Sequence record: MT446390.1 | DNA: 64,000 nucleotides | From: Escherichia phage TH12 | Strand: one strand, 5' to 3' | Shown here: one piece after another, positions 1-64,000 of the stretch | How positions within the stretch are numbered: position 1 is the stretch's first letter | Layout: each line of letters starts with the position of its first letter | Made by a program: the position numbers and the translations under genes | The notes under the pieces: model-generated | The model's input: only the letters and a program-made list of their open reading frames with translations | What the model was told of the DNA's origin: nothing | The model's database searches: none

Positions 1-197
1 TCGGTCAAGAAAGAACCAAATGCCTGAGCGATTTTCTCGTCTTTATATTCAGGGGATACTTCGAAATCTTTTTCCTGGTTTTCGAAGATTTTAGCGATAA
101 TAGCCTGCTTGCTATTAGCGATTTCCGGCAGGCCTTCACCTTCCAGCAGTTCTTTCCATTTGTCTACGAGCTGAGCTTTAGTTTTGATAGTAGTCAT
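1..197 (-). CDS. 23: major capsid protein gp23, N-terminal fragment (gene continues beyond window start)
   Basis: Reverse translation from ATG at 195-197 reads MTTIKTKAQLVDKWKELLEGEGLPEIANSKQAIIAKIFENQEKDF..., matching T4 gp23 N-terminus; lies directly downstream of gene 22 as in T4. Confidence 0.85.
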   Translation of the reverse strand, partial: MTTIKTKAQLVDKWKELLEGEGLPEIANSKQAIIAKIFENQEKDFEVSPEYKDEKIAQAFGSFLT

Positions 198-214
198 TTG
201 TGTTAACCTTTAAA

Positions 215-1027
215 TTAGAAACGAGATGCGACTTTCGCATATAAACTTACATTAGAATTCTGTTCTACCTGAGTTGTGGTAGTGTCAACTGCTTCGGCAA
301 CAAAATTAAGACCGGCAGCGTCATTGTCAACTGTATTTATACTTTCGGTAATAGCGGCTTCTTCTTTAGTAGAACCTTTGACCATTTCTACAATAGCAGT
401 TAACTTAGTACCAAATGCGTCAGAATAATCCATACCTTCAACCAGGCCAATAACTTTTTCTTTCTGAGATTCAGTCAGGTCTTTTACGCTTTCATTAATA
501 GCGGTTTCACGCTGAACGTAATTGATATATGCATCACGTTTGGTAACTTCTTCGAACAAACGAGCGGTTTCTTCTTTATGTTCGGCCAGCTCTTCTTCCA
601 TTTCTGCTACAACATCTACAGATTCTTCTGGAACAACAACGTTATGTTCAACAAACAGTTCTTTCAGACCACCAAGCATGGATTCGAACAAATCAGCTTT
701 AATGCCTTTATCAACTGCGATTTGGTTTTCTGCGAGCCATTCTTTTGCAAGATGGTCTAGGAATTTAGAAGCTTGTTCAGCCAATTTTTTATCAGCTTTC
801 TCTTCAGCATCTTCTTTGGCCTTTTCAACTTCTTCTTCAGCCTTTTCGGCGATGGCTTTGATATGAGATTCAGCCAGTTTGACTGCTTCCTGCTTAACGG
901 TGGCTTCGAATACAGTGCTGAAATTAGCTTTAACGTCCGGAGACAGTTCTACTGATTCGAAAACACTATTAAGAGCAACTGAAGTCTCGATGTTCTGAGC
1001 TTCTTTCAAAAGTTGTTCTTTGATCAT
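215..1027 (-). CDS. 22: prohead core scaffold protein gp22
   Basis: 270 aa E/K-rich coiled-coil ORF; size and position between 21 and 23 as in T4. Confidence 0.85.
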   Translation of the reverse strand: MIKEQLLKEAQNIETSVALNSVFESVELSPDVKANFSTVFEATVKQEAVKLAESHIKAIAEKAEEEVEKAKEDAEEKADKKLAEQASKFLDHLAKEWLAENQIAVDKGIKADLFESMLGGLKELFVEHNVVVPEESVDVVAEMEEELAEHKEETARLFEEVTKRDAYINYVQRETAINESVKDLTESQKEKVIGLVEGMDYSDAFGTKLTAIVEMVKGSTKEEAAITESINTVDNDAAGLNFVAEAVDTTTTQVEQNSNVSLYAKVASRF

Positions 1028-1057
1028 TTTAGTGTCCTGTGGTTTAGATTACATTAT

Positions 1058-1065
1058 TATTTATA
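1058..1065 (-). promoter_or_regulatory. T4-type late promoter (TATAAATA on minus strand) upstream of gene 22
   Basis: Plus-strand TATTTATA, 31 nt upstream of gene 22 ATG. Confidence 0.55.
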
Positions 1066-1708
1066 ATGCTTTTAAACTCTCTGCGAGAGCTTTAAATGCT
1101 TCGTCAGCACTGTTTTTGGTGATTTCCACCGAATTTTCTGATTCTGATTCTGATATTTGTTTAGGAGTAACCCAAGCATCTGGAGCAGAAGGTCCCCATA
1201 CGGCATCTACGCCGACGGTTAATTTAAATCCTTCGTTCACGATACGGTACCCTTTATTGGTGTCGGTTAAAGAACCAAGACCACGAGAGGAAACACCTGG
1301 AATCCAACCAGCTCGTATATTAGCAGCTAATTTATCGCCGGGACCATGGTCGCCTTCAATAATTCTAGCACGTCCATATACATCGTTTCCTTTCCACCAC
1401 ATATCTTCAATAATGATAGCGGCTTGCATAGGGTCAACATTTGCACGAGGTGGATGGTTTAATTCTCCAAGGGCTTGTTTGGTTGCGACTTGTTCTTTAA
1501 TATAGTCACTTACTGCTTTTTCCAAAACGCGTTTAGGATATAAACGTTTATTTCGGTTAACAACCTCTGCCTGAAGAAAAATACCTTCTATATAAAGCCC
1601 TGGTTTTAAGCCAGAATCTTTTCCATCATGAGATTCCAACATTGGAACGCCATCAATAATCTCACCGGGTTGACCCCAAGTTTCAATAAGTAACTCGGGT
1701 TTATTCAT
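1061..1708 (-). CDS. 21: prohead core protease gp21
   Basis: 215 aa; [42 protein letters not shown]... typical of T4 gp21. Confidence 0.9.
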   Translation of the reverse strand: MNKPELLIETWGQPGEIIDGVPMLESHDGKDSGLKPGLYIEGIFLQAEVVNRNKRLYPKRVLEKAVSDYIKEQVATKQALGELNHPPRANVDPMQAAIIIEDMWWKGNDVYGRARIIEGDHGPGDKLAANIRAGWIPGVSSRGLGSLTDTNKGYRIVNEGFKLTVGVDAVWGPSAPDAWVTPKQISESESENSVEITKNSADEAFKALAESLKAL

Positions 1709-2133
1709 TAGCTTAATCCTAATGCTTTACGACGTTTAAGAGCCTTTTTACGCTTACGCATGCCTTTAACTTGGCCTGAAGGGTTAGCTTTTTTAGCTTT
1801 AACGACCTTACGAGCGATTTGTCTACGTTTTGCTTTAGAAAGACCGGTTGTTTGGAACGCGTTACGTTCACGAGTTTTACGGTCTTTAGTGCGGGTGACT
1901 TCACCACGAGAAGAAACATGTTTAACGATAAACTCATTTAACTGCTCTTCATTAATAATGGAAGCCATTGCAACAGCTAAATCCGTTTCAGTTTCAAGCA
2001 TGTTCTCGATAATAGTATTTATATCGTCAATATCGAGAGCAGAAGACAATGCATCGATTCGGCCCTGTGCTTCAGGAATAAGTGCTTCGACATTTTCGAG
2101 TACCAATTCATAAGATTCAGGGATAAGATACAT
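1708..2133 (-). CDS. 68: prohead core protein gp68
   Basis: 141 aa, basic C-terminus; T4 order 67-68-21. Confidence 0.8.
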
Positions 2134-2372
2134 TATTCATCGTCCTCATCATCTTCGTCTTCGTCGTCATCGCCTTCATCAGCGTCGTCTTCCGAAGCTT
2201 TAGCTTTCTTTTCTTCTTCTTCAGGTTCTTCGCCTTCAATCAAAAATTGAGAAGCGATTTCTGCTTTGCGTGCTTCAATCAAACGAACCGTTTTTTCTGC
2301 CATTGCACTTTCAAAAAACTTTCGAGTAGCAACGAGGTCGTTTGATTTAATAGCTTGAATTAAATCGTCCAT
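2133..2372 (-). CDS. 67: prohead core protein gp67
   Basis: 79 aa with poly-acidic C-terminal tail ([18 protein letters not shown]); position after gene 20. Confidence 0.8.
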
Positions 2373-3943
2373 TAAAAATCCTCTTGTTCTTGGTCGGGGT
2401 CTTGGAAACGAGCCTCTTTCGACTCTTCTTCAATTTGCTTAGCCTCTTGTTCAATTTCCTCGTCAGACATCTGAAGAATATCTTTCATAGCTGTTCTGTG
2501 AGAAATATATTTACCAATAAATGGTTCGGCCATCTGAAGCATATTAATGCGACGCTCCAGAATCTCAGCATCCTTTAATTCCGAGAAATAACTATCCCGA
2601 TGAAATTTTATCTTAATATTATTTATTTCATCATTCCACTCATCTTCTGTAATAATTCCTTTAAGAATTAAATTAGTTTTAAGCGGGTCTAGGAATATCT
2701 CTTCAAATTTATGTTGCAGCTCACGAATAAATTTACCAAATGACAATTCATCTCGTGTAATAGAAGTACCAGCATCAAACTGTATACCACCTTGGTCGCT
2801 TGGAATACGGGTAATAGGAATACGTAAAGCCATATAAAGCGCATTACGGAACCAACGTACATCTTCCATATTTCCGGTATTATCTGCACCCGGTAATGTA
2901 TCAACTTCTGTTACTGCTTTACCATCACGTCGTTGTAACCAATAATCTTCGGTCATCGACATAATATGCTGCTGGTTTTTAATCTTGCCTGTAGTAGCAT
3001 CATATGCAATACGGTTTTTCATCGTATTCATAACATGTTGCATATGTTCTGCTGCTTTTCTTGAAGGCATATTACCTGTATCAACGTACCATACACGACG
3101 ATCTGGAGCACGAGTAATACGATAAATTACGACGGCATCTTCAAGAAGTTTTAATTGGTTCGCCGGCTTAATAGCCCGATGCAAATAACCAATGATATTT
3201 TTACCACAGCAATCAACTAAACCAGAATGGGCATAAACAATCGCGGCTTTAGGGATTTTTATTTTTGTGCCAGCTTCATATATGCGACCATCACAAGCAT
3301 AAGATTCGTGTGATGTGTCATAAATGAAATATTCTTTATAACCCTTGACTATTTTAACACCGGCTTCAGTGGTTGTAATAACTTCACGGACATATTGAAC
3401 TTGACGTGGGTCTAAACGACGAAGCTCTTTAATACCTTCTTTAGGGCGTTTAGGGTCAATAATTTTATGGAAGAAAATTCGAGAATCCACATACCAACGT
3501 CTAAAATGGTCTGAACCTTTACGTTGGAAAGATAAATGATTTAACACTTCGTTAAATTCATCCAACATCATTGATTTGATATTTGGGCTAAATTTTGTGT
3601 TGTCTAAATTTATAGAAACGACTTCTGTATCATCTTCATATACGATAGCATCGGAAACTATTTCAGAGACTGCATTATCCACTTCATAGTTCGTCATCAA
3701 ATTTCGATACGTATCGATTAATTCACGGGTTGATTTGAGCCCAGGTTCTTGGCTACCGAACATTCTCTGAAACATAGCATTATATGTTTGCTGTGCTTCA
3801 TTTTCAGATACTTCGTATTCTTTCGCACCGTCGTCCAATTTTGGTGTGGTGATCGATTCTAAATTTTCTTTTTCTTGGTCTTTGTAATCACGTTCGTCCA
3901 TTTTTGCCCATGGAGCAAACAAACTTAAGATATTAAATTTCAT
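2372..3943 (-). CDS. 20: portal vertex protein gp20
   Basis: 523 aa; [23 protein letters not shown]... matches T4 gp20. Confidence 0.95.
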
Positions 3944-3971
3944 TGTATTCTCCGAATGGGAATTATAGTTA

Positions 3972-3979
3972 TATTTATA
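3972..3979 (-). promoter_or_regulatory. late promoter TATAAATA upstream of gene 20
   Basis: Plus-strand TATTTATA 29 nt upstream of gene 20 ATG. Confidence 0.55.
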
Positions 3980-4027
3980 TGGACTTCTCCGTCATCACGG
4001 GAAGCTGGGGATTTCTCCCCAACCAGA

Positions 4028-4519
4028 TTATTCCCACCAATCAAGAGCAAGAGTTACTTCGAACGTTTCAATCTCGTTATTCGAATCCCAGTCAAGAGAT
4101 ACTTCACCAACGTTAGTAGGCCACAAGCCGACAATTTCAACTTCTTTAGTGACCGTTTTAGCATCACGAGCAAATTGACGAACGATAGCAGTCTTTTTAT
4201 ATTCAGCAGGTTTACCACCGGTAATTTCATTACCTTGACCTGCTGCAATACCTTGCCAATCAACAAATTTCTGACGAATACTATGAGCATCGTCGTTCAT
4301 TACTGTAATAGTCCAATCATCGAATGTACGATCACCGGCCACGTTAATTTTACGGTTCATATAAGAAACAGGAACCTTTTCAACGATTGCAGCAGGAAGA
4401 GCCGTAGCACGACACTGGAAGCTAAAGTTTTGCCCAAGATAAGAGATTTCTACTTCGAACAGGTTAGGGCGAGCGAAATCACCAGATTCGAAGGCGCGAG
4501 TTACGTCATCTACAAACAT
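4028..4519 (-). CDS. 19: tail tube protein gp19
   Basis: 163 aa; MFVDDVTRAFESGDFARPNLFEVEISYLGQNFSFQC... matches T4 gp19. Confidence 0.95.
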   Translation of the reverse strand: MFVDDVTRAFESGDFARPNLFEVEISYLGQNFSFQCRATALPAAIVEKVPVSYMNRKINVAGDRTFDDWTITVMNDDAHSIRQKFVDWQGIAAGQGNEITGGKPAEYKKTAIVRQFARDAKTVTKEVEIVGLWPTNVGEVSLDWDSNNEIETFEVTLALDWWE

Positions 4520-4591
4520 ATTAGCCTCTGTAGTAATATGGGCTTAGGATTAACCAGATGCCCATAGAATTAATTTTTAAACGATATAGTA

Positions 4592-4599
4592 TATTTATA
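4592..4599 (-). promoter_or_regulatory. late promoter TATAAATA upstream of gene 19
   Basis: Plus-strand TATTTATA in the 18-19 intergenic gap. Confidence 0.5.
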
Positions 4600-4600
4600 T

Positions 4601-4618
4601 GGGCTACCGAAATAGCCC
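4601..4618 (-). terminator. intergenic stem-loop after gene 18
   Basis: GGGCTA-ccgaaa-TAGCCC perfect hairpin immediately before the late promoter. Confidence 0.45.
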
Positions 4619-4631
4619 ATCAGGCATCTTA

Positions 4632-6614
4632 TTAACCACCTACAGCACCAATCAGTTCGTCGAAATCGGCACCAGTTGCTGTTGCTACAAAGTTCAACGT
4701 AATATAATTTATCGAGCGGGCAGGTTGTAAGTAGAAAGTAGCTACAAATTCATTACGGTCGATAACTGCTGGGGTGTTATTGGTAGTATCACAAACAACT
4801 TTAAAGTTATATACACCACCGAGAGCTTTAATACCCTGTAGATATTGAGAAGTCTCTGTACGGAAAGAAGAACGGGTAAATGCGTTGTTCAATTCAAACA
4901 GGCGATATTTAGATGCTGAACCAATGTTCGTTTTAACCATATTGAACAAACGACGAACGTTAATACGGTCAAATGGTGAAGGAACGGAAGTGGCAGTTTT
5001 ATCACCATACAGAACATATCCATCACCACCGGTACCAGTAACAGGGTTAATAGCTTCCTGATACAAACGATCACGTTGTGGTTGACGAGTTTCAATTGCA
5101 AGCTTAATAACGTTAAGAATTTGTCCACGGTTATAACCGGCCGGAGACATCCAAGGCTGAGAAATATTGTCTGTGCGAGCACAAAGACCGGCAATATCAG
5201 CAGCTAACGGAACCCAACGATTCACATCGTTATATTTGTCGTATTGATATTTATAGTTACCGTCAATAGCAGCATAAGTAGAACTTACATTAAAGTTATT
5301 ATCAGTGTAAGATCCTGATGCAGTACGCCAATCAACCAGATTATCAACTGCACGATTAACAGGAATACCGACTATAGTTGCACGTGGTGGTGAGCAAAGA
5401 ACCAAGCAATCTTGTCGAGAATCACCAATTGCTACAACATGTTTCTGAACTGTAGAAGCAACTTCTAAAGATTCACCTGCACAAGAACCGGCAATAAACA
5501 ACTGCGCATTAACAGATTCGCGGTCAGCAAACAAATCCCAAGCTTCCATTAAATCACCAGCGTCAACCGTTTCATTAGATGATAAGCCACCACTCAGTTT
5601 GATTACACCAGAGAAACCTTTTGGCCAACCTTGTGCAGTAGCGAAAATATAATTGCTTGCGCCTTTAGCAAAGAAATCATCAATAAAGATATTACTACCA
5701 TAAATATCGCGTTCACCGCGTTTAGTAGAAAGAACTACACTCTGGACTACAGCATCGTTACGACGAACGATAATCGCATATTGGTCATCAGTTTGTGGGC
5801 CATACCCAAAGATTGCTTTAGCAGTAGATGCGCGAGTACCACCATCAGGATAAATTTTTAACTGGGCTGAAGCACCTTTGTCATAGTCTGCTTTAGATAC
5901 GATTTCAATTTCGAGCCGGTCGCCAAGTTCACCAGGATAAAGAGCAACTACGCCTGGGACACCATATTTTTTAATAGATTCTTGGAAAGTTAGAGAAGTA
6001 ATAGCTTCTTCTGAAGTTTCAACTTCAGTCAACAGAATACCTGAATCGGTTACGATAGAACCAATTGTAATAACGCCAGAGAGTCCAGAAGAAGAACTGG
6101 CAACTTCGGCGGTCCAGTTAGAACCTAATGCCGGATATTCATTAATTTCTTTTGCACGAGCAATAATTTTACCGGTTGGGATATAAATGTTAAGGATTTT
6201 ACCATCGACATCAACTGAAGTGACATAACCATCTGCTTCAACAGTTTCGGACAAATACTTAACGATAATTTTATCACCAACAGCATAGTTACTACCTGCA
6301 GCTGAGATTGTGAATTCGATATTGCCTGCTACAGGAGATGAGTTCTTAGCAGTATCACGATCAACTGCGCGTACAACACGAAGGTCATTACCGTATTGAA
6401 GGAAGTTCATAGCAGACATGAAATAATCTGCTGTATCCGTATTAGGAGTACCAAACATATCAACCAATGCAACTTCATCAGTGATTTGTTTAATCTGGAA
6501 TGCAGGGCCCCATTGGAATTTTCCAGCCAGAGCAGCAGTACCAGTGGAGTTATTAACTACAGTACTCTGTACGGTAGTTTCTTTGAGCTCAACGCCCGGA
6601 GAGAGAAGTGCCAT
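4632..6614 (-). CDS. 18: tail sheath protein gp18
   Basis: 660 aa; MALLSPGVELKETTVQSTVVNNSTGTAALAGKFQWGP... matches T4 gp18. Confidence 0.95.
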   Translation of the reverse strand: MALLSPGVELKETTVQSTVVNNSTGTAALAGKFQWGPAFQIKQITDEVALVDMFGTPNTDTADYFMSAMNFLQYGNDLRVVRAVDRDTAKNSSPVAGNIEFTISAAGSNYAVGDKIIVKYLSETVEADGYVTSVDVDGKILNIYIPTGKIIARAKEINEYPALGSNWTAEVASSSSGLSGVITIGSIVTDSGILLTEVETSEEAITSLTFQESIKKYGVPGVVALYPGELGDRLEIEIVSKADYDKGASAQLKIYPDGGTRASTAKAIFGYGPQTDDQYAIIVRRNDAVVQSVVLSTKRGERDIYGSNIFIDDFFAKGASNYIFATAQGWPKGFSGVIKLSGGLSSNETVDAGDLMEAWDLFADRESVNAQLFIAGSCAGESLEVASTVQKHVVAIGDSRQDCLVLCSPPRATIVGIPVNRAVDNLVDWRTASGSYTDNNFNVSSTYAAIDGNYKYQYDKYNDVNRWVPLAADIAGLCARTDNISQPWMSPAGYNRGQILNVIKLAIETRQPQRDRLYQEAINPVTGTGGDGYVLYGDKTATSVPSPFDRINVRRLFNMVKTNIGSASKYRLFELNNAFTRSSFRTETSQYLQGIKALGGVYNFKVVCDTTNNTPAVIDRNEFVATFYLQPARSINYITLNFVATATGADFDELIGAVGG

Positions 6615-6641
6615 TTTAATTCCTCTTAATTTGCTTTATTT

Positions 6642-8967
<2,326 letters not shown>

Positions 8968-9792
8968 TTATTGTTTTCTAGGACCAGGAGGGGTTGGTGG
9001 AGTCGGGATTGGAATATCATGAGTATAAGTTTGTTCAACTTCGCCATTCCAATCTTGTGCTTCAACGTCTCTCGGTTTAATTTCTGTATCAACTGATTCA
9101 AAAACGCTGGCGGCTGTTTGAAGGTCTCGTTCATTAGCATGAAAATCAAGATAAGTCGTTTTAATAAGGCCTTCAGCTGCGCCTACCGGAGGATACATCC
9201 ATCCATTTACTTCAAATGTTAATGACCACTCTAAACGTCGACGGGATAAATTATCACCGTCTATTTGTTCATCCATTGCTGCTGCCATCCATACGACTTT
9301 AATATCCCTTTCAAATGGAATATCCTGCCCATATTGCTCAATCATAGTCGTATTAAAATGCGGCTGAAAATATGGAATAATTTGCTCAACGATTTGGAAC
9401 ATATCATCTTCATAACGAGTAAAGATGCTCAGTTCAAAAATCATTTTAATTGGTGATGGGTTGTATTGGTCTACAATATCCTTAGTCGATTTACTCAAAA
9501 GAGAGTTATTCAATATATTCGTTTTAAACGTTGGGTTATAAACGAAATCTACCATTTGGAGATTTATACGTGGTAGAATAGTTTCGACTTTAGCCACATC
9601 TTCTTGTGAGTTTATAGAGGTCCATTTATTAAGTTTCATCATAAAGTGCTCTTTAGATGCATACGTAATAGGAACTCTAATTAATTTATTGCCTGTAGAC
9701 AATTGACGGTTAACTTGGATATTTGAAAACAAATCGCCCATCATTGTGATATATCGCCTGAACGACGAGTTGTAAAAATAGCCAAACATCAT
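8968..9792 (-). CDS. 15: tail sheath stabilizer/completion protein gp15
   Basis: 274 aa; (M)MFGYFYNSSFRRYITMMGDLFSNIQVNRQL...; start may be the second Met (9789). Confidence 0.9.
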   Translation of the reverse strand: MMFGYFYNSSFRRYITMMGDLFSNIQVNRQLSTGNKLIRVPITYASKEHFMMKLNKWTSINSQEDVAKVETILPRINLQMVDFVYNPTFKTNILNNSLLSKSTKDIVDQYNPSPIKMIFELSIFTRYEDDMFQIVEQIIPYFQPHFNTTMIEQYGQDIPFERDIKVVWMAAAMDEQIDGDNLSRRRLEWSLTFEVNGWMYPPVGAAEGLIKTTYLDFHANERDLQTAASVFESVDTEIKPRDVEAQDWNGEVEQTYTHDIPIPTPPTPPGPRKQ

Positions 9793-9801
9793 TTCTCCTA
9801 A

Positions 9802-9819
9802 CCGGCCTTTCGACCGGTG
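9802..9819 (-). terminator. intergenic stem-loop between genes 14 and 15
   Basis: ACCGG-cctttcga-CCGGT hairpin just before the gp15 RBS. Confidence 0.4.
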
Positions 9820-9841
9820 TTTGCTTTATCTTATTTATTTA

Positions 9842-10606
9842 TTAATTCATAAACCCATCGTCAAATGGTGAATTTTGTCTACCGCGGTTGTTAACTACTA
9901 CATATGGTTCAACGTATTCACTTGCCTCTGAATTGATTTGCTCAACTTCAGAATATTCATCGATATTAATGTCATGGATACCGTCAAGATTTCTAACAGG
10001 ATTAAGTTCCAAGTCACTAAATTCAGGTATATTGATACCTTCATTTTTCTGAAGCACCGGATTGATTTCTTCGCCAGAGTAAATAAACTTGCCTGCAGTA
10101 ATTTTACGAATCGCATTTTTACCTACTTGATAGAACGGGTCATATGGTTCAACCCAGTTAATCTCAAACAAACTGTTGTCCATTGGGAAGTATATTAAAT
10201 CACCTTCCTTAGGCTCCTGATTGTTGACCTGGTGTTTGAAAAGACCTGGGTTAATAGATAATGTAACTTCGTCTTGAACTTGCATTCCGAAGTTGCTGAA
10301 GAACGATTTCGCTCCTTCATAACCTTCAAAAGAGTTCAGATATGCAGCAAATTTCCATGCTTTAGTAAATTTATTTTTAAGGTCCTCACCAAAGATAAGG
10401 TCCACGGCAACATATTCACGTGGAACATAAAAACATTCAATACCGCGCATCTGTATGCTTTCTGCCACTAGAACATCGGCTAGGGTTTGACTATTTTCGT
10501 ATTTGTTGAAGTTCACGTATTTGTTTAAAATCTCGGTCTCATTTGTCTGAGAATACCCACCACGATTTTCTAGCTTGGCGAAAAGATTTTTATCATAAGT
10601 TGCCAT
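9842..10606 (-). CDS. 14: neck protein gp14
   Basis: 254 aa; [33 protein letters not shown]... Confidence 0.9.
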
Positions 10607-10607
10607 A

Positions 10608-11534
10608 TTAACCTACCAAAATACCTGCAGGAGGGTCTAGTAAATATAACTCTTCTCGTAAAGCTTCTTTCTCTAAACGAGCTTCTTCAATTAATCGAAC
10701 ACCGTCGACAGTGACACCACCCGGTAACATCATACCTTGATGTTTAGCAAGAATTTGTCCGTTAAGCTCTTTAGCTAATGCAGTTGCATAATCTTTAACC
10801 CAGCGGTTGTTATATGCGCCTTGTTTAGTTGCAGGATCTTCACCAACTCGACGTCCTACCAAATTATGGTCTGGATTATCATAACGTTCAGAAATAGACC
10901 ATGAATCACGAGGACCGACCTGACCGTACCCTACTGTATTTCCTACCATCTTATGGGTCTCGATATAAGAGCGAACATACGATTCAACGATAATGACATC
11001 TTTCTGTCTAAAGTTACCCATTACTTTTAATTGCTCGTTTGCAGAGTTAAACCAAAAATCCGGAAGAGGAGCAATCATATCTTGAAGCATACCCATATAA
11101 GATACTAATTGAGAATAATATCCGAGGTCAGCGCCAAAAGCGTTCGGGCCGTAGAATTTACCACAATTACTGCCCATACCACCTGAAACACCAGCCATTC
11201 CTAAAAGGAAATCGGTGAACCATGGATAAGTTGCGTTACCATCCATTGAAGTAATAGAGCCAACGTTTGTTCTTATAATTCTTGTTACAGCAAATACATT
11301 AGAACCACGCATATCAAATACGCCATGACGGTATTTTTCTTCGTCATCAACAAAAAATACATGGAAACCTTTATTCAACCCGTCAAAATGGTATTCGCCG
11401 TAAAGTTCTAACGCTCGTGAAATACAATCATAAATTTGGTCTGTAGTTAATTCAACATTTACAATAGGAGCGCCTAAACGACGTAATATTACATCCTTTA
11501 ATTCTTTAGGGTTTTGTGCATTATAACCTGACAT
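10608..11534 (-). CDS. 13: neck protein gp13
   Basis: 308 aa; [30 protein letters not shown]... Confidence 0.9.
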
Positions 11535-11546
11535 ATAAATCCTTTA

Positions 11547-11560
11547 GGGCCCGAAGGCCC
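11547..11560 (-). terminator. intergenic tetraloop hairpin between wac and gene 13
   Basis: GGGCC-cgaa-GGCCC; a T-run follows on the plus-strand side. Confidence 0.4.
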
Positions 11561-11566
11561 TTTTCA

Positions 11567-13009
11567 TTAAGCTGTAGGAAGTTCAACCCAAGCACCATCT
11601 TTACGAACATAGAATTTACCGTCTGAAGGAGCATCTTCGATATATCCAGCCTCTTTAAGGGCCTGAATTTCTGCTTCTGCTGCAGCAAGGTCTGTTTCTA
11701 AAGTGGTAACACGCGTAGTTAAATCCGTAATTGTCGTGTCGTGGTTTTTAACTGTTGGCAATATACCACGTTCTTCTATGGTTTGACCGTTTGGGGTGGT
11801 GCCGCTTATAAGTTTATTTAAACTAGTTACTTGTCCTTTAATACCAGACGAATTAGTTCCCAATTCAGTTTGAACGTTTTGAATGTTATTGCCTAGGTCA
11901 GTAACACCAGTTTCAAGAATACGAGTCCTATATAAAAGTGAACCGGCCGGTTCAGGTTGTCCACCGTTTGAATCAACGCCAACCACCTGATTAAGCCATG
12001 CTACGTTAAAACGTAAACCACTAGAAGAATCAACACCTAAAACTGTGTTAATACCTGAAATGGAATCGGTATTTAATTTGATCTTACCCTGAAGAGTAGT
12101 TGGTAAATCTGGAGAGCCTATAGTAGTTTCTAACGTTGTCAAACGTGGTTTAATACCGCCAGGCGAGTTAATGTCTGAATTTATTGTTGATATAGAAAGA
12201 CGATTGGCCTCGACTTGAGTTTTAATAGCGGTTGAATTAGGATATCCAACAAAATCTTTTAATGCCGCAATATCTCTAGTTTGGATAGAAATGGATGAAT
12301 CAATACTGGATAAACGAGTGTAAACCGGTACTGTTAACGATGGTCTAGGACCTATTTCTTGACGGAGGTTTTCAACTTCGGTTGTCAGAGCCCCAACATC
12401 AGAATCGGCAAATTTATTTTCTAACTCGGTTAAACGAACGCCTTGGTCAACCAACACTGAGCTGTTAGTAATAATACGTCGTTTCATCCCGGTGCTTTCA
12501 TTACCTTCGGTCGGGACACCATTAATATCTTGTCCAGTATATTGCCCTAATTCGGTTTTAATCCAAAGAAGGTCGTTACGCACCGTACGATACACTGAAT
12601 CTGTTTCTGGATTAACTACTCCGATATTAGCAATAGTATCATCTAGTTTTTCTTCAGTGTTTAAAATATCAACACCGTGTGAATTTACAGTGTGTTTTAA
12701 TACTTCAATATCATCAGTGTTATGTCCAATTTGTGCTAAAGCATCTACGTCACCAGAAACATCCAAGATACTTTTAATTGTGTCAATATCAGCATTAGCG
12801 GTATCTAAAGATTCTGCTATAGTCTTAACGTTATCGTTAATTGTTTCTACATTTCGTTGAACTTCTGTTATTGGACGGTTCATTACTCCTTCAGAACCGT
12901 ATAACGTATCAGCGCCAGTTATTTCTTCTGAATTTTTAATCCAGTTTAAACGTTTTTGACCCTCATCAGGAGGGCCATCAACGTATGGTAGACTTTTTAA
13001 TTCGATCAT
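11567..13009 (-). CDS. wac: fibritin (whisker antigen control, Wac)
   Basis: 480 aa segmented coiled coil ending in the foldon motif GYIEDAPSDGKFYVRKDGAWVELPTA. Confidence 0.9.
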   Translation of the reverse strand: MIELKSLPYVDGPPDEGQKRLNWIKNSEEITGADTLYGSEGVMNRPITEVQRNVETINDNVKTIAESLDTANADIDTIKSILDVSGDVDALAQIGHNTDDIEVLKHTVNSHGVDILNTEEKLDDTIANIGVVNPETDSVYRTVRNDLLWIKTELGQYTGQDINGVPTEGNESTGMKRRIITNSSVLVDQGVRLTELENKFADSDVGALTTEVENLRQEIGPRPSLTVPVYTRLSSIDSSISIQTRDIAALKDFVGYPNSTAIKTQVEANRLSISTINSDINSPGGIKPRLTTLETTIGSPDLPTTLQGKIKLNTDSISGINTVLGVDSSSGLRFNVAWLNQVVGVDSNGGQPEPAGSLLYRTRILETGVTDLGNNIQNVQTELGTNSSGIKGQVTSLNKLISGTTPNGQTIEERGILPTVKNHDTTITDLTTRVTTLETDLAAAEAEIQALKEAGYIEDAPSDGKFYVRKDGAWVELPTA

Positions 13010-13018
13010 TTTTTACCC

Positions 13019-14569
13019 TTAGTAATGGACTTTAATAATATAATTTAAAGATATATTCCATGGACGAGTCTCATATCCGATAAGTCCTTCACGGTTAAGA
13101 GTGCCCAATGCGTCGCGGTGACCACCTAATTCGAAGCCGTCATTTGTGAAATATGATGCATTATCCCAATCAGAGTATTTTCTAGTACCCAAATAACCTT
13201 GATATACGGATGCTCCGAACGGCGCCTCATGCCGATTATATTCGCCCCATCCACCAGCGTGTTTATGATATGACATTTGCTGTGCTTGGACACCACCAAC
13301 ATGCATGCCGTCACATCCTACACCTAATCTATCCTTTCCATAGCCGTCTTGACCGCGATTATTTAAAATATGGCTGCCTGTACCGGCTCCTCTAACAAAA
13401 AGACCGCGCATGTCTGGAATTCCAGGATTATTCCAATCACCGCCAAATCTTGTTCCAACCACATTTCGATAGTCCGGAAATTGGTCTCCAGAAATGGTCC
13501 CGCCATGACATAAAACCCAACCTGGAGGAGCGCTATCACCTGCGAACATTTGAATTGTTCCAACAGGAACACGTTCAGATGCATATCGCTCTGTTGCAAC
13601 CGGCTGGTCACCGTTTTTCCACATTCCGCCACGTGACCAAATTCCATTTGCTGTGAGATGGTCTAAATTTAAAGAACCATTAATAGTTTGCCCACCGCGT
13701 GTATTAATTACATCTGCGTTCCATGCTAATGCTCCAGAGCTATCGCCTTCGGGTGCAACACCGGCCTGTGTCGTTAATTTTACGACTCCACGCATAGAAC
13801 CGGTAGCTCCTCTACCATTTAGCGTTTCACCCGTTACAGCAACATCTCCTAAATTACTATTAATTTCCGCTTGTGTTCCTAGACGTATAACACCTTTATA
13901 TTCTTGTGTTGCAACAGAATTCATAAAGGTATACGGGGAAATTGCATATCCTTCGCGAAGAGTTCCTTGACGTGTTTGAGCCACCGTAGCTAAACGCACA
14001 ACACCGGTAATAGATTCTGAAGCCGGGTCGTTATTAGGAGCTATTTGAGAAATTAATTTTATTGCTAATTGCTGAGTTTTAAGCGGTGTCATTGCTGTGG
14101 TATCATCAGACCCGGCAAGTGCAGCGGTTTGAGTTGCAATTTTAATAACACCATTAGTTGTTTCGGTGGAATAACGAGTAGAGAACGTGTTATCAATAGT
14201 TTGGTTTAATTTAAGCGGAGTAATAGAAACAGTGTCTAAAGTGCCGGCAATGGCTTCCTCTTGTGTTGCATATTTAGTTACACCGTATTGTGTTTCTGAC
14301 GCGTTCGGATACTGAAGTCTTGCATTTAATGTGGCGGGTGTAACAGCTTTAGTACTATTAAATCCATCAAGAACTTCTTGTTCTGTCGCTAATTGAATTA
14401 CACCTTTTTCTGCTTCACTTGCGTCCGGAACACCTTTAACACCATACGCGCTAATTGAGGCTAAGGCTGCCTGGACATTGGTTATTGAACTATCAAAATT
14501 TGACCCTACCGGGTCAAATTCAACATATACAGATTCGTTCGAAACGTGTTGATATGTATTGTTACTCAT
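13019..14569 (-). CDS. 12: short tail fiber protein gp12
   Basis: 516 aa; position between wac and gene 11; size as T4 gp12. Confidence 0.9.
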
Positions 14570-15243
14570 GCGGTTCTCACAAAATAATAAAAGGTTGTAG
14601 GTGAAATATGGTTGTCAAGAGTAATGGTTTGCGCACCTAGTAAATTCCAAGTGCCGTACCCGGACTTAGCCTGAGACACTATTTCTTGAGAAACCGTGAT
14701 ACCATAAGAGGAATACGTTGGGAGTACGTGTCTTTGGTTATCTAAATATGTTATTTGTAATTTAGTCCCAACAGTAGGGTCATCTTTATACTCTGCAATA
14801 GCCAATTGGTCGGAAATCGCATTCCGGAGAGTAGTACGTAATTGTACAACAAATTCGTCGGCTGTCATACCTACAGTAGCATTAACAGGAAGCCCGTAAA
14901 CTTTTACAATAACAGGGCTTCCATCGGGCAAACTAGGGTCAGTTACACTTCCACTAAAGGACCAATAATCTACCTGTGAAGTTCCTTCAGGAGATACACC
15001 TGAGGTGTTAATTGTAACTGTTCCTACATCTGCTCTAGCAATATTATGAACATCGTTTATTGCAGATTCTACGTTATCATCATAGAATCCTTTTGCCAAT
15101 TGAGAAATAGTTACAGAACCTACGCCTTGGTTGTTTAAAATATCAATTTGAGTAGGATTTTTTCTAAATCCTAAAAAATCTGCTTCGCGGGATATTACTC
15201 CCGCTTTAGTACTAAGTATGGTCATTATGCAATCCTTACCCAA
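14566..15243 (-). CDS. 11: baseplate wedge / short-tail-fiber connector gp11
   Basis: 225 aa; T4 synteny 10-11-12. Confidence 0.85.
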
Positions 15244-17039
15244 CGGTATACGGTAATTGACGGTTGAATATTATTTACAGCTTGAGGCGGTACGTGTGTA
15301 CTATTCGTTGTGGCGTGGCCTTCACGGTATTTGGTGTATATAGGACCTTCTGCATCAGGGTCGTATTGACAACCACCAATAATAATTGTACCGTTCTCAT
15401 CGGAAATAAGAACTTTCTCGTCAGTTTGAGTAGGAGGTAAATCAGAATTAGTTAGTGTGTTAGACGTTGTTCCGACTGTTCCACCGGCGGTATGTGTAGG
15501 ATTCCCGCTAGAATCAAGGTCGTTATTATTTAATGCAAAATTAGGATCGCTAATATCGTCGTTCCATCCAACTAATACTTTTCCTTGTCCCCATAATTTC
15601 CAAGAGCCAAATCCTAAATATGTGGCTGGGTTATTAGGGTTCACTGCATTTTCGTAAATAGTACCGACAGGGTAAATGGTGTTAAAAATATTTGCAATAG
15701 ACGAGAATTCCCTGCTATATGCCGGAACAGATTCTACATTAGGCCATCCGATATTATTGAAATCGGTCAAAGCCACATCGCCGGTCACATTTACGGTTGC
15801 ACCTTGTGCGACATACCTTTCATCAGTTGTATCTAAAATGTCATCGATACTTAATAAAGTGCCTAAATCGTTATTAAACCATGTAATATCAATAATGTCT
15901 TGGTCTTCAAACTTACGGTCAAAGACTAAAGCACGTGCAATAGTTGCATCGTTATCATCATATTCAATAGAATAATCGGTATTAGATGTAACCCAAGTCC
16001 CACCTAAAGCTGAACACTCGGTAGAAGTTTCTGCATCAGCACCTTCACATCTGAACATAGGTAAACCAACAGTACCAGCTAATTCTTGAAGAATACCGTT
16101 AAAACGAACTTCTAAAGAATTGGTATTGACCGGTTCTGAAGGATTAACTCCAAATGCCGAAAAAGGAATAGATTTCAAAGTTGACAAATCAGCGACATAT
16201 ACACTTCCTTCTAAGGAAGGACGGGTTGTTAATTTCGAATCTAAAATACGTATTTGGCGGCGAGAATAAGAACTGCGTAATTGTGTAATCCCATCCAAAA
16301 AGGTTTCAATTTGTACGGTGTCGCCAATATTACATGGTTGTCTTAAACGGATGTTTTTACCATCTAATGCAACGATTTCTCCAGGATTAGCTCCTGGAGA
16401 ACCAAAGTCACTATTGTCACTGAACGCATCACCGTAGTATAATTCGTTACCACGATGTTTTACACGGATATTATTCACATTATAAGAAACAGACCCAAAT
16501 ACATCAAGAAAATCAGTTTGGCCTTGAACTTCGACTAAAAATTCTTTACGAGCTACACTACTAATATCAGAACTAGTAATTTTGTCTATTTGTTTATTTT
16601 TAACGTATTCCCAGCGCCCAGGAGAACAGTAAACTAATTCTAAGTCTGAAAACTGCACATTGATTTCTACTGGGCTAGAAGAACCTTTAATAGTATCACC
16701 ACTGGCAGCAATTAATGTTACAGGGTTAATATTCCATGTGGCGAATACATCACGGGCTCTAATTACTTTATTATAATCTTCCACTGTTCCTTTAGGTAAA
16801 TTTATAGAAACACGCCCTGTTGAAGTATCAATTGCGTATGATTTACCCCATTCAGCAGCTAAATTAAGTCCATCTGAAGAATGGTATGTTTTCCAGGCAC
16901 CAGCGGAATATGGAACTTCGCCATCGCCTAATTCATAATACAACTCATCAAAGTTTTCATTAATTTTTGCACCACCACGACGAAGGTAATCGCCTTGTCC
17001 GTCATCAACGACGTTCCCAATTTTAATATTTTGTTTCAT
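15225..17039 (-). CDS. 10: baseplate wedge protein gp10
   Basis: 604 aa; T4 synteny and size. Confidence 0.9.
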
Positions 17040-17902
17040 TATTGAGCGACCCTAATTTTCTGAGTTGAAATAACTTTAGCTGCCACTCGAAGACCATTTA
17101 TATGTGAAGAAACTGTCATAGTGGCAAAATTGTTAATTATCGAAAAACTAATATTCGCAATTTCATCTTCTTCGTTATCATTACCAACGCGCATCACTGC
17201 GTATTCGGTTGAAATAACTCTTGAATTAATTGTATCTATTAGAATATTTATTTCACATGATTTAATTTTTCTGCCGTTGGCAGATTGGCATGTAACCAAA
17301 AGTTTAGCAGCATTATATTCAGTTTTATAAAATAGAGGAATATTGACATAGTCTGAAATAATATTCCATGTCCCGTCTACAGGAATTTCGGTATGACTAA
17401 ACATACTTTCTGTAGAATAATCCCATATTGAACCGCCTGTACCAGAAGAAATACAACGAAGAGTAACTTTAGTATAAGGTGTAGTTATAACTAAATTACC
17501 TGCAACACCTTTAATAGAATCTAATGCTTGGATACTTAATGGGTTGTTTACCGAAATTGACCCGTTTGAATTTATAAATTCCACGGAATCACCGAGTTCA
17601 CCTCTAGCAACAGTAACAATAACACCACCGGTGGAAGCATCTATGTCGTGTCTACTTCCTACTGGAACAGGGGTGAAATAATCAGTAGGACCTCCTTTTT
17701 GGTAGTATCCAGTAGCATGGATTATTTGTCCATTTGGTCCTGTCCCATTAGCAGTTGCCATTTTTCGTTGGTCACCAAACGCATTGTAAATAGCATTTAT
17801 ATCATTGTTTATTTTAACACCGCCGTCAAAAAGGATATCGCCTGTAGAAGCGTTACCAATTTCGCCAACGTCAATCAATTGTTTTGGAGTTTGAATATAC
17901 AT
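17039..17902 (-). CDS. 9: baseplate wedge / long-tail-fiber attachment protein gp9
   Basis: 287 aa; MYIQTPKQLIDVGEIGNASTGDILFDGGVKINNDINAIYNAFGDQRK... Confidence 0.9.
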   Translation of the reverse strand: MYIQTPKQLIDVGEIGNASTGDILFDGGVKINNDINAIYNAFGDQRKMATANGTGPNGQIIHATGYYQKGGPTDYFTPVPVGSRHDIDASTGGVIVTVARGELGDSVEFINSNGSISVNNPLSIQALDSIKGVAGNLVITTPYTKVTLRCISSGTGGSIWDYSTESMFSHTEIPVDGTWNIISDYVNIPLFYKTEYNAAKLLVTCQSANGRKIKSCEINILIDTINSRVISTEYAVMRVGNDNEEDEIANISFSIINNFATMTVSSHINGLRVAAKVISTQKIRVAQ

Positions 17903-17927
17903 ATGGCTAATCCTTAATAGTTTATAC

Positions 17928-17935
17928 TATTTATA
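17928..17935 (-). promoter_or_regulatory. late promoter TATAAATA upstream of gene 9
   Basis: Plus-strand TATTTATA 26 nt upstream of gene 9 ATG. Confidence 0.55.
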
Positions 17936-17942
17936 CACGAAA

Positions 17943-17960
17943 GGGAGACCGAAGTCTCCC
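17943..17960 (-). terminator. terminator hairpin after gene 8
   Basis: GGGAGAC-cgaa-GTCTCCC tetraloop hairpin between gene 8 stop and the gene 9 late promoter. Confidence 0.5.
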
Positions 17961-17964
17961 TAAA

Positions 17965-18969
17965 TTAGAACATAAACAAAATATTGATCTCTTCGGTTTG
18001 GTCCATTGCCATAATAATAGGTGGACGGTTTTCCATATAAATCATTTCACCAGAATGACGCTGTAAATCTCTGGGGTCATAATAATCCTTTTCAGCTTTT
18101 ATATTAGGGTCATTAGGACGGAGTTTAGCTTCCAACGGGTTTGTGATAATAGAAATTTGTCTAAATCCTTTATTACCAGGCAGTGCTGCATTAGGGAAAT
18201 AAACTGAGTCTAAATAGGCTTTAAAACGAATTATGTTTGCTTTAACTCTATACACAAGGCCAAAATCATCTTGTTGCCAGGTTAGATTGTTTTCATATCC
18301 CCAACGAGCAGGGTCTTCTTTAACTTCTTCTGGCCATGGAACGACTATATATTCATTAGTACATCGGTTTATAGACACATCGGGTGGAATCTCATAAAGA
18401 TACTCCCATATATATCCATCGCCAACTTCGATAATCCCTTCAGCATCTCCACGGCCTTCAGGAGGGGTTAAAGACCTAACAGATGGTGTCCATTTACCGC
18501 CTAATTTAAGACATTCTTCTTTGTTGTCGAGAGACTCAATAGAACACATCCCGACATCAGGAACATCTACGCACCGGTATACTAACCATCCAGCTCCGAC
18601 TTCAGTGGCATTATATGGGGCTGTATTACATACGACTATATCATTTATTTTGAATGTATAAGGGTCCGGATAACGAATATCTCCCCAGTCACGTCTAGGA
18701 ATAACCGAGTCTAACATAGATGGGATAACTTTAACTAAACCCATCATGTTAGTCCACATATCTGTTACACCTAAAACCGAGTCTGTTGGATACGGTGGGG
18801 CGAAGCCCACCTCATTTTCATTAGCAGCCCATGGTTCAGACCGACCAAACGTTATAAAGATGGTGTTTTTATTATCACCATCACCTATTGAATTGTAAAA
18901 ATTCAACATTTTTTCAGTTCTAAATTTTGAAGTAACTATCGCACGATAGACAACACTTGAATCATTCAT
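17965..18969 (-). CDS. 8: baseplate wedge protein gp8
   Basis: 334 aa; T4 synteny and size. Confidence 0.9.
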   Translation of the reverse strand: MNDSSVVYRAIVTSKFRTEKMLNFYNSIGDGDNKNTIFITFGRSEPWAANENEVGFAPPYPTDSVLGVTDMWTNMMGLVKVIPSMLDSVIPRRDWGDIRYPDPYTFKINDIVVCNTAPYNATEVGAGWLVYRCVDVPDVGMCSIESLDNKEECLKLGGKWTPSVRSLTPPEGRGDAEGIIEVGDGYIWEYLYEIPPDVSINRCTNEYIVVPWPEEVKEDPARWGYENNLTWQQDDFGLVYRVKANIIRFKAYLDSVYFPNAALPGNKGFRQISIITNPLEAKLRPNDPNIKAEKDYYDPRDLQRHSGEMIYMENRPPIIMAMDQTEEINILFMF

Positions 18970-21900
18970 CTAATTTAACCTGTGGTGGATTAATCGGGTC
19001 TCTAGGATTTCCCACGTTATCTAACAATCTTTCATTAACAAGCTCTCTAAATCTAGAGAACGTTGTACCTGATGCATCAAATAATGGGCTCATTGGCTTG
19101 CGTCGTTCGGACGGTAATTGTCCTTGGAAAATAGAGTTATCATTTTCTTCATTATAATTTGCAGGTAAAGGGTATTCGATACCAGCATAAGGACCAGCAT
19201 CATAAATTACTTCACCTGTAACAGGATTGAATTCTACATTACCTTGAGGGTCTAAACGAGCGACGCGGTCTGCATATTCCATAGGCAGTCCGGAATCCCA
19301 CTTATAATTTTTATATTTATTAATAATAGTTTCAACATGTTTAAGCGTTAATCCTGTATTAATAAACATTGTTAATAAGGTTATTGCAATAAATCCAAAT
19401 CCTACCGGATGTACAAAACGCAGTACGTCAGATTTCCAACGAGAGGATGGAAGATTTGACTTTATTTTCATGACGTAATAAGCTCTACCACGATTAAAAT
19501 AATCGATAGTGTTTTGGGCAAGTTCTTTACCTTTAATACCGCGAACTATTTCACCTTCAAAATCTGCTAGTCTTTCGGCTTTTACTTCTTGACCGACTAA
19601 AAGCCTACCTAAAAGGTTATGAATAGTCACAGTCCATTGTAATTTACCTTTAGAATAGCTTCTTTCTAAATATGTAACATTACATCTACCTGTAGCGGTG
19701 TATATAGTTTGTCCAACCAAATCTTCACTTATAGAATCAGATTGAATTATGATATCGTACTCTGTTCCAGCAGATGACTCAATTTCCACTTCAACGTCTT
19801 CGTTATAAAGAACTTTAAACAAAAACTTATACGACGCTTCAGTTCCTTTAGTAGAATAAAAATCGTAACTTCTGGACTCAAAGAACCTAGAAACTAAATC
19901 ACGTTTCTCAGCATTCAAATAAATGTTCCGTTTATAAATTTCAGACCAAAGATATTCCCATGCGTGTTCTTCTCGTGGGTATTTATTTTTAATCAAATTC
20001 AATAAGTTATTATAATGAGTCCCGTATCCATCAGAAAGATATTGAATATACGCTTCACAAAATGCTTCAAAGTTTGTATTATCCAACAGATAAGACTCTG
20101 GCATCATTGTAGTGAGTAATGGGCGTAAATCCGGGTCAGCTAGACCTGTCTCTTCAACAGGAACCCAAGAAGTTTCTTTTTCTTGGTTTTGTAATGAGGC
20201 GGTCAAAAATACGTTAGTGGGCTTCCAAATTATAGAAACGTTATCTCTAACACGATAACTAAAATCGTAATATGAAATTATTTCACCTGATGATTTATAA
20301 AACAACATACCAGATGCGTATTTTTTAAATCCAGTGAATTCTATATTCGGCATAACAATCTTACAATCACCATCATTCCAGTATTCATGAACTTTACGAT
20401 CAGGTGAAGTGCTAGGGTGGCTTTCCACTACCTTTGTGTAAAGCAAATCAGAATAAATCACTACCGCTCTATCAGAGTTATTAATCCAAGAACGTGTGCC
20501 TGATTTTCTAGAATAACTAAAGAAAGGTTCTGCATAATACTGCATAGGAGTTGGTGAAAAAGTTTCCCAATTACTTTCTTCGTTTGATGCGAAAATCATC
20601 ATATGGTAATGTTTATCTGCGAGCCATTCTCTAGGATATTCATACTTAACTGCTCCTAAAAGTCCATACTTAGATTGCGTTTCTGGGTCGTCAACAATAT
20701 CAGATTCTAAAAATTTAAAATTACTAGAAGAGATATAAAGCTCAACACCATCAGTAGACATATTGGTGAAAGCCGGTTCTATACGACGGCGTTCTTCTTC
20801 GGTATTACCAAATATCCTTTTAAATGTTCCAGCGTCATGGTCTAAAACGTATACACCTTTATCAACGGAATCTAAAATAGGCTTTGTTCTTGGGTCGTCA
20901 TTAACGTTTTCGACTTCACCAATAATAAGAGCGAATATTCTTCCACCAACAGAATCCATTTTATAACAAACTGCTTTAGGGTTGCCTGTTATTGTAAACG
21001 TCTCAGGTTCAAACAACCGTTCGGAATAGGTCGGAGATAATGGATCTGAATCAATAGGAGCGTTACTGGTTTTAACGAAGCGAACTTTATCTCTGGCCGC
21101 AATATAAACATAGTCATCATTACAAGTAATAGCTTCTGCAATACGTGATACGTTTCCTGGTAATGATGCGTATGTACCGAAAATCTCTACATCAAAACCT
21201 AAATTTAATCGGTCCCCGATTTTAGCAAATGTTACATCTTGTGAACTGAAACGAACATCATCAGCAGACCAACGAATATCGGATGATTTACGCCCGTAAA
21301 AAATCTTATCATAGCCGAGCAAATACGTCGTATATTCTGATTGGTAATATACAGTTCGTGAAAGCGGATATCCTACACGGTCATTAAGCAATTTAACCGC
21401 TTTCCATGTTTGGCCTTTATCATTAGACACTTTTACAATAGGTTGGAATCTTTCAAAAAGGTAAAGAATTCCTTCAGATTCCATTAGATATACTCGATTT
21501 ATATCTTTACATACGTCCTGGATATGCCCCTGGATTTCATGATACCGATTTTCACCAATTATAAAATTTCTAATCGATGACACATCGGTGTATGCAGGAC
21601 TAAATTGGAACGACTCGCTCATCAGTGCTGCCATGATAGTGTCATTATTAAAATCAACGTAGTTTGTATTATTTTTTGTAAATTTTTCAGAAATAAACTC
21701 GTTAGCTAATTGCATTTCAATCATATGTTGGAATGTGTAAGCGTTTATTTCAAATGTTTCAAACTCTTCGGTGTATCTCCAATCAGACTGCTCAAATCCC
21801 TCCGCTGCTGTAGCCACACGCATCATATATGTTGTTAATGAATTTAAACCAGACTCAAAGAAATTGTTATCAGCGGTATATCCTAAATTAGTCCATCTAT

Positions 21901-22060
21901 AGCTATTACGGGGAATTGCTTCCCCATTAGCTGTTTTGGTCTCAGCTATTTCCACAAAATAGTAGAAATTAGCGCCAACCTCATCCCAGCGAATTTGAAC
22001 TTGGTTTGCGGACAATTTAGATAATCTGAGACTCGTGACTGCTGGCGCTTTTACTGTCAT
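18962..22060 (-). CDS. 7: baseplate wedge initiator gp7
   Basis: 1032 aa, same length as T4 gp7. Confidence 0.9.
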   Translation of the reverse strand: MTVKAPAVTSLRLSKLSANQVQIRWDEVGANFYYFVEIAETKTANGEAIPRNSYRWTNLGYTADNNFFESGLNSLTTYMMRVATAAEGFEQSDWRYTEEFETFEINAYTFQHMIEMQLANEFISEKFTKNNTNYVDFNNDTIMAALMSESFQFSPAYTDVSSIRNFIIGENRYHEIQGHIQDVCKDINRVYLMESEGILYLFERFQPIVKVSNDKGQTWKAVKLLNDRVGYPLSRTVYYQSEYTTYLLGYDKIFYGRKSSDIRWSADDVRFSSQDVTFAKIGDRLNLGFDVEIFGTYASLPGNVSRIAEAITCNDDYVYIAARDKVRFVKTSNAPIDSDPLSPTYSERLFEPETFTITGNPKAVCYKMDSVGGRIFALIIGEVENVNDDPRTKPILDSVDKGVYVLDHDAGTFKRIFGNTEEERRRIEPAFTNMSTDGVELYISSSNFKFLESDIVDDPETQSKYGLLGAVKYEYPREWLADKHYHMMIFASNEESNWETFSPTPMQYYAEPFFSYSRKSGTRSWINNSDRAVVIYSDLLYTKVVESHPSTSPDRKVHEYWNDGDCKIVMPNIEFTGFKKYASGMLFYKSSGEIISYYDFSYRVRDNVSIIWKPTNVFLTASLQNQEKETSWVPVEETGLADPDLRPLLTTMMPESYLLDNTNFEAFCEAYIQYLSDGYGTHYNNLLNLIKNKYPREEHAWEYLWSEIYKRNIYLNAEKRDLVSRFFESRSYDFYSTKGTEASYKFLFKVLYNEDVEVEIESSAGTEYDIIIQSDSISEDLVGQTIYTATGRCNVTYLERSYSKGKLQWTVTIHNLLGRLLVGQEVKAERLADFEGEIVRGIKGKELAQNTIDYFNRGRAYYVMKIKSNLPSSRWKSDVLRFVHPVGFGFIAITLLTMFINTGLTLKHVETIINKYKNYKWDSGLPMEYADRVARLDPQGNVEFNPVTGEVIYDAGPYAGIEYPLPANYNEENDNSIFQGQLPSERRKPMSPLFDASGTTFSRFRELVNERLLDNVGNPRDPINPPQVKLDE

Positions 22061-24027
22061 TGTGAAATAGGCTCCAAATCTATGGTTAAATATTGTGGAC
22101 GTAAGTCATTTTCAAATACAATTAATGACCCGTCTTTAGTAAAGATAACATCATCAGCTGGGTCTGAATAGAGTTCAATAGTTTGAACTTCAAATCTATC
22201 GGAAGTTAAATCAATTTTAGCTATATTCCAATAAATTGAATCAGCTGGATAATTTACTTCACCTATAGAGTAATATTTGTTTCTTCCGTCCGTAACATGA
22301 AGTTTATTAAAATCGTCACCAGTATATGGTTGAATATAAGCATTTTCTATAACGTCGCCATCTGCAAACGGGCCAATAATAACTTGTCCAATGCCACGGT
22401 CATTTCTATCTGAACCTACAATGCGAACGTCGTATTTAATAGTAGCTTCCGTTTCAGGGTCAACGCGTAAACTATCAAATGAAAACACGTTAGATTCTAA
22501 TGTTCTATCTTTAATCTGGTTATTGTATTTAATACCTGTTTCAGGTGTTTTGTAGAAGTTCTGTACCTCGCGAACCATTTGAATAGTCGCAGACGAACCA
22601 ATGATAGAAATATCTGCGTCATCGACATACGTTAGCATTTTAGATTTTGCGAATGACGAGTTAAAAATTTCCACGTCTTCAATATAATACCGGTCGATTT
22701 TATTAATAATTTGGCCTTCTAACCATTGTTCAGATTCCTGTAATTTGTTCAATGCATACGTAACGCGAATATTCATTTTAATAAACAAATAATCAGGAGA
22801 AATAACAACAGGAGTTATCGTCCCTAAGTTATACTCATTAAGATAATTTTTAATATCGTCTCGTTGGACGGAAGTCAAATATAACCCAGACTTAGGTTTA
22901 GCAGCAATAAATGCGTACCCAGGCTTAGATGAATCCGTAAATGTCTGAACCGCTTGAATAATAGAACCAAATCGTTCAGAGACGAATGTGTCGTAATCTG
23001 TCGCAGTCACACATCGTTGTTGAGTTTCGCGTTTAATTGTACCTAATTCACGGATACGTTCAATATCTTCAGGGTCGCCACCGCCATCCGCACCAACGAA
23101 GTCAGGGTTATTACTTGGGTTTTCATTAATTCCAATAACTGTGATATTAGCTAATGTATCAGCATAAGAGAATCCTACTGCACCATTTGCTTCAGCACCA
23201 TTAGTAGAAATATATTCAATTACGATTTTAGAACCCTGGACAGGTTTAAGGCCGCCAACGTAGTTAGATGTTAAAGCACCTTCTGATGTGTTAATAGAGA
23301 TTTCACCTTCACCAAAATAAAATTCAGTGTTCCCGTCAACAGTTTCTCGCATATAATAAATGGTTGAAGTAGAACCAGCATGAACCATCGATTTGCGAGT
23401 CCAGTTAATCCATTCTGCTCCGTCAACATACAATTTAACCAAATTACGGTCAATGTTCTTATCACGAATAATGATAGGTTTTAATTTATCAAATGTTAAT
23501 TCAGTACGAACAATACGTCCCTGAGCTAACCTAAGACGTGGGAAATATTGATTATTTTTGTCTTTAACTACAATGACGTCTTCTGTGGAAACAAAGTTAT
23601 ATGGATTTACAGAAGTACCTTTAGCATACGCCAGGAAACGAGTACCACGTGGAATAGTGATATAGTTTCTATTTAATGCATCCGTACATGTGAGCATAAT
23701 TTCTGTTTGTGCTGCCGATTTAGATGAAGGCAGGTATCCGTTATCTTGAGCCGCTTGTACAACAGAGCTACGCAAGTTTGCAGTGCGCATAAAGCTTTCA
23801 TACACCGCACTATTACTGAACTGTTGGATATAAAGAGTATTATATGCTAAAAGGTCGCACAATACGTTTAAACGCGAACCTTCAAAATCATAATCAAGAA
23901 ATTCGTTCTGTCCATTGAGCCATTCGATAATGTTTTGTTTGATTTCGGCAAATGTGCCCCCGATAAAAATCTCGGGAATAGCATTCGCTGTTCGGGTTAA
24001 TTGATAATTTACAGGAGTGTTTGCCAT
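22057..24027 (-). CDS. 6: baseplate wedge protein gp6
   Basis: Start moved to internal Met (MANTPVNYQLTRTANAIPEIFIGG...), the T4 gp6 N-terminus; ORF track extends 19 codons further upstream. Confidence 0.9.
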   Translation of the reverse strand: MANTPVNYQLTRTANAIPEIFIGGTFAEIKQNIIEWLNGQNEFLDYDFEGSRLNVLCDLLAYNTLYIQQFSNSAVYESFMRTANLRSSVVQAAQDNGYLPSSKSAAQTEIMLTCTDALNRNYITIPRGTRFLAYAKGTSVNPYNFVSTEDVIVVKDKNNQYFPRLRLAQGRIVRTELTFDKLKPIIIRDKNIDRNLVKLYVDGAEWINWTRKSMVHAGSTSTIYYMRETVDGNTEFYFGEGEISINTSEGALTSNYVGGLKPVQGSKIVIEYISTNGAEANGAVGFSYADTLANITVIGINENPSNNPDFVGADGGGDPEDIERIRELGTIKRETQQRCVTATDYDTFVSERFGSIIQAVQTFTDSSKPGYAFIAAKPKSGLYLTSVQRDDIKNYLNEYNLGTITPVVISPDYLFIKMNIRVTYALNKLQESEQWLEGQIINKIDRYYIEDVEIFNSSFAKSKMLTYVDDADISIIGSSATIQMVREVQNFYKTPETGIKYNNQIKDRTLESNVFSFDSLRVDPETEATIKYDVRIVGSDRNDRGIGQVIIGPFADGDVIENAYIQPYTGDDFNKLHVTDGRNKYYSIGEVNYPADSIYWNIAKIDLTSDRFEVQTIELYSDPADDVIFTKDGSLIVFENDLRPQYLTIDLEPISQ

Positions 24028-24035
24028 TTTAATTC

Positions 24036-24329
24036 CTATTTGATAAAGACTTTTGACGAGGCCTGAGAAACAGTATCCCCGCATGAAATTGGGTCAGCCA
24101 TTTGAACGGCCTTTTTACCGGTGACATATACTTTAGATGTACGAGGTTCAGTAACACCTCCATGAGTCTCGTATGGTTTTTTAATTTCTGTATGAGGTGT
24201 TATTTGGTCTCCTGCTACAAGAACAGGAATACCACCGGTGAATACTTTAGATTGAGAAGCGTTAATTACCGTAGGAGGCCATGCTTCATGACCTGTTGTA
24301 ACGCACTGGTCGTAACTTAAGCCAGACAT
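24036..24329 (-). CDS. 5.4: gp5.4 PAAR-repeat spike tip protein
   Basis: Start at internal Met ([26 protein letters not shown]...); about 97 aa; T4 gp5.4 family. Confidence 0.85.
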
Positions 24330-24331
24330 TT

Positions 24332-24847
24332 TTATGGCCTCATATAAACATAGTTTCGTAATTGTTGTGCCCATTTGCTCCAATTTCCTACTATAGTTTT
24401 TGTATAAACCTTAGTAAGAGTTTTTTGTACTGGAGCCGGTGGAGGTTCTGCACCAGAGTCACTTCTTGTGCCGCCTGATGAACTTTCTTCTTGGTAGTTA
24501 TAAATCATTTCAACCGTATAACTAAACACTTTACGAAGATTCTGAGGAGCTCTCCACAAATATAACTGTGCGGATTCATCTTTCGGTAAATCATCCCATG
24601 AAGATGCAGTTTTAAAATCATCATTTAATCGATATTTCAATGCATCCGAAGAAAAGCTAAACACACTTTCATATGTTCCATATAAACGATTACCATCTAC
24701 CGTAATGCCTTGTGTCGGTTCATAATCTGTTATATTTATTGACACTAAAGTTTCGGACGTTTCTAGCTGAGGAGTAAAAAGGACGTCAATAGACGCCCCT
24801 TCCATGTCTTCTCCTAAGTCGGTATTTAAAGGAAGTATTTGTGCCAT
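24332..24847 (-). CDS. 5.1: gp5.1-like hypothetical protein
   Basis: 171 aa ORF between genes 5 and 5.4; assigned by position only. Confidence 0.55.
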
Positions 24848-24850
24848 ATA

Positions 24851-26584
24851 TTACCCAATATCAATACGAGATCCGTCAACAGTATATTGTCCTGAAGCTA
24901 TTGAGCTCATTGTAGTCATTGTCTCAGACCAATTGCCAGCAACAGTCATATCAACATTACCATTGACAGTCCATTTAACATTACCATTGACAGTATAGTC
25001 ATGATTCCCTTCAACTTGAGTCTTAGCATCACCTTTAACAAGAATATCTGCATTTCCGTCAACAACTATTTTGATATTGCCCTTAACGTAAAGAGTTCCA
25101 TCGCCTTCAACAGTTTTAGTTTGGTTACCACGAATAAAGATTGTGTCGCTGCCATCTATTTGATGGAGGCGGTCTGCCATGTTATAATATATTTCATTAG
25201 CACCAACGTTAACAAGTTTATCACCAGAAATCAAGAAGTTCCCATCGCCATTAGTGATGTCAAAAAGGTCTTCTACAGTTTTACGAGTACGACGACCGGA
25301 TGGAGAAACTTCCTCATATGACCCTGTTGGATGAACTAAGCGATAACGTTCATTACCTGGAGTGTCGTCAAACTCTTGGATATGTCCGCTTTCTGTTTCC
25401 ATAGCATGAACATACGGGTATTCACCACGATAACTTGATTCCGGTTCTTTAAAAAGGATACGTGAATCTAATGGAACAGGAGGACTAGCCGGATCTTCTG
25501 GATCTGTATTTCTAGTAACTAAATCGGCACCAACACCAGGCGAAGGTGGTGTTTTAACAGGAACACCGTATGATTCCATGTTACCAGTTAAAATAATTGT
25601 TGTTACGCGTGAAGCACGTCCTTTAGTCTGTTGGAACCATAACGAATCACGCCCAGATTTGTATGCAGTTTTCCAATCGCCTGCGGCCATTGCTTTAAGC
25701 ATAGTATTGAATTTTGCTACACCGCCAACACCCATTTGGAAGCACATGTTTTCTAATGCCATTTGGCGAGACCTATTCATTTTGGCATAAACAGGACCTA
25801 CTTTAGAATTAGAACGAATATCTTTCTGCATCTTAGCAAGGTCTTTCTCAAATAACGCTGTTGCTTCTTCTAATGTAATAGTCCCGGGATTTCCTGTTAC
25901 TTCACGCCCTACTTGATCAGATAATAATTTATTAATTCGAGACATATCTCGGGTCTTTTCCATTACGATAAGGTGTCCAATACCTACTGTAGGATACCCT
26001 AGATGGTCCCAATACACTTTATCACGAAGTCCTTCGTCACGACGTAACATTTCTGTTATTGTAAAATTAGGGTCATCATCTTCTGGAATATTTGCTAAAT
26101 CTGTATCATCTGGGTTTATACCATAATCCAAGTTGTTATCTTGAATTACGTTAGAGTTTGAATAATAACCAGCTTCACCACCTTGGTTTAATACGTTCGT
26201 ATCATTACCTAAACGTCGCGGATATTGGCCAGTCGGGTCTGAAAAACCTTCAAGTCTATTAGGCTTTTCACGTACGATTCCGCCGTATGTACCAAGTACA
26301 ATCCCGTTTGTTTTCCATTTGTCTAAGAAATGACCATATACTCGAGTTCCTTCAACAGGACCTGTAACAGAACCACCAATACCTGAAATTGATGCAGACG
26401 TAATAGGTTGAATAACAGTCATCCACGGAAGTTTTTCTGTAGGAATACCTTGTACATCACCTTGTGCTCTCTGTGCTGGATGAAGACCAACGACTCGAAC
26501 TCGAACTCGCCCTTGTTTTAATGGGTCCATTCTGTCCTCAACAACACCCACGAACCAATTAAGGCTACTGCTAATCATTTCCAT
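24851..26584 (-). CDS. 5: baseplate hub + tail lysozyme, cell-puncturing device gp5
   Basis: 577 aa; MEMISSSLNWFVGVVEDRMDPLKQGRVRVRVVGLH...; C-terminal beta-helix repeats (VDGNADILVKGDAKTQVEGNHDYTVNGNVKWTVNGNVD). Confidence 0.95.
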   Translation of the reverse strand: MEMISSSLNWFVGVVEDRMDPLKQGRVRVRVVGLHPAQRAQGDVQGIPTEKLPWMTVIQPITSASISGIGGSVTGPVEGTRVYGHFLDKWKTNGIVLGTYGGIVREKPNRLEGFSDPTGQYPRRLGNDTNVLNQGGEAGYYSNSNVIQDNNLDYGINPDDTDLANIPEDDDPNFTITEMLRRDEGLRDKVYWDHLGYPTVGIGHLIVMEKTRDMSRINKLLSDQVGREVTGNPGTITLEEATALFEKDLAKMQKDIRSNSKVGPVYAKMNRSRQMALENMCFQMGVGGVAKFNTMLKAMAAGDWKTAYKSGRDSLWFQQTKGRASRVTTIILTGNMESYGVPVKTPPSPGVGADLVTRNTDPEDPASPPVPLDSRILFKEPESSYRGEYPYVHAMETESGHIQEFDDTPGNERYRLVHPTGSYEEVSPSGRRTRKTVEDLFDITNGDGNFLISGDKLVNVGANEIYYNMADRLHQIDGSDTIFIRGNQTKTVEGDGTLYVKGNIKIVVDGNADILVKGDAKTQVEGNHDYTVNGNVKWTVNGNVDMTVAGNWSETMTTMSSIASGQYTVDGSRIDIG

Positions 26585-27159
26585 TATGCAATCTCCATCT
26601 CACGAATCAAATCAGTAATAAACGAGTTTATATCTTCTTTTGCAACAATTTTTATTTTACGAAGTTTTTCATTATCTAATATTGCCGCTTCATAAGTATC
26701 TACTGCAGCTAAAGGTCCTTTATATTGCGGATACTTACGAGCTTCATCACCTTTATCATACCACACTAAAGGCTCGTCTGGATATGAAACTAAATTGTAA
26801 AATTTCTCACGGTTATCGTTAATATGGTAAAGAATTTGGTCTCCGCCAGCATTTGCATATTTCTGAATAGACGCTTGATACGCTGCTTCCTGAGATGTAA
26901 TCCAACCATAATACGGATCATAGTTATCATTACACATCAAAAGGACCCAGTATAATTGAGGGTTGCCATAAATTATGTTTGCTAGTTCTTCAGGACGTGG
27001 AGAGCCTTTAATGTAATAAGAACGTAATCTATAATTGGCAGCAACACGTTTAAAGTACTCTTTATAGTTACGAAATATGTCTGTCATAGGAATAGTAGGT
27101 GCATTCTTATCAACTGTTTTAGCACTATATCCTATTGGGTCGAAGAATGTAAATAACAA
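26584..27159 (-). CDS. 53: baseplate wedge protein gp53
   Basis: 191 aa; T4 synteny 53-5. Confidence 0.85.
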   Translation of the reverse strand: MLFTFFDPIGYSAKTVDKNAPTIPMTDIFRNYKEYFKRVAANYRLRSYYIKGSPRPEELANIIYGNPQLYWVLLMCNDNYDPYYGWITSQEAAYQASIQKYANAGGDQILYHINDNREKFYNLVSYPDEPLVWYDKGDEARKYPQYKGPLAAVDTYEAAILDNEKLRKIKIVAKEDINSFITDLIREMEIA

Positions 27160-27186
27160 AATAGTCTCCTTCCAATATTAAATTGG

Positions 27187-27194
27187 TATAAATA
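27187..27194 (+). promoter_or_regulatory. late promoter TATAAATA upstream of gene 4
   Basis: TATAAATA 27 nt upstream of ATG 27221, followed by RBS AAGGAGG. Confidence 0.55.
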
Positions 27195-27201
27195 ATAATA
27201 C

Positions 27202-27209
27202 TATTTATA
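27202..27209 (-). promoter_or_regulatory. late promoter TATAAATA (minus strand) upstream of gene 53
   Basis: Plus-strand TATTTATA about 44 nt upstream of gene 53 ATG. Confidence 0.45.
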
Positions 27210-27220
27210 AGGAGGACAAC

Positions 27221-27670
27221 ATGGCCTACTCTGGTAAATGGGTCCCAAAAAATTTAAAAAAATACCGTGGAGACCATACCAAAATAACGTATCGTTCAAA
27301 CTGGGAAAAATTCTTTTTCGAATGGTTGGATAAAAATCCGGAAATTATTGCATGGGGTAGTGAAACAGCCGTAATTCCATATTTTTGTAATGCTGAAGGT
27401 AAGAAACGTCGATACTATATGGACATATGGATGAAAGATGCATCAGGTCAAGAGTTCTTTGTAGAAATAAAACCAAAGAAAGAAACTCAACCACCTATTA
27501 AGCCTGCAAATCTTACGACCGCAGCAAAGAAACGTTATATGAATGAAATATACGTGTGGTCTGTGAACTGCGACAAATGGAAAGCTGCTTCTGCTGTCGC
27601 AGAAAAGAGAAATATAAAATTTCGAGTTCTAACCGAAGACGGACTTAGGAAACTCGGATACAAGGGGTAA
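27221..27670 (+). CDS. 4: head completion protein gp4
   Basis: 149 aa; divergent from gene 53 as in T4. Confidence 0.8.
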
Positions 27671-27672
27671 TT

Positions 27673-28494
27673 ATGAGCATATTCCAAATTATATCTGAAG
27701 GCGTACAAGCCCCTAAGATTGCTCAGTCTATGAATGAAAGAAAATGGATTGAGATAGGATTAGAATACAAGAAAGCTAAAGAGAAAGGAATCACTGCAAA
27801 AGCATTTGCAGAATCAAAAGGAATAAAATACTCGTCGTTTACATCTGCAATGTCTAGATATGCATCATCTATTAAGACTGCACAGAAAATTGAAACGCTT
27901 GAATCTAAACCTAAAAATAAACTCAATAAGCAAGAACGTCAACTTCTGATGATAAACTCGTTTCGCAGTTCAATACGAGAAAAGATTAGAAATGAAGGCG
28001 CAGCAGTAAACAACAAATCATCTAAGTGGTTTGCTGAAACAATTAAGAAAAGTGTAAAAGGTCATAAAGTAGTCAAGCCTACGCCAGGCAAAATTTATAC
28101 TTACGTGTATGATGCTAAACATAAAGATACTCTGCCATACTGGGACCGATATCCTTTGATTATTTATTTAGGATTAGGTAAACATAATTTGATGTATGGG
28201 CTAAACTTGCACTATATCCCACCTAAAGCACGACAACAGTTTCTTGAAGAATTGCTGAAGCAATATGCTAGCACAACTACTATTACTAATAACACAAAGT
28301 TGAAGATAGACTGGAGCAAGGTGAAAGGATTTCAAGGTGCTGACAAAATGATTAAAGCATACCTACCAGGCCACATTAGAGGAACAATAACAGAAATAGC
28401 TCCTAAAGACTGGGCTAACATAATCATGTTACCTACTCAGCAGTTTATGTCAAAAGGAAAACGTTTCTCTGCGAATACTGTTTGGAAATCTTAA
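27673..28494 (+). CDS. 2: DNA end protector protein gp2
   Basis: 273 aa basic protein; T4 gene order 4-2-3-1. Confidence 0.8.
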
Positions 28495-28590
28495 TTCTAT
28501 TCTCTTCCGTTCTTCTGATATTCTGTTGAACCAGATTAATGGAAGAGACCTAAAACCATTATACTGTATTTTTATTAAAGCGTTTTTGAG

Positions 28591-29181
28591 GTGCTTATGA
28601 CTCGTCCAACGAGACAGATTTTTAACCAAACAAATATAACAAACTTTGTTGTGGATATCCCAGATAGTACACGAACTTCAGGTTTTGTGCTCAATGCCCA
28701 AACGGCACCATTGCCAGGTGTGAGAATTCCTGTTGTTGAAACTGTGACAGGCACAATGGGGCTAGGGCGTGCAATGCGTGCAGGCACAACATTTGAATAT
28801 GACCCTTTTATTGTACGATTTATAGTTGATGAAGACATGACGTCCTGGATGAACATGTATAAATGGATGCTCAGCACTAATAACTATATAACCGGACATA
28901 ATACGGCCCATGCTGATGGTCCTGAGTTTGTTACTTTGCACATTTTAAACAACAATAAGACTGAAGTCGTTTTGACGGCAAATTTCTATAAACCATGGAT
29001 TTCTGATTTGAGCGAAATTGAATTTAGTTACACTGAAGATTCTGATCCTGCCGTTACGTGCGTAGCAACTATTCATTACGCGTATATGACGATAGAAAAA
29101 GACGGTGAAGTCATTGTATCTCAACAACCACGTCAGGCTGCCGAATCTAAATCCATTTCTAGACACCCTTCCTTGCGTTAA
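28591..29181 (+). CDS. 3: tail completion / sheath stabilizer gp3
   Basis: 196 aa ORF by position in T4 order; track start appears non-ATG, an in-frame ATG lies 2 codons downstream. Confidence 0.7.
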   Translation: MLMTRPTRQIFNQTNITNFVVDIPDSTRTSGFVLNAQTAPLPGVRIPVVETVTGTMGLGRAMRAGTTFEYDPFIVRFIVDEDMTSWMNMYKWMLSTNNYITGHNTAHADGPEFVTLHILNNNKTEVVLTANFYKPWISDLSEIEFSYTEDSDPAVTCVATIHYAYMTIEKDGEVIVSQQPRQAAESKSISRHPSLR

Positions 29182-29235
29182 TCGCTTCTAGCTCCGTATG
29201 TTATAATCACTCATAAATTATATGAGGAAAAACCT

Positions 29236-29970
29236 ATGGAGCTAATCTTTTTAAGTGGCATCAAACGTAGTGGTAAAGACACTACTGCTGATTACATCAA
29301 TTCAAACTTTAAATCCGTAAAATACCAATTAGCATATCCAATTAAAGACGCTCTAGCAATAGCCTGGGGGCGTAGACATGCCGAAAACCCTGATGTATTC
29401 ACAGAGTTGAAATACGAATACTTTGAAGGCATTGGATACGACCGTGAAACACCATTAAATCTCAATAAGTTGGATGTTATTGAATTATTGGAAGAAGCGC
29501 TAATTTATTTACAAAGTCAATATTTACCAATTAATAATGTTAAAGTATTATCATCGTTAGAAGGTGGATATTCATATCTAGATATTAAACCATATGAAGC
29601 CCTGCGTGAAGCTATAAATAATATCAACGACACATGGTCAATCCGCCGTCTTATGCAAGCCCTCGGTACGGATGTTGTCGTTAATTTATTTGACCGTATG
29701 TATTGGGTTAAGCTTTTTGCATTAAACTATATGGATTATATTGGAAGTGATTTCGATTACTACGTTGTGACCGATACACGCCAAGTCCATGAAATGGAAA
29801 CCGCTAGAGCGATGGGTGCTACAGTTATTCATGTGGTTCGCTCTGGTACGGAATCCACTGATAAACATATTACAGAAGCTGGGTTGCCTATTGAAGAAGG
29901 CGACTTAGTTATTACAAACGACGGCTCGTTAGAAGAGCTTTATTCTAAAATTGAAAAAATCTTAAGGTAA
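29236..29970 (+). CDS. 1: deoxynucleoside monophosphate kinase gp1
   Basis: 244 aa; MELIFLSGIKRSGKDTTADYINSNF... (P-loop) matches T4 gp1. Confidence 0.9.
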   Translation: MELIFLSGIKRSGKDTTADYINSNFKSVKYQLAYPIKDALAIAWGRRHAENPDVFTELKYEYFEGIGYDRETPLNLNKLDVIELLEEALIYLQSQYLPINNVKVLSSLEGGYSYLDIKPYEALREAINNINDTWSIRRLMQALGTDVVVNLFDRMYWVKLFALNYMDYIGSDFDYYVVTDTRQVHEMETARAMGATVIHVVRSGTESTDKHITEAGLPIEEGDLVITNDGSLEELYSKIEKILR

Positions 29971-29974
29971 TAAA

Positions 29975-30660
<686 letters not shown>

Positions 30661-30673
30661 TTTTACAAAACAG

Positions 30674-30707
30674 TTTACATAAGGATGATGGCGTGTTACT
30701 ATCATCC
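30674..30707 (+). promoter_or_regulatory. early promoter with stem-loop (PeSL-like cassette)
   Basis: GTTTAC at 30674-30679, TACTAT 17 nt downstream, inverted repeat GGATGAT/ATCATCC flanking the -10. Confidence 0.6.
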
Positions 30708-30736
30708 TATCAAATAAACGACCTCAAGGAAATAAA

Positions 30737-31024
30737 ATGAAAACCTATAAAGAATTTATATCACCTGATGCTAACGTTTCTACTCTGACTGAAGCAACCC
30801 TTACTTCCGAAGTTATTAAAGCAAATAAAGGACGTGAGGGCAAACCAATGATTAGTCTGGTTGACGGCGAAGAAGTAAAAGGTACTGTTTACTTAGGGGA
30901 TGGATGGTCTGCTAAGAAAGATGGCGCTACTATTGTTATCTCTCCGGCTGAAGAGACTGCACTGTTTAAAGCTAAGCATATTTCTGTAGCTCAGCTTAAA
31001 ATTATTGCAAAAACCCTTCTGTAA
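30737..31024 (+). CDS. ipI: internal protein I (IPI)-like, capsid-targeted
   Basis: 95 aa; N-terminal capsid targeting sequence MKTYKEFI...; C-terminus GWSAKKDGATIVISPAEETALFKAKHIS resembles T4 IPI. Confidence 0.8.
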   Translation: MKTYKEFISPDANVSTLTEATLTSEVIKANKGREGKPMISLVDGEEVKGTVYLGDGWSAKKDGATIVISPAEETALFKAKHISVAQLKIIAKTLL

Positions 31025-31027
31025 GTA

Positions 31028-31065
31028 GTTTACATGCTAATAGGACTATGTTATAGTAGTCCTAT
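31028..31065 (+). promoter_or_regulatory. early promoter / stem-loop cassette
   Basis: GTTTAC -35; 26-nt palindromic element ATAGGACTATGTTATAGTAGTCCTAT at 31040-31065 containing the -10. Confidence 0.6.
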
Positions 31066-31087
31066 CAAAATTAATTAGGAAAATAAA

Positions 31088-31396
31088 ATGAAAACCTATA
31101 AAGAATTTATCAATGAAGCGGCTGCACCAAAGACATTTGTTATTAATACTCAAGCGAGTCTTGATGATGAGTACGCGGATGCAATTCTGAGGTCACTTGC
31201 TAAGAACGGTGTTGAAGTATCTGCATCAGACTTTAAGAAAGGGTCTTCCGAGATGTTTATTTCTATAACTAAAGGATCTAAAGCTAAGATTAAATCATCA
31301 TTCGGAGTTGCTCGCACCGATCAAATCGACAGTCATGACTTTAAACAAACTGGTGTTAAACGGCAGAATACGATTGCATCACGCGGAATAAAATAG
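31088..31396 (+). CDS. internal-protein-like protein with capsid targeting sequence
   Basis: 102 aa; N-terminus MKTYKEFINEAAAPK (CTS-like, Glu at position 10). Confidence 0.65.
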   Translation: MKTYKEFINEAAAPKTFVINTQASLDDEYADAILRSLAKNGVEVSASDFKKGSSEMFISITKGSKAKIKSSFGVARTDQIDSHDFKQTGVKRQNTIASRGIK

Positions 31397-31407
31397 TTTA
31401 TAAAACC

Positions 31408-31444
31408 GTTTACTTTTAGATAGGGTGGTGATACTATTACCCTA
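31408..31444 (+). promoter_or_regulatory. early promoter / stem-loop cassette
   Basis: GTTTAC, TACTAT, inverted repeat TAGGGT/ACCCTA. Confidence 0.55.
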
Positions 31445-31465
31445 TCAACTACTGAGGAGAATAAA

Positions 31466-31651
31466 ATGAAACGCGCTGAACTGATTCGTAATGTTGCTGT
31501 AGTAATTGCTTCAATGGCTTTTAGTTTTTCGATGTTTGTAGGATTCATTTGTGGACTACTGACAACAACAGAAAATTCTATCTCATTGGTAGTAGCATTT
31601 CTAATCGGCTTAATCGCTATCGTTATGGATAAAATTGCAAAAGGTGAGTAA
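31466..31651 (+). CDS. small hydrophobic (membrane) protein
   Basis: 61 aa ORF with RBS GAGGAG; predicted TM helices. Confidence 0.45.
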   Translation: MKRAELIRNVAVVIASMAFSFSMFVGFICGLLTTTENSISLVVAFLIGLIAIVMDKIAKGE

Positions 31652-31652
31652 A

Positions 31653-32015
31653 ATGAAATATCATGTATATGCGGATTTTGAAGCAAATCCTTCTAAAGAC
31701 CCTGATTGTCGTTTGATACGCAAACCATTTGATTCAGCGGCTCAAGCATGGGCTTGGATTAAAACTTGTACTCCTTCTTACACTTTCTTTGAAGTGGTAG
31801 ATGATAACGGCATTCTGCATCCAGAACCTACAGAAACTATTAATTTCCTTCTGTTTGCTGGTTACGACTGTTATCCTCTTGGCGGTATTGACGATCTTGT
31901 TGCTACAGGAAAAACTGTTGAAGCTCTTCGTGAAATCTACAAAAATGCTGAAGAAAATTTTGACTGGTACCAGATTGTAAATGCACATACTTTTGAAGCG
32001 GTGGAACACTCATGA
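31653..32015 (+). CDS. hypothetical protein
   Basis: Start moved to ATG 31653 (MKYHVYADFEANPSKD...) with RBS AAGGTGAG. Confidence 0.5.
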   Translation: MKYHVYADFEANPSKDPDCRLIRKPFDSAAQAWAWIKTCTPSYTFFEVVDDNGILHPEPTETINFLLFAGYDCYPLGGIDDLVATGKTVEALREIYKNAEENFDWYQIVNAHTFEAVEHS

Positions 32016-32302
32016 TTCTTTATGCTAAAGTAAAATCTGTCGAGAATGGATACGAAAGCGATCAACGTGCAGCTAAAGCATTGATCGATGATTATGGCAT
32101 TTTAACATATTTTGAAGTTGAAAAGGTTTACATTGACCGTTCGTCTTCACAGGTTAAATTACTCTGTGAAGATGATAAATTTAACACAGTTAACTTTGAT
32201 TTCTTTATTGAAACAGAAAAAGGCCCTCTTGAATATGATATTTTCAAGAATCCTTTGAAATTACGTTGCATTGAATATAATTACATTAATATGGTACGGT
32301 GA
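32012..32302 (+). CDS. hypothetical protein
   Basis: 96 aa ORF, ATGA overlap with upstream gene. Confidence 0.5.
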   Translation: MILYAKVKSVENGYESDQRAAKALIDDYGILTYFEVEKVYIDRSSSQVKLLCEDDKFNTVNFDFFIETEKGPLEYDIFKNPLKLRCIEYNYINMVR

Positions 32303-32306
32303 TTAA

Positions 32307-32822
32307 ATGAATATTCGATTAGGCAGTACAATTCCTAAGGGCTACGTAATTGATGTCACTACCTATGAAAGTGATGGTGACAACTATAAAACCAAAACAT
32401 TGTTTGAAGTGGAAGAGCATGAGCTCCAACAGTTTAAATATCTCTTGAAGAAATTTAAGAGCCGTCATTCTAGCACCAAAGCCGAACGTTATTGCGGTAA
32501 TACACCATTCGGTCGTTGCTCGCTTATTATCTACGAATATCTGGTTGAAGGACTGTTCTCAGACCAACTCCAACCGGAATTCATTAAAAAGGTCTTTGGT
32601 ATCGAAGTAGACCTTGGTGATAAATCTGAAGAAGACGAAGCCCGCGTATTCGACCTGTTCTTTGTGAAAGGCGATGAGATATCTCAAGGACTTATTGATA
32701 TTCTTGGCTATGCTTCTGAATACTACGACTATGATTTCTTGCGTGTAGTTGAACGTGTTGAATTCGCTTATATTGAAGAAGAAATTGTTTTGCCGACTGT
32801 TAAAATGATTGATTTGCTTTAA
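32307..32822 (+). CDS. hypothetical protein
   Basis: 171 aa ORF in operon context. Confidence 0.5.
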   Translation: MNIRLGSTIPKGYVIDVTTYESDGDNYKTKTLFEVEEHELQQFKYLLKKFKSRHSSTKAERYCGNTPFGRCSLIIYEYLVEGLFSDQLQPEFIKKVFGIEVDLGDKSEEDEARVFDLFFVKGDEISQGLIDILGYASEYYDYDFLRVVERVEFAYIEEEIVLPTVKMIDLL

Positions 32823-32901
32823 GAATTATGTGTTATTATTAATTCATACCCTCTATTACCAAAGGTGCTCTAAAGTGCCTTTCATAATAGAAAGTTATTA
32901 A

Positions 32902-32976
32902 GGCCCTGTAGCTCAATGGGAGAGCTGTCAGCTCATAACTGATAGGTAGCTGGATCGAAACCAGCCAGGGTCACCA
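32902..32976 (+). tRNA. tRNA, anticodon CAT (Met or Ile2/lysidine type)
   Basis: Manual cloverleaf: acceptor GGCCCTG/CAGGGTC, D-arm GCTC-AATGGGA-GAGC, anticodon loop CTCATAA, T-arm GCTGG-ATCGAAA-CCAGC, discriminator A + CCA. Confidence 0.7.
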
Positions 32977-32979
32977 ATC

Positions 32980-33056
<77 letters not shown>

Positions 33057-33074
33057 ACTTTAAGTGAGGAAAAT

Positions 33075-33419
33075 ATGAAAGGCAATATTTATTTTGTAGT
33101 TCATGATTTAACGTTTTATTTTAATGAATATGATACAGTTATTTCTCATCGATTGATTAATTCACTTTATCAGCATGCCGATTACATCTATGTTCAAAAT
33201 GAATTCGGACATTGGAAGTTCATTAAAAACCGTTCAGGGTTAACTAGTTTTGAATACTTTGATCGTAAAGACCTTTTAAACGAAATCCCATTGCAACATC
33301 GGTTTCAGAAACGTGAATCATTATATTATTGCCGTCATATACCAAACGCCGAATGTGTTAATGAAGCGATTAATCTATGGCGTCGGCGTCGAGAGCAAAT
33401 TGATGATATGCCAAAATAA
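33075..33419 (+). CDS. hypothetical protein downstream of tRNA pair
   Basis: Start trimmed to ATG 33075 (MKGNIYFVVHDL...) with RBS GAGGAAA; the longer track ORF overlaps tRNA-Arg. Confidence 0.45.
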   Translation: MKGNIYFVVHDLTFYFNEYDTVISHRLINSLYQHADYIYVQNEFGHWKFIKNRSGLTSFEYFDRKDLLNEIPLQHRFQKRESLYYCRHIPNAECVNEAINLWRRRREQIDDMPK

Positions 33420-33519
33420 GAAGCCGGGTCGCTACCGGCAAGTCGTCGGACTGATGTTCCCTGAGTAAGGACTGGTCTTAATAAATCTTTACGATTTGTT
33501 AATATCCCCTTACATCACA

Positions 33520-33680
33520 GCAGAAACGGCGCACAGAATTATCGATTCGAGGAAATATCTTTGCCGTAAGCCGAGTAGCGTTTTTGACGGAACGTTCGGA
33601 TATGGTCGAGATATGGCCTTTTAAAAATATTGAGTAGCGTCAACTGCTTAATAACCGGGTTCGAATCCCGGCGTTTCGTA
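33520..33680 (+). ncRNA. candidate structured small RNA (tRNA-like T-arm motif); boundaries approximate
   Basis: No ORF; contains CCGGGTTCGAATCCCGG (T-arm-like) but no complete cloverleaf could be folded by eye; T4 carries small stable RNAs (rnaC/rnaD) in its tRNA cluster. Confidence 0.25.
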
Positions 33681-33722
33681 CAAACACTTGCCTTAGTAGG
33701 TGGAAACCCCGACAAGGTATAT

Positions 33723-33752
33723 AGCCCCTTCCGAAAGGTTGGGGCTTTTTTG
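33723..33752 (+). terminator. rho-independent terminator
   Basis: AGCCCC-ttccgaaaggtt-GGGGCT followed by TTTTTT. Confidence 0.7.
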
Positions 33753-33760
33753 TATAAATA
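33753..33760 (+). promoter_or_regulatory. late promoter TATAAATA
   Basis: TATAAATA 36 nt upstream of ATG 33796. Confidence 0.5.
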
Positions 33761-33795
33761 TAGTAAACAATAAACCTACTTTCTAAGGACCATCA

Positions 33796-34422
33796 ATGTA
33801 TACTTTTAATGAATTTTTAGCCGAAACGGAAGTAATCACCGAAGCCGGTGTACGTATGACAAAAGAGAAATGGCAAGCTGCTTACGATGCTATTTCTGGT
33901 ACAAAAACTAGTACAGAGTTTTTCAAAAACGTTCAAGCCATGTACGGTATCGACACTTCCAGCCAAAAAGAATATTACAGAGCTTCTAAAGCATTCAAAG
34001 ATATTGTTAGTGGTGGTGTTTCTGCTAAATCTGGTTCGCCTAAAGTAAAACCTGCTCCTACCATTCCTAAACCTGCGACCCCTAAAGCAATAGCAAAACC
34101 TGAGCCTAAGCCGGAAGTAAAAGCAACTCCTAAAGCTCCCGCTCTTAAGTTTGATACTTCTAGCCTGGAAAAAAAATATAAACAACTATCTTCGCTTGTT
34201 CGTGATATTGAATCCGATACATCTTCACTCGTTCGTGAATTCAACAGTCTTCGTAATGGCCAACATATCAACAACCTTGATACCCCAGACCTTTATCGTC
34301 TTTATTTGACTATCGAAGGTTTGAAGTATACTCAACCACTTCACGATGCGATTAAAGAAAAACTTCGTCAGGCAGGTCGTTTGGCCGCTGACGCTGCTCA
34401 GTATGCAAAAACTCGTAAGTAA
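33796..34422 (+). CDS. internal-protein-like protein (IPIII-like), capsid-targeted
   Basis: 208 aa; N-terminus MYTFNEFLAETEVITEAG resembles a capsid targeting sequence; Lys/Pro/Ala-rich basic middle region; preceded by a late promoter. Confidence 0.55.
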   Translation: MYTFNEFLAETEVITEAGVRMTKEKWQAAYDAISGTKTSTEFFKNVQAMYGIDTSSQKEYYRASKAFKDIVSGGVSAKSGSPKVKPAPTIPKPATPKAIAKPEPKPEVKATPKAPALKFDTSSLEKKYKQLSSLVRDIESDTSSLVREFNSLRNGQHINNLDTPDLYRLYLTIEGLKYTQPLHDAIKEKLRQAGRLAADAAQYAKTRK

Positions 34423-34427
34423 AGAAT

Positions 34428-34446
34428 GGGGACTTCGGTCCCCTTT
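34428..34446 (+). terminator. terminator hairpin
   Basis: GGGGAC-ttcg-GTCCCC tetraloop hairpin then TTTAGG. Confidence 0.5.
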
Positions 34447-34474
34447 AGGGGGTCTATAACTTACTGAAAAAGTT

Positions 34475-34503
34475 GTTTACTTCTTCCCTAGATGTGTTAC
34501 TAT
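34475..34503 (+). promoter_or_regulatory. early promoter
   Basis: GTTTAC, 17 nt, TACTAT. Confidence 0.55.
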
Positions 34504-34531
34504 GGTCCTATTAAAACATGAGGAGAATAGT

Positions 34532-34837
34532 ATGAGTCTTTATACTGAACTGAATAAAAAATCTGAAGAATCTGCTGAAACTATTTTTAAAAACGTGCAA
34601 AAGCGTATTTTAGAAAAGATGTATAACACTGCAGCTAAAGGTGAAAAATCTTGCCGGTTCCCGATGAGGTGTTCTTCTGATTTATGCGCAAATACTATTG
34701 AATGGCTGGAAAGTGAAGGTCTTACGGTAGAGAAAAACCCGGCGATTTCTATTGACAGCGAATCATATATTAGTATTTCTTGGGATAAACCACGTACGAA
34801 TGAAGGATACTACAAGTTGTTAAGTTGGAAAAATTAA
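34532..34837 (+). CDS. hypothetical protein
   Basis: Start set to ATG 34532 (MSLYTELNKKSEES...) after RBS GAGGAGAA. Confidence 0.5.
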   Translation: MSLYTELNKKSEESAETIFKNVQKRILEKMYNTAAKGEKSCRFPMRCSSDLCANTIEWLESEGLTVEKNPAISIDSESYISISWDKPRTNEGYYKLLSWKN

Positions 34838-34905
34838 AAATAATGATGTACAAACACCAAGGATGGTGATACTATAGACTTATCAACTACAGAGGAGTAA
34901 ACAAA

Positions 34906-35070
34906 ATGACTACTTTAATTATTTGGTTCGATGAAAATGAAGAAACATACTGTGTGAATATTGGTGAAAGTCCAATGCCTGAATTTGAATCCTCAGATAA
35001 AAACTCTGTTGTATCTTGGGCTGAAGGTTATAAAGCCGCTAAAGGTGACGTTGAAATAATTTACATCTAA
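34906..35070 (+). CDS. small hypothetical protein (54 aa, not in ORF track)
   Basis: ATG preceded by RBS AGAGGAG and an upstream promoter-like cassette; reads MTTLIIWFDENEETYCVNIGESPMPEFESS... Confidence 0.4.
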   Translation: MTTLIIWFDENEETYCVNIGESPMPEFESSDKNSVVSWAEGYKAAKGDVEIIYI

Positions 35071-35117
35071 GTACGTTTATGTTATAGTAATCACATCAAA
35101 TCAAGAGGAGAAACAAA

Positions 35118-35372
35118 ATGGCTAAAGTTAGTATTGATGTCGTTGATTACGAATACACCGAAGAAGTTATTCGCAACCGTCACCCTGAAGTTCGTATCGA
35201 TTCAGCCCAAGATTCCAAGTTCTGGACAACTGAGCTTAATCTGAGTGGTCCTTATGAAGCTGTTAAGAAGTTCATGGTTGAAGAATACTGTGAAGGCATG
35301 CACCCCGAAGACGCCAAGTTTTATGTCAATTTGATTAAAAATAATTTACAAACTCTTGAGAGCAGAGTATAA
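35118..35372 (+). CDS. hypothetical protein
   Basis: 84 aa ORF with RBS AGAGGAGA. Confidence 0.5.
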   Translation: MAKVSIDVVDYEYTEEVIRNRHPEVRIDSAQDSKFWTTELNLSGPYEAVKKFMVEEYCEGMHPEDAKFYVNLIKNNLQTLESRV

Positions 35373-35414
35373 TGCTCTCATTGGATAATAAACCACCAAT
35401 TGAAAGGTAATAAT

Positions 35415-36008
35415 ATGAACACACTGAAGAAACTTGTTGAATTCATCCGCACTAAACTGGGTACTGCTATGGCTAAAAATCTGACTGTCGAAGAACAGTA
35501 TAACGCAGCTGCAGATAAGTTGATTACCCAAATCAAAGAACTAAAAACGGCTTCTGTTAAATCTATTAATGAAGAAAAACGTATTCGCGAACTTGTTATT
35601 GAAAAGAATAAGCAAGCCGCTTCTAAGGAACGTGAAATTCGTAAGCTCCTGGCTGAAGGACAAGATGTTACCATGCATGCTAAGCTTGGTCTTCTGTATC
35701 GTCGAACTGCCGAACAACTTAATACAAAAGCTGACGGGTATGCCGCTATGCGAATTGAAATTGCTCGTAAGGTGGTTGAACTTGATGATGCTCGTCAGAA
35801 TCTGGCAATCAAACTCGAATACATTCGTGAAACTCGAGCAGCCAATGCCCTTGGTATCTCTACGGCTGATGATGTAATTGAAATCGCTGCACTGACTAAG
35901 GTTGATATCGAAGACACTCTGACTCGTGTTGAAACGTTCAATGGTACTCCAGCCGGTGTCGAAACCACTTCTGCTGATGTACAAGAATATATTAACTCTT
36001 TGAAATAA
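35415..36008 (+). CDS. coiled-coil protein, possibly PspA/IM30-like
   Basis: Start at ATG 35415 ([23 protein letters not shown]...); long amphipathic helices reminiscent of PspA; followed by a terminator. Confidence 0.45.
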
Positions 36009-36016
36009 AATAATAC

Positions 36017-36038
36017 GGAGGACTCCGGTCCTCCTTTT
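36017..36038 (+). terminator. rho-independent terminator
   Basis: GGAGGAC-tccg-GTCCTCC followed by TTTTGG. Confidence 0.6.
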
Positions 36039-36057
36039 GGATAATAAAGGAGTTAAC

Positions 36058-36654
36058 ATGCGAAACCAAAATAATGATATTGACTCAATGTTCGAAGAGT
36101 TCCGAGATAAGGTAAATCCACCTACGTCTTTAGTTGATTCATTACGATATGTTGCAACCGGACGTAAATGGTACTGGTCGTCTTCTTATGAGACAACTGA
36201 ATATGCAAATAACCGAAAATCTTTATTAGCCCCAGGTATTATGATTCATGATATCGGAGCTATTGCTAAACTAGTTGCAGACCATGATATTAGATTCACT
36301 GATTTCGTTGCTCCTACGTGGTCTGTTTGTTGTTTAAACACCGAATGGGACTATATCAGTGAACGTTCAGATGATTACGTAGGCTTTAGAGACAAGCTTT
36401 TAAGGTCTAACATGTTTTATATTGATACAGAAGTTCTTGTCAATAATAAAAAATACTACTTCACTTTAATCGTCGATTCTGAAACTATGTATGAAGGCAA
36501 GCCTTTGCTTAAGAGAGTTGATGCTTTAAGTGCTATTGATGCGCTTTATGAAACTATGGTTGTTAGTCCTAATTTCACTAACAATTTAATCCTTGAGCAA
36601 TTTATTATGGAATGTAGAGAATATGTCAAAGCCAACCCTATACATGCCAAGTAA
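36058..36654 (+). CDS. hypothetical protein
   Basis: Start at ATG 36058 (MRNQNNDIDSMFEEF...) with RBS AAAGGAG. Confidence 0.5.
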   Translation: MRNQNNDIDSMFEEFRDKVNPPTSLVDSLRYVATGRKWYWSSSYETTEYANNRKSLLAPGIMIHDIGAIAKLVADHDIRFTDFVAPTWSVCCLNTEWDYISERSDDYVGFRDKLLRSNMFYIDTEVLVNNKKYYFTLIVDSETMYEGKPLLKRVDALSAIDALYETMVVSPNFTNNLILEQFIMECREYVKANPIHAK

Positions 36655-37015
36655 GCCCTGGGCGTATGAATACAAGCGTAAATTAATCCCAAATGAAGTA
36701 CTATTTGGCCCTATTTTAGCTTTAGCATTTTTAATCTTTATGATTATAGGAGCCGTTTTAGATTCTAGTGAAGTTATATCGTCTGATGCAGCATTTTCAT
36801 TAATGTTCGACGCACCACTTATTGTACCGTTTTTATTAATGCCTATTAACTGGATGGGATATTGGTACCAAGGACGTCATCACAGAGCCCGATTAAGAGA
36901 ATGGAAAGTTCAGTGCGCAAAAGCCCAAGCTCAGTATGATGAAGCTGTTAAAAAGTATGAATATGAAGAAGCTATGGAATTCGTTAAGGAAATAAGATGC
37001 AAAAGCCTTAACTGA
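36623..37015 (+). CDS. hypothetical membrane protein
   Basis: Start at ATG 36623 (MSKPTLYMPSKPWAYEY...); two hydrophobic helices. Confidence 0.45.
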   Translation: MSKPTLYMPSKPWAYEYKRKLIPNEVLFGPILALAFLIFMIIGAVLDSSEVISSDAAFSLMFDAPLIVPFLLMPINWMGYWYQGRHHRARLREWKVQCAKAQAQYDEAVKKYEYEEAMEFVKEIRCKSLN

Positions 37016-37113
37016 ATTTATGCTGTTTACGCTTCTCAAATGATTAGTTATAATGAACTCCTAGCTAAACGTGAAAATGAAACAATCGAAAACTTTATTA
37101 AGGAATGTAGAAA

Positions 37114-37419
37114 ATGAGTAAGATTATTGAAATTAAAGTACCAGAGTTTAATGATGCCAAATCCGCTTCAGATGCAATTTATAAACTTCTGAATCAAGCT
37201 GAACGTATCGAAGAAGAAGCAACAAAGATCGCAGACCAATATGCAGTATCATTTTCTGTAGGTGATTATGGTAGCGGCCGTACTTATTATCCTAAGGGTG
37301 AAATCGTATCCCAGTGGATGAAAGATGAAATTGAAAATAATGGTGGCGATGTTAAGCGTGAAGGTAATGGTTACGTTATTACTGAAGGTGCTTGGGTTTC
37401 GTCTTCTGCGTTGTGCTAA
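37114..37419 (+). CDS. hypothetical protein, paralog family member A (C-terminal GAWVSSSALC)
   Basis: 101 aa ORF with RBS; shares YG-G-TY--PG and C-terminal GWVSSS--C motifs with the next two ORFs. Confidence 0.5.
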   Translation: MSKIIEIKVPEFNDAKSASDAIYKLLNQAERIEEEATKIADQYAVSFSVGDYGSGRTYYPKGEIVSQWMKDEIENNGGDVKREGNGYVITEGAWVSSSALC

Positions 37420-37428
37420 GGAATCATT

Positions 37429-37701
37429 ATGTCTAAAGAACAAACCGAACTGGCTGAAGCTGTAGCAAAAATCTATGCAGCTATTGAGGCTGCCAAAGAA
37501 ATTGCTAATAAACAAAACACAACATTCAACTTGTATCCAGCTTATGGCATGGGTGGAACCTATCATTCACCAGGACATCTTAAAGCCGATCTTGAACGTT
37601 GTACAAAAAACGGTTATGCTGAATGGGCCGACGTTTACCAATACGACTACAACTTGAGCCTTGAAGATGGTGGTTGGGTTGCATCTTCTCACACTTGTTA
37701 A
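37429..37701 (+). CDS. hypothetical protein, paralog family member B (C-terminal GGWVASSHTC)
   Basis: 90 aa ORF; conserved junction TAAGGAATCATTATG. Confidence 0.5.
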   Translation: MSKEQTELAEAVAKIYAAIEAAKEIANKQNTTFNLYPAYGMGGTYHSPGHLKADLERCTKNGYAEWADVYQYDYNLSLEDGGWVASSHTC

Positions 37702-37710
37702 GGAAATCAT

Positions 37711-37908
37711 ATGTCTCGTGAATTAGATTGTGCTGTACGTACGGCCGTAGCTGCTCTAGAAAACCTGTTCCAGATTGCAACCGAAGAGCGTGAAGAAGTT
37801 ACATTGTGGATTGAAGATAATGCAGGTCTGAATCTCCAGGACGCAATCTCGTTATCAAATAATAGTATTACTGTTCAAGGCTGGGTATCATCTAGTTATT
37901 CTTGCTAA
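37711..37908 (+). CDS. hypothetical protein, paralog family member C (C-terminal QGWVSSSYSC)
   Basis: 65 aa ORF; conserved junction TAAGGAAATCATATG. Confidence 0.5.
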   Translation: MSRELDCAVRTAVAALENLFQIATEEREEVTLWIEDNAGLNLQDAISLSNNSITVQGWVSSSYSC

Positions 37909-37913
37909 AACAG

Positions 37914-37950
37914 TTTACAACAAGATAGGGCTATGTTATAGTAGTCCTAT
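37914..37950 (+). promoter_or_regulatory. early promoter / stem-loop cassette
   Basis: GTTTAC -35; element ATAGGGCTATGTTATAGTAGTCCTAT, one mismatch from the 31040 copy. Confidence 0.6.
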
Positions 37951-37970
37951 CAAATTAAATGGAGACAACA

Positions 37971-38210
37971 ATGGTTTATTACGAAAGTATAGGAACCGAA
38001 GTAGTTGCTAAAACTATTACTCGTGAAAAGTTTGCAAAGATATTCGATATGCGTTATAAAAAATCTGAACACAAAGGCATCCGATTCGAAGATGCGCACT
38101 GTACAATTTGCCCTTATAATGAAGACATAAACGGCACAATCGTTCCATTAGTAGAGGCTTCACATGACGACCTCTGGGATGAATATAATATCGCATGTCG
38201 CGAAATTTAA
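37971..38210 (+). CDS. hypothetical protein
   Basis: Start at second ATG (MVYYESIGTEVVAK...), which has RBS GGAGACAACA. Confidence 0.5.
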   Translation: MVYYESIGTEVVAKTITREKFAKIFDMRYKKSEHKGIRFEDAHCTICPYNEDINGTIVPLVEASHDDLWDEYNIACREI

Positions 38211-38235
38211 GTAATCTAAATTCGAGGAAAATATT

Positions 38236-39192
38236 ATGATGTTAGTTATTGGTTCTCGTGCACTTCACTATCACGGTCTTATTGATTCTAGCGCTATCAA
38301 AAATAGTGACTGGGACTTTATTGCGGACCAAGGTTCTTGGAATGTATTCAAAAATCAAATGATGGGTGTATATGTTCACCAAGATAACCCTGATGTCCAA
38401 GTTTTCAAATGCTTCCATAATGGACGCGAAACTCATTTTGAAGCATATATTGTTCCGGCAATCACTAATGTCCGTGAATTAGTCGGTGAACTCACTCCTG
38501 AAGATTTCACGTCTTCTTATGACCTTTTAAAATACGCCAAGAAAAATTTGACTAAAGACCGTTTGAACGGGTTTTACTGGGCAACTCCTGAGATGTGTCT
38601 TGCAATTAAGATGTCTCATCGTTTCAAGAAAAATAATCCATTCTTTTTAAAGACTATGAACCATATTCAGTATCTTCGTGGTAAAGGTGTTACACTTAAC
38701 GATGAACTTACTGAAATTATGCTGAAACGCCAGAAAGAAACCTTGAACTATGCTCACCCAGTTCTTGACACTTCTAAAAGCGCATTCTTTAAAGATGACA
38801 TCTATACGTATGACCATGATACTATTCACGAAGCCATTGCACTAACAGACCGTCCAGCGTATACATTTTATATGAAAGATGGTTCTGAAGTCATGACCTC
38901 ACGCGAGAAGTTCGAATCATTACCAGAAATGGTCAAATTAGCCGGCGTATACGAAGAATCATGTGTACTAGCGTTAGAACGTTCTCAGATTCCTAATAAC
39001 TTTGAAATCCATCCACGTGATAGTTTTATGATGGCATTAGAAAAAGTCTGTACTTCAATCACGTCAGGCTGGTTCCGTGAATACGCTTGGGAAAACTACA
39101 GCAAAGTTGTAAGTATGTACCAAAGCTTAGGACATGACGATTATGTAAAACGTTTTAAACAAAATTTCCATATGGTAAAACCTTTCAAATAA
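38236..39192 (+). CDS. hypothetical protein with possible nucleotidyltransferase-fold motif
   Basis: 318 aa; N-terminal VIGSRALHYHGLIDSSAIKNSDWDF resembles the G[GS]...DxD NTase signature with a longer spacer. Confidence 0.5.
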   Translation: MMLVIGSRALHYHGLIDSSAIKNSDWDFIADQGSWNVFKNQMMGVYVHQDNPDVQVFKCFHNGRETHFEAYIVPAITNVRELVGELTPEDFTSSYDLLKYAKKNLTKDRLNGFYWATPEMCLAIKMSHRFKKNNPFFLKTMNHIQYLRGKGVTLNDELTEIMLKRQKETLNYAHPVLDTSKSAFFKDDIYTYDHDTIHEAIALTDRPAYTFYMKDGSEVMTSREKFESLPEMVKLAGVYEESCVLALERSQIPNNFEIHPRDSFMMALEKVCTSITSGWFREYAWENYSKVVSMYQSLGHDDYVKRFKQNFHMVKPFK

Positions 39193-39204
39193 TTTCGCAA
39201 AACT

Positions 39205-39242
39205 GTTTACACAATTATAGGACTATGTTATAGTAGTCCTAT
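39205..39242 (+). promoter_or_regulatory. early promoter / stem-loop cassette
   Basis: GTTTAC; exact copy of the 26-nt element ATAGGACTATGTTATAGTAGTCCTAT at 39217-39242. Confidence 0.6.
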
Positions 39243-39262
39243 TAAAACATGAGGAGAATATT

Positions 39263-39568
39263 ATGAAATTAGGCGAAACCAACCGAATTGGTCTTTTAAC
39301 TATATTTGTATCACTTTTTTACGTAGCTCTTTCTGTTGCAGTATTACAAAAGGCTTACGATATGGATGGTGTTCCTGGTTTTGTATTCTTATCACCATTT
39401 TTATTATTCGTCGGGGCTTTGTTATTATATGCCACGACTAGTTTTGACCATAACGTCTGGGTTAATTATAAATGTAAATTGTCTGAAGAAGAACACGCAG
39501 AAGCTCGTAAAAAAGCTATTGAATCTACCAATCTAGAAAATTTCATTAAAGAATGTCGAGGAAAATAA
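39263..39568 (+). CDS. hypothetical membrane protein
   Basis: 101 aa; two hydrophobic helices; RBS GAGGAGAA. Confidence 0.5.
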   Translation: MKLGETNRIGLLTIFVSLFYVALSVAVLQKAYDMDGVPGFVFLSPFLLFVGALLLYATTSFDHNVWVNYKCKLSEEEHAEARKKAIESTNLENFIKECRGK

Positions 39569-39569
39569 T

Positions 39570-40256
39570 ATGAATAGTTCTAAAGTGTTTAATAGTCAAG
39601 CTCGTGCAGTAGGTGGTTTTGCTCATAACGTACAAAATGACCAAATCAAAAATGAACCAATGTTCTTTAACTGTGATTTGAGTTTTGCTTGGGATAACGG
39701 CGGTCCTATTACTCGTAGCTTTATTGCCAATCTCCCAATTGATTGGACTAATCAACATGTTGTATTTGATTCTCGGGTTCATATGCTGATGCCTGGTTGG
39801 TATCCTGCTATTCCTGGATATCACCATGACGATGTTCCTCGCCCTGATATTCCAGTCGGCCAACACTTTATTACTGCAGGACAACCTGACTATGATAACC
39901 CTCGTTACCATTCTGAACATATTCTTGGTCTTGTTAACGCTGACGTGTGTCCTACTCATTTTGCAACAGGAACTGCAGAGTTCAGTCAGATTCCTGATGG
40001 CGAACTTATCTATCGCCAATGGCACAAAGAAGTCCTCGAAAAAATTGAAAAAGGTGAACTAGAGAAATGGGAAGCTCCAGACCGTACTCTTCTTCAGTTT
40101 GATTGGCAAACATGGCACACTGGTTCTCGTGCAATTAGTAATGGATGGCGTTGGTTCGGACGTGTATCTCGTAATACAGACCGAGTTAAAAAGATTACCA
40201 ATGAAATTCGTGTCAATGCCCAAGTTTATCTGGAATTCCCTATGGAAGGCTGGTAA
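39570..40256 (+). CDS. hypothetical protein
   Basis: 228 aa ORF, His/Trp-rich; translationally coupled to upstream gene. Confidence 0.55.
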   Translation: MNSSKVFNSQARAVGGFAHNVQNDQIKNEPMFFNCDLSFAWDNGGPITRSFIANLPIDWTNQHVVFDSRVHMLMPGWYPAIPGYHHDDVPRPDIPVGQHFITAGQPDYDNPRYHSEHILGLVNADVCPTHFATGTAEFSQIPDGELIYRQWHKEVLEKIEKGELEKWEAPDRTLLQFDWQTWHTGSRAISNGWRWFGRVSRNTDRVKKITNEIRVNAQVYLEFPMEGW

Positions 40257-40747
40257 TGATTAACAAAACATATTGGTCTAATATTGACGACGGCAATGAA
40301 GGTATTTCATACTATTCAGTAGATTGGACAGGATGTCCATCCTACTTAGTGAAACGTATTTGTCAAGAATTTAAAATCGACCAGCCAGCAGGTATTATCG
40401 TGAACAGATACATTAATGGATATCAACCTATCGATGAAGTAATACGAACAACTCAAGCTGATCTTGAAAAGTTTTTCAATAAGTGTCAATGGATAACAGG
40501 ATGGATTATATTTGTACCGTCGGTATGGTTTTTTAGTACTAAAGTAAGTGCCTTTGCCATACCAGATATTATCGCTATCTTATTAGCATCTACTATCGTA
40601 AGTATTATTGGTGGTATTATTGGTGGAGGTACTATAGGCATCATTATTAATCTTGTTAAAAGTAGTTTACAGGAACGTAAAGACAAGATAAAGGCCAAGA
40701 ATAATGAAGTTGAACGTTTTATTACCGAATGCAGGAATTTGAGATGA
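40256..40747 (+). CDS. hypothetical membrane protein
   Basis: 163 aa; C-terminal Gly/Ile-rich TM segments. Confidence 0.5.
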   Translation: MINKTYWSNIDDGNEGISYYSVDWTGCPSYLVKRICQEFKIDQPAGIIVNRYINGYQPIDEVIRTTQADLEKFFNKCQWITGWIIFVPSVWFFSTKVSAFAIPDIIAILLASTIVSIIGGIIGGGTIGIIINLVKSSLQERKDKIKAKNNEVERFITECRNLR

Positions 40748-40980
40748 GTATAGCAATTTACATTAAATCAGAATCATGTGATAGTTATCTGTACACATAT
40801 GATAAAGATGTGTCAGAAGAAAAAATCAAAGACGATCTTAATATGGACCTTGATTTGTTCAGTCCTATTGCAGATTACAAACTTGCGGTCTCTAATAGTG
40901 AAAGTCCATCTAAAGAAACGCGTATTGAAGAATTTATGTCCGAATTAATGGCCAAATCATGGGACCGAGATGATGAGTAA
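40729..40980 (+). CDS. small acidic hypothetical protein
   Basis: 83 aa ORF overlapping neighbours. Confidence 0.4.
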   Translation: MQEFEMSIAIYIKSESCDSYLYTYDKDVSEEKIKDDLNMDLDLFSPIADYKLAVSNSESPSKETRIEEFMSELMAKSWDRDDE

Positions 40981-41428
40981 GAAAAATAAAGTGAAAGAAC
41001 TATCAGCCGGTATTATCTTCATGACAAAAGATAAAGAATTATTCATGGGTCGTGTAACTGGTTCTCGTCCTAAAGGTGCATTAGCTCATCGGTGGGATAT
41101 TCCTAAAGGCCGTGTCGAACCTGGCGAATCTCCTATCGAAGCCGCTATTCGTGAATGCGAAGAAGAAACTGGGTTTACACAATATGACCCTGCCTTCCTG
41201 AAAGACCTAGGTGAACATCATTACTCAGATAATAAGAATATTCATCTGTTCCTATATACCATCCCTGTAGAGCACGAGCAATTCAGAAACAGTGTTTGTA
41301 ATTCATATCATACATTCCCGGACGGACGACAGATTCCTGAATTTGATGCATTCGCTTTAATTAAACCTTCTCAATGGGAATATGTAATGGGCAAATCATT
41401 ATATAAGGTGCTCACTACCATCCTATAA
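40970..41428 (+). CDS. nudE: Nudix hydrolase NudE (e.1)
   Basis: 152 aa; Nudix box GRVEPGESPIEAAIRECEEETG; immediately upstream of e as in T4. Confidence 0.85.
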   Translation: MMSKKNKVKELSAGIIFMTKDKELFMGRVTGSRPKGALAHRWDIPKGRVEPGESPIEAAIRECEEETGFTQYDPAFLKDLGEHHYSDNKNIHLFLYTIPVEHEQFRNSVCNSYHTFPDGRQIPEFDAFALIKPSQWEYVMGKSLYKVLTTIL

Positions 41429-41462
41429 GTAATAAATACCTCCTATAAACGTGGGAGGTATT

Positions 41463-41951
41463 ATGAATATATTTGAAATGCTTCGTAATGACGAAGGTCT
41501 TAGACTGACTTTATACAAAGACACTGAAGGCTTTTGGACGATTGGCATAGGCCATTTAGTAACAAAGAACCCGTCTTTAGCCGTAGCTAAAGCTGAACTT
41601 GACAGAATGATCGGTCGTAAATGCAACGGTACAATTACCCTTGATGAGGCTGAAAAGCTATTTAATGAAGACGTCGATAAAGCCGTTCGCGGAATCTTGG
41701 GTAATGCTAAACTTAAACCGGTATATGATTCTTTAGACGCGGTTCGTCGATGTGCATTGGTCAATATGGTCTTCCAAATGGGTGTAGCAGGCGTTGCTGG
41801 TTTTACTAATTCTCTTCGTATGCTTCAACAGAAACGTTGGGATGAAGCGGCAGTAAATCTCGCCCAATCTAAATGGTATCGTCAGACACCTAATCGCGCG
41901 AAACGCGTAATCTCAACATTTAAAACAGGAACTTGGAAAGCGTATATATGA
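41463..41951 (+). CDS. e: endolysin (T4 lysozyme, gene e)
   Basis: Start at internal Met ([32 protein letters not shown]...); near-identical to T4 lysozyme including catalytic E11/D20/T26 context. Confidence 0.95.
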
Positions 41952-42229
41952 AAACATATAGTGAATTTTTATCAGAATCTATTCTTAACGAAGCTACTGA
42001 CACATTTGCAACTAAGCTAGGTGCAGCTTTGGTTGAAGCCGAAAGTCTATTAGCACGTATTTCTGAACTTGCTAGTAAGATAGATACTCGCAAATTTGAA
42101 CGTACCAGCGATATCGCTAAGCTTGAAGCCTTGTTACGTATGTGCGATAAACCGGAAGAAATCGCTAAGAACGGCTCGCTGATGAAACAACGTCTTGAAA
42201 AATATATTTCAGGCGCTTCAGAAAAATAG
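41933..42229 (+). CDS. internal-protein-like protein with capsid targeting sequence
   Basis: 98 aa; N-terminus [18 protein letters not shown]. Confidence 0.6.
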
Positions 42230-42230
42230 T

Positions 42231-42284
42231 GTTTACTTCCTCCAAGGGTTTTGATACTATACATTCATCAACTACTTGGAGGAA
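42231..42284 (+). promoter_or_regulatory. early promoter for denV embedded in a 10-bp inverted repeat that pairs the RBS
   Basis: GTTTAC at 42231-42236, TACTAT at 42255-42260; TTCCTCCAAG (42237-42246) is the exact reverse complement of CTTGGAGGAA (42275-42284). Confidence 0.6.
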
Positions 42285-42287
42285 ATT

Positions 42288-42701
42288 ATGACTCGTATCA
42301 ATTTAACACTTGTTTCTGAACTGACCGATCAACATCTTATGGCTGAGTATCGTGAATTACCACGCGTATTTAGTGCAGTCCGTAAACATGTCCAAAACGG
42401 TAAACGTGTAAAGGATTTTAAAATCTCTCCAACATTTATCTTAGGCACAGGTCACGTAACATTCTTTTACGACAAACTTGAATTTTTACGTTTACGACAA
42501 ATCGAGCTAATCGCTGAATGCTTGAAACGTGGTTTCAAAATCAAGGACACGACAGTCCAGGATATTTCCGACATCCCTGCCGAATTTCGTAATAATTATG
42601 TCCCGTCCGAAGCGTCCGTTGCGATAAGTCAAGCACGCTTAGATGAAAAAATTGCTCAACGTCCTACTTGGTACAAATACTATGGTAAATCAATTTACTA
42701 A
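42288..42701 (+). CDS. denV: endonuclease V, pyrimidine dimer DNA glycosylase (DenV)
   Basis: Start at [28 protein letters not shown]...; near-identical to T4 DenV. Confidence 0.95.
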
Positions 42702-42707
42702 GGAAAA

Positions 42708-42968
42708 ATGAAAATGTATCAAGAATTTATCATTGAAGCAGATGCCAAAGGTCCTAAATTTAAAGTTAAAGCTTTCATTGGTGATGCCGAAGACTTTGGC
42801 TCATTAAAACGTAATGGGTATTCTTTCTTAGGTGGCGATGGTAAAGAAATCAACACCTATGCAAAACGTAGTGAAATTGCTTATGTTGTAGTAAATCCTA
42901 AAGTAGATGTTGACGATATTGGATACGATTTTAACAACTTCGGAATTATTTCTGGCGGTAAAGCTTAA
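42708..42968 (+). CDS. internal-protein-like protein with capsid targeting sequence
   Basis: 86 aa; N-terminus MKMYQEFIIEADAKG. Confidence 0.6.
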   Translation: MKMYQEFIIEADAKGPKFKVKAFIGDAEDFGSLKRNGYSFLGGDGKEINTYAKRSEIAYVVVNPKVDVDDIGYDFNNFGIISGGKA

Positions 42969-42971
42969 ATT

Positions 42972-43001
42972 GTTTACGCTTAAGTATTAATATGGTATAA
43001 T
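42972..43001 (+). promoter_or_regulatory. early promoter
   Basis: GTTTAC, 18 nt, TATAAT. Confidence 0.6.
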
Positions 43002-43032
43002 TACTCTATCAAAACAAACAAGGAAACAAAAA

Positions 43033-43335
43033 ATGAAAACATATCAAGAATTTATTACTGAAGCGCGAGTGAGTGCAGGTAAATTAGAAGCCGCTATAAA
43101 TAAAAAGGCCCATTCATTTCATGATTTGTCCGATAAAGACCGTAAGAAACTTGTAAGCCTTTATATTGACAAAGAGCGTATTCTCGCTCTTCCTGGCGCT
43201 AATGAAGGTAAACAGGCCAAGCCTTTGAATGCTGTCGAAAAGAAAATTGATAACTTTGCTTCTAAATTCGGTATGTCTATGGATGACCTTCAGCAAGCGG
43301 CTATCGAAGCAGCTAAAGTAATTAAAGGTAAATAA
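43033..43335 (+). CDS. ipII: internal protein II (IPII)-like, capsid-targeted
   Basis: 100 aa; N-terminus MKTYQEFITEARVSAGKLEAA...; basic. Confidence 0.7.
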   Translation: MKTYQEFITEARVSAGKLEAAINKKAHSFHDLSDKDRKKLVSLYIDKERILALPGANEGKQAKPLNAVEKKIDNFASKFGMSMDDLQQAAIEAAKVIKGK

Positions 43336-43448
43336 CAGTTTACTTTCTCCTAGAATTGTGATAGTATATTCATAATTACTTAGAGGGGTAAATACAGAAA
43401 TGGACAATTCATGCGCCACGGAATGGCCCAACCTAAAAGAGAAACTAA

Positions 43449-43988
43449 ATGAGAACATTTTTAACTGGTCCTTATCTATCCCTGATGAATGCTTTTACAC
43501 ACCATTCTGATGTTAGAGTAGAAGAAATTTGTAAGAACGGTTATGCCCCACCATTTGAAGACGTACTCAAGCAGTACTGTACACTTCGTTTAGACGGCGG
43601 CAGACAATCAGGTAAATCGACTGCAGTAACTAATTTTGCTGTTAATTGGCTGTATGACGGTGGAACAGTTATTGTTCTTTCTAATACTTCAGCCTATGCT
43701 AAAATTTCTGCTGGCAACATTAAAAAAGAATTTTCTCGTTATTCTAGCGATGATATTCGATTCCGTTTATTTACCGATTCTGTCCGTAGTTTTATTGGCA
43801 ATGAAGGTTCTAAATTCCGTGGATTAACGCTTTCTCGTATTCTGTACATAATTGACGAGCCTATTAAAGCTCCTGATATGGATAAGATTTACAATGTCCA
43901 TATTAAAACAGTCCAACACTGTTGCAAAAGCAAATATTGCATCGGCGGTAATGCTCGTCCTCAATTTTTTGTGATTGGAATGCAATGA
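43449..43988 (+). CDS. hypothetical P-loop protein
   Basis: 179 aa; Walker A-like GGRQSGKST. Confidence 0.5.
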   Translation: MRTFLTGPYLSLMNAFTHHSDVRVEEICKNGYAPPFEDVLKQYCTLRLDGGRQSGKSTAVTNFAVNWLYDGGTVIVLSNTSAYAKISAGNIKKEFSRYSSDDIRFRLFTDSVRSFIGNEGSKFRGLTLSRILYIIDEPIKAPDMDKIYNVHIKTVQHCCKSKYCIGGNARPQFFVIGMQ

Positions 43989-44293
43989 TGACCACTATTG
44001 AAGTTTTTGAATATTGTTATAACAGCCCAGTATGCAATAAAAGGGCTCTTGTAGAAAATTATGAGATTTACCATTTTAAACCTAAACGATATCGTTTGAC
44101 TAAAGGCCCGTTCGCAGGGCAGCAGGTTCTTTGTACTGCTCCTAATGCACGGTTTATGACTAGTATTCCGCATTTCAAAATGGAATTTATTGATGGGCCG
44201 TTTAAGGGATTAATCACTCAAAGTTTAATGGCGTTTAATTCTGACCCATTTTTGATTAAAGAAAAAACTTGGATAAATTTATTTTCTAATTGA
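43985..44293 (+). CDS. hypothetical protein
   Basis: 102 aa ORF, ATGA overlap with upstream gene. Confidence 0.45.
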   Translation: MMTTIEVFEYCYNSPVCNKRALVENYEIYHFKPKRYRLTKGPFAGQQVLCTAPNARFMTSIPHFKMEFIDGPFKGLITQSLMAFNSDPFLIKEKTWINLFSN

Positions 44294-44299
44294 GGTTAT

Positions 44300-44662
44300 A
44301 TGAAAGCATATCAAATTCTTGAAGGCACACACAAAGGCACTATTTATTTTGAAGACGGTACTCAAGCCCGGATTATTGTCTCTAAGACTTTTAAAGAAGA
44401 CGCTATTGTAGACCCGGAAATTTTCTACGGTTTGAATGCCCGTGAAATTGAAATTGAACATCAACCTAAAGTTAAAATTGAAGGTGGTCAACACCTGAAC
44501 GTTAATGTTCTGCGTCGTGAAACTCTGGAAGATGCAGTTAAGCATCCAGAAAAATATCCGCAGTTGACCATCCGTGTATCCGGTTATGCAGTTCGCTTTA
44601 ACTCTCTGACTCCGGAACAGCAGCGTGACGTTATCGCTCGTACCTTTACTGAGAGTCTATAA
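44300..44662 (+). CDS. autonomous glycyl radical cofactor (GrcA/YfiD-like)
   Basis: 120 aa; C-terminal about 65 aa ([60 protein letters not shown]) matches the glycyl-radical domain of E. coli GrcA/PflB including the radical Gly in RVSGYAV. Confidence 0.85.
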
Positions 44663-44886
44663 TGGCTAAATTGATTATAGAAGGGTCTGAAGATGTTTTA
44701 AAATGTTTTGCCGCCTGGTTTAGTTGCTCAGGCGAGCAATCATTCATTGAAGCATTTAGAATGGGTGATATTACTGGAAACTATCCGACAACTGATATAA
44801 TTGTACGTGGATATGGCATTAATGAGCCTATCCAATTAGTCGAATATGACCTTGCCACTGATGAGGAAATTCCTTATGTCGATTGA
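44662..44886 (+). CDS. hypothetical protein
   Basis: 74 aa ORF. Confidence 0.45.
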   Translation: MAKLIIEGSEDVLKCFAAWFSCSGEQSFIEAFRMGDITGNYPTTDIIVRGYGINEPIQLVEYDLATDEEIPYVD

Positions 44887-45142
44887 AGACATCAAAGGCT
44901 ACAAGCCGCATACCGATGATAAAATCGGTAAAGTGAACGCTATTAAAGATGCAGAAGTCCGTCTTGGATTGTTGTTTGATGCTCTGATTGAAGAAGCATA
45001 TATCTTGAAAGAAAATGAAACAGAGCAACAAACCAAAGAAGATATGGATGCAGTACAGGCTCTTAAGTATGCTAAGCAACATCTAAAAGAAGCCAGCATG
45101 TGGGCCTGTCGTGCAGTATTTCGACCTGAGGAAAAATACTAA
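44876..45142 (+). CDS. vs.4-like protein (possible Acb2 cyclic-oligonucleotide sponge family)
   Basis: Start at ATG 44876 ([21 protein letters not shown]...) with RBS GAGGA; about 88 aa; assigned by position upstream of vs.3/regB and size. Confidence 0.5.
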
Positions 45143-45441
45143 TGGCTCAAATCCTATCAGGCTTTGGAACTCATTATGAAGCATCTAGACGCATAACTGA
45201 AAGCAATCCTTTTGGCCTTGTTCCGAAGCACAAGAAAATTCAAAGCCTTGATGACTTTGAGAACCGCCTATGGGCCCTCTTTAATGAGTACAAGGCATAT
45301 CTGAAAGAAGACGCTGACGATTGTCTTGAAGAAGATGAGATTGCGTATTACGAACAACGCCTTGAACAGCTCAAGAACTTCCATCAGGTTCGTGACGAAG
45401 TATCTAAAGCAGTTAAAAAGTTAATTCCTTTCAAAGAGTAG
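45142..45441 (+). CDS. hypothetical protein (vs.3 position)
   Basis: 99 aa ORF immediately upstream of regB. Confidence 0.5.
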
Positions 45442-45491
45442 TTTACTTCTCCTCTAGTTGTGTTACTATAGACTTGTCAACTAGAGGAGAA
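45441..45491 (+). promoter_or_regulatory. early promoter for regB embedded in a 14-bp inverted repeat that pairs the RBS
   Basis: GTTTAC at 45441-45446; TTCTCCTCTAGTTG (45447-45460) is the exact reverse complement of CAACTAGAGGAGAA (45478-45491). Confidence 0.6.
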
Positions 45492-45497
45492 ATCAAA

Positions 45498-45956
45498 ATG
45501 ACTATCAATTCGGAAGTTTTTATCCGCCGTAATAAACTCCGTCGAATCTTTGAAACGGAGTTCCGCAAAATAAATGCCGGTATAAAAGATGCTGCAAAGT
45601 CTCTTGGACTACCAGGCTTTCATATCAAGTATTCTCAACATCTCTTAGATCGTGCCATCCAGAGAGAAATAGATGAGAATTACGTTTTTGAATTATTTCA
45701 TAAAGTAAAAAATCATGTTAAAGAAGTTGCAGAATTTTTATCAATGCCGGCACGTCCAGATGTTGATGAAGATTTTGTCGAAGGTGTCGAATATCGCCCA
45801 GGCCGTTTAGAAATAACTGATGGAAATCTTTGGTTAGGTCTTACAGTTTGTCGCGAAAATCCGGCATTCAAAATGAAGACTCTTCAATGTAGAATGGCTA
45901 TTATTAACAGTAAACGACTACCAGGAAAAGCTTCTAAAGCAGTGATTAAAATCTAG
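45498..45956 (+). CDS. regB: RegB site-specific endoribonuclease
   Basis: Start at MTINSEVFIRRNKLRRIFETEFRKINAG...; near-identical to T4 RegB. Confidence 0.9.
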   Translation: MTINSEVFIRRNKLRRIFETEFRKINAGIKDAAKSLGLPGFHIKYSQHLLDRAIQREIDENYVFELFHKVKNHVKEVAEFLSMPARPDVDEDFVEGVEYRPGRLEITDGNLWLGLTVCRENPAFKMKTLQCRMAIINSKRLPGKASKAVIKI

Positions 45957-45964
45957 AGGTAAAC

Positions 45965-46507
45965 ATGAGAAAAGCACTACTCGCTGGTCTATTTGCTCTT
46001 TCGTTATCAGCACATAGCTCCGAGCATACTTTTAGTAATGTCCAACTCGATAACTTGAATTATGCTTATCAGTTTGGGGAACAGTTTTCTAAGGACGGAA
46101 AATTTAAAACGCATGAAAATATGCATAAGAAAGGACTTGGATACATAATGGCCGCAATACTATGGCAAGAATCATCCGCAGGTATTAATCTTAAAGATAA
46201 GAAAGGTCACCATGCGTATGGAATGTTCCAAAACTATCTACCAACAATGAGGGCAAGAATTAACCAGCTTGGTTATAATATGACTGATGCCCAAATTAAG
46301 AAAATGCTATCTAAGCGGTCTAATTCAGCAAGATGGGCTTATATCGAATTTTCTTATTGGTTAAATATACATAACGGGGATATAAGAAAAGCTATATCCT
46401 CATATAATGCGGGATGGAAGACAAGTGCTGGAAGTAAATATGCTTCTGAAGTCCTAGAAAAGGCTAATTACCTTAAATCAAATAAACTACTGGAAATAAA
46501 AGAATGA
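45965..46507 (+). CDS. secreted hypothetical protein (vs.1 position), possible lytic-transglycosylase-like
   Basis: 180 aa; N-terminal signal peptide MRKALLAGLFALSLSAHS; motif LWQESS. Confidence 0.5.
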   Translation: MRKALLAGLFALSLSAHSSEHTFSNVQLDNLNYAYQFGEQFSKDGKFKTHENMHKKGLGYIMAAILWQESSAGINLKDKKGHHAYGMFQNYLPTMRARINQLGYNMTDAQIKKMLSKRSNSARWAYIEFSYWLNIHNGDIRKAISSYNAGWKTSAGSKYASEVLEKANYLKSNKLLEIKE

Positions 46508-46851
46508 CCAAAATGTTGGCTTTAATAGTTAGCTTGGTTTCATTTAACGCTCTTGCTAATACTACATATACTGATGTAACGGAGTATACAAACAGAACGG
46601 CGTCTGATTATTGTGGTAAAAGTCAAGAGTGTAAAGTAGATTTTTCACAAAAATTGTTATATGCGTATAAAGACGGAGAAAAAGATGGGGCGTCTAGTAG
46701 GTTCAAGGCGTCTACTTTAATTAAAAGATACTATAAAAAATGGCAAATATTAGAATGCTCGGTGGCGGAACCTAAAGATAAGGCAGCATGCAATTCTATG
46801 GTGGACCGTCTAGTTGACTCTTATACTAGAGGACTTGTAGCAAGTGATTAA
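46504..46851 (+). CDS. secreted hypothetical protein (vs position)
   Basis: 115 aa; signal peptide MTKMLALIVSLVSFNALA. Confidence 0.5.
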   Translation: MTKMLALIVSLVSFNALANTTYTDVTEYTNRTASDYCGKSQECKVDFSQKLLYAYKDGEKDGASSRFKASTLIKRYYKKWQILECSVAEPKDKAACNSMVDRLVDSYTRGLVASD

Positions 46852-47311
46852 AAACTATATCAAGGGCGATATTGTCGCCCTGTTTTCTAAAGGTAATAAT
46901 ATTGCTCATGGGTGCAATTGTTTTCATACAATGGGTGCCGGTGTAGCAGGTCAATTGGCAAAGGCTTATCCAAAAATTTTAGAAGCCGATAAACTTCAAA
47001 CCGAATTCGGAGACGAGACTAAACTCGGGACTTATTCGGTTTATGAAAAATATTTTAAGACCCATAAAGCTTATTGCTTTAATCTTTATACACAGTTTGA
47101 GCCGGGACCTAATTTTGAGTACTCTGCTTTAATGAATTGTATAATAGAATTAAATGAATTCGGAAAAAATAAGATAACAAAGCCTGTAATTTATATGCCA
47201 AGAATTGGTGCAGGTATTGGTGGTGGAAACTGGGATGTCATCGAAGAGATTTTAGATACGTATTCCACTAAACTAGAAATTGTGATTGTTGATTGGGAAC
47301 CATTGTTATGA
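46844..47311 (+). CDS. macro-domain protein, TARG1/OARD1-like
   Basis: 155 aa; motifs IAHGCNCFHTMGAGVAGQ and PVIYMPRIGAGIGGGNWDVI parallel the OARD1/TARG1 macro-domain signature (AHC-S-D--MGAGIA ... MPRIGCGLD). Confidence 0.65.
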   Translation: MIKNYIKGDIVALFSKGNNIAHGCNCFHTMGAGVAGQLAKAYPKILEADKLQTEFGDETKLGTYSVYEKYFKTHKAYCFNLYTQFEPGPNFEYSALMNCIIELNEFGKNKITKPVIYMPRIGAGIGGGNWDVIEEILDTYSTKLEIVIVDWEPLL

Positions 47312-47514
47312 GCCAAACAAAAATTCTTACAGGTGCTAAATGCGAAAAATGCGAATGGCCTGTAGTTTTTGCTTTATGCAATGACGAAATGGCTTGTGAT
47401 TTTGATTATTGGTGTTACTGTTCGAACAAAGGTTGTAGCAATCATAAAGGTGAAGGGTTTTACTCAGGATTTTACCCTTACCCAGATTTCGTTAAAGAAG
47501 GTGAACCTAAATGA
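47308..47514 (+). CDS. small Cys-rich hypothetical protein
   Basis: Start at ATG 47308 (MSQTKILTGAKCEKCEWP...); multiple Cys pairs suggest Zn binding. Confidence 0.4.
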   Translation: MSQTKILTGAKCEKCEWPVVFALCNDEMACDFDYWCYCSNKGCSNHKGEGFYSGFYPYPDFVKEGEPK

Positions 47515-47693
47515 AATTGACTAAAGAAGAGAAAACTAAACTGTTCGAACTTATCCATGACCTATTGGATGAGCAAGCAGCCACTAATGCGTACGATGAA
47601 TATGCTCCTTTAACAGACGAAGAATATCAAGCATTGATGGAATCATTTGACAGGAAAGAACAAGAACTCATTGACTACGTGAATTCACTATAA
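47511..47693 (+). CDS. small acidic hypothetical protein
   Basis: 60 aa ORF. Confidence 0.4.
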   Translation: MKLTKEEKTKLFELIHDLLDEQAATNAYDEYAPLTDEEYQALMESFDRKEQELIDYVNSL

Positions 47694-47702
47694 GGGACTC
47701 TT

Positions 47703-48284
47703 ATGGCTAGTTTAATTTTTACCTATGCCGCTATGAACGCTGGTAAGTCTGCTTCATTACTTACTGCCGCACATAACTATAAAGAACGTGGCATGGGTGT
47801 ATTAGTTCTTAAACCGGCTATTGATACTCGCGATTCAAAAGGTGAAATAGTCTCCCGTATTGGTATTCGTCAGGATGCCAATATAATTACAAAAGACATG
47901 GATATCTTTGAATTTTATAAATGGGCTGCAGCACAAAAGGATATTCACTGTGTATTTGTTGACGAAGCTCAGTTCTTAACTACTGAAAAGGTGTATCAAC
48001 TTAGTCGTATTGTTGACGTATACAATGTGCCGGTAATGGCATACGGACTACGAACAGATTTTAAAGGTAATCTATTTGAAGGTTCTCAAGCATTAATGGC
48101 TATTGCCGATAAGCTTGTTGAACTTAAAGGTGTCTGTCATTGTGGTAAAAAGGCCACTATGGTAGCTAGAGTCACGGAAGACGGACTTCCAATTACAGAT
48201 GGCAGTCAAATTGAAATTGGTGATACCGATAGATACGTGTCATTATGCCGGAAGCATTGGAATGATTTGACAGGGTTGTTATAA
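47703..48284 (+). CDS. tk: thymidine kinase
   Basis: 193 aa; MASLIFTYAAMNAGKSASLL... P-loop and C-terminal Zn-ribbon CHCGKKAT...CRKHW; matches T4 Tk. Confidence 0.95.
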   Translation: MASLIFTYAAMNAGKSASLLTAAHNYKERGMGVLVLKPAIDTRDSKGEIVSRIGIRQDANIITKDMDIFEFYKWAAAQKDIHCVFVDEAQFLTTEKVYQLSRIVDVYNVPVMAYGLRTDFKGNLFEGSQALMAIADKLVELKGVCHCGKKATMVARVTEDGLPITDGSQIEIGDTDRYVSLCRKHWNDLTGLL

Positions 48285-48311
48285 ATACTAATATCTAACC
48301 AAGAGGTATAT

Positions 48312-48524
48312 ATGCAGCAATTAAACGAAAGACAACTTCGTAATCTTACTGTAACCCAATTGGATGAAATCCGAAGAGAATTAGGACATTCTATTTCTCA
48401 TTTAAACGAGGATATCCGTCAAACTGGTTCTAAAGCTGATTATACACGCAAGCGCAAGCTGGAAAAATACCTCACAGATGTTAAGGCCGTCCAAAGGCGA
48501 AAAATAAATACTGGCCAAAATTAA
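48312..48524 (+). CDS. hypothetical protein (rI.1 position)
   Basis: 70 aa ORF between tk and rI. Confidence 0.45.
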
Positions 48525-48536
48525 CAGGAGGCCTAT

Positions 48537-48839
48537 ATGGCCTTAAGAGCGATAGCTGTCATGGCGATGCTGGGGTTTTTTGCAGCAACAACTCCTATCG
48601 TTGGTACTGCACATATTGACCCATATTTTGATAACTTTATGGAATCAGGGATTAAAAACGTATATACTTTGTTTGAAATTCAAAATGTCGAGAATTCTGA
48701 AAAATTCTATAAGTATATGGCAAAGCATTACAAAAATAGCCCCTGTGATGATGCATTTGAATGTCATGAACAAGGCATAAAAACTGCCAGACAATTTGCT
48801 GAGTTCATGAAAATAAAATTAGAGCCTACATCTATCTAA
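48537..48839 (+). CDS. rI: lysis inhibition regulator rI
   Basis: 100 aa; N-terminal signal-anchor MALRAIAVMAMLGFFAA; periplasmic domain DPYFDNFMESGIKNVYTLFE... resembles T4 RI. Confidence 0.8.
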   Translation: MALRAIAVMAMLGFFAATTPIVGTAHIDPYFDNFMESGIKNVYTLFEIQNVENSEKFYKYMAKHYKNSPCDDAFECHEQGIKTARQFAEFMKIKLEPTSI

Positions 48840-48845
48840 TTTACT

Positions 48846-48875
48846 AGCCCCTTCCTTATGGTTGGGGCTTTTTGG
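48846..48875 (+). terminator. rho-independent terminator
   Basis: AGCCCC-ttccttatggtt-GGGGCT followed by TTTTTGG. Confidence 0.65.
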
Positions 48876-48884
48876 CATTTAACA

Positions 48885-48935
48885 GTTTACTTCTCCTTGA
48901 GATGTGTTATAGTAGTCCTTACTTACTAGAGGAGA
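48885..48935 (+). promoter_or_regulatory. early promoter with RBS-pairing inverted repeat
   Basis: GTTTAC; TTATAGT -10; TTCTCCT (48891-48897) complementary to AGGAGAA (48929-48935). Confidence 0.55.
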
Positions 48936-48940
48936 ACGTT

Positions 48941-49120
48941 ATGACACGTAAAGAAAAGATTTCTAAGTTGATGTTTTTGATTGAAGAGTACGCTAATGCG
49001 GTATCTGATTGGGAAAATGCTCATGGTTGCGAAGATGGAGACATCGACATTAACAGGGCTATGAAAAAGATGGCCGACGCTCACACCGAATTGCAAATGT
49101 ATGTTAACGAGATTATGTGA
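48941..49120 (+). CDS. small hypothetical protein
   Basis: Start at ATG 48941 (MTRKEKISKLMFLIEEY...) after RBS AGAGGAGAA. Confidence 0.45.
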   Translation: MTRKEKISKLMFLIEEYANAVSDWENAHGCEDGDIDINRAMKKMADAHTELQMYVNEIM

Positions 49121-49127
49121 GGATATT

Positions 49128-49334
49128 ATGCTTTACGATTATACTGGAAAATCTGAAGACGGTGTACTTGAACTTTTACCTGAAAGCGCTGAAGATGATG
49201 ATATGGTGGTGATGTTTTGTAAAAATGGCCCTGGGGATAAGGGATGGATTTATCTTCGCCAAGAAAATGACCTAATTGTTTTAGACCCTAAACAAGTTGA
49301 AGAACTTTATCAACATTTAAAACACAATCGGTAG
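49128..49334 (+). CDS. small hypothetical protein
   Basis: Start at ATG 49128 (MLYDYTGKSEDG...) after RBS TGAGGA. Confidence 0.45.
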   Translation: MLYDYTGKSEDGVLELLPESAEDDDMVVMFCKNGPGDKGWIYLRQENDLIVLDPKQVEELYQHLKHNR

Positions 49335-49372
49335 TTTACATCTTGGTAGGACTATGTTATAGTAGTCCTACC
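49335..49372 (+). promoter_or_regulatory. early promoter / stem-loop cassette
   Basis: GTTTAC; inverted repeat GGTAGGACTA/TAGTCCTACC around TGTTATAG. Confidence 0.6.
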
Positions 49373-49391
49373 AAAACAAACGGAGAACAAA

Positions 49392-49502
49392 ATGAAACTT
49401 TTGCTTATCGCTTATGTTGTAGTACAATACAATTATCCGATGTTTACTTATAACATGGTAAACGGCATAGTGAATCTTATTGAAACGAGTATGGTAAAAT
49501 GA
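49392..49502 (+). CDS. small hydrophobic peptide (36 aa, not in ORF track)
   Basis: ATG after RBS CGGAGAA; MKLLLIAYVVVQYNYPMFTYNMVNGIVNLIETSMVK. Confidence 0.3.
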   Translation: MKLLLIAYVVVQYNYPMFTYNMVNGIVNLIETSMVK

Positions 49503-49678
49503 CCCGTGAACAAGCTAATAAATTGATGGACCTTATCCATGACCTACGTGAAGCCGATTCAGATTTGAATGATGTAGCTTATCACGCGGTAAATGATAAC
49601 GGAGACTTTTATGAAAATCAGGTTGATGCTTGTCAGAATGATTTGGTGAATTTTGTTGAAACTTTAATTGGTGAATAA
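49499..49678 (+). CDS. small acidic hypothetical protein (59 aa, not in ORF track)
   Basis: ATGA overlap with the upstream peptide ORF; MTREQANKLMDLIHDLREADSDLNDVAYHAV... Confidence 0.35.
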   Translation: MTREQANKLMDLIHDLREADSDLNDVAYHAVNDNGDFYENQVDACQNDLVNFVETLIGE

Positions 49679-49679
49679 T

Positions 49680-50210
49680 ATGAAAATTGTAATTGAAACA
49701 ACCGAGTTGTTTGGTGATTTATGTATCGAAAAACGTGGTTATGCTTACGTTCTGACACAAGAAGATGATTCTGTTACTATTCTTCCTATGGAACTGGACA
49801 AGATTTTGAAACTCAATCCACCGGGCCATGCATCTGTAATTAACATTGATGAAGACCTTCAAGTTCGTTTTTATCATGGACTTTATAGTGGGGTTAATAT
49901 CGAAACAGAAGATGAATGCCTTTCTATTAATAATTGGAAAACATTCGTCACTAAAGTGAAAGAATTCATTGAATCTGAAACAGCCAAAAAGGCCAAACTT
50001 CAATGGGCTAAATGCCGTAATGCTTTTATTACAAATCAGGACCGCCCTGACTATACAACGGTCCTAGGCGTTAATCCTTCTTATGAAGATGGCGATGTTG
50101 TAGTTATTCGTCAAATTGATGACCTTCGTCAACATATCGTTACATTAGACAAAGATGAAGCAGTTGCTCTTAAAGCTTATCTTGATTCTATTATCCCAAC
50201 TTTGAAATAA
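49680..50210 (+). CDS. hypothetical protein
   Basis: Start at ATG 49680 (MKIVIETTELFGDL...); 176 aa. Confidence 0.5.
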   Translation: MKIVIETTELFGDLCIEKRGYAYVLTQEDDSVTILPMELDKILKLNPPGHASVINIDEDLQVRFYHGLYSGVNIETEDECLSINNWKTFVTKVKEFIESETAKKAKLQWAKCRNAFITNQDRPDYTTVLGVNPSYEDGDVVVIRQIDDLRQHIVTLDKDEAVALKAYLDSIIPTLK

Positions 50211-50219
50211 GGAATTATT

Positions 50220-50693
50220 ATGATTATCAATGAAAACTCTTGGCACTTTAAAATTTATGCCGCGTTCAATAGTACATGGAATCGTCCGAAAACGTTGTGT
50301 GCTTATTTTTGGAAAACGTTAATCCCAGTATTGTCTGTTTCAATTATTGGATTTGCGATTTTAGCAGCAGTCGTAATCATTGGCCAGGAAATTTTAACTA
50401 GATTCTTTGTTTTTAGCAGTCTATGGACATTAGTTCCGGCCTCAATTGGCGTAGGCATTTTAATGGTAGCAGTCATGTCTCTTATTGCTGTCGGGTTGGT
50501 AATTGGCCCGTCTTGGTTGTTAGACAAATATAACGACAGAAAATATTATAAAGAAGTTGAGCTCATTGCACAAAACCAAGAACGAATTAAAAATGGACTT
50601 GAGCCTATTGAACGTAAGAAATCATTAATAGGTGAATACCTTAAAGCTCGTAAAGAAAAAGTCTGTCCTACTCTTGAATATAAGGCTAAATGA
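50220..50693 (+). CDS. hypothetical membrane protein
   Basis: 157 aa; 2-3 predicted TM helices. Confidence 0.5.
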   Translation: MIINENSWHFKIYAAFNSTWNRPKTLCAYFWKTLIPVLSVSIIGFAILAAVVIIGQEILTRFFVFSSLWTLVPASIGVGILMVAVMSLIAVGLVIGPSWLLDKYNDRKYYKEVELIAQNQERIKNGLEPIERKKSLIGEYLKARKEKVCPTLEYKAK

Positions 50694-51679
50694 TGAAAAC
50701 AATTATGAAAGGCTACTTTGGTAGTCACCTTTATGGAACGTCTACTCCTGAATCTGACGTCGATTTTAAAGAAATTTATGTCCCTCATGCTCGTGATATC
50801 TTGACCGGTAACGTTAAAGAACACATGAGCAAGAACACGAATAACACATCTTCTAAGAACACAAAAGACGACGTGGACCATGAGTTGTATAGTCTCAAAT
50901 ATTTCTTTAAACTAGCTGTGGATGGTGAAACCGTCGCATTAGATATGCTTCACACTCCACAAAGTCTAGTAGTTAAATCTGATTTGCCTGATGTATGGAA
51001 GTATATTCAAGATAACAGATCTCGTTTCTATACCACTAACATGAAATCTTATTTAGGGTATGTCCGTAAGCAAGCTTCTAAATATGGCGTCAAGGGTTCT
51101 CGTCTGGCTGTTCTCCGCCAAGCCCTTAAACGTTCTAATGAATGGGGACGATACTTTGATAATGGCGCAGTAATTCGTTTATCACATATGAAGAACGTTC
51201 TGCCTGTAGGTGAATTTGCTTCATGGGTTGAAACTGAAAACGAGAAAACAGGTAAGCAAACATTCTATAGTCTGTTGGACCGTAAATTCCAAGACACGTT
51301 AACCAATAAAGAGTTCAATGCCATCCTGGTTAAACTTGAAGAGAACTACGGTGAACGTGCTCGTAAGGCAGAAGCCAATGAAGGTATTGATTGGAAAGCA
51401 TTGAGTCATGCATGCCGTGGTGGACTTCAGCTCTTAGAAATTTACAAAACCGGCGACCTGGTTTACCCGCTTCAGGATGCTCCATTTATTCTCGATGTTA
51501 AGCTTGGTAAACATACGTTTAAAACCGTACAGGAATTCTTAGAAGATATCGTTGACCAAGTTGAACATGCGGCAGAACAAGCTGCTAAGAACGGTATGCA
51601 GCAAAAAGTAGATATGAGTTTCTGGGATGACTTCCTTGAGCAAGTCTACTTAGAAAACCACAATTCATACTATAAATGA
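50690..51679 (+). CDS. nucleotidyltransferase-fold protein (Pol-beta-like NTase superfamily)
   Basis: 329 aa; N-terminal YFGSHLYGTSTPESDVDF fits the hG[GS]-x(9-13)-DhDh NTase signature. Confidence 0.6.
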   Translation: MMKTIMKGYFGSHLYGTSTPESDVDFKEIYVPHARDILTGNVKEHMSKNTNNTSSKNTKDDVDHELYSLKYFFKLAVDGETVALDMLHTPQSLVVKSDLPDVWKYIQDNRSRFYTTNMKSYLGYVRKQASKYGVKGSRLAVLRQALKRSNEWGRYFDNGAVIRLSHMKNVLPVGEFASWVETENEKTGKQTFYSLLDRKFQDTLTNKEFNAILVKLEENYGERARKAEANEGIDWKALSHACRGGLQLLEIYKTGDLVYPLQDAPFILDVKLGKHTFKTVQEFLEDIVDQVEHAAEQAAKNGMQQKVDMSFWDDFLEQVYLENHNSYYK

Positions 51680-51680
51680 T

Positions 51681-51698
51681 AAGGGCCTTCGGGCCCTT
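51681..51698 (+). terminator. tetraloop hairpin
   Basis: AAGGGCC-ttcg-GGCCCTT directly after the NTase gene stop. Confidence 0.5.
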
Positions 51699-51726
51699 TA
51701 GGGGGTCAAAATATTTTTAAAAAGTA

Positions 51727-51760
51727 GTGTACATGTTTTTAGGATATGTTATTATAGACC
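51727..51760 (+). promoter_or_regulatory. early promoter-like cassette
   Basis: GTGTAC -35-like; GTTATTATAGACCTATC shared with the cassette at 53198. Confidence 0.45.
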
Positions 51761-51794
51761 TATCAAAACGAAATGAGTAAATTTGGAGAATAAA

Positions 51795-52775
51795 ATGTTC
51801 AACGTTCAAATCAAAAAAGGTATCTATCGTAATAATGAAATCTCCGGTTCTTATGTTGCCACAAAGACATGGTTCCCAGCAAAGCTTAATCCTGAATGTT
51901 CCCACTTAGGTGACGGTAAAATTTTCGTTATGATTGATGGTTCTGAACGTGGAGTATGGGTCTTCAAATCAGACATCGTAATGGAAGGAGTTGAGACGAC
52001 ACCAGTTGCAGTTGTTGAAAGCACTGAAGATATGAAAACTCGTATCAACAAACGCTTTAAAGTAATGAACATGATGACGAATGGCATTATCGATGGCAAA
52101 ATTCGTTCACTCATTATTTCAGGTGCAGCTGGTATTGGTAAGACGTATTCTCTGGATAAAGCGCTTAATAATGCTAATGATAATGGTTTCATCAAATACA
52201 AAAGCATTAATGGTAAAATCTCTGGTATTGGCCTTTACGAACAACTTTGGCTCAACCGTGATGCAGACAGCGTTCTCTTAATCGACGATGTTGATGTATT
52301 CTCGGATATGGATATCTTGAACCTTCTTAAAGCAGCATTAGATACTGGTGATAAACGCAAAGTTTGCTGGAGCACTGCATCATCTTATCTTGATGATAAG
52401 GGTATCGATAAAGAATTTGAGTTTGAAGGTACTATTGTTTTCATTACAAACGTTGATATCGATAAAGAGTTAGAACGCGGTTCGAAACTTGCTCCGCACC
52501 TTCAAGCTTTAGTATCTCGTTCAGTGTATCTCGACCTTGGAGTACACTCTAATGAAGAGATTATGGTTCGAGTTGAAGATGTAATATTATCTACTGACAT
52601 GATGCAGAAACGTGGTCTGACGGATGCAGAAACGTATAAAGCATTGTCCTGGATGAAGGCTAACGTATCTCGTCTTCGCAATGTATCATTACGTACGGCT
52701 CTTTATGTAGCAGATTTTATTTCAACCGATAAAGATGGTTGGGAGGAAATCTCTGAAGTAACTTTACTGAAATAA
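51795..52775 (+). CDS. AAA+/P-loop ATPase
   Basis: Start at ATG 51795 (MFNVQIKKG...) after RBS TGGAGAA; Walker A ISGAAGIGKTYS, Walker B VLLIDDVDVF, sensor-1-like IVFITNVD. Confidence 0.6.
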   Translation: MFNVQIKKGIYRNNEISGSYVATKTWFPAKLNPECSHLGDGKIFVMIDGSERGVWVFKSDIVMEGVETTPVAVVESTEDMKTRINKRFKVMNMMTNGIIDGKIRSLIISGAAGIGKTYSLDKALNNANDNGFIKYKSINGKISGIGLYEQLWLNRDADSVLLIDDVDVFSDMDILNLLKAALDTGDKRKVCWSTASSYLDDKGIDKEFEFEGTIVFITNVDIDKELERGSKLAPHLQALVSRSVYLDLGVHSNEEIMVRVEDVILSTDMMQKRGLTDAETYKALSWMKANVSRLRNVSLRTALYVADFISTDKDGWEEISEVTLLK

Positions 52776-52907
52776 GCTTATAGGAAGTTCTGAGGTAAGC
52801 CATAAAGATGAATAATCATATGGCTTACCTCAAAGAAGGACACCAGGAACCTACTGAGGGCATAGAAATATTTAAAATAATGATGTACAAATCAAAGAGG
52901 ATATGTT

Positions 52908-53195
52908 ATGGATTTTATGCAAAAAAATAAAGCCGCAGTCGAACTCTATGCTCATCGTATGGTTAGTTCTACAATGCAATATAGCGAGGAAGTTCGCCAG
53001 GACTCTTCCTTGAAAGGAAAAACTAAAGCCTTAATTACCTTAGATCGTTTGCAAAAGAATGCCATAGAGATGCTCCAGTACGACAAGAGTGTATATAAGA
53101 AAGAACAGGAAGAGAAACTTAAATCTGAAAAGTTACAGAAAACCCCGAAGTCGGTTTGGTTCAGTGGAAAAAATACTGAAAAAAGTTTCTTTTAG
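52908..53195 (+). CDS. hypothetical protein
   Basis: 95 aa ORF. Confidence 0.45.
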   Translation: MDFMQKNKAAVELYAHRMVSSTMQYSEEVRQDSSLKGKTKALITLDRLQKNAIEMLQYDKSVYKKEQEEKLKSEKLQKTPKSVWFSGKNTEKSFF

Positions 53196-53197
53196 TT

Positions 53198-53231
53198 GTT
53201 TACAAGGTCTATGGTTGTGTTATTATAGACC
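53198..53231 (+). promoter_or_regulatory. early promoter / stem-loop cassette
   Basis: GTTTAC; TATTAT; inverted repeat GGTCTAT/ATAGACC. Confidence 0.55.
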
Positions 53232-53253
53232 TATCAACTACTGGAGGTAAAAC

Positions 53254-53781
53254 ATGAACGCTAAAGATATTTTCAACCTGGTAAATTATAACGACGGTAA
53301 ATTTAAATCTGAAGCACAGAGCAAGTTCTTTAATGACGTTGCTTATGGTAACGAGATTACCGTGGATGGAGGTCAGATTTTCAAATCTCGCTGGAATTGG
53401 ATTGCTATCATCGATTCAGTTGGAATTGTGGAAGTCTACAAAAACACTAACAAAAAACGTACATTATTCTGGTCTCGTGAAACTAACGAACAGTACAAAA
53501 AGGATAAAGCATCTCGTTTATCCAAAGTAACCCAGGAAGATATCGAGTTTATCAAGAAAGATATCGAGATGTACGAAAATTTAATAGCTGAAGACCAGGC
53601 AGTACTCGATAAGTTTGATGAAATTAAAGCTTCTCGTGAAATCCCTGACTTCATGAAAGAAACAGTAAACGAACGATACGCTCTCACTTCAGAACGTATT
53701 GCAAACTATACAAAACAGAAAGCAGAACGTATTAGTACTCTTCGGAAATTTGAAGAACGTTTAAAGACGGTTCACGCATAA
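53254..53781 (+). CDS. hypothetical protein
   Basis: 175 aa ORF with RBS TGGAGGT. Confidence 0.5.
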   Translation: MNAKDIFNLVNYNDGKFKSEAQSKFFNDVAYGNEITVDGGQIFKSRWNWIAIIDSVGIVEVYKNTNKKRTLFWSRETNEQYKKDKASRLSKVTQEDIEFIKKDIEMYENLIAEDQAVLDKFDEIKASREIPDFMKETVNERYALTSERIANYTKQKAERISTLRKFEERLKTVHA

Positions 53782-53843
53782 ACGCTTTACCCAAGGACGG
53801 GTTATAATGGTTTTGAGTTCCAATTCAATCTGAGGAAATAGTT

Positions 53844-54839
53844 ATGAGCATTATATCTGATGCGGTAAAACATGAAATTAACGGTTTATGTGCTTCACAG
53901 ATTAAAGTGTGGTTTAAAGACCATAACGATCGCAGAGCACTTAATTATGAGCAAATTGCTATCCAAGTTCATCAATTACTGACTAGTAAATTTGATTTTC
54001 ATATGCCATCTGAAATCTATACTAATCTGCCACGAGCACTTATTAAAGCGTGTAAAGGTTATGGAAAATCAATGGCTGATGGAATCTTCAGCGCGCTGAA
54101 TAAACTTAACGTTCTGTCGATGATTAACTCTAACAATATCCTGCGTAATCTAGGACGTACTGATTTGTTCGGACGTGAACAGTGTAAAATGCCTTTGAAA
54201 TGGATTGTTGCTCATCTTAACGAGAACCAAACACGTTTTATGGCCGTAACAGCACGTTTACAAATGGGCTTAGATCGTCAGATGAACTTTAAAACTCATC
54301 CATGTTATTCAGGTTCAACAGACTTTTATAAATGCGAGCTTCAAAAGGTCGGTGGCAAAACTGTCTTAGTAGTTCGTGTAACGTTTGAAGGACGACGTCA
54401 AGGATATTTTGACATAATCGGCTCTGGTCTTAAACATTGTGGATTTATCAACGAAGTTGATATCAAGCGAGACAGCGTTGGATACCGTATTGGGTATGTT
54501 TGTACTCTTAAAGAAGAGATTTCAGGACCAGCACCAGGACTAAAAGACGTTAGATATAAAGACGAGCTCGTTGAAGAAATAAAAGAAGTTGAATATGATA
54601 TCAACCAAGAAGATGCTCTTAAAGACCTTATTGACGAACTAAACCAAGACGTTATTCCGGTTCAGAAATTTGAATCAAAACATGCTGAGCAAATCAAATA
54701 CTTTGAAGCTTTGATTAACGAACTTAATGTAACTATTCAACAGACTGACGATGAAATCTCACGATTAGCAGGCTTAAATGGTAAAAATAAAACAGAACGA
54801 GCTAATCTTATTCAAGTAGTAAAACTTCTTAAGGAATGA
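53844..54839 (+). CDS. hypothetical protein with C-terminal coiled coil
   Basis: 331 aa ORF with RBS TGAGGAAA. Confidence 0.5.
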   Translation: MSIISDAVKHEINGLCASQIKVWFKDHNDRRALNYEQIAIQVHQLLTSKFDFHMPSEIYTNLPRALIKACKGYGKSMADGIFSALNKLNVLSMINSNNILRNLGRTDLFGREQCKMPLKWIVAHLNENQTRFMAVTARLQMGLDRQMNFKTHPCYSGSTDFYKCELQKVGGKTVLVVRVTFEGRRQGYFDIIGSGLKHCGFINEVDIKRDSVGYRIGYVCTLKEEISGPAPGLKDVRYKDELVEEIKEVEYDINQEDALKDLIDELNQDVIPVQKFESKHAEQIKYFEALINELNVTIQQTDDEISRLAGLNGKNKTERANLIQVVKLLKE

Positions 54840-54843
54840 TGTA

Positions 54844-54868
54844 CAACCAAGGATGGTTGGAGTATAAT
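54844..54868 (+). promoter_or_regulatory. early promoter cassette (25-nt repeat copy 1)
   Basis: CAACCAAGGATGGTTGGAGTATAAT, identical to the copy at 55874-55898. Confidence 0.55.
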
Positions 54869-54894
54869 AAATTTTTCAACATGAGGAATATAAA

Positions 54895-55854
54895 ATGGCT
54901 TTTATTACACGTAGAGAACTTATCAAAGAATTTACCTCGAACGCATATACTCCAGGACCTAATCCTATCCGTATGCCTGTAAAGACTCCTGAAGAGATTG
55001 AGGAAATCTGTTCGTATTATGGGATTACTTCTCGTATGTTTACTCAATTTGAATGTGTTACTAACACGCCCGTTAAAGAGTTCATTAAAAATGGTGAGTT
55101 CAGCCGTTTATTAGCCAAACAGAAACTTCGTAATTTTTGTATTGGCGGTTGTGGACAATATTTCGCTAAGCAGTTCCGGAATAACCTTAACAATCTGATG
55201 GCCATTGCTTCTCGTATTCGTCCTCAAGCAATTAACATGAAACATTTGAAATATACTTACGATAAGTTAGAAATCATGGTTATCAGTGAGAACGAGTTCA
55301 CTCTTACGTATAAACCTAAGAATGATAACGTTGCTCGTGTATTCCACCAAGCGCTAGAAGTGTTAGGCGATAATATCCATGAGATTAAAGCAATTTATTC
55401 TCGTGAGCTTAATATTATCGACCCTATCAAGAATAAGGGCCATATCGCTATCCAGGCTCGTGTATCTATTGGTAAAAAGGTTCCTGCGCCATGGTGGCAC
55501 AAAGACTCTGAATACTATCAAAATCTTAAAAAGGAAAATGCAACGTTCGAAGGCAATATCACAGCAACACCAGTCGGTAATGCAGAGGTTCTAAGCGCAT
55601 ATTCTCCGACACAACCCGGTATGTTTAAAGGTTTGCCAAATGTGTGCAAACTGTCGGCAGTAAAACTAAATGTTTCTAATGACCTTCTTCCGGCCGAAGA
55701 TTATCATTACAACCAAATCAAGGCTACTGTAGACCAACTGTCCGTTGAACTTGACAAAGCACAAGCTAAGCTTCGTGATGCTCAAAGTGTTGTAACGAAT
55801 CTCCAGTTGCAGTACTCTAAACTTTTTAATGCAATGAATGCATTAAAATCATAA
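54895..55854 (+). CDS. hypothetical protein with C-terminal coiled coil
   Basis: 319 aa ORF; flanked on both sides by identical promoter cassettes. Confidence 0.5.
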   Translation: MAFITRRELIKEFTSNAYTPGPNPIRMPVKTPEEIEEICSYYGITSRMFTQFECVTNTPVKEFIKNGEFSRLLAKQKLRNFCIGGCGQYFAKQFRNNLNNLMAIASRIRPQAINMKHLKYTYDKLEIMVISENEFTLTYKPKNDNVARVFHQALEVLGDNIHEIKAIYSRELNIIDPIKNKGHIAIQARVSIGKKVPAPWWHKDSEYYQNLKKENATFEGNITATPVGNAEVLSAYSPTQPGMFKGLPNVCKLSAVKLNVSNDLLPAEDYHYNQIKATVDQLSVELDKAQAKLRDAQSVVTNLQLQYSKLFNAMNALKS

Positions 55855-55868
55855 AACGGTTTACAACC

Positions 55869-55898
55869 AAGGATGGTTGGAGTATAATGAATCTATCT
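55869..55898 (+). promoter_or_regulatory. early promoter cassette (25-nt repeat copy 2)
   Basis: GTTTAC at 55869 then CAACCAAGGATGGTTGGAGTATAAT. Confidence 0.6.
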
Positions 55899-55916
55899 TA
55901 ACGAGAGGAAAATATT

Positions 55917-56867
55917 ATGACACGTTCACATTACATTGAATACTTTGCCGGTCTTATCGCTAACGTTCATGCCCAGCGCGCTGTTGGTGCACTAGGATTT
56001 GATGTTCCACACCGAGATGTAGTAAGTGGTATTCTTCGCGATTTTGGTACATACACAGGTCAAGAAAATCATATCTGTAAAGATACTCAGAATGCGTATT
56101 CTCATTCATTAGGGACACTGCTTCAATGGTTCAAACGTTCTCGTTTATTATCTTCTACTGTAGCTCGCGATAACATTAAAAACTTTATGAAACCGAGCTT
56201 TATTAAATCTGTGACATCTAAAACCGATTTGGTTGAATTCACTATTGTTAATGATGTTAAAAAGACTCATTTGGCTGATTGGTTATCTACCATTCCTGAA
56301 ACTAAATTCGCTGATAAATTTGCTTGTGAATTCAATAACCAAGTGAATATGCTTTTTAAACATTCTCGTAAATTATTCACGGGCGGTGATGGTCGTACAA
56401 ATAAAGTTCATGTTAAAGATTGGGTTACTGCAGTATTCAAACCGACCGGTAATGGTAACGCATCATTATCAATTGATATCCAGGTTCCTTATTACTACTC
56501 ACGTAATCTCGGTACCATGAAAGCTGAAGAAATTAATAAGCATAACAAAACCGTTCGTTCATTGTCTTATAAACTTATTACATTGTTAGAGACTATGGAT
56601 GTTGTTGAAACGTTCGACGAATCCGAAGATAACGGTTCAATGTTATACAGTTCTCGCACCCGAATTAAGCTGAAGAACCCTAACGAGTATAAACTTAAGA
56701 CTATTAAAGAACCTAAAGTAGAAAAAGTTGACAACTTGAGCGAAGAACGTGAATATCTCAAATCTCGTCTGAAAGAAGTCGAAGCCCAGATTAAAGAACA
56801 GACTAAATCATTAAAAGCTCTGAATGCAAAAGCTGATGGTTTACGAAATGCTATTGAGGTTTTATAA
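55917..56867 (+). CDS. hypothetical protein with C-terminal coiled coil
   Basis: 316 aa ORF with RBS GAGAGGAAA. Confidence 0.5.
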   Translation: MTRSHYIEYFAGLIANVHAQRAVGALGFDVPHRDVVSGILRDFGTYTGQENHICKDTQNAYSHSLGTLLQWFKRSRLLSSTVARDNIKNFMKPSFIKSVTSKTDLVEFTIVNDVKKTHLADWLSTIPETKFADKFACEFNNQVNMLFKHSRKLFTGGDGRTNKVHVKDWVTAVFKPTGNGNASLSIDIQVPYYYSRNLGTMKAEEINKHNKTVRSLSYKLITLLETMDVVETFDESEDNGSMLYSSRTRIKLKNPNEYKLKTIKEPKVEKVDNLSEEREYLKSRLKEVEAQIKEQTKSLKALNAKADGLRNAIEVL

Positions 56868-57172
56868 TGAAACTACGTCTTTTAGAGGATATTGATATGA
56901 GCACTAATCATGGCTTGGTTAAGTTTATTGACGATAGTTCAAAGATTGAATTTGTTCAGCGAGATAAAATCCACGGTGAAGAAGAGTTCGTTCCTCCGGC
57001 ATGGAACGAAATCATGAAAATGGTTGAACGACGTGAAAATGCTGCCAAATCGGCGGCAAAACATCCATGCCCGGAATGTGGAACTATCCAAGTCCAACTG
57101 GTTAACTGGACCACTGATAACTTGAAATTGAAATGCCGTAAATGCTTCCACAAATTTGAGAGAATATTATAA
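56867..57172 (+). CDS. hypothetical Zn-ribbon protein
   Basis: 101 aa; CPECG...CRKCFHKF C-terminal four-Cys motif. Confidence 0.5.
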   Translation: MKLRLLEDIDMSTNHGLVKFIDDSSKIEFVQRDKIHGEEEFVPPAWNEIMKMVERRENAAKSAAKHPCPECGTIQVQLVNWTTDNLKLKCRKCFHKFERIL

Positions 57173-57585
57173 TGAGATATAGCCTTCGTTGTTTTATCGC
57201 AGCTTTAGTTTTTGCCGTTATTCCATTCATTTGGAACAGTCAGAATACTTACATGGAAACTAAAGTAATTCCTGTGGAGGTAGTGGAATTAATCTCAGGC
57301 CAATCTACAGGAAAATATTCTAAATTAGAATTTATTGCAGTCTATAAAGATGAGCAAGGACGAGTTTTTGACAGGCGTGTATCGCCATCGTTTTATACGC
57401 TTCTGAATAAAGGTGATACGATAGCTATAGAAATTCGTGAGATGGATATCAAACAAACTACTAAAGATAACTTGATTTGGTTCTTTGGTACAGTGTTGTT
57501 GGTTTCTATTTGTATCACAGGTTTTATTACATGTATTGTATTTGGCATTGCATATTTAATCGATGAAAGGAAAAATAATGTTTAA
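57172..57585 (+). CDS. hypothetical membrane protein
   Basis: 137 aa; N- and C-terminal TM helices; overlaps nrdC start. Confidence 0.5.
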   Translation: MRYSLRCFIAALVFAVIPFIWNSQNTYMETKVIPVEVVELISGQSTGKYSKLEFIAVYKDEQGRVFDRRVSPSFYTLLNKGDTIAIEIREMDIKQTTKDNLIWFFGTVLLVSICITGFITCIVFGIAYLIDERKNNV

Positions 57586-57841
57586 AGTGTACGGGTATGA
57601 CTCTACTATTCATAAATGCATTTATTGCGATAATGCGAAACGACTGCTGACTGTTAAGAAACAGCCATTCGAATTCATTAACGTTATGCCAGAAAAAGGT
57701 GTATTCGATGATGAGAAAATTGCTGAGCTTCTGGTTAAGCTTGGACGTGAATCACAAGTTGGATTGACTATGCCTCAAGTGTTTGCTCCTGACGGAAGTC
57801 ACATTGGTGGATTTGACCAACTACGAGAATATTTTAAATGA
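57578..57841 (+). CDS. nrdC: thioredoxin/glutaredoxin NrdC
   Basis: Start at MFKVYGYDSTIHKCIYCDNAKRLL...; near-identical to T4 NrdC. Confidence 0.9.
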   Translation: MFKVYGYDSTIHKCIYCDNAKRLLTVKKQPFEFINVMPEKGVFDDEKIAELLVKLGRESQVGLTMPQVFAPDGSHIGGFDQLREYFK

Positions 57842-58134
57842 GTATTGATTTAACTTTCCCTGGCCCTTATGACCAGAACGAATTAGAAACTTTGTTATAT
57901 CAAGAAATGTGCTCTCGTGCTAAGAACGATATTCAGTATGCTATTGATAATCCATGGGGCGAATTTCGGGTAATGATGGGTAATAGAATCATCGGTGTCC
58001 AATGGCGATTCGTTGGCCTTGAGCCTGAGGACTATGAAGAAAACGAGCATGGTGACTGGATTCCTGTTGGTGAATACCACTGGGAATACGGTGGTCCTGA
58101 CTTCGAAGTTTCCTGTGCATGGGTAGAACAATAA
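57838..58134 (+). CDS. hypothetical protein
   Basis: 98 aa ORF, ATGA overlap with nrdC. Confidence 0.45.
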   Translation: MSIDLTFPGPYDQNELETLLYQEMCSRAKNDIQYAIDNPWGEFRVMMGNRIIGVQWRFVGLEPEDYEENEHGDWIPVGEYHWEYGGPDFEVSCAWVEQ

Positions 58135-58152
58135 ACTGCGAGAATATTTTAA

Positions 58153-58488
58153 ATGAACGATATTGATTTCGCCAAAGCATATAAATTTGTAGCAACTCTT
58201 CTCGGTCCTGACGCTCCTACTAAGCTTGAAGTTTTAAATTCTATTCCGACTTCATTGGTTCGAGATGCTGAAATATGGACATGGGACGACTCGGCTGTTT
58301 GTGAAGATCTGTACATTCTGATGAATGACATGATGGTTAAAAAGCCTGAAACAATGGTTACTATTACTGTTGAAGAATATAATCGCCTGCAAGCCATTGA
58401 AGAGCTTCTGTGGAACATTGAATGTGACCTGCCGTCAGGGCTAGAATCCTGGATTGATTATGAAGAGCTCAATAAACTCCGGGGTTAA
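58153..58488 (+). CDS. hypothetical protein
   Basis: 111 aa ORF. Confidence 0.45.
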   Translation: MNDIDFAKAYKFVATLLGPDAPTKLEVLNSIPTSLVRDAEIWTWDDSAVCEDLYILMNDMMVKKPETMVTITVEEYNRLQAIEELLWNIECDLPSGLESWIDYEELNKLRG

Positions 58489-58616
58489 ACCGTGGTATTC
58501 TGCTCGATGGGAGACTGTCGAGCCAGACGTCGAAACGGTTTACAACGACGAAGAACCATGTTATGATGAACCTTCAATAAATGAATTAATTGATATGGAA
58601 ATGGGAAGAGATTATT

Positions 58617-58787
58617 ATGCAAGTTAAATTATTGTACCGTTTATTAAAAAATGGCAAGCATGATTGGTATTTGCTTATTAAAACCGATCCGAATTTTTTC
58701 TCTGGACAACCATTTACAGTTCGTCCTACTAAACGTCAGCTTCGCAAAGCTAAACGTTCTCATCGTAACTTTTATAGAGAATATTGA
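58617..58787 (+). CDS. small basic hypothetical protein
   Basis: Start at ATG 58617 (MQVKLLYRLLKNGKHDWY...). Confidence 0.35.
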   Translation: MQVKLLYRLLKNGKHDWYLLIKTDPNFFSGQPFTVRPTKRQLRKAKRSHRNFYREY

Positions 58788-58788
58788 T

Positions 58789-59202
58789 ATGAATATTTCT
58801 GAAACTCGCGGTAAATGGTTCAAGATTGTTAAAGAAGACGAAGAACTACAAGACAAGTTTCCTGAATTAAAGAAAGGAACAATCATCAAGGTAATTGGTA
58901 CTACTACCGAAGATGGTTATGGCGACCATGGCATTATCGAAGTGATGTTGAACACAGGTGAGAAACTTTGCATCTATGACCGTGATACTTCTCTTTGGTG
59001 CTTCTGGGAATCCCATTCAATAGATGAACTCGAAGAAATTGACCAAGTAGTTTGTGATGGTGGACTTGGTGAATTCGAAGGTGAACGTATTTCTTATGCT
59101 TTAGCTAAATTAGCTGGTCAAGAAAATAATGACGGTTATGAAGGTAATCTGATGCAAGCCGCAGCGGAATACATTGAATATTTAGAAAGACGTTTAAGTT
59201 AA
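58789..59202 (+). CDS. hypothetical protein
   Basis: Start at ATG 58789 (MNISETRGKWFKIVKEDEE...); the track ORF extends upstream in the same frame. Confidence 0.5.
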   Translation: MNISETRGKWFKIVKEDEELQDKFPELKKGTIIKVIGTTTEDGYGDHGIIEVMLNTGEKLCIYDRDTSLWCFWESHSIDELEEIDQVVCDGGLGEFEGERISYALAKLAGQENNDGYEGNLMQAAAEYIEYLERRLS

Positions 59203-59237
59203 TAAATACCCTTATCTATTTAAGGTAAGGGTTTATT

Positions 59238-59711
59238 ATGTTATTATCTGGCAAATTATACAAAGAAGAAAAACAAAAATTTTATGATGCACAGAACGGT
59301 AAGTGTCCTATTTGCCACCGTGAATTAGACCCTGATGTTCAAGGTAACCATCTTGACCACGACCACGAGTTAAACGGGCCAAAAGCCGGTAGAGTTCGTG
59401 GATTACTCTGTAATCTGTGCAACGCAGCAGAAGGCCAAATGAAGCATAAGTTCAACCGTTCTGGTCTTAAAGGTCAAAACGTTGATTACCTCGAATGGCT
59501 TGAAGCTCTTCTTGCTTATTTGAAACAAGATTATTCTGATAATAATATCCATCCTAATTTTGTTCCAGACAAAACTAAAGAGTTCTCAAGACTAGGTAAA
59601 GAGGAAATGATGGCTGAGATGCTTCAAAGAGGATTTGAATATACTGAATCTGATACTAAAACACAATTAATAGCTTCATTCAAAAAGCAGCTTAGAAAGA
59701 GTTTAAAATGA
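59238..59711 (+). CDS. 49: endonuclease VII (Holliday junction resolvase gp49)
   Basis: 157 aa; MLLSGKLYKEEKQKFYDAQNGKCPICHRELDPD...HLDHDHELNGPKAGRVRGLLCNLCN; matches T4 gp49. Confidence 0.95.
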   Translation: MLLSGKLYKEEKQKFYDAQNGKCPICHRELDPDVQGNHLDHDHELNGPKAGRVRGLLCNLCNAAEGQMKHKFNRSGLKGQNVDYLEWLEALLAYLKQDYSDNNIHPNFVPDKTKEFSRLGKEEMMAEMLQRGFEYTESDTKTQLIASFKKQLRKSLK

Positions 59712-61525
59712 AAATTGAAAAAGAAATTGAAGGATTAATTTATAAAACTAATAAAGATCTTTTGAACGAGAATGCTAATAAAGATTCTCGTGTTTTTCCA
59801 ACTCAACGGGACCTTATGGCTGGTATTGTGTCTAAGCACATTGCCAAAAATATGGTCCCGTCTTTTATTATGAATGCGCATGAAAGCGGAATCATTCATA
59901 TGCATGATATTGATTATTCTCCTGCTCTTCCGTTTACTAATTGTTGTTTAGTCGATTTAAAGGGGATGCTTGAGAATGGATTTAAATTAGGCAATGCTCA
60001 AATTGAAACGCCTAAATCGATTGGTGTTGCTACTGCAATTATGGCACAAATTACTGCACAAGTTGCTTCCCATCAGTATGGCGGAACTACATTTGCGAAT
60101 GTCGATAAAGTTCTTTCTCCTTATGTTAAACGTACATACGCTAAACATGTTGAAGATGCAGAAAAATGGCAAATACCAGACATTCTGAATTATGCTCAAT
60201 CTAAAACAGAAAAAGACGTATACGATGCATTCCAAGCTTATGAATATGAGGTAAATACTCTTTTTAGTTCAAACGGTCAAACGCCTTTTGTAACAATTAC
60301 ATTTGGTACTGGAACTGATTGGACCGAACGAATGATTCAGAAAGCAATTCTGAAAAATCGGATTAAAGGTCTCGGTCGTGATGGAATAACTCCTATTTTT
60401 CCTAAACTTGTTATGTTTGTTGAAGAAGGTGTTAATCTTTATAAAGATGATCCGAACTATGATATTAAACAACTTGCGTTAGAATGTGCAAGCAAAAGAA
60501 TGTATCCTGACATTATTTCGGTTAAGAATAATAAAGCTATTACTGGTTCTTCAGTTCCAGTTTCTCCAATGGGTTGCCGTAGTTTCTTGAGTGTATGGAA
60601 AGATTCGACTGGTAATGAAATTCTTGATGGACGTAATAATCTCGGTGTTGTAACACTGAATCTTCCTCGCATCGCGTTAGATTCTTATATTGGAACACAG
60701 TTCAATGAACAGAAATTTGTTGAGCTATTTAATGAACGAATGGATCTGTGCTTTGAAGCCTTGATGTGTAGAATTAGTTCCTTAAAAGGAGTTAAAGCGA
60801 CTGTTGCTCCTATTCTTTACCAAGAAGGTGCATTCGGGGTTCGTCTTAAACCTGATGACGACATAATTGAGTTATTTAAAAACGGTAGAAGTTCAGTGTC
60901 TTTAGGATACATTGGTATTCACGAATTGAATATTCTTGTCGGACGTGATATTGGACAAGAAATTTTAACTAAAATGAATGCTCATCTTAAACAGTGGACC
61001 GAAAGAACTGGATTTGCTTTTAGCTTATATTCTACTCCTGCTGAAAACCTTTGTTATCGCTTCTGTAAACTTGATACAGAAAAATATGGAAGTGTAAAAG
61101 ATGTCACTGATAAAGGCTGGTACACTAACAGTTTCCATGTTTCAGTAGAAGAAAATATTACTCCGTTTGAAAAGATTTCTCGTGAAGCCCCATATCATTT
61201 CATTGCGACAGGCGGTCACATTTCTTATGTTGAACTTCCTGATATGAAAAATAACCTAAAAGGTCTTGAGGCTGTATGGGATTATGCTGCACAACATTTA
61301 GATTATTTTGGTGTTAATATGCCAGTAGATAAATGTTTTACATGTGGAAGTACTCATGAAATGACTCCTACTGAAAATGGATTTGTTTGTTCAGTTTGCG
61401 GAGAAACTGATCCTAAAAAGATGAACACTATAAGAAGGACCTGCGGTTATTTGGGAAATCCGAACGAGCGCGGATTTAATCTAGGCAAAAATAAAGAAAT
61501 CATGCATAGGGTTAAACACCAATGA
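59708..61525 (+). CDS. nrdD: anaerobic ribonucleoside-triphosphate reductase NrdD
   Basis: 605 aa; C-terminal Zn-ribbon and glycyl-radical region (CFTCGSTHEM...CSVCGE...RRTCGYLGNP); uninterrupted, no intron. Confidence 0.95.
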   Translation: MKIEKEIEGLIYKTNKDLLNENANKDSRVFPTQRDLMAGIVSKHIAKNMVPSFIMNAHESGIIHMHDIDYSPALPFTNCCLVDLKGMLENGFKLGNAQIETPKSIGVATAIMAQITAQVASHQYGGTTFANVDKVLSPYVKRTYAKHVEDAEKWQIPDILNYAQSKTEKDVYDAFQAYEYEVNTLFSSNGQTPFVTITFGTGTDWTERMIQKAILKNRIKGLGRDGITPIFPKLVMFVEEGVNLYKDDPNYDIKQLALECASKRMYPDIISVKNNKAITGSSVPVSPMGCRSFLSVWKDSTGNEILDGRNNLGVVTLNLPRIALDSYIGTQFNEQKFVELFNERMDLCFEALMCRISSLKGVKATVAPILYQEGAFGVRLKPDDDIIELFKNGRSSVSLGYIGIHELNILVGRDIGQEILTKMNAHLKQWTERTGFAFSLYSTPAENLCYRFCKLDTEKYGSVKDVTDKGWYTNSFHVSVEENITPFEKISREAPYHFIATGGHISYVELPDMKNNLKGLEAVWDYAAQHLDYFGVNMPVDKCFTCGSTHEMTPTENGFVCSVCGETDPKKMNTIRRTCGYLGNPNERGFNLGKNKEIMHRVKHQ

Positions 61526-61992
61526 ATTATGATAGATTTTATCCTTGCGATTTTGTGAATGGTCCTGGTTGTAGGGTCGTTCTTTTCGTTACGGGGTGTT
61601 TGCATAAATGCGAAGGGTGTTATAATAAATCAACATGGAATGCTAGAAATGGTATTCCATTCACTGGTGAAACACTAGAACAATTAATTGAATGTTTGAA
61701 TAATTATTATATAGAAGGATTAACTATAACCGGAGGAGACCCTCTCTATCCTGATAACCGAGATGTTATTCATTACATTGTTCAAACAGTAAAAAATCTT
61801 TATCCCAATAAAAGCATTTGGTTGTGGACAGGATATAAGTTTGAAGATATTAAACAGCTAGAAATGCTTAAATATGTTGATGTTATTATTGATGGGAAGT
61901 ATGAGAAAAATCTTCCGACCAAAAAGCTGTGGCGAGGATCAGATAATCAGCGACTTTGGTCAAATACCGATGGGGTGTGGAAACATGATTAA
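61522..61992 (+). CDS. nrdG: anaerobic RNR activating protein NrdG (radical SAM)
   Basis: 156 aa; radical-SAM Cys cluster CLHKCEGCYNK. Confidence 0.9.
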   Translation: MNYDRFYPCDFVNGPGCRVVLFVTGCLHKCEGCYNKSTWNARNGIPFTGETLEQLIECLNNYYIEGLTITGGDPLYPDNRDVIHYIVQTVKNLYPNKSIWLWTGYKFEDIKQLEMLKYVDVIIDGKYEKNLPTKKLWRGSDNQRLWSNTDGVWKHD

Positions 61993-62103
61993 ATTGAATT
62001 ACATTATGGATACTATAAATGATATGATTTTTCATTTTGGTCCAGAATTTTATTCGCAATATGGTTTGCTTATCAATGCTTGGTTAATTAATTAAGGGTA
62101 AAT

Positions 62104-62319
62104 ATGTATAAATTTCGTAAAGGTTTAGCTGATTTTCTTACAACTGTAACGTTCTTTTTGTTTATGGCAGTTGGAGCTATTTTTCTTATTCCTTTTACTG
62201 GTGTATTTTTCGTGATTAGTTTAATTTCTCCAGAAAAGGGCTTATCTTCTAATGAGTTCAATGAGCGTCTGGATAAAATTACTAACAAACTGAATTCTGT
62301 TCTTGATAAAAAGGCTTAA
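62104..62319 (+). CDS. small membrane protein
   Basis: 71 aa, hydrophobic core. Confidence 0.45.
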   Translation: MYKFRKGLADFLTTVTFFLFMAVGAIFLIPFTGVFFVISLISPEKGLSSNEFNERLDKITNKLNSVLDKKA

Positions 62320-62321
62320 TT

Positions 62322-62639
62322 ATGATTAGTTTTGAGCGGTATGTAGTAGAGAGTTGGAATGGGTTTGATATGTTCGGTAATGACTATTATTTTTACGAAT
62401 GTAATCTAAATCCTAGTTTTTGGGCTGGACGTGAACGAGATCTCGAAGAAATTAATGCTCGCGCCGAATTGTTAGGTGAACTGCCTACAGTTTATTTTAC
62501 ATTTGATGAATCTGGATTTGTTATCCAGGTTTATTTTCCTGAAGAAAACTCTGGTGAGGATTCTGTTAATCCTCCTTATTGGGCTTATCAAGGAATTATT
62601 TCTCGTGGAACAAAACTCGAACTTAAAGAACAAGATTGA
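62322..62639 (+). CDS. hypothetical protein
   Basis: 105 aa ORF. Confidence 0.45.
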   Translation: MISFERYVVESWNGFDMFGNDYYFYECNLNPSFWAGRERDLEEINARAELLGELPTVYFTFDESGFVIQVYFPEENSGEDSVNPPYWAYQGIISRGTKLELKEQD

Positions 62640-62928
62640 AATCTATGGCATCCCTGAAGAAGTTGGACGTTGTCCAGGATGTTATACTGTTACAAAACTT
62701 TTAAAGGAGCTCAATGCTCCTTATACATTTTATAAAGTCCTCACTAATAATGGTAAGATTGAATATGACCGTCCTTTAATCGTATCTCTTGCTAAACGTG
62801 CAGGATTCACTTCACTTAATATTCGTTATCCTGTCATATTTTTAAATGGTAAGAAACAAAAGAATATTGCAGAGTTTAAAAAGTCCTTGATTTCATTAGG
62901 ATACGACTCTGATATCATAGAAGATTGA
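62605..62928 (+). CDS. glutaredoxin/thioredoxin-like protein (CPGC motif); start uncertain, possibly non-ATG
   Basis: Reading frame contains ...IEIYGIPEEVGRCPGCYTVTKLLKEL...; no in-frame ATG after the upstream gene stop; candidate GTG at 62605. Confidence 0.4.
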   Translation: MEQNSNLKNKIEIYGIPEEVGRCPGCYTVTKLLKELNAPYTFYKVLTNNGKIEYDRPLIVSLAKRAGFTSLNIRYPVIFLNGKKQKNIAEFKKSLISLGYDSDIIED

Positions 62929-62950
62929 CCAGGTGCCGCCTGGTCTTCTT
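62926..62950 (+). terminator. terminator hairpin
   Basis: GACCAGG-tgccg-CCTGGTC followed by TTCTTT. Confidence 0.5.
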
Positions 62951-63036
62951 TATCCCATTTCTAATATAATCTATTGGAACCCTCACTTCACTATCTCCTT
63001 GTGCCCCTCTCAAATCAAAAATATTTTCATAAAACA

Positions 63037-63066
63037 GTTTACATCCTCGATAGATATGTTAAGATT
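63037..63066 (+). promoter_or_regulatory. early promoter
   Basis: GTTTAC with a weak -10 (TAAGAT) about 17 nt downstream. Confidence 0.45.
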
Positions 63067-63093
63067 AAACCATCTGCTATAGAGGAAAACAAA

Positions 63094-63276
63094 ATGACAA
63101 TTGAAGATAAAGAAATTAAGGTTGACCAGTACTATTCTGTCAACGGTAATGCAGTACAGATAACCAGAGTTTCAAGCCTGGATGTTTGGTACCGTTCAAT
63201 CAAATATCCAGAAATTGGTGAAATGCTTTGTGACCGTAGTATCTTCTGTTCAATTGCGAAGGAAATTAAGCCATGA
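63094..63276 (+). CDS. small hypothetical protein
   Basis: Start at ATG 63094 (MTIEDKEIKVDQYYS...) after RBS AGAGGAAAA. Confidence 0.4.
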   Translation: MTIEDKEIKVDQYYSVNGNAVQITRVSSLDVWYRSIKYPEIGEMLCDRSIFCSIAKEIKP

Positions 63277-63521
63277 TTAGTTTAGATTCAAAGAAAGTTG
63301 TTCTAACCCTTAAAGTTAATGATGAGCGACCGGTATTCGTTACCATTTCCGATTTGCATGTTGAAATTGCTAATGGCGTTCGTACTTATCAAACGTCTAA
63401 AACTCAATGGGACTATATCCCAATGTTGACGCTTACTCAGCGTTTAGAATCAATCGGACTTAAAGACCTTTCAGTAAGTGAAGTGAATTTTATCAAACGC
63501 ATTGTATCAATCAACCTCTGA
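63273..63521 (+). CDS. hypothetical protein
   Basis: 82 aa ORF, ATGA overlap with upstream gene. Confidence 0.4.
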   Translation: MISLDSKKVVLTLKVNDERPVFVTISDLHVEIANGVRTYQTSKTQWDYIPMLTLTQRLESIGLKDLSVSEVNFIKRIVSINL

Positions 63522-63528
63522 GGTACTT

Positions 63529-63822
63529 ATGGGTAAAACATATCGTCGTAAAGATTTGAAAGTTCGCGATTACGACTATTTTGGTAAGCGTAAAGCTCCT
63601 GATGGTGTTAGCCACAAAGACATGGTTGAAAACATCTTCCGCTCAGATAAATGGAAACGTATGAAAGGCGTTGATTCTGAAGTCAAGAATGAAATGAATC
63701 GACAACTCCGCAAAGAAGTTCGTAAGTTGAAAAAAGATGTTTACAGTAAAGAAGATTATGATTATAATACTTCTCATACTGAAGCCAAACGTAAAGCTAA
63801 CGAATGTTATCGTTACAGTTGA
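63529..63822 (+). CDS. small basic hypothetical protein
   Basis: Start at ATG 63529 (MGKTYRRKDLKVRDYDYFG...) after RBS TGAGGT. Confidence 0.4.
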   Translation: MGKTYRRKDLKVRDYDYFGKRKAPDGVSHKDMVENIFRSDKWKRMKGVDSEVKNEMNRQLRKEVRKLKKDVYSKEDYDYNTSHTEAKRKANECYRYS

Positions 63823-63829
63823 GGAAATT

Positions 63830-63964
63830 ATGAATATCAAACGAATGCTTTTTAAGCAGGGATTATATACTTTAAATGTTAATCCAAAGGGTGATACAAC
63901 TAAATGGTCTGTAAATGACTGGATTAAGTTCATCGATGAAAATGGGGCATGGAACACAAAATGA
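63830..63964 (+). CDS. small hypothetical protein
   Basis: Start at ATG 63830 (MNIKRMLFKQGLYTLNV...) after RBS GAGGAAA; 44 aa. Confidence 0.3.
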   Translation: MNIKRMLFKQGLYTLNVNPKGDTTKWSVNDWIKFIDENGAWNTK

Positions 63965-64000
63965 ATCCTGAAAATATTGTGTCATGGCAACTTCGTGAAG

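Follow-up and report, generated by a model that had tools for sequence, protein, structure and literature searches.

Over the 1.4 kb that surround the denV leader, the sequence shows 100% identity with Shigella phage Shf125875 and with Escherichia phage CCU7, both members of the genus Mosigvirus of the T4-like Straboviridae. The genes around this leader in the window, by which we mean the whole stretch of 64,000 nucleotides that was analysed, are as follows.

40970-41428, + strand: nudE
41463, + strand: true start of the lysozyme gene e
41948-42229, + strand: internal head protein gene upstream of denV (PHROG phrog_3499, E = 2e-46; RefSeq annotation of the identical phage)
42288-42701, + strand: denV, encoding endonuclease V, a pyrimidine-dimer DNA glycosylase of 137 aa (Pfam Pyr_excise, E = 3.5e-14; PHROG phrog_1183, E = 3.5e-62; annotation)
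42708-42968, + strand: second internal head protein gene
43033-43335, + strand: ipII-like gene

In the Mosigvirus of the window denV is flanked on both sides by internal-protein genes. The gene found directly upstream of denV varies between phages: in two of the loci compared (L018 and L020) the lysozyme gene occupies this place, T4 and others have an ipII-like gene there, and the remaining phages have various internal-protein genes. Homology between the phages starts exactly at the GTTTAC that precedes denV, and the TAG stop codon of the upstream internal head protein gene (42227-42229) is separated from the denV promoter by a gap of 1 nt. For the lysozyme gene, RefSeq places the start of e in the identical phage at 41478 (MLRNDEG...); as the T4-like start MNIFEML lies at 41463, this annotation seems to be five codons short.

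The short region between the upstream stop codon and denV contains the elements of a promoter and the two arms of a hairpin over the denV Shine-Dalgarno (SD) sequence.

42231-42236, + strand: -35 element GTTTAC, in the T4 early-promoter form (from the sequence; motif and spacing as at other early-type promoters; kept before denV in T4 and relatives)
42237-42246, + strand: 5' arm UUCCUCCAAG (anti-SD), within the 17-bp promoter spacer (reverse complement of 42275-42284; covaries across phages)
42247-42250, + strand: 5' side of the inner helix, GGUU, which prolongs the stem (MFE and centroid structures)
42252-42260, + strand: extended -10 element, made of TG (42252-42253), A and TACTAT (42255-42260)
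42267, + strand: predicted transcription start, an A 7 nt past the -10 element (from promoter geometry)
42270-42273, + strand: 3' side of the inner helix, AACU (MFE and centroid structures)
42275-42284, + strand: 3' arm CUUGGAGGAA, with the SD GGAGG (42278-42282)

The denV promoter of the window reads GTTTACT-17-TG-A-TACTAT and that of T4 reads GTTTAC-16-TG-A-TACTAT; the -10 hexamer and the TG upstream of it are identical in T4 (GATACTAT), and the extra T is present in the window alone. The -35 hexamer in its E. coli-type register is TTTACT (42232-42237), and the DNA that lies upstream of the -35 element is AGAAAAATAG. T4 early promoters are described (PMC1524935, PMC2988021) as having GTTTAC at -36 to -31, followed by a TGn and a -10 element and preceded by A-rich DNA, and the denV promoter carries the corresponding features, namely GTTTAC, a 16-17 bp spacer, TGn, TAnnnT and A-rich upstream DNA. 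This early-promoter family (GTTTAC-N16/17-TGn-TAnnnT) is represented by about 20 copies on this strand, each ~55 nt before a start codon. A generic sigma-70 scan did not list the denV promoter because it matches 8 of the 12 E. coli consensus positions, and we used a scan for the phage's own early consensus in place of the generic one. A middle promoter was rejected, as TGTTTAC makes a poor MotA box and stands 18 bp from the -10 element, outside the 12 +/- 1 rule. The late promoter TATAAATA was not found on this strand between 33753 and 43095, nor did the hairpin or the DNA just upstream contain a match to it with one mismatch. The T4 counterpart of the predicted start A42267 is the A of CTATCAAC; promoter-proximal stops in early T4 denV RNA have been reported by primer extension, in a figure with an ambiguously worded legend (PMC1702504).

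A preliminary description of this DNA had pointed out that TTCCTCCAAG (42237-42246) and CTTGGAGGAA (42275-42284) are exact reverse complements of each other, with GTTTAC at 42231-42236, TACTAT at 42255-42260 and the denV ATG at 42288-42290, and all of this was confirmed in the sequence. It had also placed the SD inside the 3' arm, which is correct, and 4 nt before the ATG, which is not: GGAGG (42278-42282) stands 5 nt before the ATG, and the end of the 3' arm 3 nt before it. The folded leader consists of a 10-bp outer stem and a 4-bp inner helix (GGUU 42247-42250 with AACU 42270-42273) that leave the -10 hexamer in the apical loop, together with a small 3-bp inner stem in which UGA (42252-42254), holding the TG and A of the promoter, pairs with UCA (42265-42267). 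An inverted-repeat search of the 64 kb recovered this pair (I5; arms 42228-42246 and 42275-42293, 28 nt between them) as one of just 23 inverted pairs at the settings used, most of the others being short palindromes. The longest perfect hairpin in the window lies elsewhere, at 52791-52832, and is a perfect 14-bp inverted repeat (TGAGGTAAGCCATA/TATGGCTTACCTCA) with a 14-nt loop. RNAfold gave -19.8 kcal/mol for 42225-42300 (76 nt; z = -2.9), with 1 of 200 shuffles as stable, and -39.3 kcal/mol with 161 nt of context (z = -4.1), with none of 200 shuffles as stable and the denV hairpin dominant. The 161-nt fold has extra outer helices, 42216-42223/42313-42320 and 42230-42235/42306-42311, through which the upstream gene's end and the -35 region pair with denV codons 7-11 and which, if formed in read-through RNA, would enclose the denV start codon still more tightly. 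A search of the denV leader with the Rfam 15 covariance models gave no real match, the sole one (E = 0.91, opposite strand) being attributable to chance.

We calculated the accessibility of the initiation region as the free energy needed to open positions -16 to +3 in a long RNA (-110 to +40) and in a short RNA (-21 to +40), and we ranked denV among the window's 88 ATG starts that are preceded by an SD and open a frame of 40 aa or more. The opening costs, in kcal/mol, were as follows.

denV: long RNA 13.8, short RNA 2.7, difference 11.1
lysozyme e: long RNA 17.4, short RNA 5.7, difference 11.7
regB: long RNA 14.9, short RNA 1.7 (also given as up to 3.0), difference 13.2

The difference for denV ranks 5th of the 88 (mean 2.0, sd 3.6) and is about equal to that of lysozyme e, the positive control in the same window. 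For the energy of pairing between the SD and upstream sequence, denV comes second of the 88 (-20.3 kcal/mol vs a mean of -9.3, sd 3.75) and regB first. RNA from the predicted start (42267-42330) folds at -2.6 kcal/mol with z = +2.2, all 200 shuffles folding at least as well, and the short-RNA leader of denV, 21 nt in length and without the 5' arm, is predicted to be nearly structure-free. The two largest differences in the window belong to other starts. The highest, 14.5 kcal/mol, was obtained for a start at 24374 (- strand, 112 aa), where the pairing partner of the SD region is located about 50 nt upstream. The second highest, 13.6 kcal/mol, was obtained at 29236 (+ strand, MELIFLSGIKRSGKDTTADY...), where the SD lies in a hairpin formed by CCUCAUA with UAUGAGG just past a TATAAT box. 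The product of the gene at 29236 resembles T4 gp1 at its N-terminus, and the gene is a candidate orthologue of gene 1 (dNMP kinase). The T4 gene 1 RNA has been reported to be almost RegB-resistant (PMC1702504).

The comparison of denV loci covered IMG/VR, T4 and four further phages. In each of the 30 distinct T4-like denV leaders that have a promoter of the GTTTAC type, the SD is sequestered by an arm at or upstream of the predicted start, with long-minus-short differences of 4.4-19.6 kcal/mol (median 10.9). The 5' arm overruns the predicted start by 1 nt in one leader, and in a few leaders with the arm over the -10 element (e.g. L024) the last one to three arm bases lie just past it. The denV leader of Proteus phage Pm5461 (Bragavirus) sequesters its SD likewise, and in 31 out of 31 leaders the 3' arm is the SD, often together with the AUG. 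Two geometries were observed. In the first, found in the window, T4 and 16 others, the arm lies in the spacer straight after the -35 element; in the second, it covers the 3' half of the -10 element and the discriminator, and the 3' arm spans the SD to the AUG. Examples of the arm pairs (5' arm/3' arm) are given below.

Arm in the spacer: window UUCCUCCAAG/CUUGGAGGAA; T4 UCUCCUGUAG/CUACAGGAGA; L010 CUCCGUUUG/CAAACGGAG; L030 UCUCCUGUG/CACAGGAGA
Arm over the -10 element: L024 AUGUCCUCCUA/UAGGAGGACAU; L014 GAUGUCUUCC/GGAGGACAUC; L028 AUAGUAGCCUU/GGAGGCUACUAU

Pairs were counted in gap-free anchored blocks. A direct MAFFT alignment of the leaders (A1) was left out of the counts, its arms being out of register because loop lengths differ; likewise, a first duplex analysis in which the leaders were split at -22 truncated the hairpins over the -10 element and was replaced by full partition-function opening energies. 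The alignment of the spacer-arm class (A2) was anchored on CUCC and GGAG, which fixes four pairs by construction, and its covariation signal comes from the seven flanking pairs: 7 of the 11 pairs change on both sides (34 cells), 89% of the cells are paired vs 39-50% when the partner is slid, and none of 500 shuffles reaches the score. The alignment of the class with the arm over the -10 element (A3) was anchored on the -10 hexamer and GGAG, independently of structure. Here 87.6% of the cells are paired vs 39-58% when slid, six pairs are compensatory, and C-G alternates with U-G at two positions, which indicates pairing of the sense-strand RNA rather than symmetry of the DNA. Swapping the arms between leaders gave the same picture, cognate arms pairing at -15.5 kcal/mol vs -10.3 for non-cognate ones over the 30 leaders, and at -13.6 vs -9.6 kcal/mol over 16 representatives of distinct stem types (p = 1e-5). 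The cognate stem of L018 is just 5 bp long.

On this comparative evidence the denV leader hairpin is real, conserved and under selection. By a rough estimate, a few perfect 10-bp hairpins with loops of up to 40 nt are expected in 64 kb of such composition, and the complementarity between a CUCC-containing spacer and the SD might thus have arisen by chance. The covariation, present in both alignments, rules out chance pairing, and the swap test and the restriction of the hairpin to leaders that lack a terminator argue in the same direction, so that we give this explanation virtually no credence. It is also very improbable that the inverted repeat acts as DNA, either as a protein-binding site or as a recombination site for the shuffling of the internal-protein locus. 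The position of the element, at the junction of the variable internal-protein genes and denV, would suit such a role, and recombination sites are what the promoter/stem-loop elements known as PeSL have been proposed to be (PMC4122927). However, the alternation of U-G with C-G amounts to A-C mismatches on the other strand, and the arm sequences vary freely while complementarity is kept, which fits base pairing and not a conserved protein site. The architecture put forward in the preliminary description, in which a hairpin with the SD as its 3' arm has promoter elements around it and within it, is thus supported by sequence, conservation and computed opening costs.

We infer both the existence and the abundance of upstream RNA that reaches denV from the organisation of the locus and from T4. 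No terminator-like site was predicted on this strand from 40000 to 42288, and with just 1 nt between the upstream stop codon and the promoter, read-through into denV is to be expected. In T4, denV is classed as early RNA and early protein, and the upstream genes e, ipIII and ipII as early RNA and late protein (PMC9697503 supplements). This early-RNA class of e, ipIII and ipII implies that RNA crosses the region upstream of denV early. Consensus late promoters TATAAATA are found in the T4 segment upstream of e only, and late RNA for the abundant internal proteins therefore probably runs on towards denV. Moreover, because denV stands between two internal-protein genes, any RNA serving the gene at 42708 must cross denV.

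We propose that the DNA between the -35 and -10 elements doubles as the template of the anti-SD strand, which would make the denV leader a compact and self-contained early-gene cassette. RNA entering from upstream, through early read-through or on late lysozyme and internal-protein transcripts, would carry both arms, fold and bury the SD, and ribosomes would initiate poorly at denV. Host RNA polymerase acting at the early promoter of the cassette would start RNA inside the loop (predicted +1 at A42267), and this promoter-started RNA, having no 5' arm, would present an open leader and be translated. The synthesis of denV would then be tied to the short period during which early promoters fire, and the gene would be insulated from a highly expressed and often shuffled upstream neighbour. 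The likely benefit would be that a DNA-nicking enzyme is made early, briefly and in limited dose, independently of changeable neighbours. Judging from sequence comparison and folding models, we consider it probable that occlusion of the SD in read-through RNA ties denV translation to its own early promoter.

The stem could have another role. In a PeSL-type promoter/stem-loop its task would be to attenuate or terminate transcription coming from upstream, or to stabilise the upstream mRNA at its 3' end, and the overlap with the SD would be incidental. The PeSL stem-loops of RB49 terminate transcription and are sited between -35 and -10 or over -10 (PMC2839356), the denV cassette sits exactly where inter-phage homology begins, and several early promoters of the window (30674-30720, 31029-31075, 31409-31455, 37914-37960, 39206-39250, 49335-49380 and 53199-53245) bear a strong local hairpin that extends from the spacer to the -10/+1 region and leaves the SD untouched. 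Since so many neighbouring early promoters have hairpins off the SD, part of the denV structure may serve attenuation or recombination. However, no U-run follows the denV stem, where the next bases are AAAUUAUG, and a terminator scan found none at the hairpin. The 3' arm is specifically the SD in 31 out of 31 leaders, in two geometries and with covariation, and in the leaders where denV follows a real terminator the SD is free. As an account of the denV hairpin we find this role unlikely.

The leaders with terminators belong to six denV genes, those of four jumbo phages, Aeromonas phage 31 and Enterobacter phage PF-CE2, in which an intrinsic terminator stands upstream, the SD is free and the long-minus-short difference is -0.1 to 3.8 kcal/mol. 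In the jumbo phages (L025, L027, L032 and L033; 345-378 kb) the terminator lies about 60 nt before denV and its stem includes the -35 TTGAC of the next promoter (for example GGGTTGACTTCGGTCAGCCC + TTTTT + GCTATAAT), so that terminator and promoter use the same bases. Distant denV homologues from marine and other phages (40-47% identity) showed no comparable structure. There appear to be two alternative ways to isolate denV, one that stops the upstream RNA and one that lets it pass in an untranslatable form.

The pairing might also shield the GGAG of the SD from the RegB endoribonuclease rather than block ribosomes. In vivo the T4 denV SD resists RegB, an enzyme that structure inhibits (PMC1702504), and the same design is present in the leader of regB itself. 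However, Durand et al. turned denV into a good RegB substrate by altering just 7 nt 3' of GGAG (PMC1702504), and the resistance of denV is therefore explained by sequence. In addition, the RNA predicted to be translated starts in the loop, without the protective arm, and protection of an untranslatable RNA would serve no evident purpose. We regard shielding as very unlikely, only marginally less so than a role of the repeat as DNA. The same authors saw no structure change around GGAG in a short T4 denV RNA made in vitro (Durand et al. 2006) and classed T4 denV among the 'unstructured' RegB-resistant RNAs (PMC1702504). The RNA that they probed may have lacked the 5' arm, and 'unstructured' is consistent with the short, promoter-initiated form. 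That the 3' partner is in every case the SD, and that the 5' partner, bar a few last bases in some leaders, lies upstream of the start, is explained neither by shielding nor by any other rival; occlusion in read-through RNA remains our preferred reading.

The preliminary description had suggested that this is a general strategy, on the grounds that regB shows it too, and our analysis bears this out: the regB leader shares the denV design, with covariation, both in this phage and in T4 and other relatives. The regB leader occupies 45442-45500 and the gene 45498-45956 (Pfam REGB_T4). GTTTAC is followed there by UUCUCCUCUAGUUG, which pairs with CAACUAGAGGAGAA, and the spacer sequence TTCTCCTCTAGTTG pairs with CAACTAGAGGAGAA over the SD to give 14 bp, a stronger stem than that of denV. 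The corresponding arms are UUUUCCUCUUGACUG/CAGUUAAGAGGAGAA in T4 and CUCCUCUUUAUG/CAUAAAGAGGAG or UCUCCUGUAAGU/ACUUACAGGAGA in other relatives; the regB of the most distant relative compared shows no sequestration and has a terminator instead. Weaker versions of the denV design precede small ORFs at 48941, 63094 and 34532. The SD-free promoter hairpins mentioned above, such as TTGGTAGGACTA (49343-49354) with TAGTCCTACCAA (49363-49374), would form in read-through RNA only and resemble the PeSL elements that Arbiol 2010 and Comeau 2014 describe. We also observed near-identical hairpin modules (…CTAGAATTGTGATAGTATATTCACAATT…) upstream of both ipIII and ipII in T4 (L002), at 43339-43400 of the window and in the denV leader of L020. 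The recurrence of such modules before different genes is consistent with promoter/hairpin cassettes that are moved whole by recombination. We see about an even chance that the T-even phages contain a general class of self-insulating early cassettes, kin to PeSL, in which core promoter DNA supplies the anti-SD strand, translation occurs only from the gene's own promoter and the two geometries are interchangeable.

Both denV and regB encode nucleases. If the proposed mechanism holds, their synthesis would be limited to a brief early burst whatever gene recombination puts upstream, which would give a concrete reason for a constant denV and regB output despite the swapping of neighbouring internal-protein genes. 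Occlusion of ribosome-binding sites (RBS) in T4 would then extend from the late-delayed genes e and I-TevI to early genes, with the opposite timing, and the 'free' spacer of a promoter could be selected as an RNA element. For the annotation and engineering of T4-like therapeutic phages, cargo placed upstream of such a cassette should not drive the downstream gene, and deletion of the promoter would bare the SD to read-through translation while losing the gene's own early transcripts. The physics is classical; what stands out is its use at early genes, the double role of promoter DNA and the choice of two interchangeable geometries. Compensatory mutations could be designed directly from so strong a comparative signal.

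Sequestered initiation regions of T4-type phages have been described for soc, 49, I-TevI/II/III, Aeh1 mobE and segB (PMC3014915). As predicted for denV, an intramolecular helix on the SD and/or AUG silences the read-through RNA of these genes; for e and I-TevI, the occlusion delays translation until late-promoter transcripts are made (PMC3014915). Neither denV nor regB is in the list of sequestered genes of this 2010 review (PMC3014915). The literature covered contained no account of occlusion in the denV or regB leader, and it is possible, if somewhat doubtful, that the T4 denV hairpin was noted before in older literature.

Like denV, PeSL cassettes sit at variable-gene junctions and have AT-rich DNA upstream of an early promoter, together with a stem-loop, SD and ATG (PMC2839356, PMC4122927), and their stem-loops, like that of denV, lie between -35 and -10 or over -10. 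According to the figure legends, the PeSL stem-loops are G/C-rich terminators or attenuators within or just upstream of the promoter and apart from the SD (PMC2839356, PMC4122927). denV shares this layout, with its early promoter, stem-loop, SD and ATG at a variable junction, and departs from PeSL in that the SD itself, which lies downstream of the predicted start, forms the 3' arm, and no U-run is present. The terminator-plus-promoter units of the jumbo and distant T4-like phages likewise shield denV from transcription that arrives from upstream and give it a promoter of its own; in those phages an intrinsic terminator stops the RNA and the SD is free, whereas in the window it is translation that would be silenced.

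The closest parallel is the T4 lysozyme gene, in which the SD lies in a helix in RNA started upstream, and RNA from an internal promoter lacks the 5' strand and is translated (McPheeters et al. 1986; PMC3014915). The e hairpin is conserved in close relatives of T4 (PMC3014915), and the classic hairpin is kept in the e leader of the window (41430-41478), where ATACCTCC (41436-41443) pairs with GGAGGTAT (41455-41462). Late-promoter-like sequences, AATAAATA and TATAAACG, are found around its 5' arm. The preliminary description had likened denV to this case, and the likeness holds in that RBS access is predicted to differ by transcript class; it does not extend to the promoter, which is early and not late. 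Both leaders bury the SD in upstream RNA and have a promoter inside the hairpin, and at denV a stable helix on the SD is accompanied by a promoter whose predicted start removes the 5' strand. The internal promoters of e are late (TATAAATA, gp55-dependent) and its translation is late only. At denV the temporal logic would be the opposite because the internal promoter is of the early sigma-70 type; the promoter's own spacer (or -10 element) encodes the arm, and translation would come only from early-promoter RNA. The mechanism is a known one, and what differs at denV is that the promoter is early, that core promoter DNA encodes the inhibitory strand and that the timing would be reversed.

Follow-up and report, generated by a model that had tools for sequence, protein, structure and literature searches.

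A probable cyclic-dinucleotide sponge of the Acb2 family at the vs.4 position of Escherichia phage TH12

Introduction

A small open reading frame (ORF) lies two genes upstream of regB in Escherichia phage TH12, in the slot that vs.4 occupies in phage T4. T4 Vs.4 is the Acb2 sponge, a protein that binds the cyclic nucleotides of CBASS defense, and its structure in complex with cGAMP is available [PDB 7UQ2; PMC10097602, Jenson et al. 2023]. Does the TH12 gene encode the same kind of protein, and if so, which signals would it bind? An earlier note on the window analysed here (a stretch of 64,000 nucleotides from sequence record MT446390.1) had proposed an Acb2-type sponge from position and size alone; that proposal now has the support of sequence, profile and fold comparisons. 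The ORF is very probably the T4 early gene vs.4/acb2 in its Mosigvirus (RB69-type) form, and its product a cyclic-dinucleotide sponge.

The protein itself is already known and is already a named member of the Acb2 family. It is identical at all 88 residues to gp117 of phage MM02 (MM02_00117), which was explicitly named Acb2 in a Nature paper of 2025 [PMC12657230], and it matches RB69 Vs.4 (NP_861808) at 87 of 88 positions. UniRef carries it as 'Acb2/Tad1 hairpin domain-containing protein', and GenBank records as 'hypothetical protein'. With the name Acb2 attached to this very protein both in print and in UniRef, the assignment is nothing new to biology. Our literature search, outside which lay the supplementary tables of a survey of 84 sponges, found no paper pairing Acb2 with RB69 and no experiment with this allele, whether on binding or on infection. 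The MM02 and RB69 proteins, which show no substantive difference from the TH12 protein and have the same neighbours, were named by homology, and the search found no biochemistry on either.

The vs.4 gene and its boundaries

The features of the locus are collected in Table 1. The vs.4 ORF is confirmed as a real gene: it runs for 88 codons from an ATG to a stop on the plus strand (a coding sequence of 267 nt), exactly the coordinates and size given by the earlier note, and it is far beyond chance because its homology to the T4 protein spans the full length at E=1e-30. A GAGG Shine-Dalgarno motif (GATGAGGAAATTCCTTATG) lies 9-12 nt 5' of the ATG at 44876. At its start the gene shares 11 nt with the 3' end of the vs.5 homologue, and its stop codon has bases in common with the next start in the sequence TAATG at 45139-45143. 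Such tight packing is typical of T4-type early gene blocks.

Table 1. Positions of the vs.4/acb2 gene, its segments, its neighbours and its companion gene in the window
Feature	Position	Strand	Description
57B/acb1	30205..30660	+	2H-phosphodiesterase cleaving cyclic oligonucleotides; Pfam PF23474, PDB 7T26
vs.6 homologue	44300..44662	+	GrcA-like glycyl-radical 'spare part' protein (PF01228, 67 bits)
vs.5 homologue	44662..44886	+	74 aa
vs.4/acb2 gene	44876..45142	+	helical hairpin of 88 aa, predicted to act as a hexameric sponge for cyclic dinucleotides
Y9, H12, T13, K24 codons	44900..44947	+	N-terminal half of the predicted cyclic-dinucleotide pocket
codons 43-65	45002..45070	+	hypervariable; hairpin tip plus the first half of helix 2; 4/23 identical to T4
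codons 66-88	45071..45139	+	conserved C-terminal segment: predicted interface A66, A73, A77; predicted contacts S74, R79, F82
vs.3-position ORF	45142..45441	+	99 aa
hairpin	45447..45491	+	perfect 14-bp stem (UUCUCCUCUAGUUG / CAACUAGAGGAGAA) between vs.3 stop and regB start
regB	45498..45956		Pfam REGB_T4, 231.8 bits
vs.1 homologue	45965..46507	+	N-terminus signal-peptide-like
tk.4 homologue	46844..47311	+	macro-domain protein (PF01661, 28.7 bits)

Other readings of the same DNA fared less well. A mechanical ORF list gives a 98-aa version that starts at 44846, but homology begins only at the methionine at 44876; the upstream start is also disfavoured by the position of the Shine-Dalgarno motif, before 44876, and by the records of relatives, which annotate a coding sequence of 267 nt. 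Two antisense ORFs, at 44828..45082 (84 aa) and 44899..45099 (66 aa), match no phage protein family in PHROG. Scans for promoters and terminators over 42000..46200 returned counts at the level of shuffled sequence, with no sign of a promoter dedicated to vs.4.

Relationship to T4 Vs.4

The alignment to T4 Vs.4 that the earlier note had called for gives clear similarity. Residues 3-88 align to 7UQ2 at E=1e-30, with 57 of 87 positions identical (66%). The Acb2/Tad1 hairpin domain of Pfam (PF24729) is matched at 65.7 bits against a cut-off of 27, and PHROG 717, the family by which Vs.4 homologues were defined [PMC10097602], at E=3.6e-28. A profile built from 121 homologues extends as far as the distant Acb2 of PaMx33 (8H2J and 8IXZ, E=6e-5). 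NCBIfam holds no model matching Acb2 or Acb1. An AF2 model of the 88-aa protein, built on the homologue alignment, has a pLDDT of 87.7 and is a helical hairpin with helices at 14-42 and 50-81. The top and only significant PDB matches returned by Foldseek for this model are the chains of 7UQ2 (TM 0.73-0.76); the rmsd of ~4 Å reflects the termini, which are poorly placed in the monomer model.

The T4 complex allows the comparison to be taken to single residues. In T4 Vs.4 the bases of cGAMP are stacked by Y8 and F82, while hydrogen bonds and salt bridges come from Y8, H11, K23 and R79, and changes at T12, S74, L29, F33, A66, A73 and A77 harm function or hexamer formation [PMC10097602]. Every one of these functionally tested residues is kept in TH12. 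Y8, H11, T12, K23, L29 and F33 appear as Y9, H12, T13, K24, L30 and F34, the TH12 protein having one extra N-terminal residue, and A66, A73, S74, A77, R79 and F82 retain their T4 numbering. Among the 121 homologues the tested set is mostly invariant or nearly so: the pocket residues Y9, H12, K24, S74, R79 and F82 are invariant and T13 is nearly so, while the equivalent of T4 F33 is either F or L. The vertex pocket thus has the Y, H, K, R, F and S contacts to cGAMP found in T4, the interface positions L30, F34, A66, A73 and A77 are all present, and both pocket and hexamer interface are, as judged from the sequence, predicted to be of the T4 type.

The two proteins are alike in length (88 aa), genomic slot and helical-hairpin fold, and nearly so in their terminal segments, with 33 of 39 residues identical in the N-terminal and 20 of 23 in the C-terminal one. 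They are unlike in residues 43-65, which include a one-residue indel, and at position 68, where Gln stands in place of the Thr of T4. PaMx33 Acb2 is far more distant: the two-helix hairpin is shared and its pocket residues Y11 and K26 align to Y9 and K24, but identity is only ~15-18%.

Genomic neighbourhood

The DNA of the locus is 99.3% identical to that of Shigella phage Shf125875, and for many further phages of the genus Mosigvirus (RB69-like) the figure is 98-99%. The genes follow one another as denV, two small internal-protein genes, vs.8, vs.7, vs.6, vs.5, vs.4, vs.3, regB, vs.1, vs and tk.4, as they do in T4 and RB69. This order bears out the placement of the ORF two genes upstream of regB, at the position of T4 vs.4.

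Several neighbours deserve a comment of their own. The small genes that flank vs.4 differ in length among relatives, the vs.5 product having 74 aa in TH12 and RB69 and 58 aa in T4, and the product of the vs.3-position ORF being longer in TH12 (99 aa) than in T4 (92 aa) or RB69 (73 aa, ORF117c); neither the vs.5 nor the vs.3-position ORF has a match in Pfam. The 3' half of the vs.6 homologue is 96-100% identical to T4 at the DNA level and the adjoining genes only 40-80%, an unusually sharp island of conservation. The perfect hairpin ahead of regB has a minimum free energy of -22.8 kcal/mol (z = -3.6), and its 3' arm carries GGAG, at once the Shine-Dalgarno motif of regB and the motif that RegB cleaves. 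At this site the T4 record shows an imperfect inverted repeat and a possible terminator. The TH12 hairpin may gate regB translation or take part in RegB autoregulation. Downstream, the Vs.1 homologue scores 18.8 bits against the SLT lytic transglycosylase domain, below the threshold of 21.3, and the Tk.4 homologue, a few genes beyond acb2, may bind or hydrolyse ADP-ribose by virtue of its macro domain.

The central segment and the range of ligands

The middle of the protein is another matter. Near the ends of the gene 80-90% of the DNA is identical to T4, and around 44990-45060 the figure falls to ~38-40%, the level of random sequence. Column entropy in the alignment of the 121 Straboviridae Acb2 homologues shows the same pattern family-wide: the sequence is hypervariable at residues 41-65, with indels, the proteins ranging from 81 to 98 aa, and the ends are almost fixed. 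The alleles also fall into discrete classes, with 134 records at no less than 95% identity to the TH12 allele, only two at 80-90% and 863 at 60-80%. The hypervariable middle, the fixed ends and the discrete classes together suggest that the middle of the gene has been replaced like a cassette.

The variable codons include those for M57, V60, Q61 and K64, which correspond to residues in the wall of the three-fold pocket where PaMx33 Acb2 binds cyclic trinucleotides. In that protein cA3 and cAAG are held by R67 and T74, with a kink in the helix at E64 [PMC10312549, Cao et al.; PDB 8H2J, 8H2X, 8IXZ]. T4 Acb2, with D61, T68 and an unkinked helix, binds cyclic dinucleotides but not cA3, and its D61R variant still fails to bind cA3 [PMC10312549]. 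A profile alignment of the TH12 protein to 8H2J places R67 and T74 opposite Q61 and Q68, neither of which is the residue of the broad-spectrum subtype represented by PaMx33 and JBD67, and places the kink, E64-P65, opposite D58-A59, where there is no proline; the helix from 50 to 81 is continuous in the AF2 model. Since both cA3-contact residues are replaced by Gln and the kink is absent, only cyclic-dinucleotide binding is predicted. On this combination of sequence and model, cyclic trinucleotides are most likely not bound by the RB69-type allele. The earlier note had written of a cyclic-oligonucleotide sponge; for dinucleotides the description stands, the pocket being conserved, but it is probably too broad where trinucleotides are concerned, given Q61 and Q68.

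Could the diverged middle nevertheless do something that the T4 protein does not? There is a slim chance that the Mosigvirus allele, through residues 43-65 together with Q68, has a ligand range unlike that of T4 Acb2. One possibility would be a second pocket on the three-fold axis, formed by K64, Q61 and Q68, for cyclic trinucleotides or some other signal. The other would be a tuned affinity that alters how the allele is seen by Panoptes and other systems that sense decoys. The main reading itself carries a caveat at position 68: in a T4-type Acb2 the naturally occurring substitution T68M reportedly weakens binding [PMC12657230], so Q68 could shift the affinity of the TH12 protein or its choice of ligands.

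A full alternative on these lines, in which the protein is an Acb2-family sponge whose range has been widened or shifted because the diverged middle remodels the three-fold pocket to accept cyclic trinucleotides or another immune signal, is slightly less probable still. The divergence from T4 is indeed concentrated in the segment with the counterparts of the three-fold pocket residues (Y37, A57, L60, D61, T64 and T68 in T4 become I38, M57, V60, Q61, K64 and Q68), a segment whose DNA identity to T4 is at the level of random sequence and which varies, indels included, throughout the family; K64 would ring the three-fold axis with three positive charges; and Acb2 homologues are known to vary in their ligands, which include cA3 and 3'cADPR. 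Against this, the two PaMx33 residues needed for cA3 are both Gln here, the proline-bearing kink that opens the PaMx33 pocket is missing, and an arginine restored to the T4 protein was not enough to confer binding of cA3. The variable segment, moreover, takes in a polar, acidic hairpin tip and may be no more than unconstrained surface. As for 3'cADPR, the Acb2 known to bind it does so in the vertex pocket, through different residues and with additional beta-strands, and the vertex pocket here is of the T4 type by sequence; a sponge against Thoeris, of the kind exemplified by Acb2_43 with its extra beta-strands, was considered and is unlikely.

Very unlikely indeed is a degenerate or inactive allele, with the fold kept and binding weak enough to evade Panoptes-like decoy sensing, as has been proposed for the T2 and Bas35 alleles: Panoptes does select for lost or weakened Acb2, T4-like phages offer natural examples (a binding-site mutation in T2, T68M in Bas35, a deletion in G2540) and residue 68 is not Thr here, but every residue that touches the ligand directly or lies at the interface is intact and invariant or nearly so, Gln, Glu or Asp is the usual state at position 68 among the 121 homologues, and the gene has neither frameshift nor stop and is preserved intact in 134 phage genomes with at least 95% identity, the exact sequence occurring on 172 public contigs. 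The behaviour of MM02 also bears on this. Panoptes is triggered by Acb proteins and restricts MM02, which has the identical protein, by 10^3-10^4 fold [PMC12657230]. An inactive allele would predict the reverse of such strong restriction, although the sensitivity of MM02 could stem from Acb1 alone.

The companion enzyme Acb1

The cyclic-dinucleotide sponge is not the only candidate countermeasure in this genome. The 57B product matches the Acb1 family of Pfam (PF23474) at 197.3 bits and the structure 7T26 at E=1e-58, and it has both HxT motifs, HST at 43-45 and HIT at 112-114. Acb1 degrades the signal as a 2H-phosphodiesterase, and the two HxT motifs belong to its catalytic tetrad [PMC9117128]. 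The family match, the structure match and the motifs all back the suggestion, made from the DNA at the outset, that 57B is a second and independent anti-CBASS activity, as it is in T4. Acb1 and Acb2 are alike in that they target the same host signals from the same genome, and unlike in that Acb1 has the unrelated 2H-phosphodiesterase fold and degrades its targets rather than sequestering them.

Proposed mechanism and implications

By analogy with T4 Vs.4, the 88-aa protein would fold as a two-helix hairpin and assemble into a hexamer. Each hexamer would have three pockets, each formed by a pair of protomers between their N- and C-terminal segments and each taking up one cyclic dinucleotide. 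Y9 and F82 would stack on the bases of the ligand, with H12, K24 and R79 contributing hydrogen bonds and salt bridges, and the expected ligands would be 3'3'-cGAMP, for which T4 Acb2 has a Kd of roughly 30-84 nM, and related cyclic dinucleotides. Sequestration of the signal made by the host CD-NTase would leave the CBASS effectors inactive and so let phage replication run to completion, while Acb1 would destroy such signals enzymatically as a second, independent countermeasure. For the TH12 allele we infer hexamer formation, ligand binding and the anti-CBASS effect from the T4 protein.

On this reading, an RB69-like phage has the same two-part anti-CBASS kit as T4, an Acb2 sponge and an Acb1 nuclease. 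The kit helps to predict host range on strains that bear CBASS, and the presence of Acb2 and Acb1 predicts vulnerability to Panoptes-type systems that sense depletion of the signal. The RB69-type allele differs from that of T4 over the whole central third of the protein. Were a distinct ligand range to prove true, the hypervariability of residues 43-65 across the family would record an arms race over a second pocket and not the neutral drift of a surface loop.

Follow-up and report, generated by a model that had tools for sequence, protein, structure and literature searches.

A hairpin joining the early promoter and the ribosome-binding site of regB as a candidate gate on translation by transcript origin

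The regB gene is preceded by a perfect 14-bp inverted repeat, one arm of which lies inside its early promoter while the other carries its Shine-Dalgarno (SD) sequence, and we think it likely that the corresponding RNA hairpin gates translation of regB by transcript origin. This reading is supported by predicted folding energetics and by strong comparative evidence.

Sequence and setting of the hairpin

The window (the whole 64-kb stretch of DNA analysed) matches Shigella phage Shf125875 (KM407600.1), an RB69-like Mosigvirus of the Tevenvirinae, with 100% identity, including the region annotated as regB. Its regB gene (45498-45956, plus strand) encodes a site-specific endoribonuclease of 152 amino acids plus stop, as identified by annotation and by Pfam family PF10715 (REGB_T4; E = 4e-69), and the product is 78% identical to T4 RegB. 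A sequence-only reading had placed a perfect 14-bp inverted repeat ahead of this gene, with an early promoter embedded in it, the −10 element in the loop and the 3′ arm covering the SD just before the ATG at 45498, and each of these features was found. The 5′ arm, TTCTCCTCTAGTTG (45447-45460, plus strand), is the exact reverse complement of the 3′ arm, CAACTAGAGGAGAA (45478-45491, plus strand), with 17 nt separating the two, and if mismatches are allowed the arms lengthen to 19 nt (45442-45460 with 45478-45496; 89%). The 3′ arm carries the regB SD, GAGGAG (45484-45489, plus strand), which stands 8 nt from the ATG and includes the RegB target motif GGAG (45486-45489, plus strand), and the 5′ arm is an anti-SD. 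Perfect 14-bp inverted repeats with loops of 3-40 nt occur twice in the window (at regB and at 52791/52819), compared with a mean of 0.01 and a maximum of 1 in 100 dinucleotide-preserving shuffles. Folded as RNA, positions 45442-45496 gave −21.6 kcal/mol versus −9.6 ± 2.7 kcal/mol for shuffled sequences (z = −4.4), and none of 200 shuffles was as stable. No Rfam family matched the hairpin.

The promoter consists of the −35 hexamer GTTTAC (45441-45446), which fits the T4-type early −35 (TTTACW; PMC4122927), the extended −10 element TGT (TGn; 45461-45463) and the −10 hexamer TACTAT (45464-45469), all on the plus strand and the latter two within the 17-nt hairpin loop (45461-45477, plus strand). 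With a 17-nt spacer, 14 nt of which are filled by the 5′ arm, it agrees with the T4/PST early consensus TTTACW-N17-TAYWAT (PMC4122927), and its hexamers are almost invariant in 25 regB cassettes of other phages. A generic sigma-70 scan missed the window promoter (8 of 12 matches to TTGACA/TATAAT) and picked up the orthologous T4 promoter (10 of 12 plus TG); for the window, we identify a putative early promoter from its fit to the T4-type consensus and from its conservation. [quoted passage not shown] The late promoter sequence TATAAATA was absent from positions 45441-45500 and no MotA box was found nearby, leaving a promoter of the early −35/−10 type.

Taking the seventh nucleotide after the −10 hexamer as the start, a rule derived from promoter geometry, we predicted that regB transcription begins at G45476, which lies in the loop, 16 nt beyond the end of the 5′ arm and 2 nt ahead of the 3′ arm. 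Across 18 regB lineages, the predicted +1 base is A in 16 and G in 2, including the window, and it either immediately precedes the 3′ arm or coincides with its first position. The 5′ arm is part of the promoter spacer and lies upstream of this predicted start, and transcripts from regB's own promoter would thus lack it, as the sequence-only reading had also proposed.

Upstream of regB and in the same orientation lie vs.8, vs.7, vs.6, vs.5, vs.4 and vs.3 (43449-45441, plus strand; KM407600.1 annotation with a locus offset of 42099, and the ORF list). These genes are closely packed or overlapping, and the vs.4 product has an Acb2/Tad1 domain (Acb2-like). The vs.3 stop codon TAG (45439-45441, plus strand) shares its G with the −35 hexamer, which opens with that base, and ends 5 nt ahead of the 5′ arm. 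A pattern scan located the nearest upstream T4-type early promoter at 43338-43367 (GTTTAC-N18-TAGTAT, plus strand) and further ones beginning at 42972 and 42231. No convincing plus-strand terminator was found between 43338 and 45441, where the sole candidate was a weak 5-bp stem at 43944, and these genes would supply the read-through RNA in a putative polycistronic setting for regB. A MotA-box middle promoter was not found upstream of regB in the window (43300-45441). In T4, the middle promoter Pvs.7 lies ∼1.6 kb upstream of regB (PMC2988021 Table 1), and terminator prediction found none between Pvs.7 and regB.

Predicted folding and comparison across regB lineages

The predicted accessibility of the ribosome-binding site differed strongly between the two types of transcript. 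On read-through RNA, the probability that the SD is unpaired was 0.000, whereas on RNAs starting at 45475-45477 the mean probability was 0.49-0.67. Opening the region from −16 to +5 was predicted to cost 17.4 kcal/mol on the read-through RNA of the window versus 3.0 kcal/mol on the promoter-proximal RNA. Folding thus predicts, as first proposed, that the ribosome-binding site is buried on read-through RNA and that the SD of the proximal RNA is largely free. For the 18 regB lineages, the mean predicted opening energy was 13.1 kcal/mol for read-through RNA versus 3.6 kcal/mol for proximal RNA. The predicted effect was, however, small in Merlin (5.4 versus 3.2 kcal/mol), in the CC31-like lineage (6.6 versus 3.8 kcal/mol), in L054 (8.9 versus 6.6 kcal/mol) and in L047 (9.4 versus 6.0 kcal/mol), which counts against a gate in these phages.

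The regB loci used for comparison were gathered from IMG/VR and from GenBank phages and represent ∼18 lineages and several enterobacterial genera. In most lineages the cassette from promoter to ATG is 59-63 nt long, and the arm sequences vary between lineages while their complementarity is kept. The 5′ and 3′ arms are TTTTCCTCTTGACTG and CAGTTAAGAGGAGAA in T4, with two G-U pairs; TTTCTCCTCTTTATG and CATAAAGAGGAGAAA in STML-198; TCTCCTGTAAG and CTTACAGGAGA in the Merlin-like lineage; ATCTCCTTTTAG and CTAAAAGGAGAT in L034; ATCTCCTGTAG and CTACAGGAGAT in the JS98-like lineage; CCTCCTTT and AAAGGAGG in L047; CTCCTCTTG and CAAGAGGAG in L050; and ATCCTCATTTG and CAAATGAGGAT in Serratia CHI14, where the SD is GAGGA, without GGAG. 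The names JS98, CC31, VR5, 44RR and phage 25 are those of the phages that we take these lineages to represent.

Because the spacing between SD and ATG is variable, MAFFT misplaced the 3′ arms, and alignment-free and covariance-model tests were used instead. When the 5′ half of each cassette was folded with its own 3′ half, the mean energy was −19.9 kcal/mol versus −12.9 kcal/mol with swapped halves, and none of 100,000 permutations reached the value for own halves. Once 20 cassettes had been aligned with a covariance model, 90.5% of the cells pair and both sides have changed in 9 of the 14 pairs; the covariation score was 0.340, compared with 0.101 for shuffled data (0 of 500 as high) and 0.02-0.06 when the partners were slid. 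This alignment was fitted to the structure and hence is biased, so that the alignment-free test weighs more. The covariation events are also not independent, and not all of them arose at regB, because whole cassettes appear to move between genes: the T4 denV and VR5 regB cassettes are identical at 57 of 61 positions, the T4 and VR5 regB cassettes at 40 of 60, and among closely related Mosigvirus phages a different gene precedes regB, the difference reaching right up to the cassette edge. From these sequence comparisons, we conclude that the pairing of the stem is maintained in evolution by compensatory change across phage genera. The T4 stem, with its two G-U pairs, was predicted to be more stable on the sense strand than on the antisense strand (−22.4 versus −12.5 kcal/mol), which points to an element that acts as sense-strand RNA rather than as DNA.

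The masking of the SD recurs even where the spacer contains no anti-SD. In VR7/VR25, the −10 region and the next bases pair with GGAGAUAAUCAUG (15.6 versus 2.7 kcal/mol for read-through and proximal RNA), and in fHe-Yen9-01/phiR1-RT, which infect Yersinia, the partners of the spacer and −10 region are the SD, the AUG and codons 2-5 (12.8 versus 3.1 kcal/mol). In these lineages, predicted folding indicates that the same SD masking is achieved through different sequences. In the CC31-like, L051 and L054 lineages the design is split into an outer anti-SD/SD helix and an inner hairpin over the −10; two of these, CC31-like and L054, are among those with the weaker predicted effects. Overall, the ribosome site is masked at regB in nearly every lineage, even when the 5′ arm lies elsewhere in the promoter.

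In the reading that we favor, polymerases from the promoters at 43338, 42972 and 42231 (in T4, also from Pvs.7) would cross vs.8-vs.3 into regB, and on the resulting RNA the transcribed spacer (45447-45460) would pair with 45478-45491 once the SD had been made. The 14-bp stem on this read-through RNA would exclude 30S binding and should also shield the GGAG of the long RNA from RegB cleavage, because RegB requires a single-stranded GGAG. RNA from regB's own promoter, beginning at about G45476 without the 5′ arm, would have an open ribosome site and would be both translated and exposed to RegB self-cleavage. The net result would be that toxic RegB is made only in the short burst of its own early promoter's activity, and that the long polycistronic RNAs are no late source of RegB and remain uncut at the regB SD. 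In T4, such a gate would prevent synthesis of RegB in the middle period, because Pvs.7 lies upstream and the stretch from there to regB is free of predicted terminators; this argument rests by analogy on T4, given that no MotA-box promoter was found upstream in the window. We infer the start site, the read-through RNA, the translational repression and the protection from RegB.

Several properties of RegB are relevant to this proposal. Cloned regB is toxic (PMC6893735), and RegB cuts the SD of its own mRNA (PMC3014915). Its site is an 11-nt single-stranded GGAG element at which secondary structure is inhibitory (PMC1702504), from which we can reasonably infer a link between the hairpin and RegB self-cleavage. 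The sequence GGAGAAAUCAA agrees with 8 of the 11 positions of the consensus GGAGRAYARAA (PMC1702504), is A-rich and is predicted to be open on the proximal RNA only. As relayed in a review (PMC3014915), the GGAG of the regB SD is conserved in T4-related phages and is cleaved in vivo wherever tested, which limits RegB synthesis; cleavage at the regB SD of RB69 is likewise a second-hand report in that source.

Promoter cassettes and alternative explanations

Positions 45441-45500 have the layout of a PeSL (promoter-early stem-loop), a cassette of T4-like phages that comprises an AT-rich region, a sigma-70-like promoter, a stem-loop, an SD and an ATG (Arbiol 2010, PMC2839356; Comeau 2014, PMC4122927). 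The regB cassette is intergenic, follows an upstream stop codon, contains an early promoter of the form TTTACW-N17-TAYWAT and ends with an SD and ATG at its 3′ end. It also shares with PeSLs the occurrence of multiple copies in early "hyperplastic" regions and exchange between genes: 22 early-promoter cassettes were found in the window, and the signs of exchange described above were evident. PeSL stem-loops were described as lying "between the -35 and -10 boxes or overlapping the -10" (PMC2839356, PMC4122927). The regB cassette differs from these in that its stem runs from the spacer to the SD, whereas the others usually flank the −10, in that the 3′ arm is the SD itself, and in that no U-tract follows the stem. 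Among the 22 window cassettes, the SD is predicted to be masked in only ∼5, most having opening energies of ∼2-4 kcal/mol in both contexts, and in ∼9 the stem-loop is clear of the SD. A covariance model built from regB cassettes also matched other window cassettes, starting at 63037, 53198, 48885, 42231 and 34475. The SD-masking design is common to denV and others in the window, and a scan of T4 found such structures at denV and regB.

One alternative is that the regB structure is a generic PeSL stem-loop that attenuates or terminates upstream transcription, serves as a recombination site, or both, and that its overlap with the SD is incidental. The authors who described PeSLs assigned to their stem-loops a role in terminating or attenuating transcription and in recombination and did not discuss translation (PMC2839356), which weighs against a translational gate, and an RB49 stem-loop terminates as well as rrnB T1 (PMC2839356, PMC4122927). 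The abundance of cassettes in the window, those with stem-loops off the SD and the near identity of the T4 denV and VR5 regB cassettes, together with the replacement of the upstream gene in the Mosigvirus relatives, also fit this explanation. However, the combination of GC-rich stem and U-tract typical of an intrinsic terminator is absent at regB: the stem tail, AAUCAAAAUG, has no such tract and the site was missing from the terminator scan, and for want of a T-run we reject a terminator reading of this particular stem. Termination here would also starve vs.1, vs and tk.4, downstream of regB, of read-through RNA, since the next promoter cassette that the scan located downstream of regB is the one at 48885, and none belongs to these genes. 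Finally, an incidental overlap sits poorly with masking of the SD at regB in nearly every lineage, as opposed to ∼5 of 22 cassettes in the window. We consider this explanation unlikely. A role as an RNA stability element, either as a barrier to 3′ exonucleases or as a shield of the AU-rich promoter sequence from RNase E that protects the vs.8-vs.3 message, would account for the presence of a stable stem where an operon ends and for the many other cassettes whose stem-loops are unrelated to the SD, but it leaves unexplained why at regB the 3′ arm is always the ribosome site and the 5′ arm always upstream of the predicted start, and we regard it as highly improbable.

We also considered translational coupling, in which regB would be silent on polycistronic RNA unless a ribosome terminating at vs.3 melted the hairpin. 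The vs.3 stop is 5 nt ahead of the 5′ arm, and every lineage has an upstream stop within 5-11 nt of the arm; a ribosome terminating at vs.3 might open the lowest pairs of the stem, which is also a point against the gate. Unwinding by a ribosome extends to about +11 from the P site; one that terminates would get no further than the bottom of the stem, with 9 bp or more left intact, and the gap amounts to 8-11 nt in T4 and JS98. The upstream gene, moreover, varies in identity (vs.3, Acb2/vs.4, others) while the hairpin stays, and coupling thus seems very unlikely to us. The idea to which we give the least credence is that the palindrome acts on the DNA level, with a dimeric protein bound to it as an operator, or with a cruciform, controlling the early promoter and, for instance, its shut-off. 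The repeat does bracket the −10 hexamer, and how early promoters are shut off is described as incompletely understood (PMC3014915), but the arms change freely and stay complementary, the reverse of what a protein operator would show, and the G-U pairs of T4 would be A-C mismatches in DNA or on the other strand. The covariation and these G-U pairs speak against an operator or a cruciform, and we reject both.

Relation to known systems and consequences for RegB

Stable stem-loops were reportedly noted as possible before ipIII, ipII, denV and orf61.9 in the abstract of Valerie et al. 1986 (NAR 14:8637), and we take orf61.9 to be the gene later named regB. Given this account and the structures at denV and regB in our scan of T4, the T4 regB stem-loop itself has probably been seen before.

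Hairpins that sequester a ribosome-binding site and have a promoter embedded in them are known for T4 e, soc, 49, I-TevI/II/III and segB and for Aeh1 mobE (PMC3014915, PMC2988022), and the same architecture represses gene e 100-fold (PMC3014915). The cases described "are all late genes" (PMC2988022), and regB was not among the examples given in the two 2010 reviews (PMC3014915, PMC2988022). In the e/soc/49/I-TevI class, as at regB, a stable helix covers the SD and/or the AUG (for regB, the 14-bp stem over GAGGAG, with the energy and z-score given above) and the 5′ strand lies upstream of a promoter in or next to the structure. Sequence geometry and the documented early promoter of T4 regB (PMC3014915) suggest that regB promoter transcripts lack this strand too. 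In that class the gene lies in a polycistronic setting, with a long RNA that is untranslatable and a promoter-proximal RNA that is translated, and the same would be expected for regB. The promoters embedded in that class are late (or middle) and its genes late, in contrast to the early, sigma-70-type promoter of regB, where the anti-SD is the −35/−10 spacer itself. A gate at regB would confine translation to the first minutes, whereas the late-gene class delays translation, and it is specific to regB that the masked SD is the target of the gene's own product. Thus, the regB hairpin appears to be an early-gene version of a classic T4 device, situated within a known type of cassette.

Two other arrangements bear comparison. 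The autoregulation of RegB by SD cleavage (Sanson & Uzan; Piesiniene 2004), as cited in a review (PMC3014915), also involves the GGAG of the regB SD and limits RegB, but according to that account it is control in trans, after RegB has accumulated, whereas the hairpin would act in cis as soon as transcription begins, sparing read-through RNA the cleavage. In Aeromonas phages, a canonical terminator followed by a promoter precedes regB, which is the classic PeSL layout. Its position is the same and its purpose likely so, namely that upstream transcription should not express regB; the Aeromonas layout blocks transcription through a GC-rich stem and T-run, whereas the enterobacterial phages would let transcription pass and block translation.

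By inactivating early mRNAs, RegB brings the early phase of a T4-type infection to a close, and the amount of enzyme needs a tight limit. A hairpin acting in cis would add a second layer of control to the known self-cleavage of RegB, and would account for the passage of long transcripts through regB with neither further nuclease synthesis nor cutting at this site. As an early-gene version of a device whose described T4 cases are late genes, it would mean that one and the same device can serve to curtail expression and not only to delay it. More broadly, our results suggest that some stem-loops of early cassettes are translational gates rather than terminators or recombination sites. We advance more tentatively, as a possibility somewhat short of an even chance, that cassettes with an anti-SD in the promoter are a distinct functional class of PeSLs, so that regB, denV and several small ORFs are translated only from RNAs of their own early promoters. 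If so, there would be an "immediate-early only" programme of translation superimposed on read-through transcription, the GGAG ribosome sites on polycistronic delayed-early and middle RNAs would be immune to RegB, and this regulation would move with portable cassettes between genes and between phages.

Cassettes with an arm complementary to the ribosome site

The denV cassette (window 42231-42290) matches the regB cassette in design. Its 5′ arm, TTCCTCCAAG (42237-42246), lies directly after the −35 hexamer, and its 3′ arm, CTTGGAGGAA (42275-42284), which is the perfect complement of the 5′ arm, covers the denV Shine-Dalgarno sequence (SD). The predicted energy required to open the ribosome site was 13.8 kcal/mol in the read-through RNA versus 2.7 kcal/mol in the promoter-proximal RNA. 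The same design, built from other arms (ATCTCCTGTAG/CTACAGGAGA), is present in the T4 denV cassette (KJ477684.1, 65394-65336), for which the corresponding predicted values were 11.0 and 3.8 kcal/mol.

A sequence complementary to the SD was also found within the promoter spacer of three further early-promoter cassettes of the window, with predicted opening energies (read-through/proximal RNA) of 12.6/4.5 kcal/mol at 48885-48943, preceding a 59-aa ORF, 8.1/1.8 kcal/mol at 63037-63096, preceding a 60-aa ORF, and 13.1/4.3 kcal/mol at 34475-34534, preceding a 101-aa ORF. For most of the remaining early-promoter cassettes in the window, no difference in opening energy between the two RNAs was predicted.

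At two of the regB loci collected for comparison, VR7/VR25 (L046, 1138-1197) and Yersinia phage fHe-Yen9-01 (L052, 1134-1194), the regB ribosome site is masked by a different 5′ arm, which is formed not by the start of the spacer but by the −10 hexamer together with adjacent bases. This arrangement looks like a separate, independent solution to the problem of masking regB.

Stem-loops around the −10 hexamer and neighbouring features

An inverted repeat of 7-10 bp (for example, ATAGGACT...AGTCCTAT) lies on both sides of the −10 hexamer in about 9 of the 22 early-promoter cassettes of the window (including those starting at 30673, 31028, 31408, 35344, 37913, 39205, 49334 and 53198). The sequence of the arms varies among these cassettes while their complementarity is kept. 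These repeats are stem-loops of the PeSL (promoter-early stem-loop) type; they make no contact with the SD, and in T-even-type phages they are not followed by a U-tract.

The early promoter 3′ of ipII (43338-43402; GTTTACTTTCTCCTAGAATTGTGATAGTAT) contains a long hairpin, in which GAGGGGTAAAT pairs with the −35 hexamer and TTTCTCC and, around the −10, TAGAATTGTGA pairs with TCATAATTAC. The first ATG past this hairpin opens only a 13-codon ORF, far ahead of vs.8 (43449). Apart from the regB repeat, the window holds only one perfect inverted repeat of 14 bp (52791-52804/52819-52832; TGAGGTAAGCCATA/TATGGCTTACCTCA), which lies downstream of a 330-aa ORF ending at 52775; its 5′ arm contains GAGG, and an ATG in its loop (52808) opens a 40-aa ORF. 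The Acb2/Tad1 hairpin domain, a Pfam family of anti-CBASS/anti-Thoeris sponges, is matched by the product of vs.4 (44846-45142) at E = 5.7e-18. This gene is located two genes upstream of regB in the window and immediately upstream of the regB cassette in several other lineages.

Upstream gene replacement and possible cassette movement

Close Mosigvirus relatives (including L019-L021, IMG/VR) carry another gene in place of vs.3 upstream of regB, with query coverage of only 68%, and the break in similarity falls exactly at the 5′ edge of the regB cassette (...agta|GTTTAC). The T4 denV promoter-hairpin-SD cassette (L062, 65394-65334) is identical at 57 of 61 positions to the regB cassette (1136-1194) of L043, which we take to be a JS98/VR5-like phage; identity between the regB cassettes of T4 and L043 is just 40/60. 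This pattern suggests that entire cassettes pass from gene to gene.

What the first reader, a model, noticed from the sequence alone, without database searches (positions are those of the whole stretch)
46844..47311. TARG1/OARD1-like macro-domain protein in the vs-tk early cluster
The 155-aa ORF aligns by eye to the OARD1/TARG1 macro-domain signature: GDIVALFSKGNNIAHGCNCFHTMGAGVAGQ and PVIYMPRIGAGIGGGNWDVI against human OARD1 ...AHCISEDCRMGAGIA... and ...MPRIGCGLDRLQW.... TARG1/DarG-type macro domains remove ADP-ribose from proteins and DNA. A phage-borne copy is a plausible counter to host ADP-ribosylating defences such as DarT, or a modulator of the phage's own Alt/Mod ADP-ribosylation.
Basis: partly seen in the sequence, partly recalled or inferred. 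Interest (0 to 1): 0.65.

Follow-up and report, generated by a model that had tools for sequence, protein, structure and literature searches.

The report
Phage macrodomain that undoes DNA ADP-ribosylation

The parts
46844..47311 (+). tk.4/adfM ORF: 155 aa, GTG start, TGA stop, a single stand-alone macrodomain
   Evidence: ORF; Pfam Macro; 85% identity to T4 Tk.4, no gaps; annotated CDS in Shf125875, 'similar to RB69 tk.4'
46829..46833 (+). GAGGA ribosome-binding site 10 nt upstream of the GTG start. It lies inside the 3' end of vs, and the vs stop (46849-46851) overlaps the tk.4 start by 8 nt.
   Evidence: GAGGA is conserved in T4, where the start codon is ATG at the same position. Its function as an RBS is inferred.
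46907..46942 (+). H22-G-C-N25-C-F-H-T-M-G-A-G33: first substrate-binding loop. Asn25 aligns with SCO6735 Asn27 and G31-A-G33 is the conserved GxG.
   Evidence: H22, G23, N25, C26, G33 invariant or nearly so in 121 sequences; alignment to the SCO6735 ortholog, BT1257 and TARG1; PMC9411070 for the role of Asn27
47081..47095 (+). N80-L-Y82-T83-Q84: end of the central strand. Gln84 occupies the position of catalytic Lys84 of TARG1, which the SCO6735 paper equates with Lys80 of DarG and Gln85 of SCO6735.
   Evidence: HMM alignment to TARG1; MAFFT with the SCO6735 ortholog, BT1257 and TARG1; Q84, N80, Y82 in 121/121; equivalence of TARG1 K84, DarG K80 and SCO6735 Q85 stated in PMC9411070
47198..47233 (+). 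P119-R-I-G-A-G-I-G126-G-G-N-W130: diphosphate-binding loop. Gly126 sits where TARG1 has catalytic Asp125. The loop resembles SCO6735/BT1257 (GCGLAGGxW).
   Evidence: position 126 is only Ala or Gly in 119 aligned relatives
46863..46881 (+). 8-bp hairpin AGGGCGAT-ATT-GTCGCCCT followed by GTTTTCT, inside codons 7-13. Side observation of unknown role: terminator or attenuator, mRNA end, or translation modulator.
   Evidence: terminator-like site; identical in T4; 98.4% of cells paired over 16 sequences, 2 pairs with compensatory changes; in the top 0.4-0.7% of synonymous recodings
47308..47514 (+). tk.3 (68 aa, Pfam 'Phage zinc binding domain'). Its ATG overlaps the tk.4 stop (ATGA), which suggests translational coupling. 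Listed as context, not as part of the enzyme.

Best explanation
The ORF is the Mosigvirus (RB69-type) ortholog of T4 tk.4, recently renamed adfM (anti-DarT factor, macrodomain). It encodes a stand-alone 155-residue macrodomain of the ALC1-like class, which also contains TARG1, DarG, SCO6735, BT1257 and Poa1p. It is made early in infection from the vs-tk transcription unit. Its most likely job is to hydrolyse the N-glycosidic bond between ADP-ribose and thymine in single-stranded phage DNA modified by the host DarT2 toxin. That releases free ADP-ribose, restores a replicable template and neutralises the DarTG2 abortive-infection defence. It acts as an 'orphan antitoxin': the enzymatic half of DarG without the DarT-binding C-terminal domain. 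It does not use the Lys (DarG) or Lys/Asp (TARG1) chemistry. It has the Asn25/Gln84 pair of the Lys-less SCO6735 type, in which Gln positions the distal ribose and a water molecule is proposed to start catalysis. What is shown: the ORF, the fold class, orthology to T4 Tk.4, replacement of the TARG1 dyad, and (in the literature, for T4) the requirement for DarTG2 resistance. What is inferred: enzymatic removal of dT-ADPr by this protein, the SCO6735-like mechanism, and the same phenotype in this phage.
Against: No biochemical assay of T4 Tk.4 or of this protein is reported; the preprint says only that enzymatic removal 'seems likely'. The genetic evidence comes from T4 in a preprint, not from this phage. 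The catalytic Lys of DarG and TARG1 is missing. The extended Lys-rich mobile loop that the SCO6735 authors link to high activity on DNA is also missing. The SCO6735 mechanism itself rests on mutagenesis plus molecular dynamics. Family-specific invariant residues (D49, Y82, C26) have no counterpart in SCO6735 or TARG1, so the chemistry may differ again. SCO6735, DarG and TARG1 catalytic mutants also inhibit DarT by binding it, so a non-enzymatic contribution is not excluded.
Confidence: 0.78

Rival explanations
1. The protein neutralises DarT2 mainly by binding and blocking the toxin (stoichiometric inhibition) rather than by cleaning the DNA.
For: Catalytically dead SCO6735 Q85A, DarG K80A and TARG1 K84A macrodomains still inhibit DarT activity on DNA in vitro. 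The other anti-DarT factors AdfA and AdfB act by interacting with the toxin.
Against: All substrate-binding and catalytic-site positions (N25, GxG, Q84, the G-x-G-I-[AG]-G-G-x-W loop) are invariant or nearly so across 121 relatives down to about 39% identity, as expected for an enzyme. The protein lacks the DarT-binding C-terminal domain of DarG: 155 aa, and NCBIfam DarG scores 33 bits against a cutoff of 250.
Confidence: 0.1
2. It is a small-molecule ADP-ribose-derivative hydrolase: ADP-ribose-1''-phosphate phosphatase as in yeast Poa1p, O-acetyl-ADP-ribose deacetylase, or a degrader of ADPr-based immune signals. DarTG2 protection would then be secondary or indirect.
Against: The only phenotype found for the ortholog is specific to DarTG2, whose toxin modifies DNA. 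Poa1p has Ser where this family has its invariant Gln84 (alignment). The 'phosphatase' labels are homology-transfer names, not tested functions.
Confidence: 0.07
3. It erases or tunes the phage's own ADP-ribosylation (Alt, ModA, ModB) of host proteins or RNAylated targets.
For: T-even phages carry three ADP-ribosyltransferases (established knowledge; mentioned). TARG1 and SCO6735 also de-modify proteins. The gene is expressed from an early cluster.
Against: No data link tk.4 to Alt or Mod. alt, modA and modB are not adjacent and lie outside this window in the syntenic Shf125875 map. In the preprint's account tk.4 showed reduced transposon read counts specifically on the DarTG2 host, which suggests no strong phenotype without DarTG2. 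Alt and Mod modify arginine, a linkage that macrodomains of this class are not known to cleave (my own knowledge, not tested here).
Confidence: 0.05

Closest known systems
T4 Tk.4 / AdfM (NP_049723.1; bioRxiv 10.1101/2025.11.20.689424)
   Same: 85% identical over all 155 residues with no gaps. Same position between vs and tk.3. Same RBS and start position. Same invariant N25, Q84 and G-x-G-I-G-x-G-N-W motifs.
   Different: GTG instead of ATG start. 23 substitutions, including G127 here against K127 in T4. The host phage is a Mosigvirus (RB69 group), not a Tequatrovirus. The anti-DarTG2 phenotype was tested only in T4.
SCO6735 (Streptomyces coelicolor; PDB 5E3B) and BT1257 (PDB 2FG1/2AFC), the Lys-less ALC1-like macrodomains
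   Different: Only 21-30% identity. The longer mobile loop after the Gln, carrying Lys89 and Lys94 in SCO6735, is absent here. Val25 of SCO6735 corresponds to Gly23. The phage family has its own invariant D49, Y82 and C26. SCO6735 is a chromosomal, DNA-damage-inducible bacterial gene, not a phage counter-defence gene.
DarG antitoxin macrodomain (T. aquaticus 5M31/5M3E, M. tuberculosis 5M3I)
   Different: No C-terminal DarT-binding domain and no adjacent darT. NCBIfam DarG scores 33 bits against a cutoff of 250. The catalytic Lys80 is replaced by Gln.
Human TARG1/OARD1 (PDB 4J5R/4J5S)
   Same: Best profile hit (7e-17) and best Foldseek hit. Similar length, with no insertion after the Thr-Lys/Gln position (the loop that is longer in SCO6735). 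Shared motifs G-D, AH, MGAG and MPRIG-x-G...W.
   Different: The catalytic dyad Lys84/Asp125 is replaced by Gln84/Gly126, and Ser35 by Asn25.
PhiKZ gp104 'AdfM' (Cell Rep 2026, PMC13309987)
   Same: A phage-encoded stand-alone macrodomain that counters DarTG2. It was given the same name independently. In vitro removal of DarT2-made ADP-ribose from DNA has been shown.
   Different: A separate lineage: about 20% identity, hhalign probability 96%. It is DarG-like with active-site N23/K78 (Lys type) and is imported into the phage nucleus.
Yeast Poa1p (PDB 6LFQ), ADP-ribose-1''-phosphate phosphatase
   Different: Ser instead of Gln84, extra insertions (180 aa), and a small-molecule substrate.

Membership tests
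Macro domain superfamily (Pfam PF01661) | Profile score above the curated gathering threshold | tested here: met
   28.7 bits against GA 22, residues 22-136 on profile positions 2-117 of 118
Macro domain superfamily (Pfam PF01661) | Alpha/beta/alpha fold with a central mixed sheet, superposable on solved macrodomains | tested here: met
ALC1-like / TARG1 class of macrodomains | Closer in sequence and structure to TARG1, DarG and SCO6735 than to MacroD-type, viral or PARG-type macrodomains | tested here: met
TARG1/OARD1 (orthologous function) | Catalytic dyad Lys84 / Asp125 | tested here: not met
   Gln84 and Gly126 at the aligned positions. Gln in 121/121 relatives and Ala/Gly in 119/119.
DarG antitoxin (NCBIfam NF048014, equivalog) | Full-length match above the curated cutoff, including the C-terminal DarT-binding domain | tested here: not met
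   33 bits against a cutoff of 250. The match covers model positions 4-146 of 338 only, and the protein is 155 aa.
DarG antitoxin | Encoded next to a darT toxin gene | tested here: not met
   The neighbours are vs and tk.3 in a phage early cluster.
DarG antitoxin | Catalytic Lys (K80 in T. aquaticus DarG) | tested here: not met
   Gln84 aligns with TARG1 K84, and PMC9411070 states that TARG1 K84 is equivalent to DarG K80. No DarG sequence was aligned directly.
SCO6735/BT1257-type Lys-less ALC1-like macrodomains | Gln at the catalytic-Lys position, held by a conserved Asn | tested here: met
   In the MAFFT alignment with a Streptomyces SCO6735 ortholog (residue numbers V25, N27, K34, Q85, G87 match the paper) and BT1257, N25 aligns with N27 and Q84 with Q85.
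SCO6735/BT1257-type Lys-less ALC1-like macrodomains | Extended mobile loop (about 5 residues longer than in DarG and TARG1) with Lys89/Lys94 | tested here: not met
   There is a gap of 5-6 columns in the window protein and T4 Tk.4 relative to the SCO6735 ortholog and BT1257. No insertion relative to TARG1 at that point.
T4 Tk.4 / AdfM orthologous group | High full-length identity and conserved position between vs and tk.3 | tested here: met
   85% identity, 0 gaps. Gene order regB-vs.1-vs-tk.4-tk.3-tk.2-tk in both.
T4 Tk.4 / AdfM orthologous group | Required for phage growth on DarTG2-expressing hosts | not testable with these tools
   Shown for T4 only. This needs a deletion in this phage and plaque assays.
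T4 Tk.4 / AdfM orthologous group | Hydrolysis of thymidine-linked ADP-ribose on ssDNA | not testable with these tools
   I found no report of this for any Tk.4-family member. It is shown for SCO6735, DarG, TARG1 and PhiKZ gp104.
Poa1p-type ADP-ribose-1''-phosphate phosphatase | Residues probed in the Poa1p structures (H23, S30, F152) | tested here: inconclusive
   The His is conserved (H22, 117/120). The position aligned to S30 is T29, which varies in the family (T/L/V/S/Q). Poa1p has Ser at the Gln84 position. The roles of these residues were not available to me; I had only the PDB titles.

The most novel reading that the evidence does not exclude
The T-even Tk.4/AdfM family is a third catalytic solution within the TARG1/DarG class. 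It is compact like TARG1 but Lys-less like SCO6735, and it has its own invariant residues (D49, N80, Y82, C26). Its substrate range may be wider than DarT2-modified thymidine. It might, for example, also reverse ADP-ribosylation by other defence transferases on DNA, RNA or protein, or it might be regulated by the conserved hairpin at its 5' end.
Probability: 0.2. Interest if true: 0.5.

Novelty: already known. Interest (0 to 1): 0.25.

Why it matters
The result confirms that RB69-type phages carry the same anti-DarTG2 factor as T4. That fits reports that RB69 is stopped by DarTG1 while DarTG2 is described as acting on T5 and SECphi18. The useful addition is mechanistic. The phage enzyme lacks the Lys that defines DarG and TARG1 catalysis and carries the Asn/Gln pair of SCO6735. 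The two phage proteins both called AdfM (T4 Tk.4 and PhiKZ gp104) are therefore different lineages, probably with different chemistry. This matters for annotation, where 'phosphatase' labels are misleading, for predicting which phages escape DarTG2 (relatives were found in 2795 of 50,697 phage records), and for choosing mutants in biochemical work.

Tried and rejected
(1) I tried to get a residue-level alignment to SCO6735 and DarG from the PDB search by querying only residues 55-155. It returned only the C-terminal loop. I then recovered a Streptomyces SCO6735 ortholog with a degenerate DNA pattern and aligned it directly. No DarG sequence could be obtained, so the DarG K80 equivalence rests on the TARG1 alignment plus the statement in PMC9411070. 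(3) A plain pairwise BLASTP with TARG1 and a 6-sequence MAFFT that included PhiKZ gp104 misaligned the central region, so I did not use them for residue equivalences. hhalign places PhiKZ K78 one column away from Q84, so that equivalence is approximate. (4) The sigma-70 promoter scan of 43.5-49.5 kb found fewer sites than shuffled sequence (18 against 21.3), so no promoter is claimed. (5) I rejected filing the protein as a DarG antitoxin (no C-terminal domain, no darT, no Lys) and as a TARG1 ortholog (dyad absent). (6) A weak second hit of the A1 profile in the window (the tk.2 ORF, 13 bits) was ignored as an unconfirmed chance-level match. (7) The 2022 DarTG paper by LeRoux and colleagues (recalled from my own knowledge, not retrieved) was not in the searchable library. 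The sensitivity of RB69 and T5 was taken from later papers.

Full report
Observation. The ORF listing and the raw sequence show an ORF at 46844-47311 on the + strand, with a GTG start and 155 codons. The GTG is preceded by GAGGA (46829-46833) at a 10-nt spacing. In T4 the same position carries ATG behind the same GAGGA. The ORF overlaps the end of vs by 8 nt, and its TGA overlaps the ATG of the next gene (ATGA at 47308-47311). This tight packing is typical of a co-translated T-even early cluster.

What the window is. A tblastn search of 50,697 phage records found relatives in 2795 of them. The best is Shigella phage Shf125875 (Mosigvirus, the RB69 group) at 99.4% identity, where the CDS is annotated 'similar to RB69 tk.4'. 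Pfam and PHROG scans identify the neighbours as regB, vs.1, vs, tk.3 (a phage zinc-binding domain), tk.2 and tk. T4 has the same order. The T4 protein Tk.4 (NP_049723.1, annotated 'phosphatase; contains A1pp phosphatase motif') is 85% identical and 94% similar over all 155 residues without a gap. The ORF is therefore the tk.4 ortholog.

Catalytic residues. They are absent. In the HMM alignment to TARG1, the family's 'YTQ' lies on 'ITK', so Gln84 lies on Lys84. The 'GAGIGGGNW' loop lies on 'GCGLDRLQW', so Gly126 lies on Asp125. Across 121 relatives down to about 39% identity, position 84 is always Gln and position 126 is only Ala or Gly. N25, D49, N80 and Y82 are also invariant.

This absence does not argue against hydrolase activity. 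The SCO6735 paper reports that SCO6735 has neither TARG1 catalytic residue. Its Gln85 occupies the position of TARG1 Lys84 and DarG Lys80. Q85A abolishes activity, and Asn27, which holds Gln85, is nearly essential. The enzyme removes thymidine-linked ADP-ribose made by DarT and rescues cells from DarT (PMC9411070). I recovered a Streptomyces SCO6735 ortholog from a genome collection with a degenerate pattern. Its numbering reproduces V25, N27, K34, Q85 and G87 of the paper. A MAFFT alignment with it, BT1257 and TARG1 puts the window's H22-G-C-N25 on H24-V-C-N27, N80-L-Y-T-Q84 on N81-M-I-G-Q85, and the C-terminal loop on GCGLAGGTW. The window protein lacks the 5-residue-longer Lys-bearing mobile loop of SCO6735 and BT1257; at that point it has no insertion relative to TARG1. 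It is thus compact like TARG1, with the Asn/Gln active site of SCO6735 and some invariant residues of its own.

Function. A 2025 preprint grew a T4 transposon library on a DarTG2-expressing host. It found tk.4 as the single significant hit, confirmed that a clean knockout sensitises T4 to DarTG2, and renamed the gene adfM. The authors state only that enzymatic removal of ADP-ribose from DNA 'seems likely'. Independent work had shown that T2 and T4 lacking the NADAR factor AdfN remain resistant to DarTG2, which implies another factor. It also showed that RB69 is sensitive to DarTG1, while DarTG2 acts strongly on T5. As a small consistency test, I searched the whole unique T5 genome in six frames with the family profile and with PhiKZ AdfM, TARG1 and SCO6735-type queries. 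Nothing was detected, with a best E of 0.24, while the window control scored 2.5e-67.

A second phage macrodomain, PhiKZ gp104, was also named AdfM. It removes DarT2-made ADP-ribose from an oligonucleotide in vitro and rescues cells from DarT2. It is a different lineage: about 20% identity, hhalign probability 96%, and active site N23/K78, so it is Lys-type like DarG.

Best explanation. The gene is an early-expressed orphan-antitoxin-like glycohydrolase that strips ADP-ribose from thymidines in phage ssDNA modified by DarT2. It probably uses a Lys-independent, SCO6735-like mechanism. The fold, class, orthology and residue pattern are shown here. The anti-DarTG2 requirement is shown in the literature for the T4 ortholog. 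The enzymatic step and its chemistry are inferred. I considered three rivals, all rated lower: inhibition of DarT2 by binding, small-molecule ADPr-derivative hydrolysis as in Poa1p, and erasing the phage's own Alt/Mod marks. None is excluded by experiment.

Novelty. The gene family has been annotated as a macro/A1pp protein in T4 for years, and its anti-DarTG2 role is already reported. The finding is correct but already known. What this analysis adds is the explicit Gln-for-Lys and Gly-for-Asp replacement, the link to SCO6735, and the point that the two 'AdfM' families are distinct.

Side observation. The terminator scan flagged an 8-bp GC-rich hairpin with a 3-nt loop at 46863-46881, inside codons 7-13 and followed by GTTTTCT. 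It is identical in T4. It is kept in the hairpin-bearing related viral loci whose protein reads GD[IL][VI][AS]L, at 41-98% protein identity to the window (weakened in L045 and L047). Loop third positions vary, while stem changes are compensatory, for example GGC to GGA (synonymous) paired with GCC to TCC. On 16 such sequences, 98.4% of cells are paired and two pairs change on both sides. In the hairpin-bearing sequences with strong stems, the stem is more stable than all but 0 to 1.7% of synonymous recodings of the same peptide; L045 and L047 are not distinguishable from their recodings. A locus with a similar peptide (KGDLLAL) lacks the hairpin. The sequences were chosen because they have the hairpin, and they are related to one another, so this is suggestive rather than conclusive. 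The element might be an intrinsic terminator or attenuator after vs, an mRNA-end stabiliser, or a modulator of tk.4 translation.

Noticed in passing
window 46863-46881 (+), with the T-tract to 46888: A GC-rich 8-bp hairpin followed by a T-rich tract lies inside codons 7-13 of tk.4. It is identical in T4 and kept, with compensatory stem changes and free loop variation, in related phages at 41-98% protein identity. It is far more stable than synonymous recodings of the same peptide. It could be a terminator or attenuator after vs, or a translation modulator.
   Followed up: partly
window 47308-47514 (+): tk.3 (68 aa) matches the Pfam 'Phage zinc binding domain' PF23895 (E 4.6e-29). Its start overlaps the tk.4 stop (ATGA). 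The ORF lister proposes an upstream TTG at 47293, but the annotated ATG at 47308 fits the profile and the Shf125875 annotation. Its function is unknown. It is always next to tk.4 in T4 and in this phage.
   Followed up: partly
window 40970-41428 (+): nudE-like Nudix hydrolase (Pfam NUDIX, E 5.8e-16). From my own knowledge, T4 NudE hydrolyses ADP-ribose among other substrates. If so, it could dispose of the ADP-ribose released by the macrodomain. No link was tested.
   Followed up: no
window 30205-30660 (+): 57B/Acb1 anti-CBASS phosphodiesterase (Pfam Acb1, E 1.3e-58). This is a second known counter-defence gene in the same window.
   Followed up: partly
window 45965-46507 (+): vs.1 (180 aa, with a signal-peptide-like N-terminus) gives only a sub-threshold match to the SLT lytic transglycosylase domain (18.8 bits against GA 21.3). 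PHROG 600 lists it as 'unknown function'.
   Followed up: no
L020 and L083 (related viral loci), codons 5-18 of their tk.4 homologs: Lineages that lack the window-type hairpin (peptide GDIVKIF) carry a different pair of small hairpins in the same place. The L020 segment folds at -10.8 kcal/mol, reached by 1 of 1000 synonymous recodings (L083 carries the same 42-nt segment). This hints that some structure at the 5' end of the ORF is generally selected.
   Followed up: no
literature, not sequence: Two unrelated-lineage phage macrodomains (T4 Tk.4 and PhiKZ gp104) were independently named AdfM in 2025-2026. One has Gln and the other has Lys at the key catalytic position, so the shared name hides a mechanistic difference.
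   Followed up: yes

Follow-up and report, generated by a model that had tools for sequence, protein, structure and literature searches.

The 64,000-nucleotide stretch of Escherichia phage TH12 that we analyzed (sequence record MT446390.1; hereafter the window) carries three consecutive genes for proteins of about 320 residues, and the question raised by this locus is whether their products are unrelated proteins that share a C-terminal device, as the initial annotation proposed, or members of one family, and what such proteins may do for the phage. The three ORFs themselves were confirmed at 53844-56867, all on the + strand: ORF1 (331 aa, 53844-54839), ORF2 (319 aa, 54895-55854) and ORF3 (316 aa, 55917-56867), each with a GAGGAA-type Shine-Dalgarno sequence. 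The window belongs to an RB69-like Mosigvirus, and the region shares 98% identity with Mosigvirus genomes. Comparison with the nrdC.x region of T4-like phages, which had been suggested at the outset, showed that ORF1, ORF2 and ORF3 correspond by synteny to T4 nrdC.6, nrdC.5 and nrdC.3, with gene order kept, between nrdC.8 and nrdC.2. The nrdC.8 ortholog directly 5' of ORF1 (175 aa, 53254..53781, + strand) is 83% identical to its T4 counterpart, and nrdC.10 and nrdC are 78% and 92% identical to theirs, whereas ORF1, ORF2 and ORF3 reach 29%, 26% and 56%, respectively. Set against neighbours at 78-92%, these values point to fast evolution of the three genes.

Each protein could be assigned to a family. 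ORF1, at the position orthologous to T4 nrdC.6, matches phrog_2257 over its full length (E 1.1e-126), and PF26899 is carried by 108 of 108 of its homologs; it has an extra acidic insert of ~35 residues (about 232-267), absent from the NrdC.6 proteins of Tequatrovirus and Gaprivervirus. ORF2 matches DUF7235 (PF23882) from end to end, with residues 15-318 on profile positions 1-307 (E 1e-119; 400 bits, cut-off 30), and T4 NrdC.5 matches the same family; with ORF2 as the sole query, a word-indexed homolog search found close Mosigvirus relatives only. ORF2 is thus best described as a distant counterpart of T4 nrdC.5, with which it shares array position, length class and a C-terminal heptad helix, but at 26% identity the Mosigvirus form (134 records) makes a separate subfamily. 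ORF3, at the position orthologous to T4 nrdC.3, matches phrog_1435 over its full length (E 5.7e-102), and 69 of 69 homologs carry a precomputed PF26897 assignment; it is the ortholog of T4 nrdC.3 and a paralog of nrdC.4, of which Mosigvirus, unlike T4, has no copy. NCBIfam has no family for these proteins, and PDB sequence searches with the nrdC.3/nrdC.4 profile, the nrdC.6 profile and T4 NrdC.5 gave no match. The possibility, raised in the initial annotation, that the three proteins belong to established, unrelated families was therefore realized only in part: they do fall into separate Pfam families without an assigned function (PF26899, PF23882 and PF26897), but those families are interrelated.

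BLASTP detected no similarity between any two of the ORFs (best E-value = 3), so that profiles were needed to see this relationship, and we compared by hhalign the families of nrdC.5 (F5), nrdC.3/nrdC.4 (F34) and nrdC.6 (F6). The scores obtained were 45.3 for F5-F34 (E 1.5e-5), 40.0 for F34-F6 (E 1e-4) and 27.5 for F5-F6, with a maximum of 19.9 in reversed and column-shuffled controls; the lack of mutual similarity first noted among these proteins holds, in other words, for BLASTP but not for profiles. The profile alignments are collinear and have two motifs in common, SRLL..(K/R)N(F/Y) and F.xN...(L/F)(M/F)..A.R(L/I), and the F5-F34 alignment pairs residues 89-200 with 134-258, that is, inside the N-terminal 250 residues. 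Two bridging proteins, both encoded by single-copy genes just 5' of nrdC.2, were also found. Marfa gp080 is related to F5 with 96.2% probability and to F34 with 96.7%, aligning to the latter across residues 1-230, and IME523 gp085 scores 28 bits with the F6 HMM, 36 bits with F5 and 12.6 bits with F34, aligning to F6 across residues 145-333. The link between F5 and F6 is weak in direct comparison, and would depend on these intermediates. Because the profile scores of 27-45 exceed the controls, the bridging proteins connect the families and the models of ORF1 and ORF3 agree in element order and in BFVD hits (see below), we conclude that ORF1, ORF2 and ORF3 are full-length, collinear and very diverged tandem paralogs, belonging to a superfamily restricted to T4-like phages (nrdC.3/.4/.5/.6). 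The single family with shared architecture that had been proposed is therefore borne out by the profile scores and bridging proteins, whereas the proposal that the N-terminal domains are unrelated had to be abandoned.

An exhaustive HMMER search of 1.84 billion representatives with the F34 profile recovered only 11 proteins, so that this family is small and phage-restricted; a scan of viral contigs with the nrdC.3/.4 alignment found only 7 loci. The same HMMER search yielded the bridging protein P0205. We also asked whether the 256-257-aa neighbours present in Marfa and IME523 might be truncated members of the family, and rejected this.

Structural models were examined for ORF3 (AF2; pLDDT 78.6, pTM 0.70) and ORF1 (pLDDT 69.8). 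In both, the N-terminal part forms a helical bundle, which is followed by an alpha/beta core, a linker modeled with low confidence and, at the C-terminus, a helix, with secondary-structure elements in the same order. In BFVD the two models match the same ~300-aa proteins of T4-like phages (E about 1e-5; TM-scores 0.2-0.5), and the ORF3 model also matches a member of the nrdC.6 family, Sf25 gp220. A LAGLIDADG-like fold, taken up as a lead from the BFVD list, was rejected, as no significant structural match to LAGLIDADG endonucleases was obtained.

At the C-terminus of each protein lies a heptad-repeat segment of 40-50 residues, which we scored by hydrophobic a/d positions against 2000 shuffles per segment. 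Periodicity of the coiled-coil type, initially predicted for all three, is present in ORF2 (residues 270-319, 55702..55851, + strand; 14/14 hydrophobic a/d positions, equalled in 0/2000 shuffles) and in ORF3 (residues 275-316, 56739..56864, + strand; 10/12, 4/2000 shuffles), but is weak in ORF1 (residues 279-331, 54678..54836, + strand), where the pattern is interrupted at GLNGKNK and the score (10/15, 188/2000 shuffles) is not significant alone. AlphaFold2 places one helix in ORF3 (275-315) and two in ORF1 (281-308 and 314-330). The C-terminal helices of all families have a similar motif at their end, L..A(I/L/M)..LK, and the conserved C-terminal positions are mainly those of the hydrophobic a/d core. 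A helical, weakly heptad-like C-terminus was also observed in the nrdC.8 ortholog.

We then considered the repeats around ORF2, which had been described as two identical 25-nt promoter cassettes at 54844 and 55874. An identical pair does flank the gene, but the repeat, TACAACCAAGGATGGTTGGAGTATAAT, is 27 nt long, at 54842-54868 and 55862-55888 with 0 mismatches, so that position 55874 falls inside it, 12 nt from its start. It had no chance matches in 100 shuffles, and at 86% identity it can be followed over 43 nt. Copy 1 (54840..54868, + strand) has a -35 TGTACA, a 17-nt spacer with the hairpin CAACC-AAGGAT-GGTTG and a -10 TATAAT, and copy 2 (55860..55888, + strand) differs in its -35, TTTACA, with the same spacer, hairpin and -10, for sigma-70 scores of 10/12 and 11/12, respectively. 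A diverged third cassette, as read from the sequence, lies 5' of ORF1 (53784..53808, + strand), with a MotA-box-like GCTTTA, the hairpin ACCC-AAGGAC-GGGT and TATAAT; its 13-nt gap between GCTTTA and TATAAT, compared with the published consensus, would fit a T4 middle promoter and not an early one. Each of the three genes is thus preceded by a separate promoter cassette whose spacer holds a hairpin (stem 5-6 bp, loop 4-6 nt), and the core CCAAGGAYGG is common to all of them; across phages the stem covaries around an invariant AAGGAY loop. Folding gave z-scores of -1.7 and -0.5, and a terminator scan of the cassettes found no terminator-like site and no T-run after the stem. The two repeats flanking ORF2 have the features of early sigma-70 promoters of the published PeSL (promoter-early stem-loop) cassette type, known from the hyperplastic regions of T4-type phages (Arbiol 2010, PMC2839356; Comeau 2014, PMC4122927). 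The genes would accordingly be transcribed early, from sigma-70 early promoters at ORF2 and ORF3 and from a MotA-type middle promoter at ORF1. T4 NrdC.3, NrdC.4 and NrdC.6 are early proteins.

That such cassettes act as boundaries, making the middle gene exchangeable, was a prediction of the initial annotation that natural genomes support. A synthetic junction from which ORF2 had been deleted matches about 20 Mosigvirus genomes as one ungapped piece at 96-98% identity; in these, ORF2 is exactly absent and a single cassette is left. The junction of p000v is a chimera of the two TH12 cassettes, with no breakpoint outside the 27-nt repeat. The clean presence/absence polymorphism of ORF2 has its breakpoints in the two identical flanking cassettes, and homologous recombination between the 27-nt repeats may gain or lose the gene, as described for PeSL cassettes. 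Variation extends to the whole family, with one copy in Marfa and IME523, three in Mosigvirus and Gaprivervirus and four in T4, such that the single copy of related genera, immediately 5' of nrdC.2, corresponds to an array of 3-4 copies in T-even phages. Pinarejo has apparently lost nrdC.6, and ACG-C40 has a deletion from within nrdC.5 through nrdC.4 into nrdC.3; a match of ACG-C40 to the C-terminus of ORF3 was considered as domain swapping and rejected, since it is an out-of-frame remnant of that deletion. Hundreds of genomes nonetheless retain full-length intact ORFs (653, 741 and 134 records, the last being the Mosigvirus form of ORF2), together with invariant residues specific to each family.

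What these proteins may do is suggested by T4 nrdC.5, which counteracts Dsr1 and restores plating, plasmid expression alone being sufficient (Srikant et al. 2022, PMC9391042). Neighbouring genes have also been linked to counter-defence, nrdC.1 being reported as anti-Septu and gp49.2 as anti-OLD. The protein bas37_0203 of phage KarlGJung, for which a preprint (10.1101/2025.11.20.689424) reports inhibition of Druantia III, was considered as a further member of the nrdC.3-.6 family and rejected: it falls in the same 90%-identity cluster as T4 nrdC.8 and is an nrdC.8 ortholog, hence a neighbour. The genes studied here have the circumstantial profile of anti-defence genes, namely, accessory, variably present, fast-evolving, early-expressed as far as their promoters indicate, and situated in a locus with proven anti-defence genes. 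The likeliest reading, which we hold to be probable by analogy, is that the tandem, cassette-bounded nrdC.3-.6 paralogs are early anti-defence proteins, and the 'effector' role first assigned to them is plausible on the same analogy with nrdC.5. They would act in the cytoplasm, inhibiting anti-phage defence systems of the host, with a separate target for each paralog, which the diverged globular part may bind; from heptad periodicity only, which in ORF1 is not significant, we infer that the C-terminal helix may oligomerize the protein. Given its membership in the nrdC.5 family, ORF2 would be the strongest candidate for inhibiting a Dsr1-type protein (SIR2 NADase), and since it is only 26% identical to T4 nrdC.5, its target may differ from Dsr1.

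Other explanations have to be weighed against anti-defence paralogs. The proteins could be subunits of one hetero-oligomer, assembled through their C-terminal helices for a single housekeeping or host-takeover function, as adjacent genes of similar size, each with its own promoter-like cassette and heptad helix, might suggest; yet a copy number of 1 to 4, the ORF2-less genomes that are otherwise near-identical, the losses in ACG-C40 and, apparently, Pinarejo, and the sufficiency of T4 nrdC.5 alone against Dsr1 make such an assembly unlikely. Somewhat less probable still is the model implied by the initial annotation, in which each of three unrelated effector domains carries a common coiled-coil module, through which it docks on a single shared partner. 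Similar end motifs and heptads, the failure of pairwise BLAST and the C-terminus of the nrdC.8 ortholog, in principle a candidate partner, would agree with it, but homology spans the N-terminal 250 residues in F5-F34, Marfa gp080 and IME523 gp085, fold order is the same in the models of ORF1 and ORF3, and C-terminal conservation confined mainly to the a/d core is what common descent predicts, rather than a shared binding surface.

A hyperplastic region with recombinogenic flanking cassettes, where some genomes have lost genes, also invites the view that mobile promoter cassettes carry these genes as selfish or neutral cargo, of no benefit to the phage. This is highly improbable in the face of the many genomes with intact ORFs, the retained family-specific residues and one family member with a demonstrated host-range phenotype. 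As for the GenBank labels, which would make these proteins thioredoxin-like or accessory to ribonucleotide reductase, 'thioredoxin' is the annotation in many deposited records and nrdC is nearby, but no thioredoxin or glutaredoxin domain was found in Pfam, NCBIfam or PHROGs, nor a thioredoxin fold among PDB matches, and we give this assignment practically no credence; the label seems to have been propagated from the gene-name prefix.

If the inference drawn here holds, three Pfam families of unknown function become one superfamily that contains a proven Dsr1 antagonist, and nrdC.3, nrdC.4 and nrdC.6, with their Mosigvirus counterparts, become concrete candidates for new anti-defence factors, in genes that occur in hundreds of therapeutic-type coliphages. 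Natural pairs of Mosigvirus with ORF2, such as Shf125875 or CCU7, and without it, such as p000v or vB_EcoM_G2469, provide near-isogenic material for host-range effects, the same pairs illustrate very cleanly a gene indel with cassettes as its boundaries, and the widespread 'thioredoxin' label on nrdC.3-.6-type genes is corrected by our result.

Two known systems serve for comparison. The TH12 cassettes resemble the PeSL cassettes of the two papers cited above in being intergenic, in running from the upstream stop codon through -35, stem-loop, -10 and Shine-Dalgarno sequence to the ATG, in fitting the T4/PST promoter form TTTACW-N17-TAYWAT, and in that copies of the repeat lie on either side of an accessory gene whose presence varies, as an indel, among close relatives. 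They differ in that the stem is short (5-6 bp), not G/C-rich and not followed by a T-run, and with so short a hairpin and no T-run, the terminator activity described for PeSL is doubtful here. The invariance of the AAGGAY loop with covariation of the stem is not mentioned in the consulted passages of PMC2839356 and PMC4122927. On the side of function, DSAD1, of the SPbeta family, blocks the SIR2-domain NADase defence protein DSR2 by binding it, and the pair of T4 NrdC.5 and Dsr1 may be likened to it by analogy only.

The window belongs to an RB69-like T-even phage (Mosigvirus), and its 53600-57100 region, which matched 515 phage records, shows 98% identity to Shigella phage Shf125875 and Escherichia phage CCU7. 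The three neighbouring plus-strand genes of interest, ORF1 (53844-54839, 331 aa), ORF2 (54895-55854, 319 aa) and ORF3 (55917-56867, 316 aa), have the positions and sizes reported in the initial annotation. By comparison with the annotated T4 record, together with BLASTP and phmmer, their T4 counterparts were found to be nrdC.6 (29% identity, E 1.6e-18), nrdC.5 (26% identity, E 5e-12) and nrdC.3 (56% identity), respectively, the link of ORF3 to nrdC.4 being weaker. ORF2 matches Pfam DUF7235 (E 1e-119); precomputed Pfam assignments of homologs are PF26899 for ORF1, PF23882 for ORF2 and PF26897 for ORF3, and the corresponding PHROGs are phrog_2257, phrog_2351 and phrog_1435. Gene order is conserved, the window having nrdC.10,.9,.8, ORF1, ORF2, ORF3, nrdC.2, an nrdC.7-like gene and then nrdC. 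Of the four genes of this kind in T4, nrdC.4 is missing from Mosigvirus and nrdC.3 from Gaprivervirus.

In many deposited T-even genomes, every nrdC.x gene bears the widespread label 'thioredoxin', which none of the domain or fold searches supports. It appears to have been propagated from the name of the locus, whose only glutaredoxin/thioredoxin-type protein is nrdC itself. Protein clusters also contain several partial T4-type nrdC.x proteins deposited in Enterococcus faecalis assemblies, likely due to contamination of these assemblies with coliphage DNA.

To relate the three proteins, family alignments of 29, 65 and 105 sequences were compared using hhalign. The ORF2 (F5, nrdC.5) and ORF3 (F34, nrdC.3 plus nrdC.4) profiles aligned with a score of 45.3 (E 1.5e-5), F34 and the ORF1 profile (F6, nrdC.6) with 40.0 (E 1e-4), and F5 and F6 with 27.5, against a maximum of 19.9 in reversed and column-shuffled controls. 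These alignments are collinear across most of their length and have two helical motifs in common, the first being FKRSRLLSSTVARDNIKNF in ORF3, EFSRLLAKQKLRNF in ORF2 and LNVLSMINSNNILRNL in ORF1, and the second EFNNQVNMLFKHSRKL, QFRNNLNNLMAIASRI and HLNENQTRFMAVTARL, in the same order. An exhaustive search of 1.84 billion proteins with the F34 profile retrieved no more than 11 representatives. One of them, P0205, is 91% identical to gp080 of Klebsiella phage Marfa (phrog_26858), which matches both F34 (96.7% probability, residues 1-230) and F5 (96.2% probability, residues 64-315). Similarly, HMM matches of Enterobacter phage IME523 gp085 reach 28 bits with F6, 36 bits with F5 and 12.6 bits with F34. 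Each of these two genes is single-copy and sits immediately 5' of an nrdC.2 homolog, that is, at the position of ORF3. The profile scores, collinearity, common motifs and bridging phage proteins contradict the previous view that the N-terminal regions are unrelated, while the proposal that the three proteins form a family holds. The genes, their Pfam families and the cassette class discussed below were already catalogued; what is new is that three families of unknown function are united in one superfamily with a known Dsr1 antagonist.

AlphaFold2 models of moderate quality were obtained for ORF3 (pLDDT 78.6, pTM 0.70) and ORF1 (pLDDT 69.8, pTM 0.56). Both show a common element order: five N-terminal helices are followed by short strands, a long helix and a beta-hairpin, then by another helix, another beta-hairpin, a low-confidence linker and finally the C-terminal helix, which is a single one of 41 residues in ORF3 and two in ORF1. 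In a register test, a/d positions were hydrophobic at 14/14 sites in ORF2 residues 270-319 (0/2000 shuffles as good), 10/12 in ORF3 residues 275-316 (4/2000) and 10/15 in ORF1 residues 279-331 (188/2000), the repeat of this last protein being broken at GLNGKNK. All families end in an L..A(I/L/M)..LK-like motif lying mainly at core positions, as common descent would predict. The helices might serve oligomerisation or the binding of a partner, as in the docking on a common partner hypothesised in the initial annotation. The nrdC.6 gene of T4 NC_000866 (L001 10070-10894, 275 aa) has a frameshifted tail without the C-terminal helix, which is present in the 295-296 aa products of T4T and most Tequatrovirus genomes; the tail stems either from a mutation in the reference strain or from a sequencing error.

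Regarding function, a deletion phage was able to plate again on cells with Dsr1, a SIR2-domain defence protein, when T4 nrdC.5 was expressed on its own (PMC9391042). Directly 5' of ORF1, the nrdC.8 ortholog (53254-53781, 175 aa) is 83% identical to that of T4, which is grouped in one 90% cluster with bas37_0203 of phage KarlGJung, a reported inhibitor of Druantia type III (2025 preprint, 10.1101/2025.11.20.689424). Inhibition of Septu by nrdC.1 and of OLD by gp49.2 has been reported, and pin, annotated in the T4 record as an inhibitor of the host Lon protease, is also in the locus. Identity to T4 is 26-56% for ORF1-ORF3 but 78-92% for their neighbours, which indicates that the three genes diverge much faster; their copy number differs between genera, and they are lost in individual genomes. 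Based on the Dsr1 phenotype, the counter-defence neighbours, this divergence and the variable copy number, the three genes are judged most likely to form an array of early paralogs that would counter host defences, each with a target of its own; confidence is moderate for ORF2 and lower for the other two. Further upstream, the nrdC.10 ortholog (51783-52775) is 78% identical to that of T4 and contains the Walker A sequence GAAGIGKT; its matches to AAA/STAND NTPases are weak, under the Pfam cut-offs. Its listed TTG start is probably wrong, the T4 comparison pointing to ATG at 51795 as the likely one.

ORF2 is flanked by an exact 27-nt repeat, TACAACCAAGGATGGTTGGAGTATAAT, at 54842-54868 (cassette 1) and 55862-55888 (cassette 2), extendable to 43 nt at 86% identity and matched by chance in 0 of 100 shuffles; identical promoter cassettes of 25 nt had been proposed here. 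To mimic the outcome of recombination between the repeats, we joined window positions 54500-54868 to 55889-56250. At least 80% of this synthetic junction was covered in 22 records, about 20 of which, including p000v, G2469, G2285, several AV phages, JM10/17, FL18/31, WFK, WFL6982, F2 and F27, match all of its 731 nt as one piece (96.4-98.4% identity), whereas in ORF2-bearing genomes the match is split in two halves. In p000v, the ORF3 homolog lies directly 3' of the ORF1 homolog, and the left flank of cassette 1 is followed by the repeat and the right flank of cassette 2, the product expected of homologous recombination within the repeat. ORF2 is a real indel, by loss or gain, and the one-piece genomes, together with the p000v junction, bear out the suggestion that cassettes act as boundaries of an exchangeable middle gene. 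This clean natural presence/absence series is the second addition of our analysis.

The array also carries natural deletions in other phages. In ACG-C40 (L003 5805-6213), the first ~70 codons of nrdC.5 run into the last ~75 of nrdC.3, in a different frame; in phage Pinarejo, nrdC.6 seems reduced by deletion to a 45-codon C-terminal remnant, a tblastn match only, in an unannotated gap (L013 7001-7135). In the window, a 23-nt direct repeat, AACTNCGAGAATATTTTAAATGA (96% identical), occurs at 57819-57841 and 58134-58156, one copy where nrdC ends and the other where the next gene does, both spanning a stop/start overlap.

Several early or middle promoters have in their spacer a hairpin whose AAGGAY loop is invariant. 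Four copies, all on the plus strand, occur in the window (loop starts 34859, 53793, 54849 and 55869), against 0.28 expected, and others were found in T4 (L001) and in the phage loci L011, L012 and L014. Stem sequences vary between copies and phages with complementarity kept (93% of cells paired), and compensatory changes affect 4/5 pairs (0/500 shuffles as good), the inner two being partly fixed by the search pattern. In read-through RNA, the GGAG immediately 3' of the hairpin forms with the -10 box the sequences GGAGUAUAAUA or GGAGUAUAAUG (54859-54871 and 55879-55891), which agree at ~8-9/11 positions with the published RegB/S1 site GGAGRAYARAA (PMC1702504); it is tempting to speculate that RegB cleavage here may uncouple upstream transcripts. 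In a second, related cassette pair (59 nt, 73% identical), the copy at 51708-51766 precedes the nrdC.10-like ATPase gene and the copy at 53179-53237 precedes the nrdC.8 ortholog; the latter copy folds into an 11-bp hairpin (-16.7 kcal/mol, z -2.3) that extends over part of the -10 region.

Cassettes 1 and 2 are strong sigma-70 matches, TGTACA or TTTACA plus 17 nt plus TATAAT, a form that fits the T4/PST early promoters of Comeau et al. (PMC4122927). Their spacer holds the hairpin CAACC-AAGGAT-GGTTG, and a scan found no terminator-like site at the cassettes. A diverged third copy upstream of ORF1, GCTTTA-ACCC-AAGGAC-GGGT-TATAAT, has a spacing that would fit a MotA-type middle promoter. The overall layout, in which the upstream stop codon is followed by a -35 box, a stem-loop, a -10 box, a Shine-Dalgarno sequence and the ATG, is the same as that of the promoter-early stem-loop (PeSL) cassettes published for T4-type phages (Arbiol 2010, PMC2839356; Comeau 2014), whose stem-loop lies mostly between -35 and -10.
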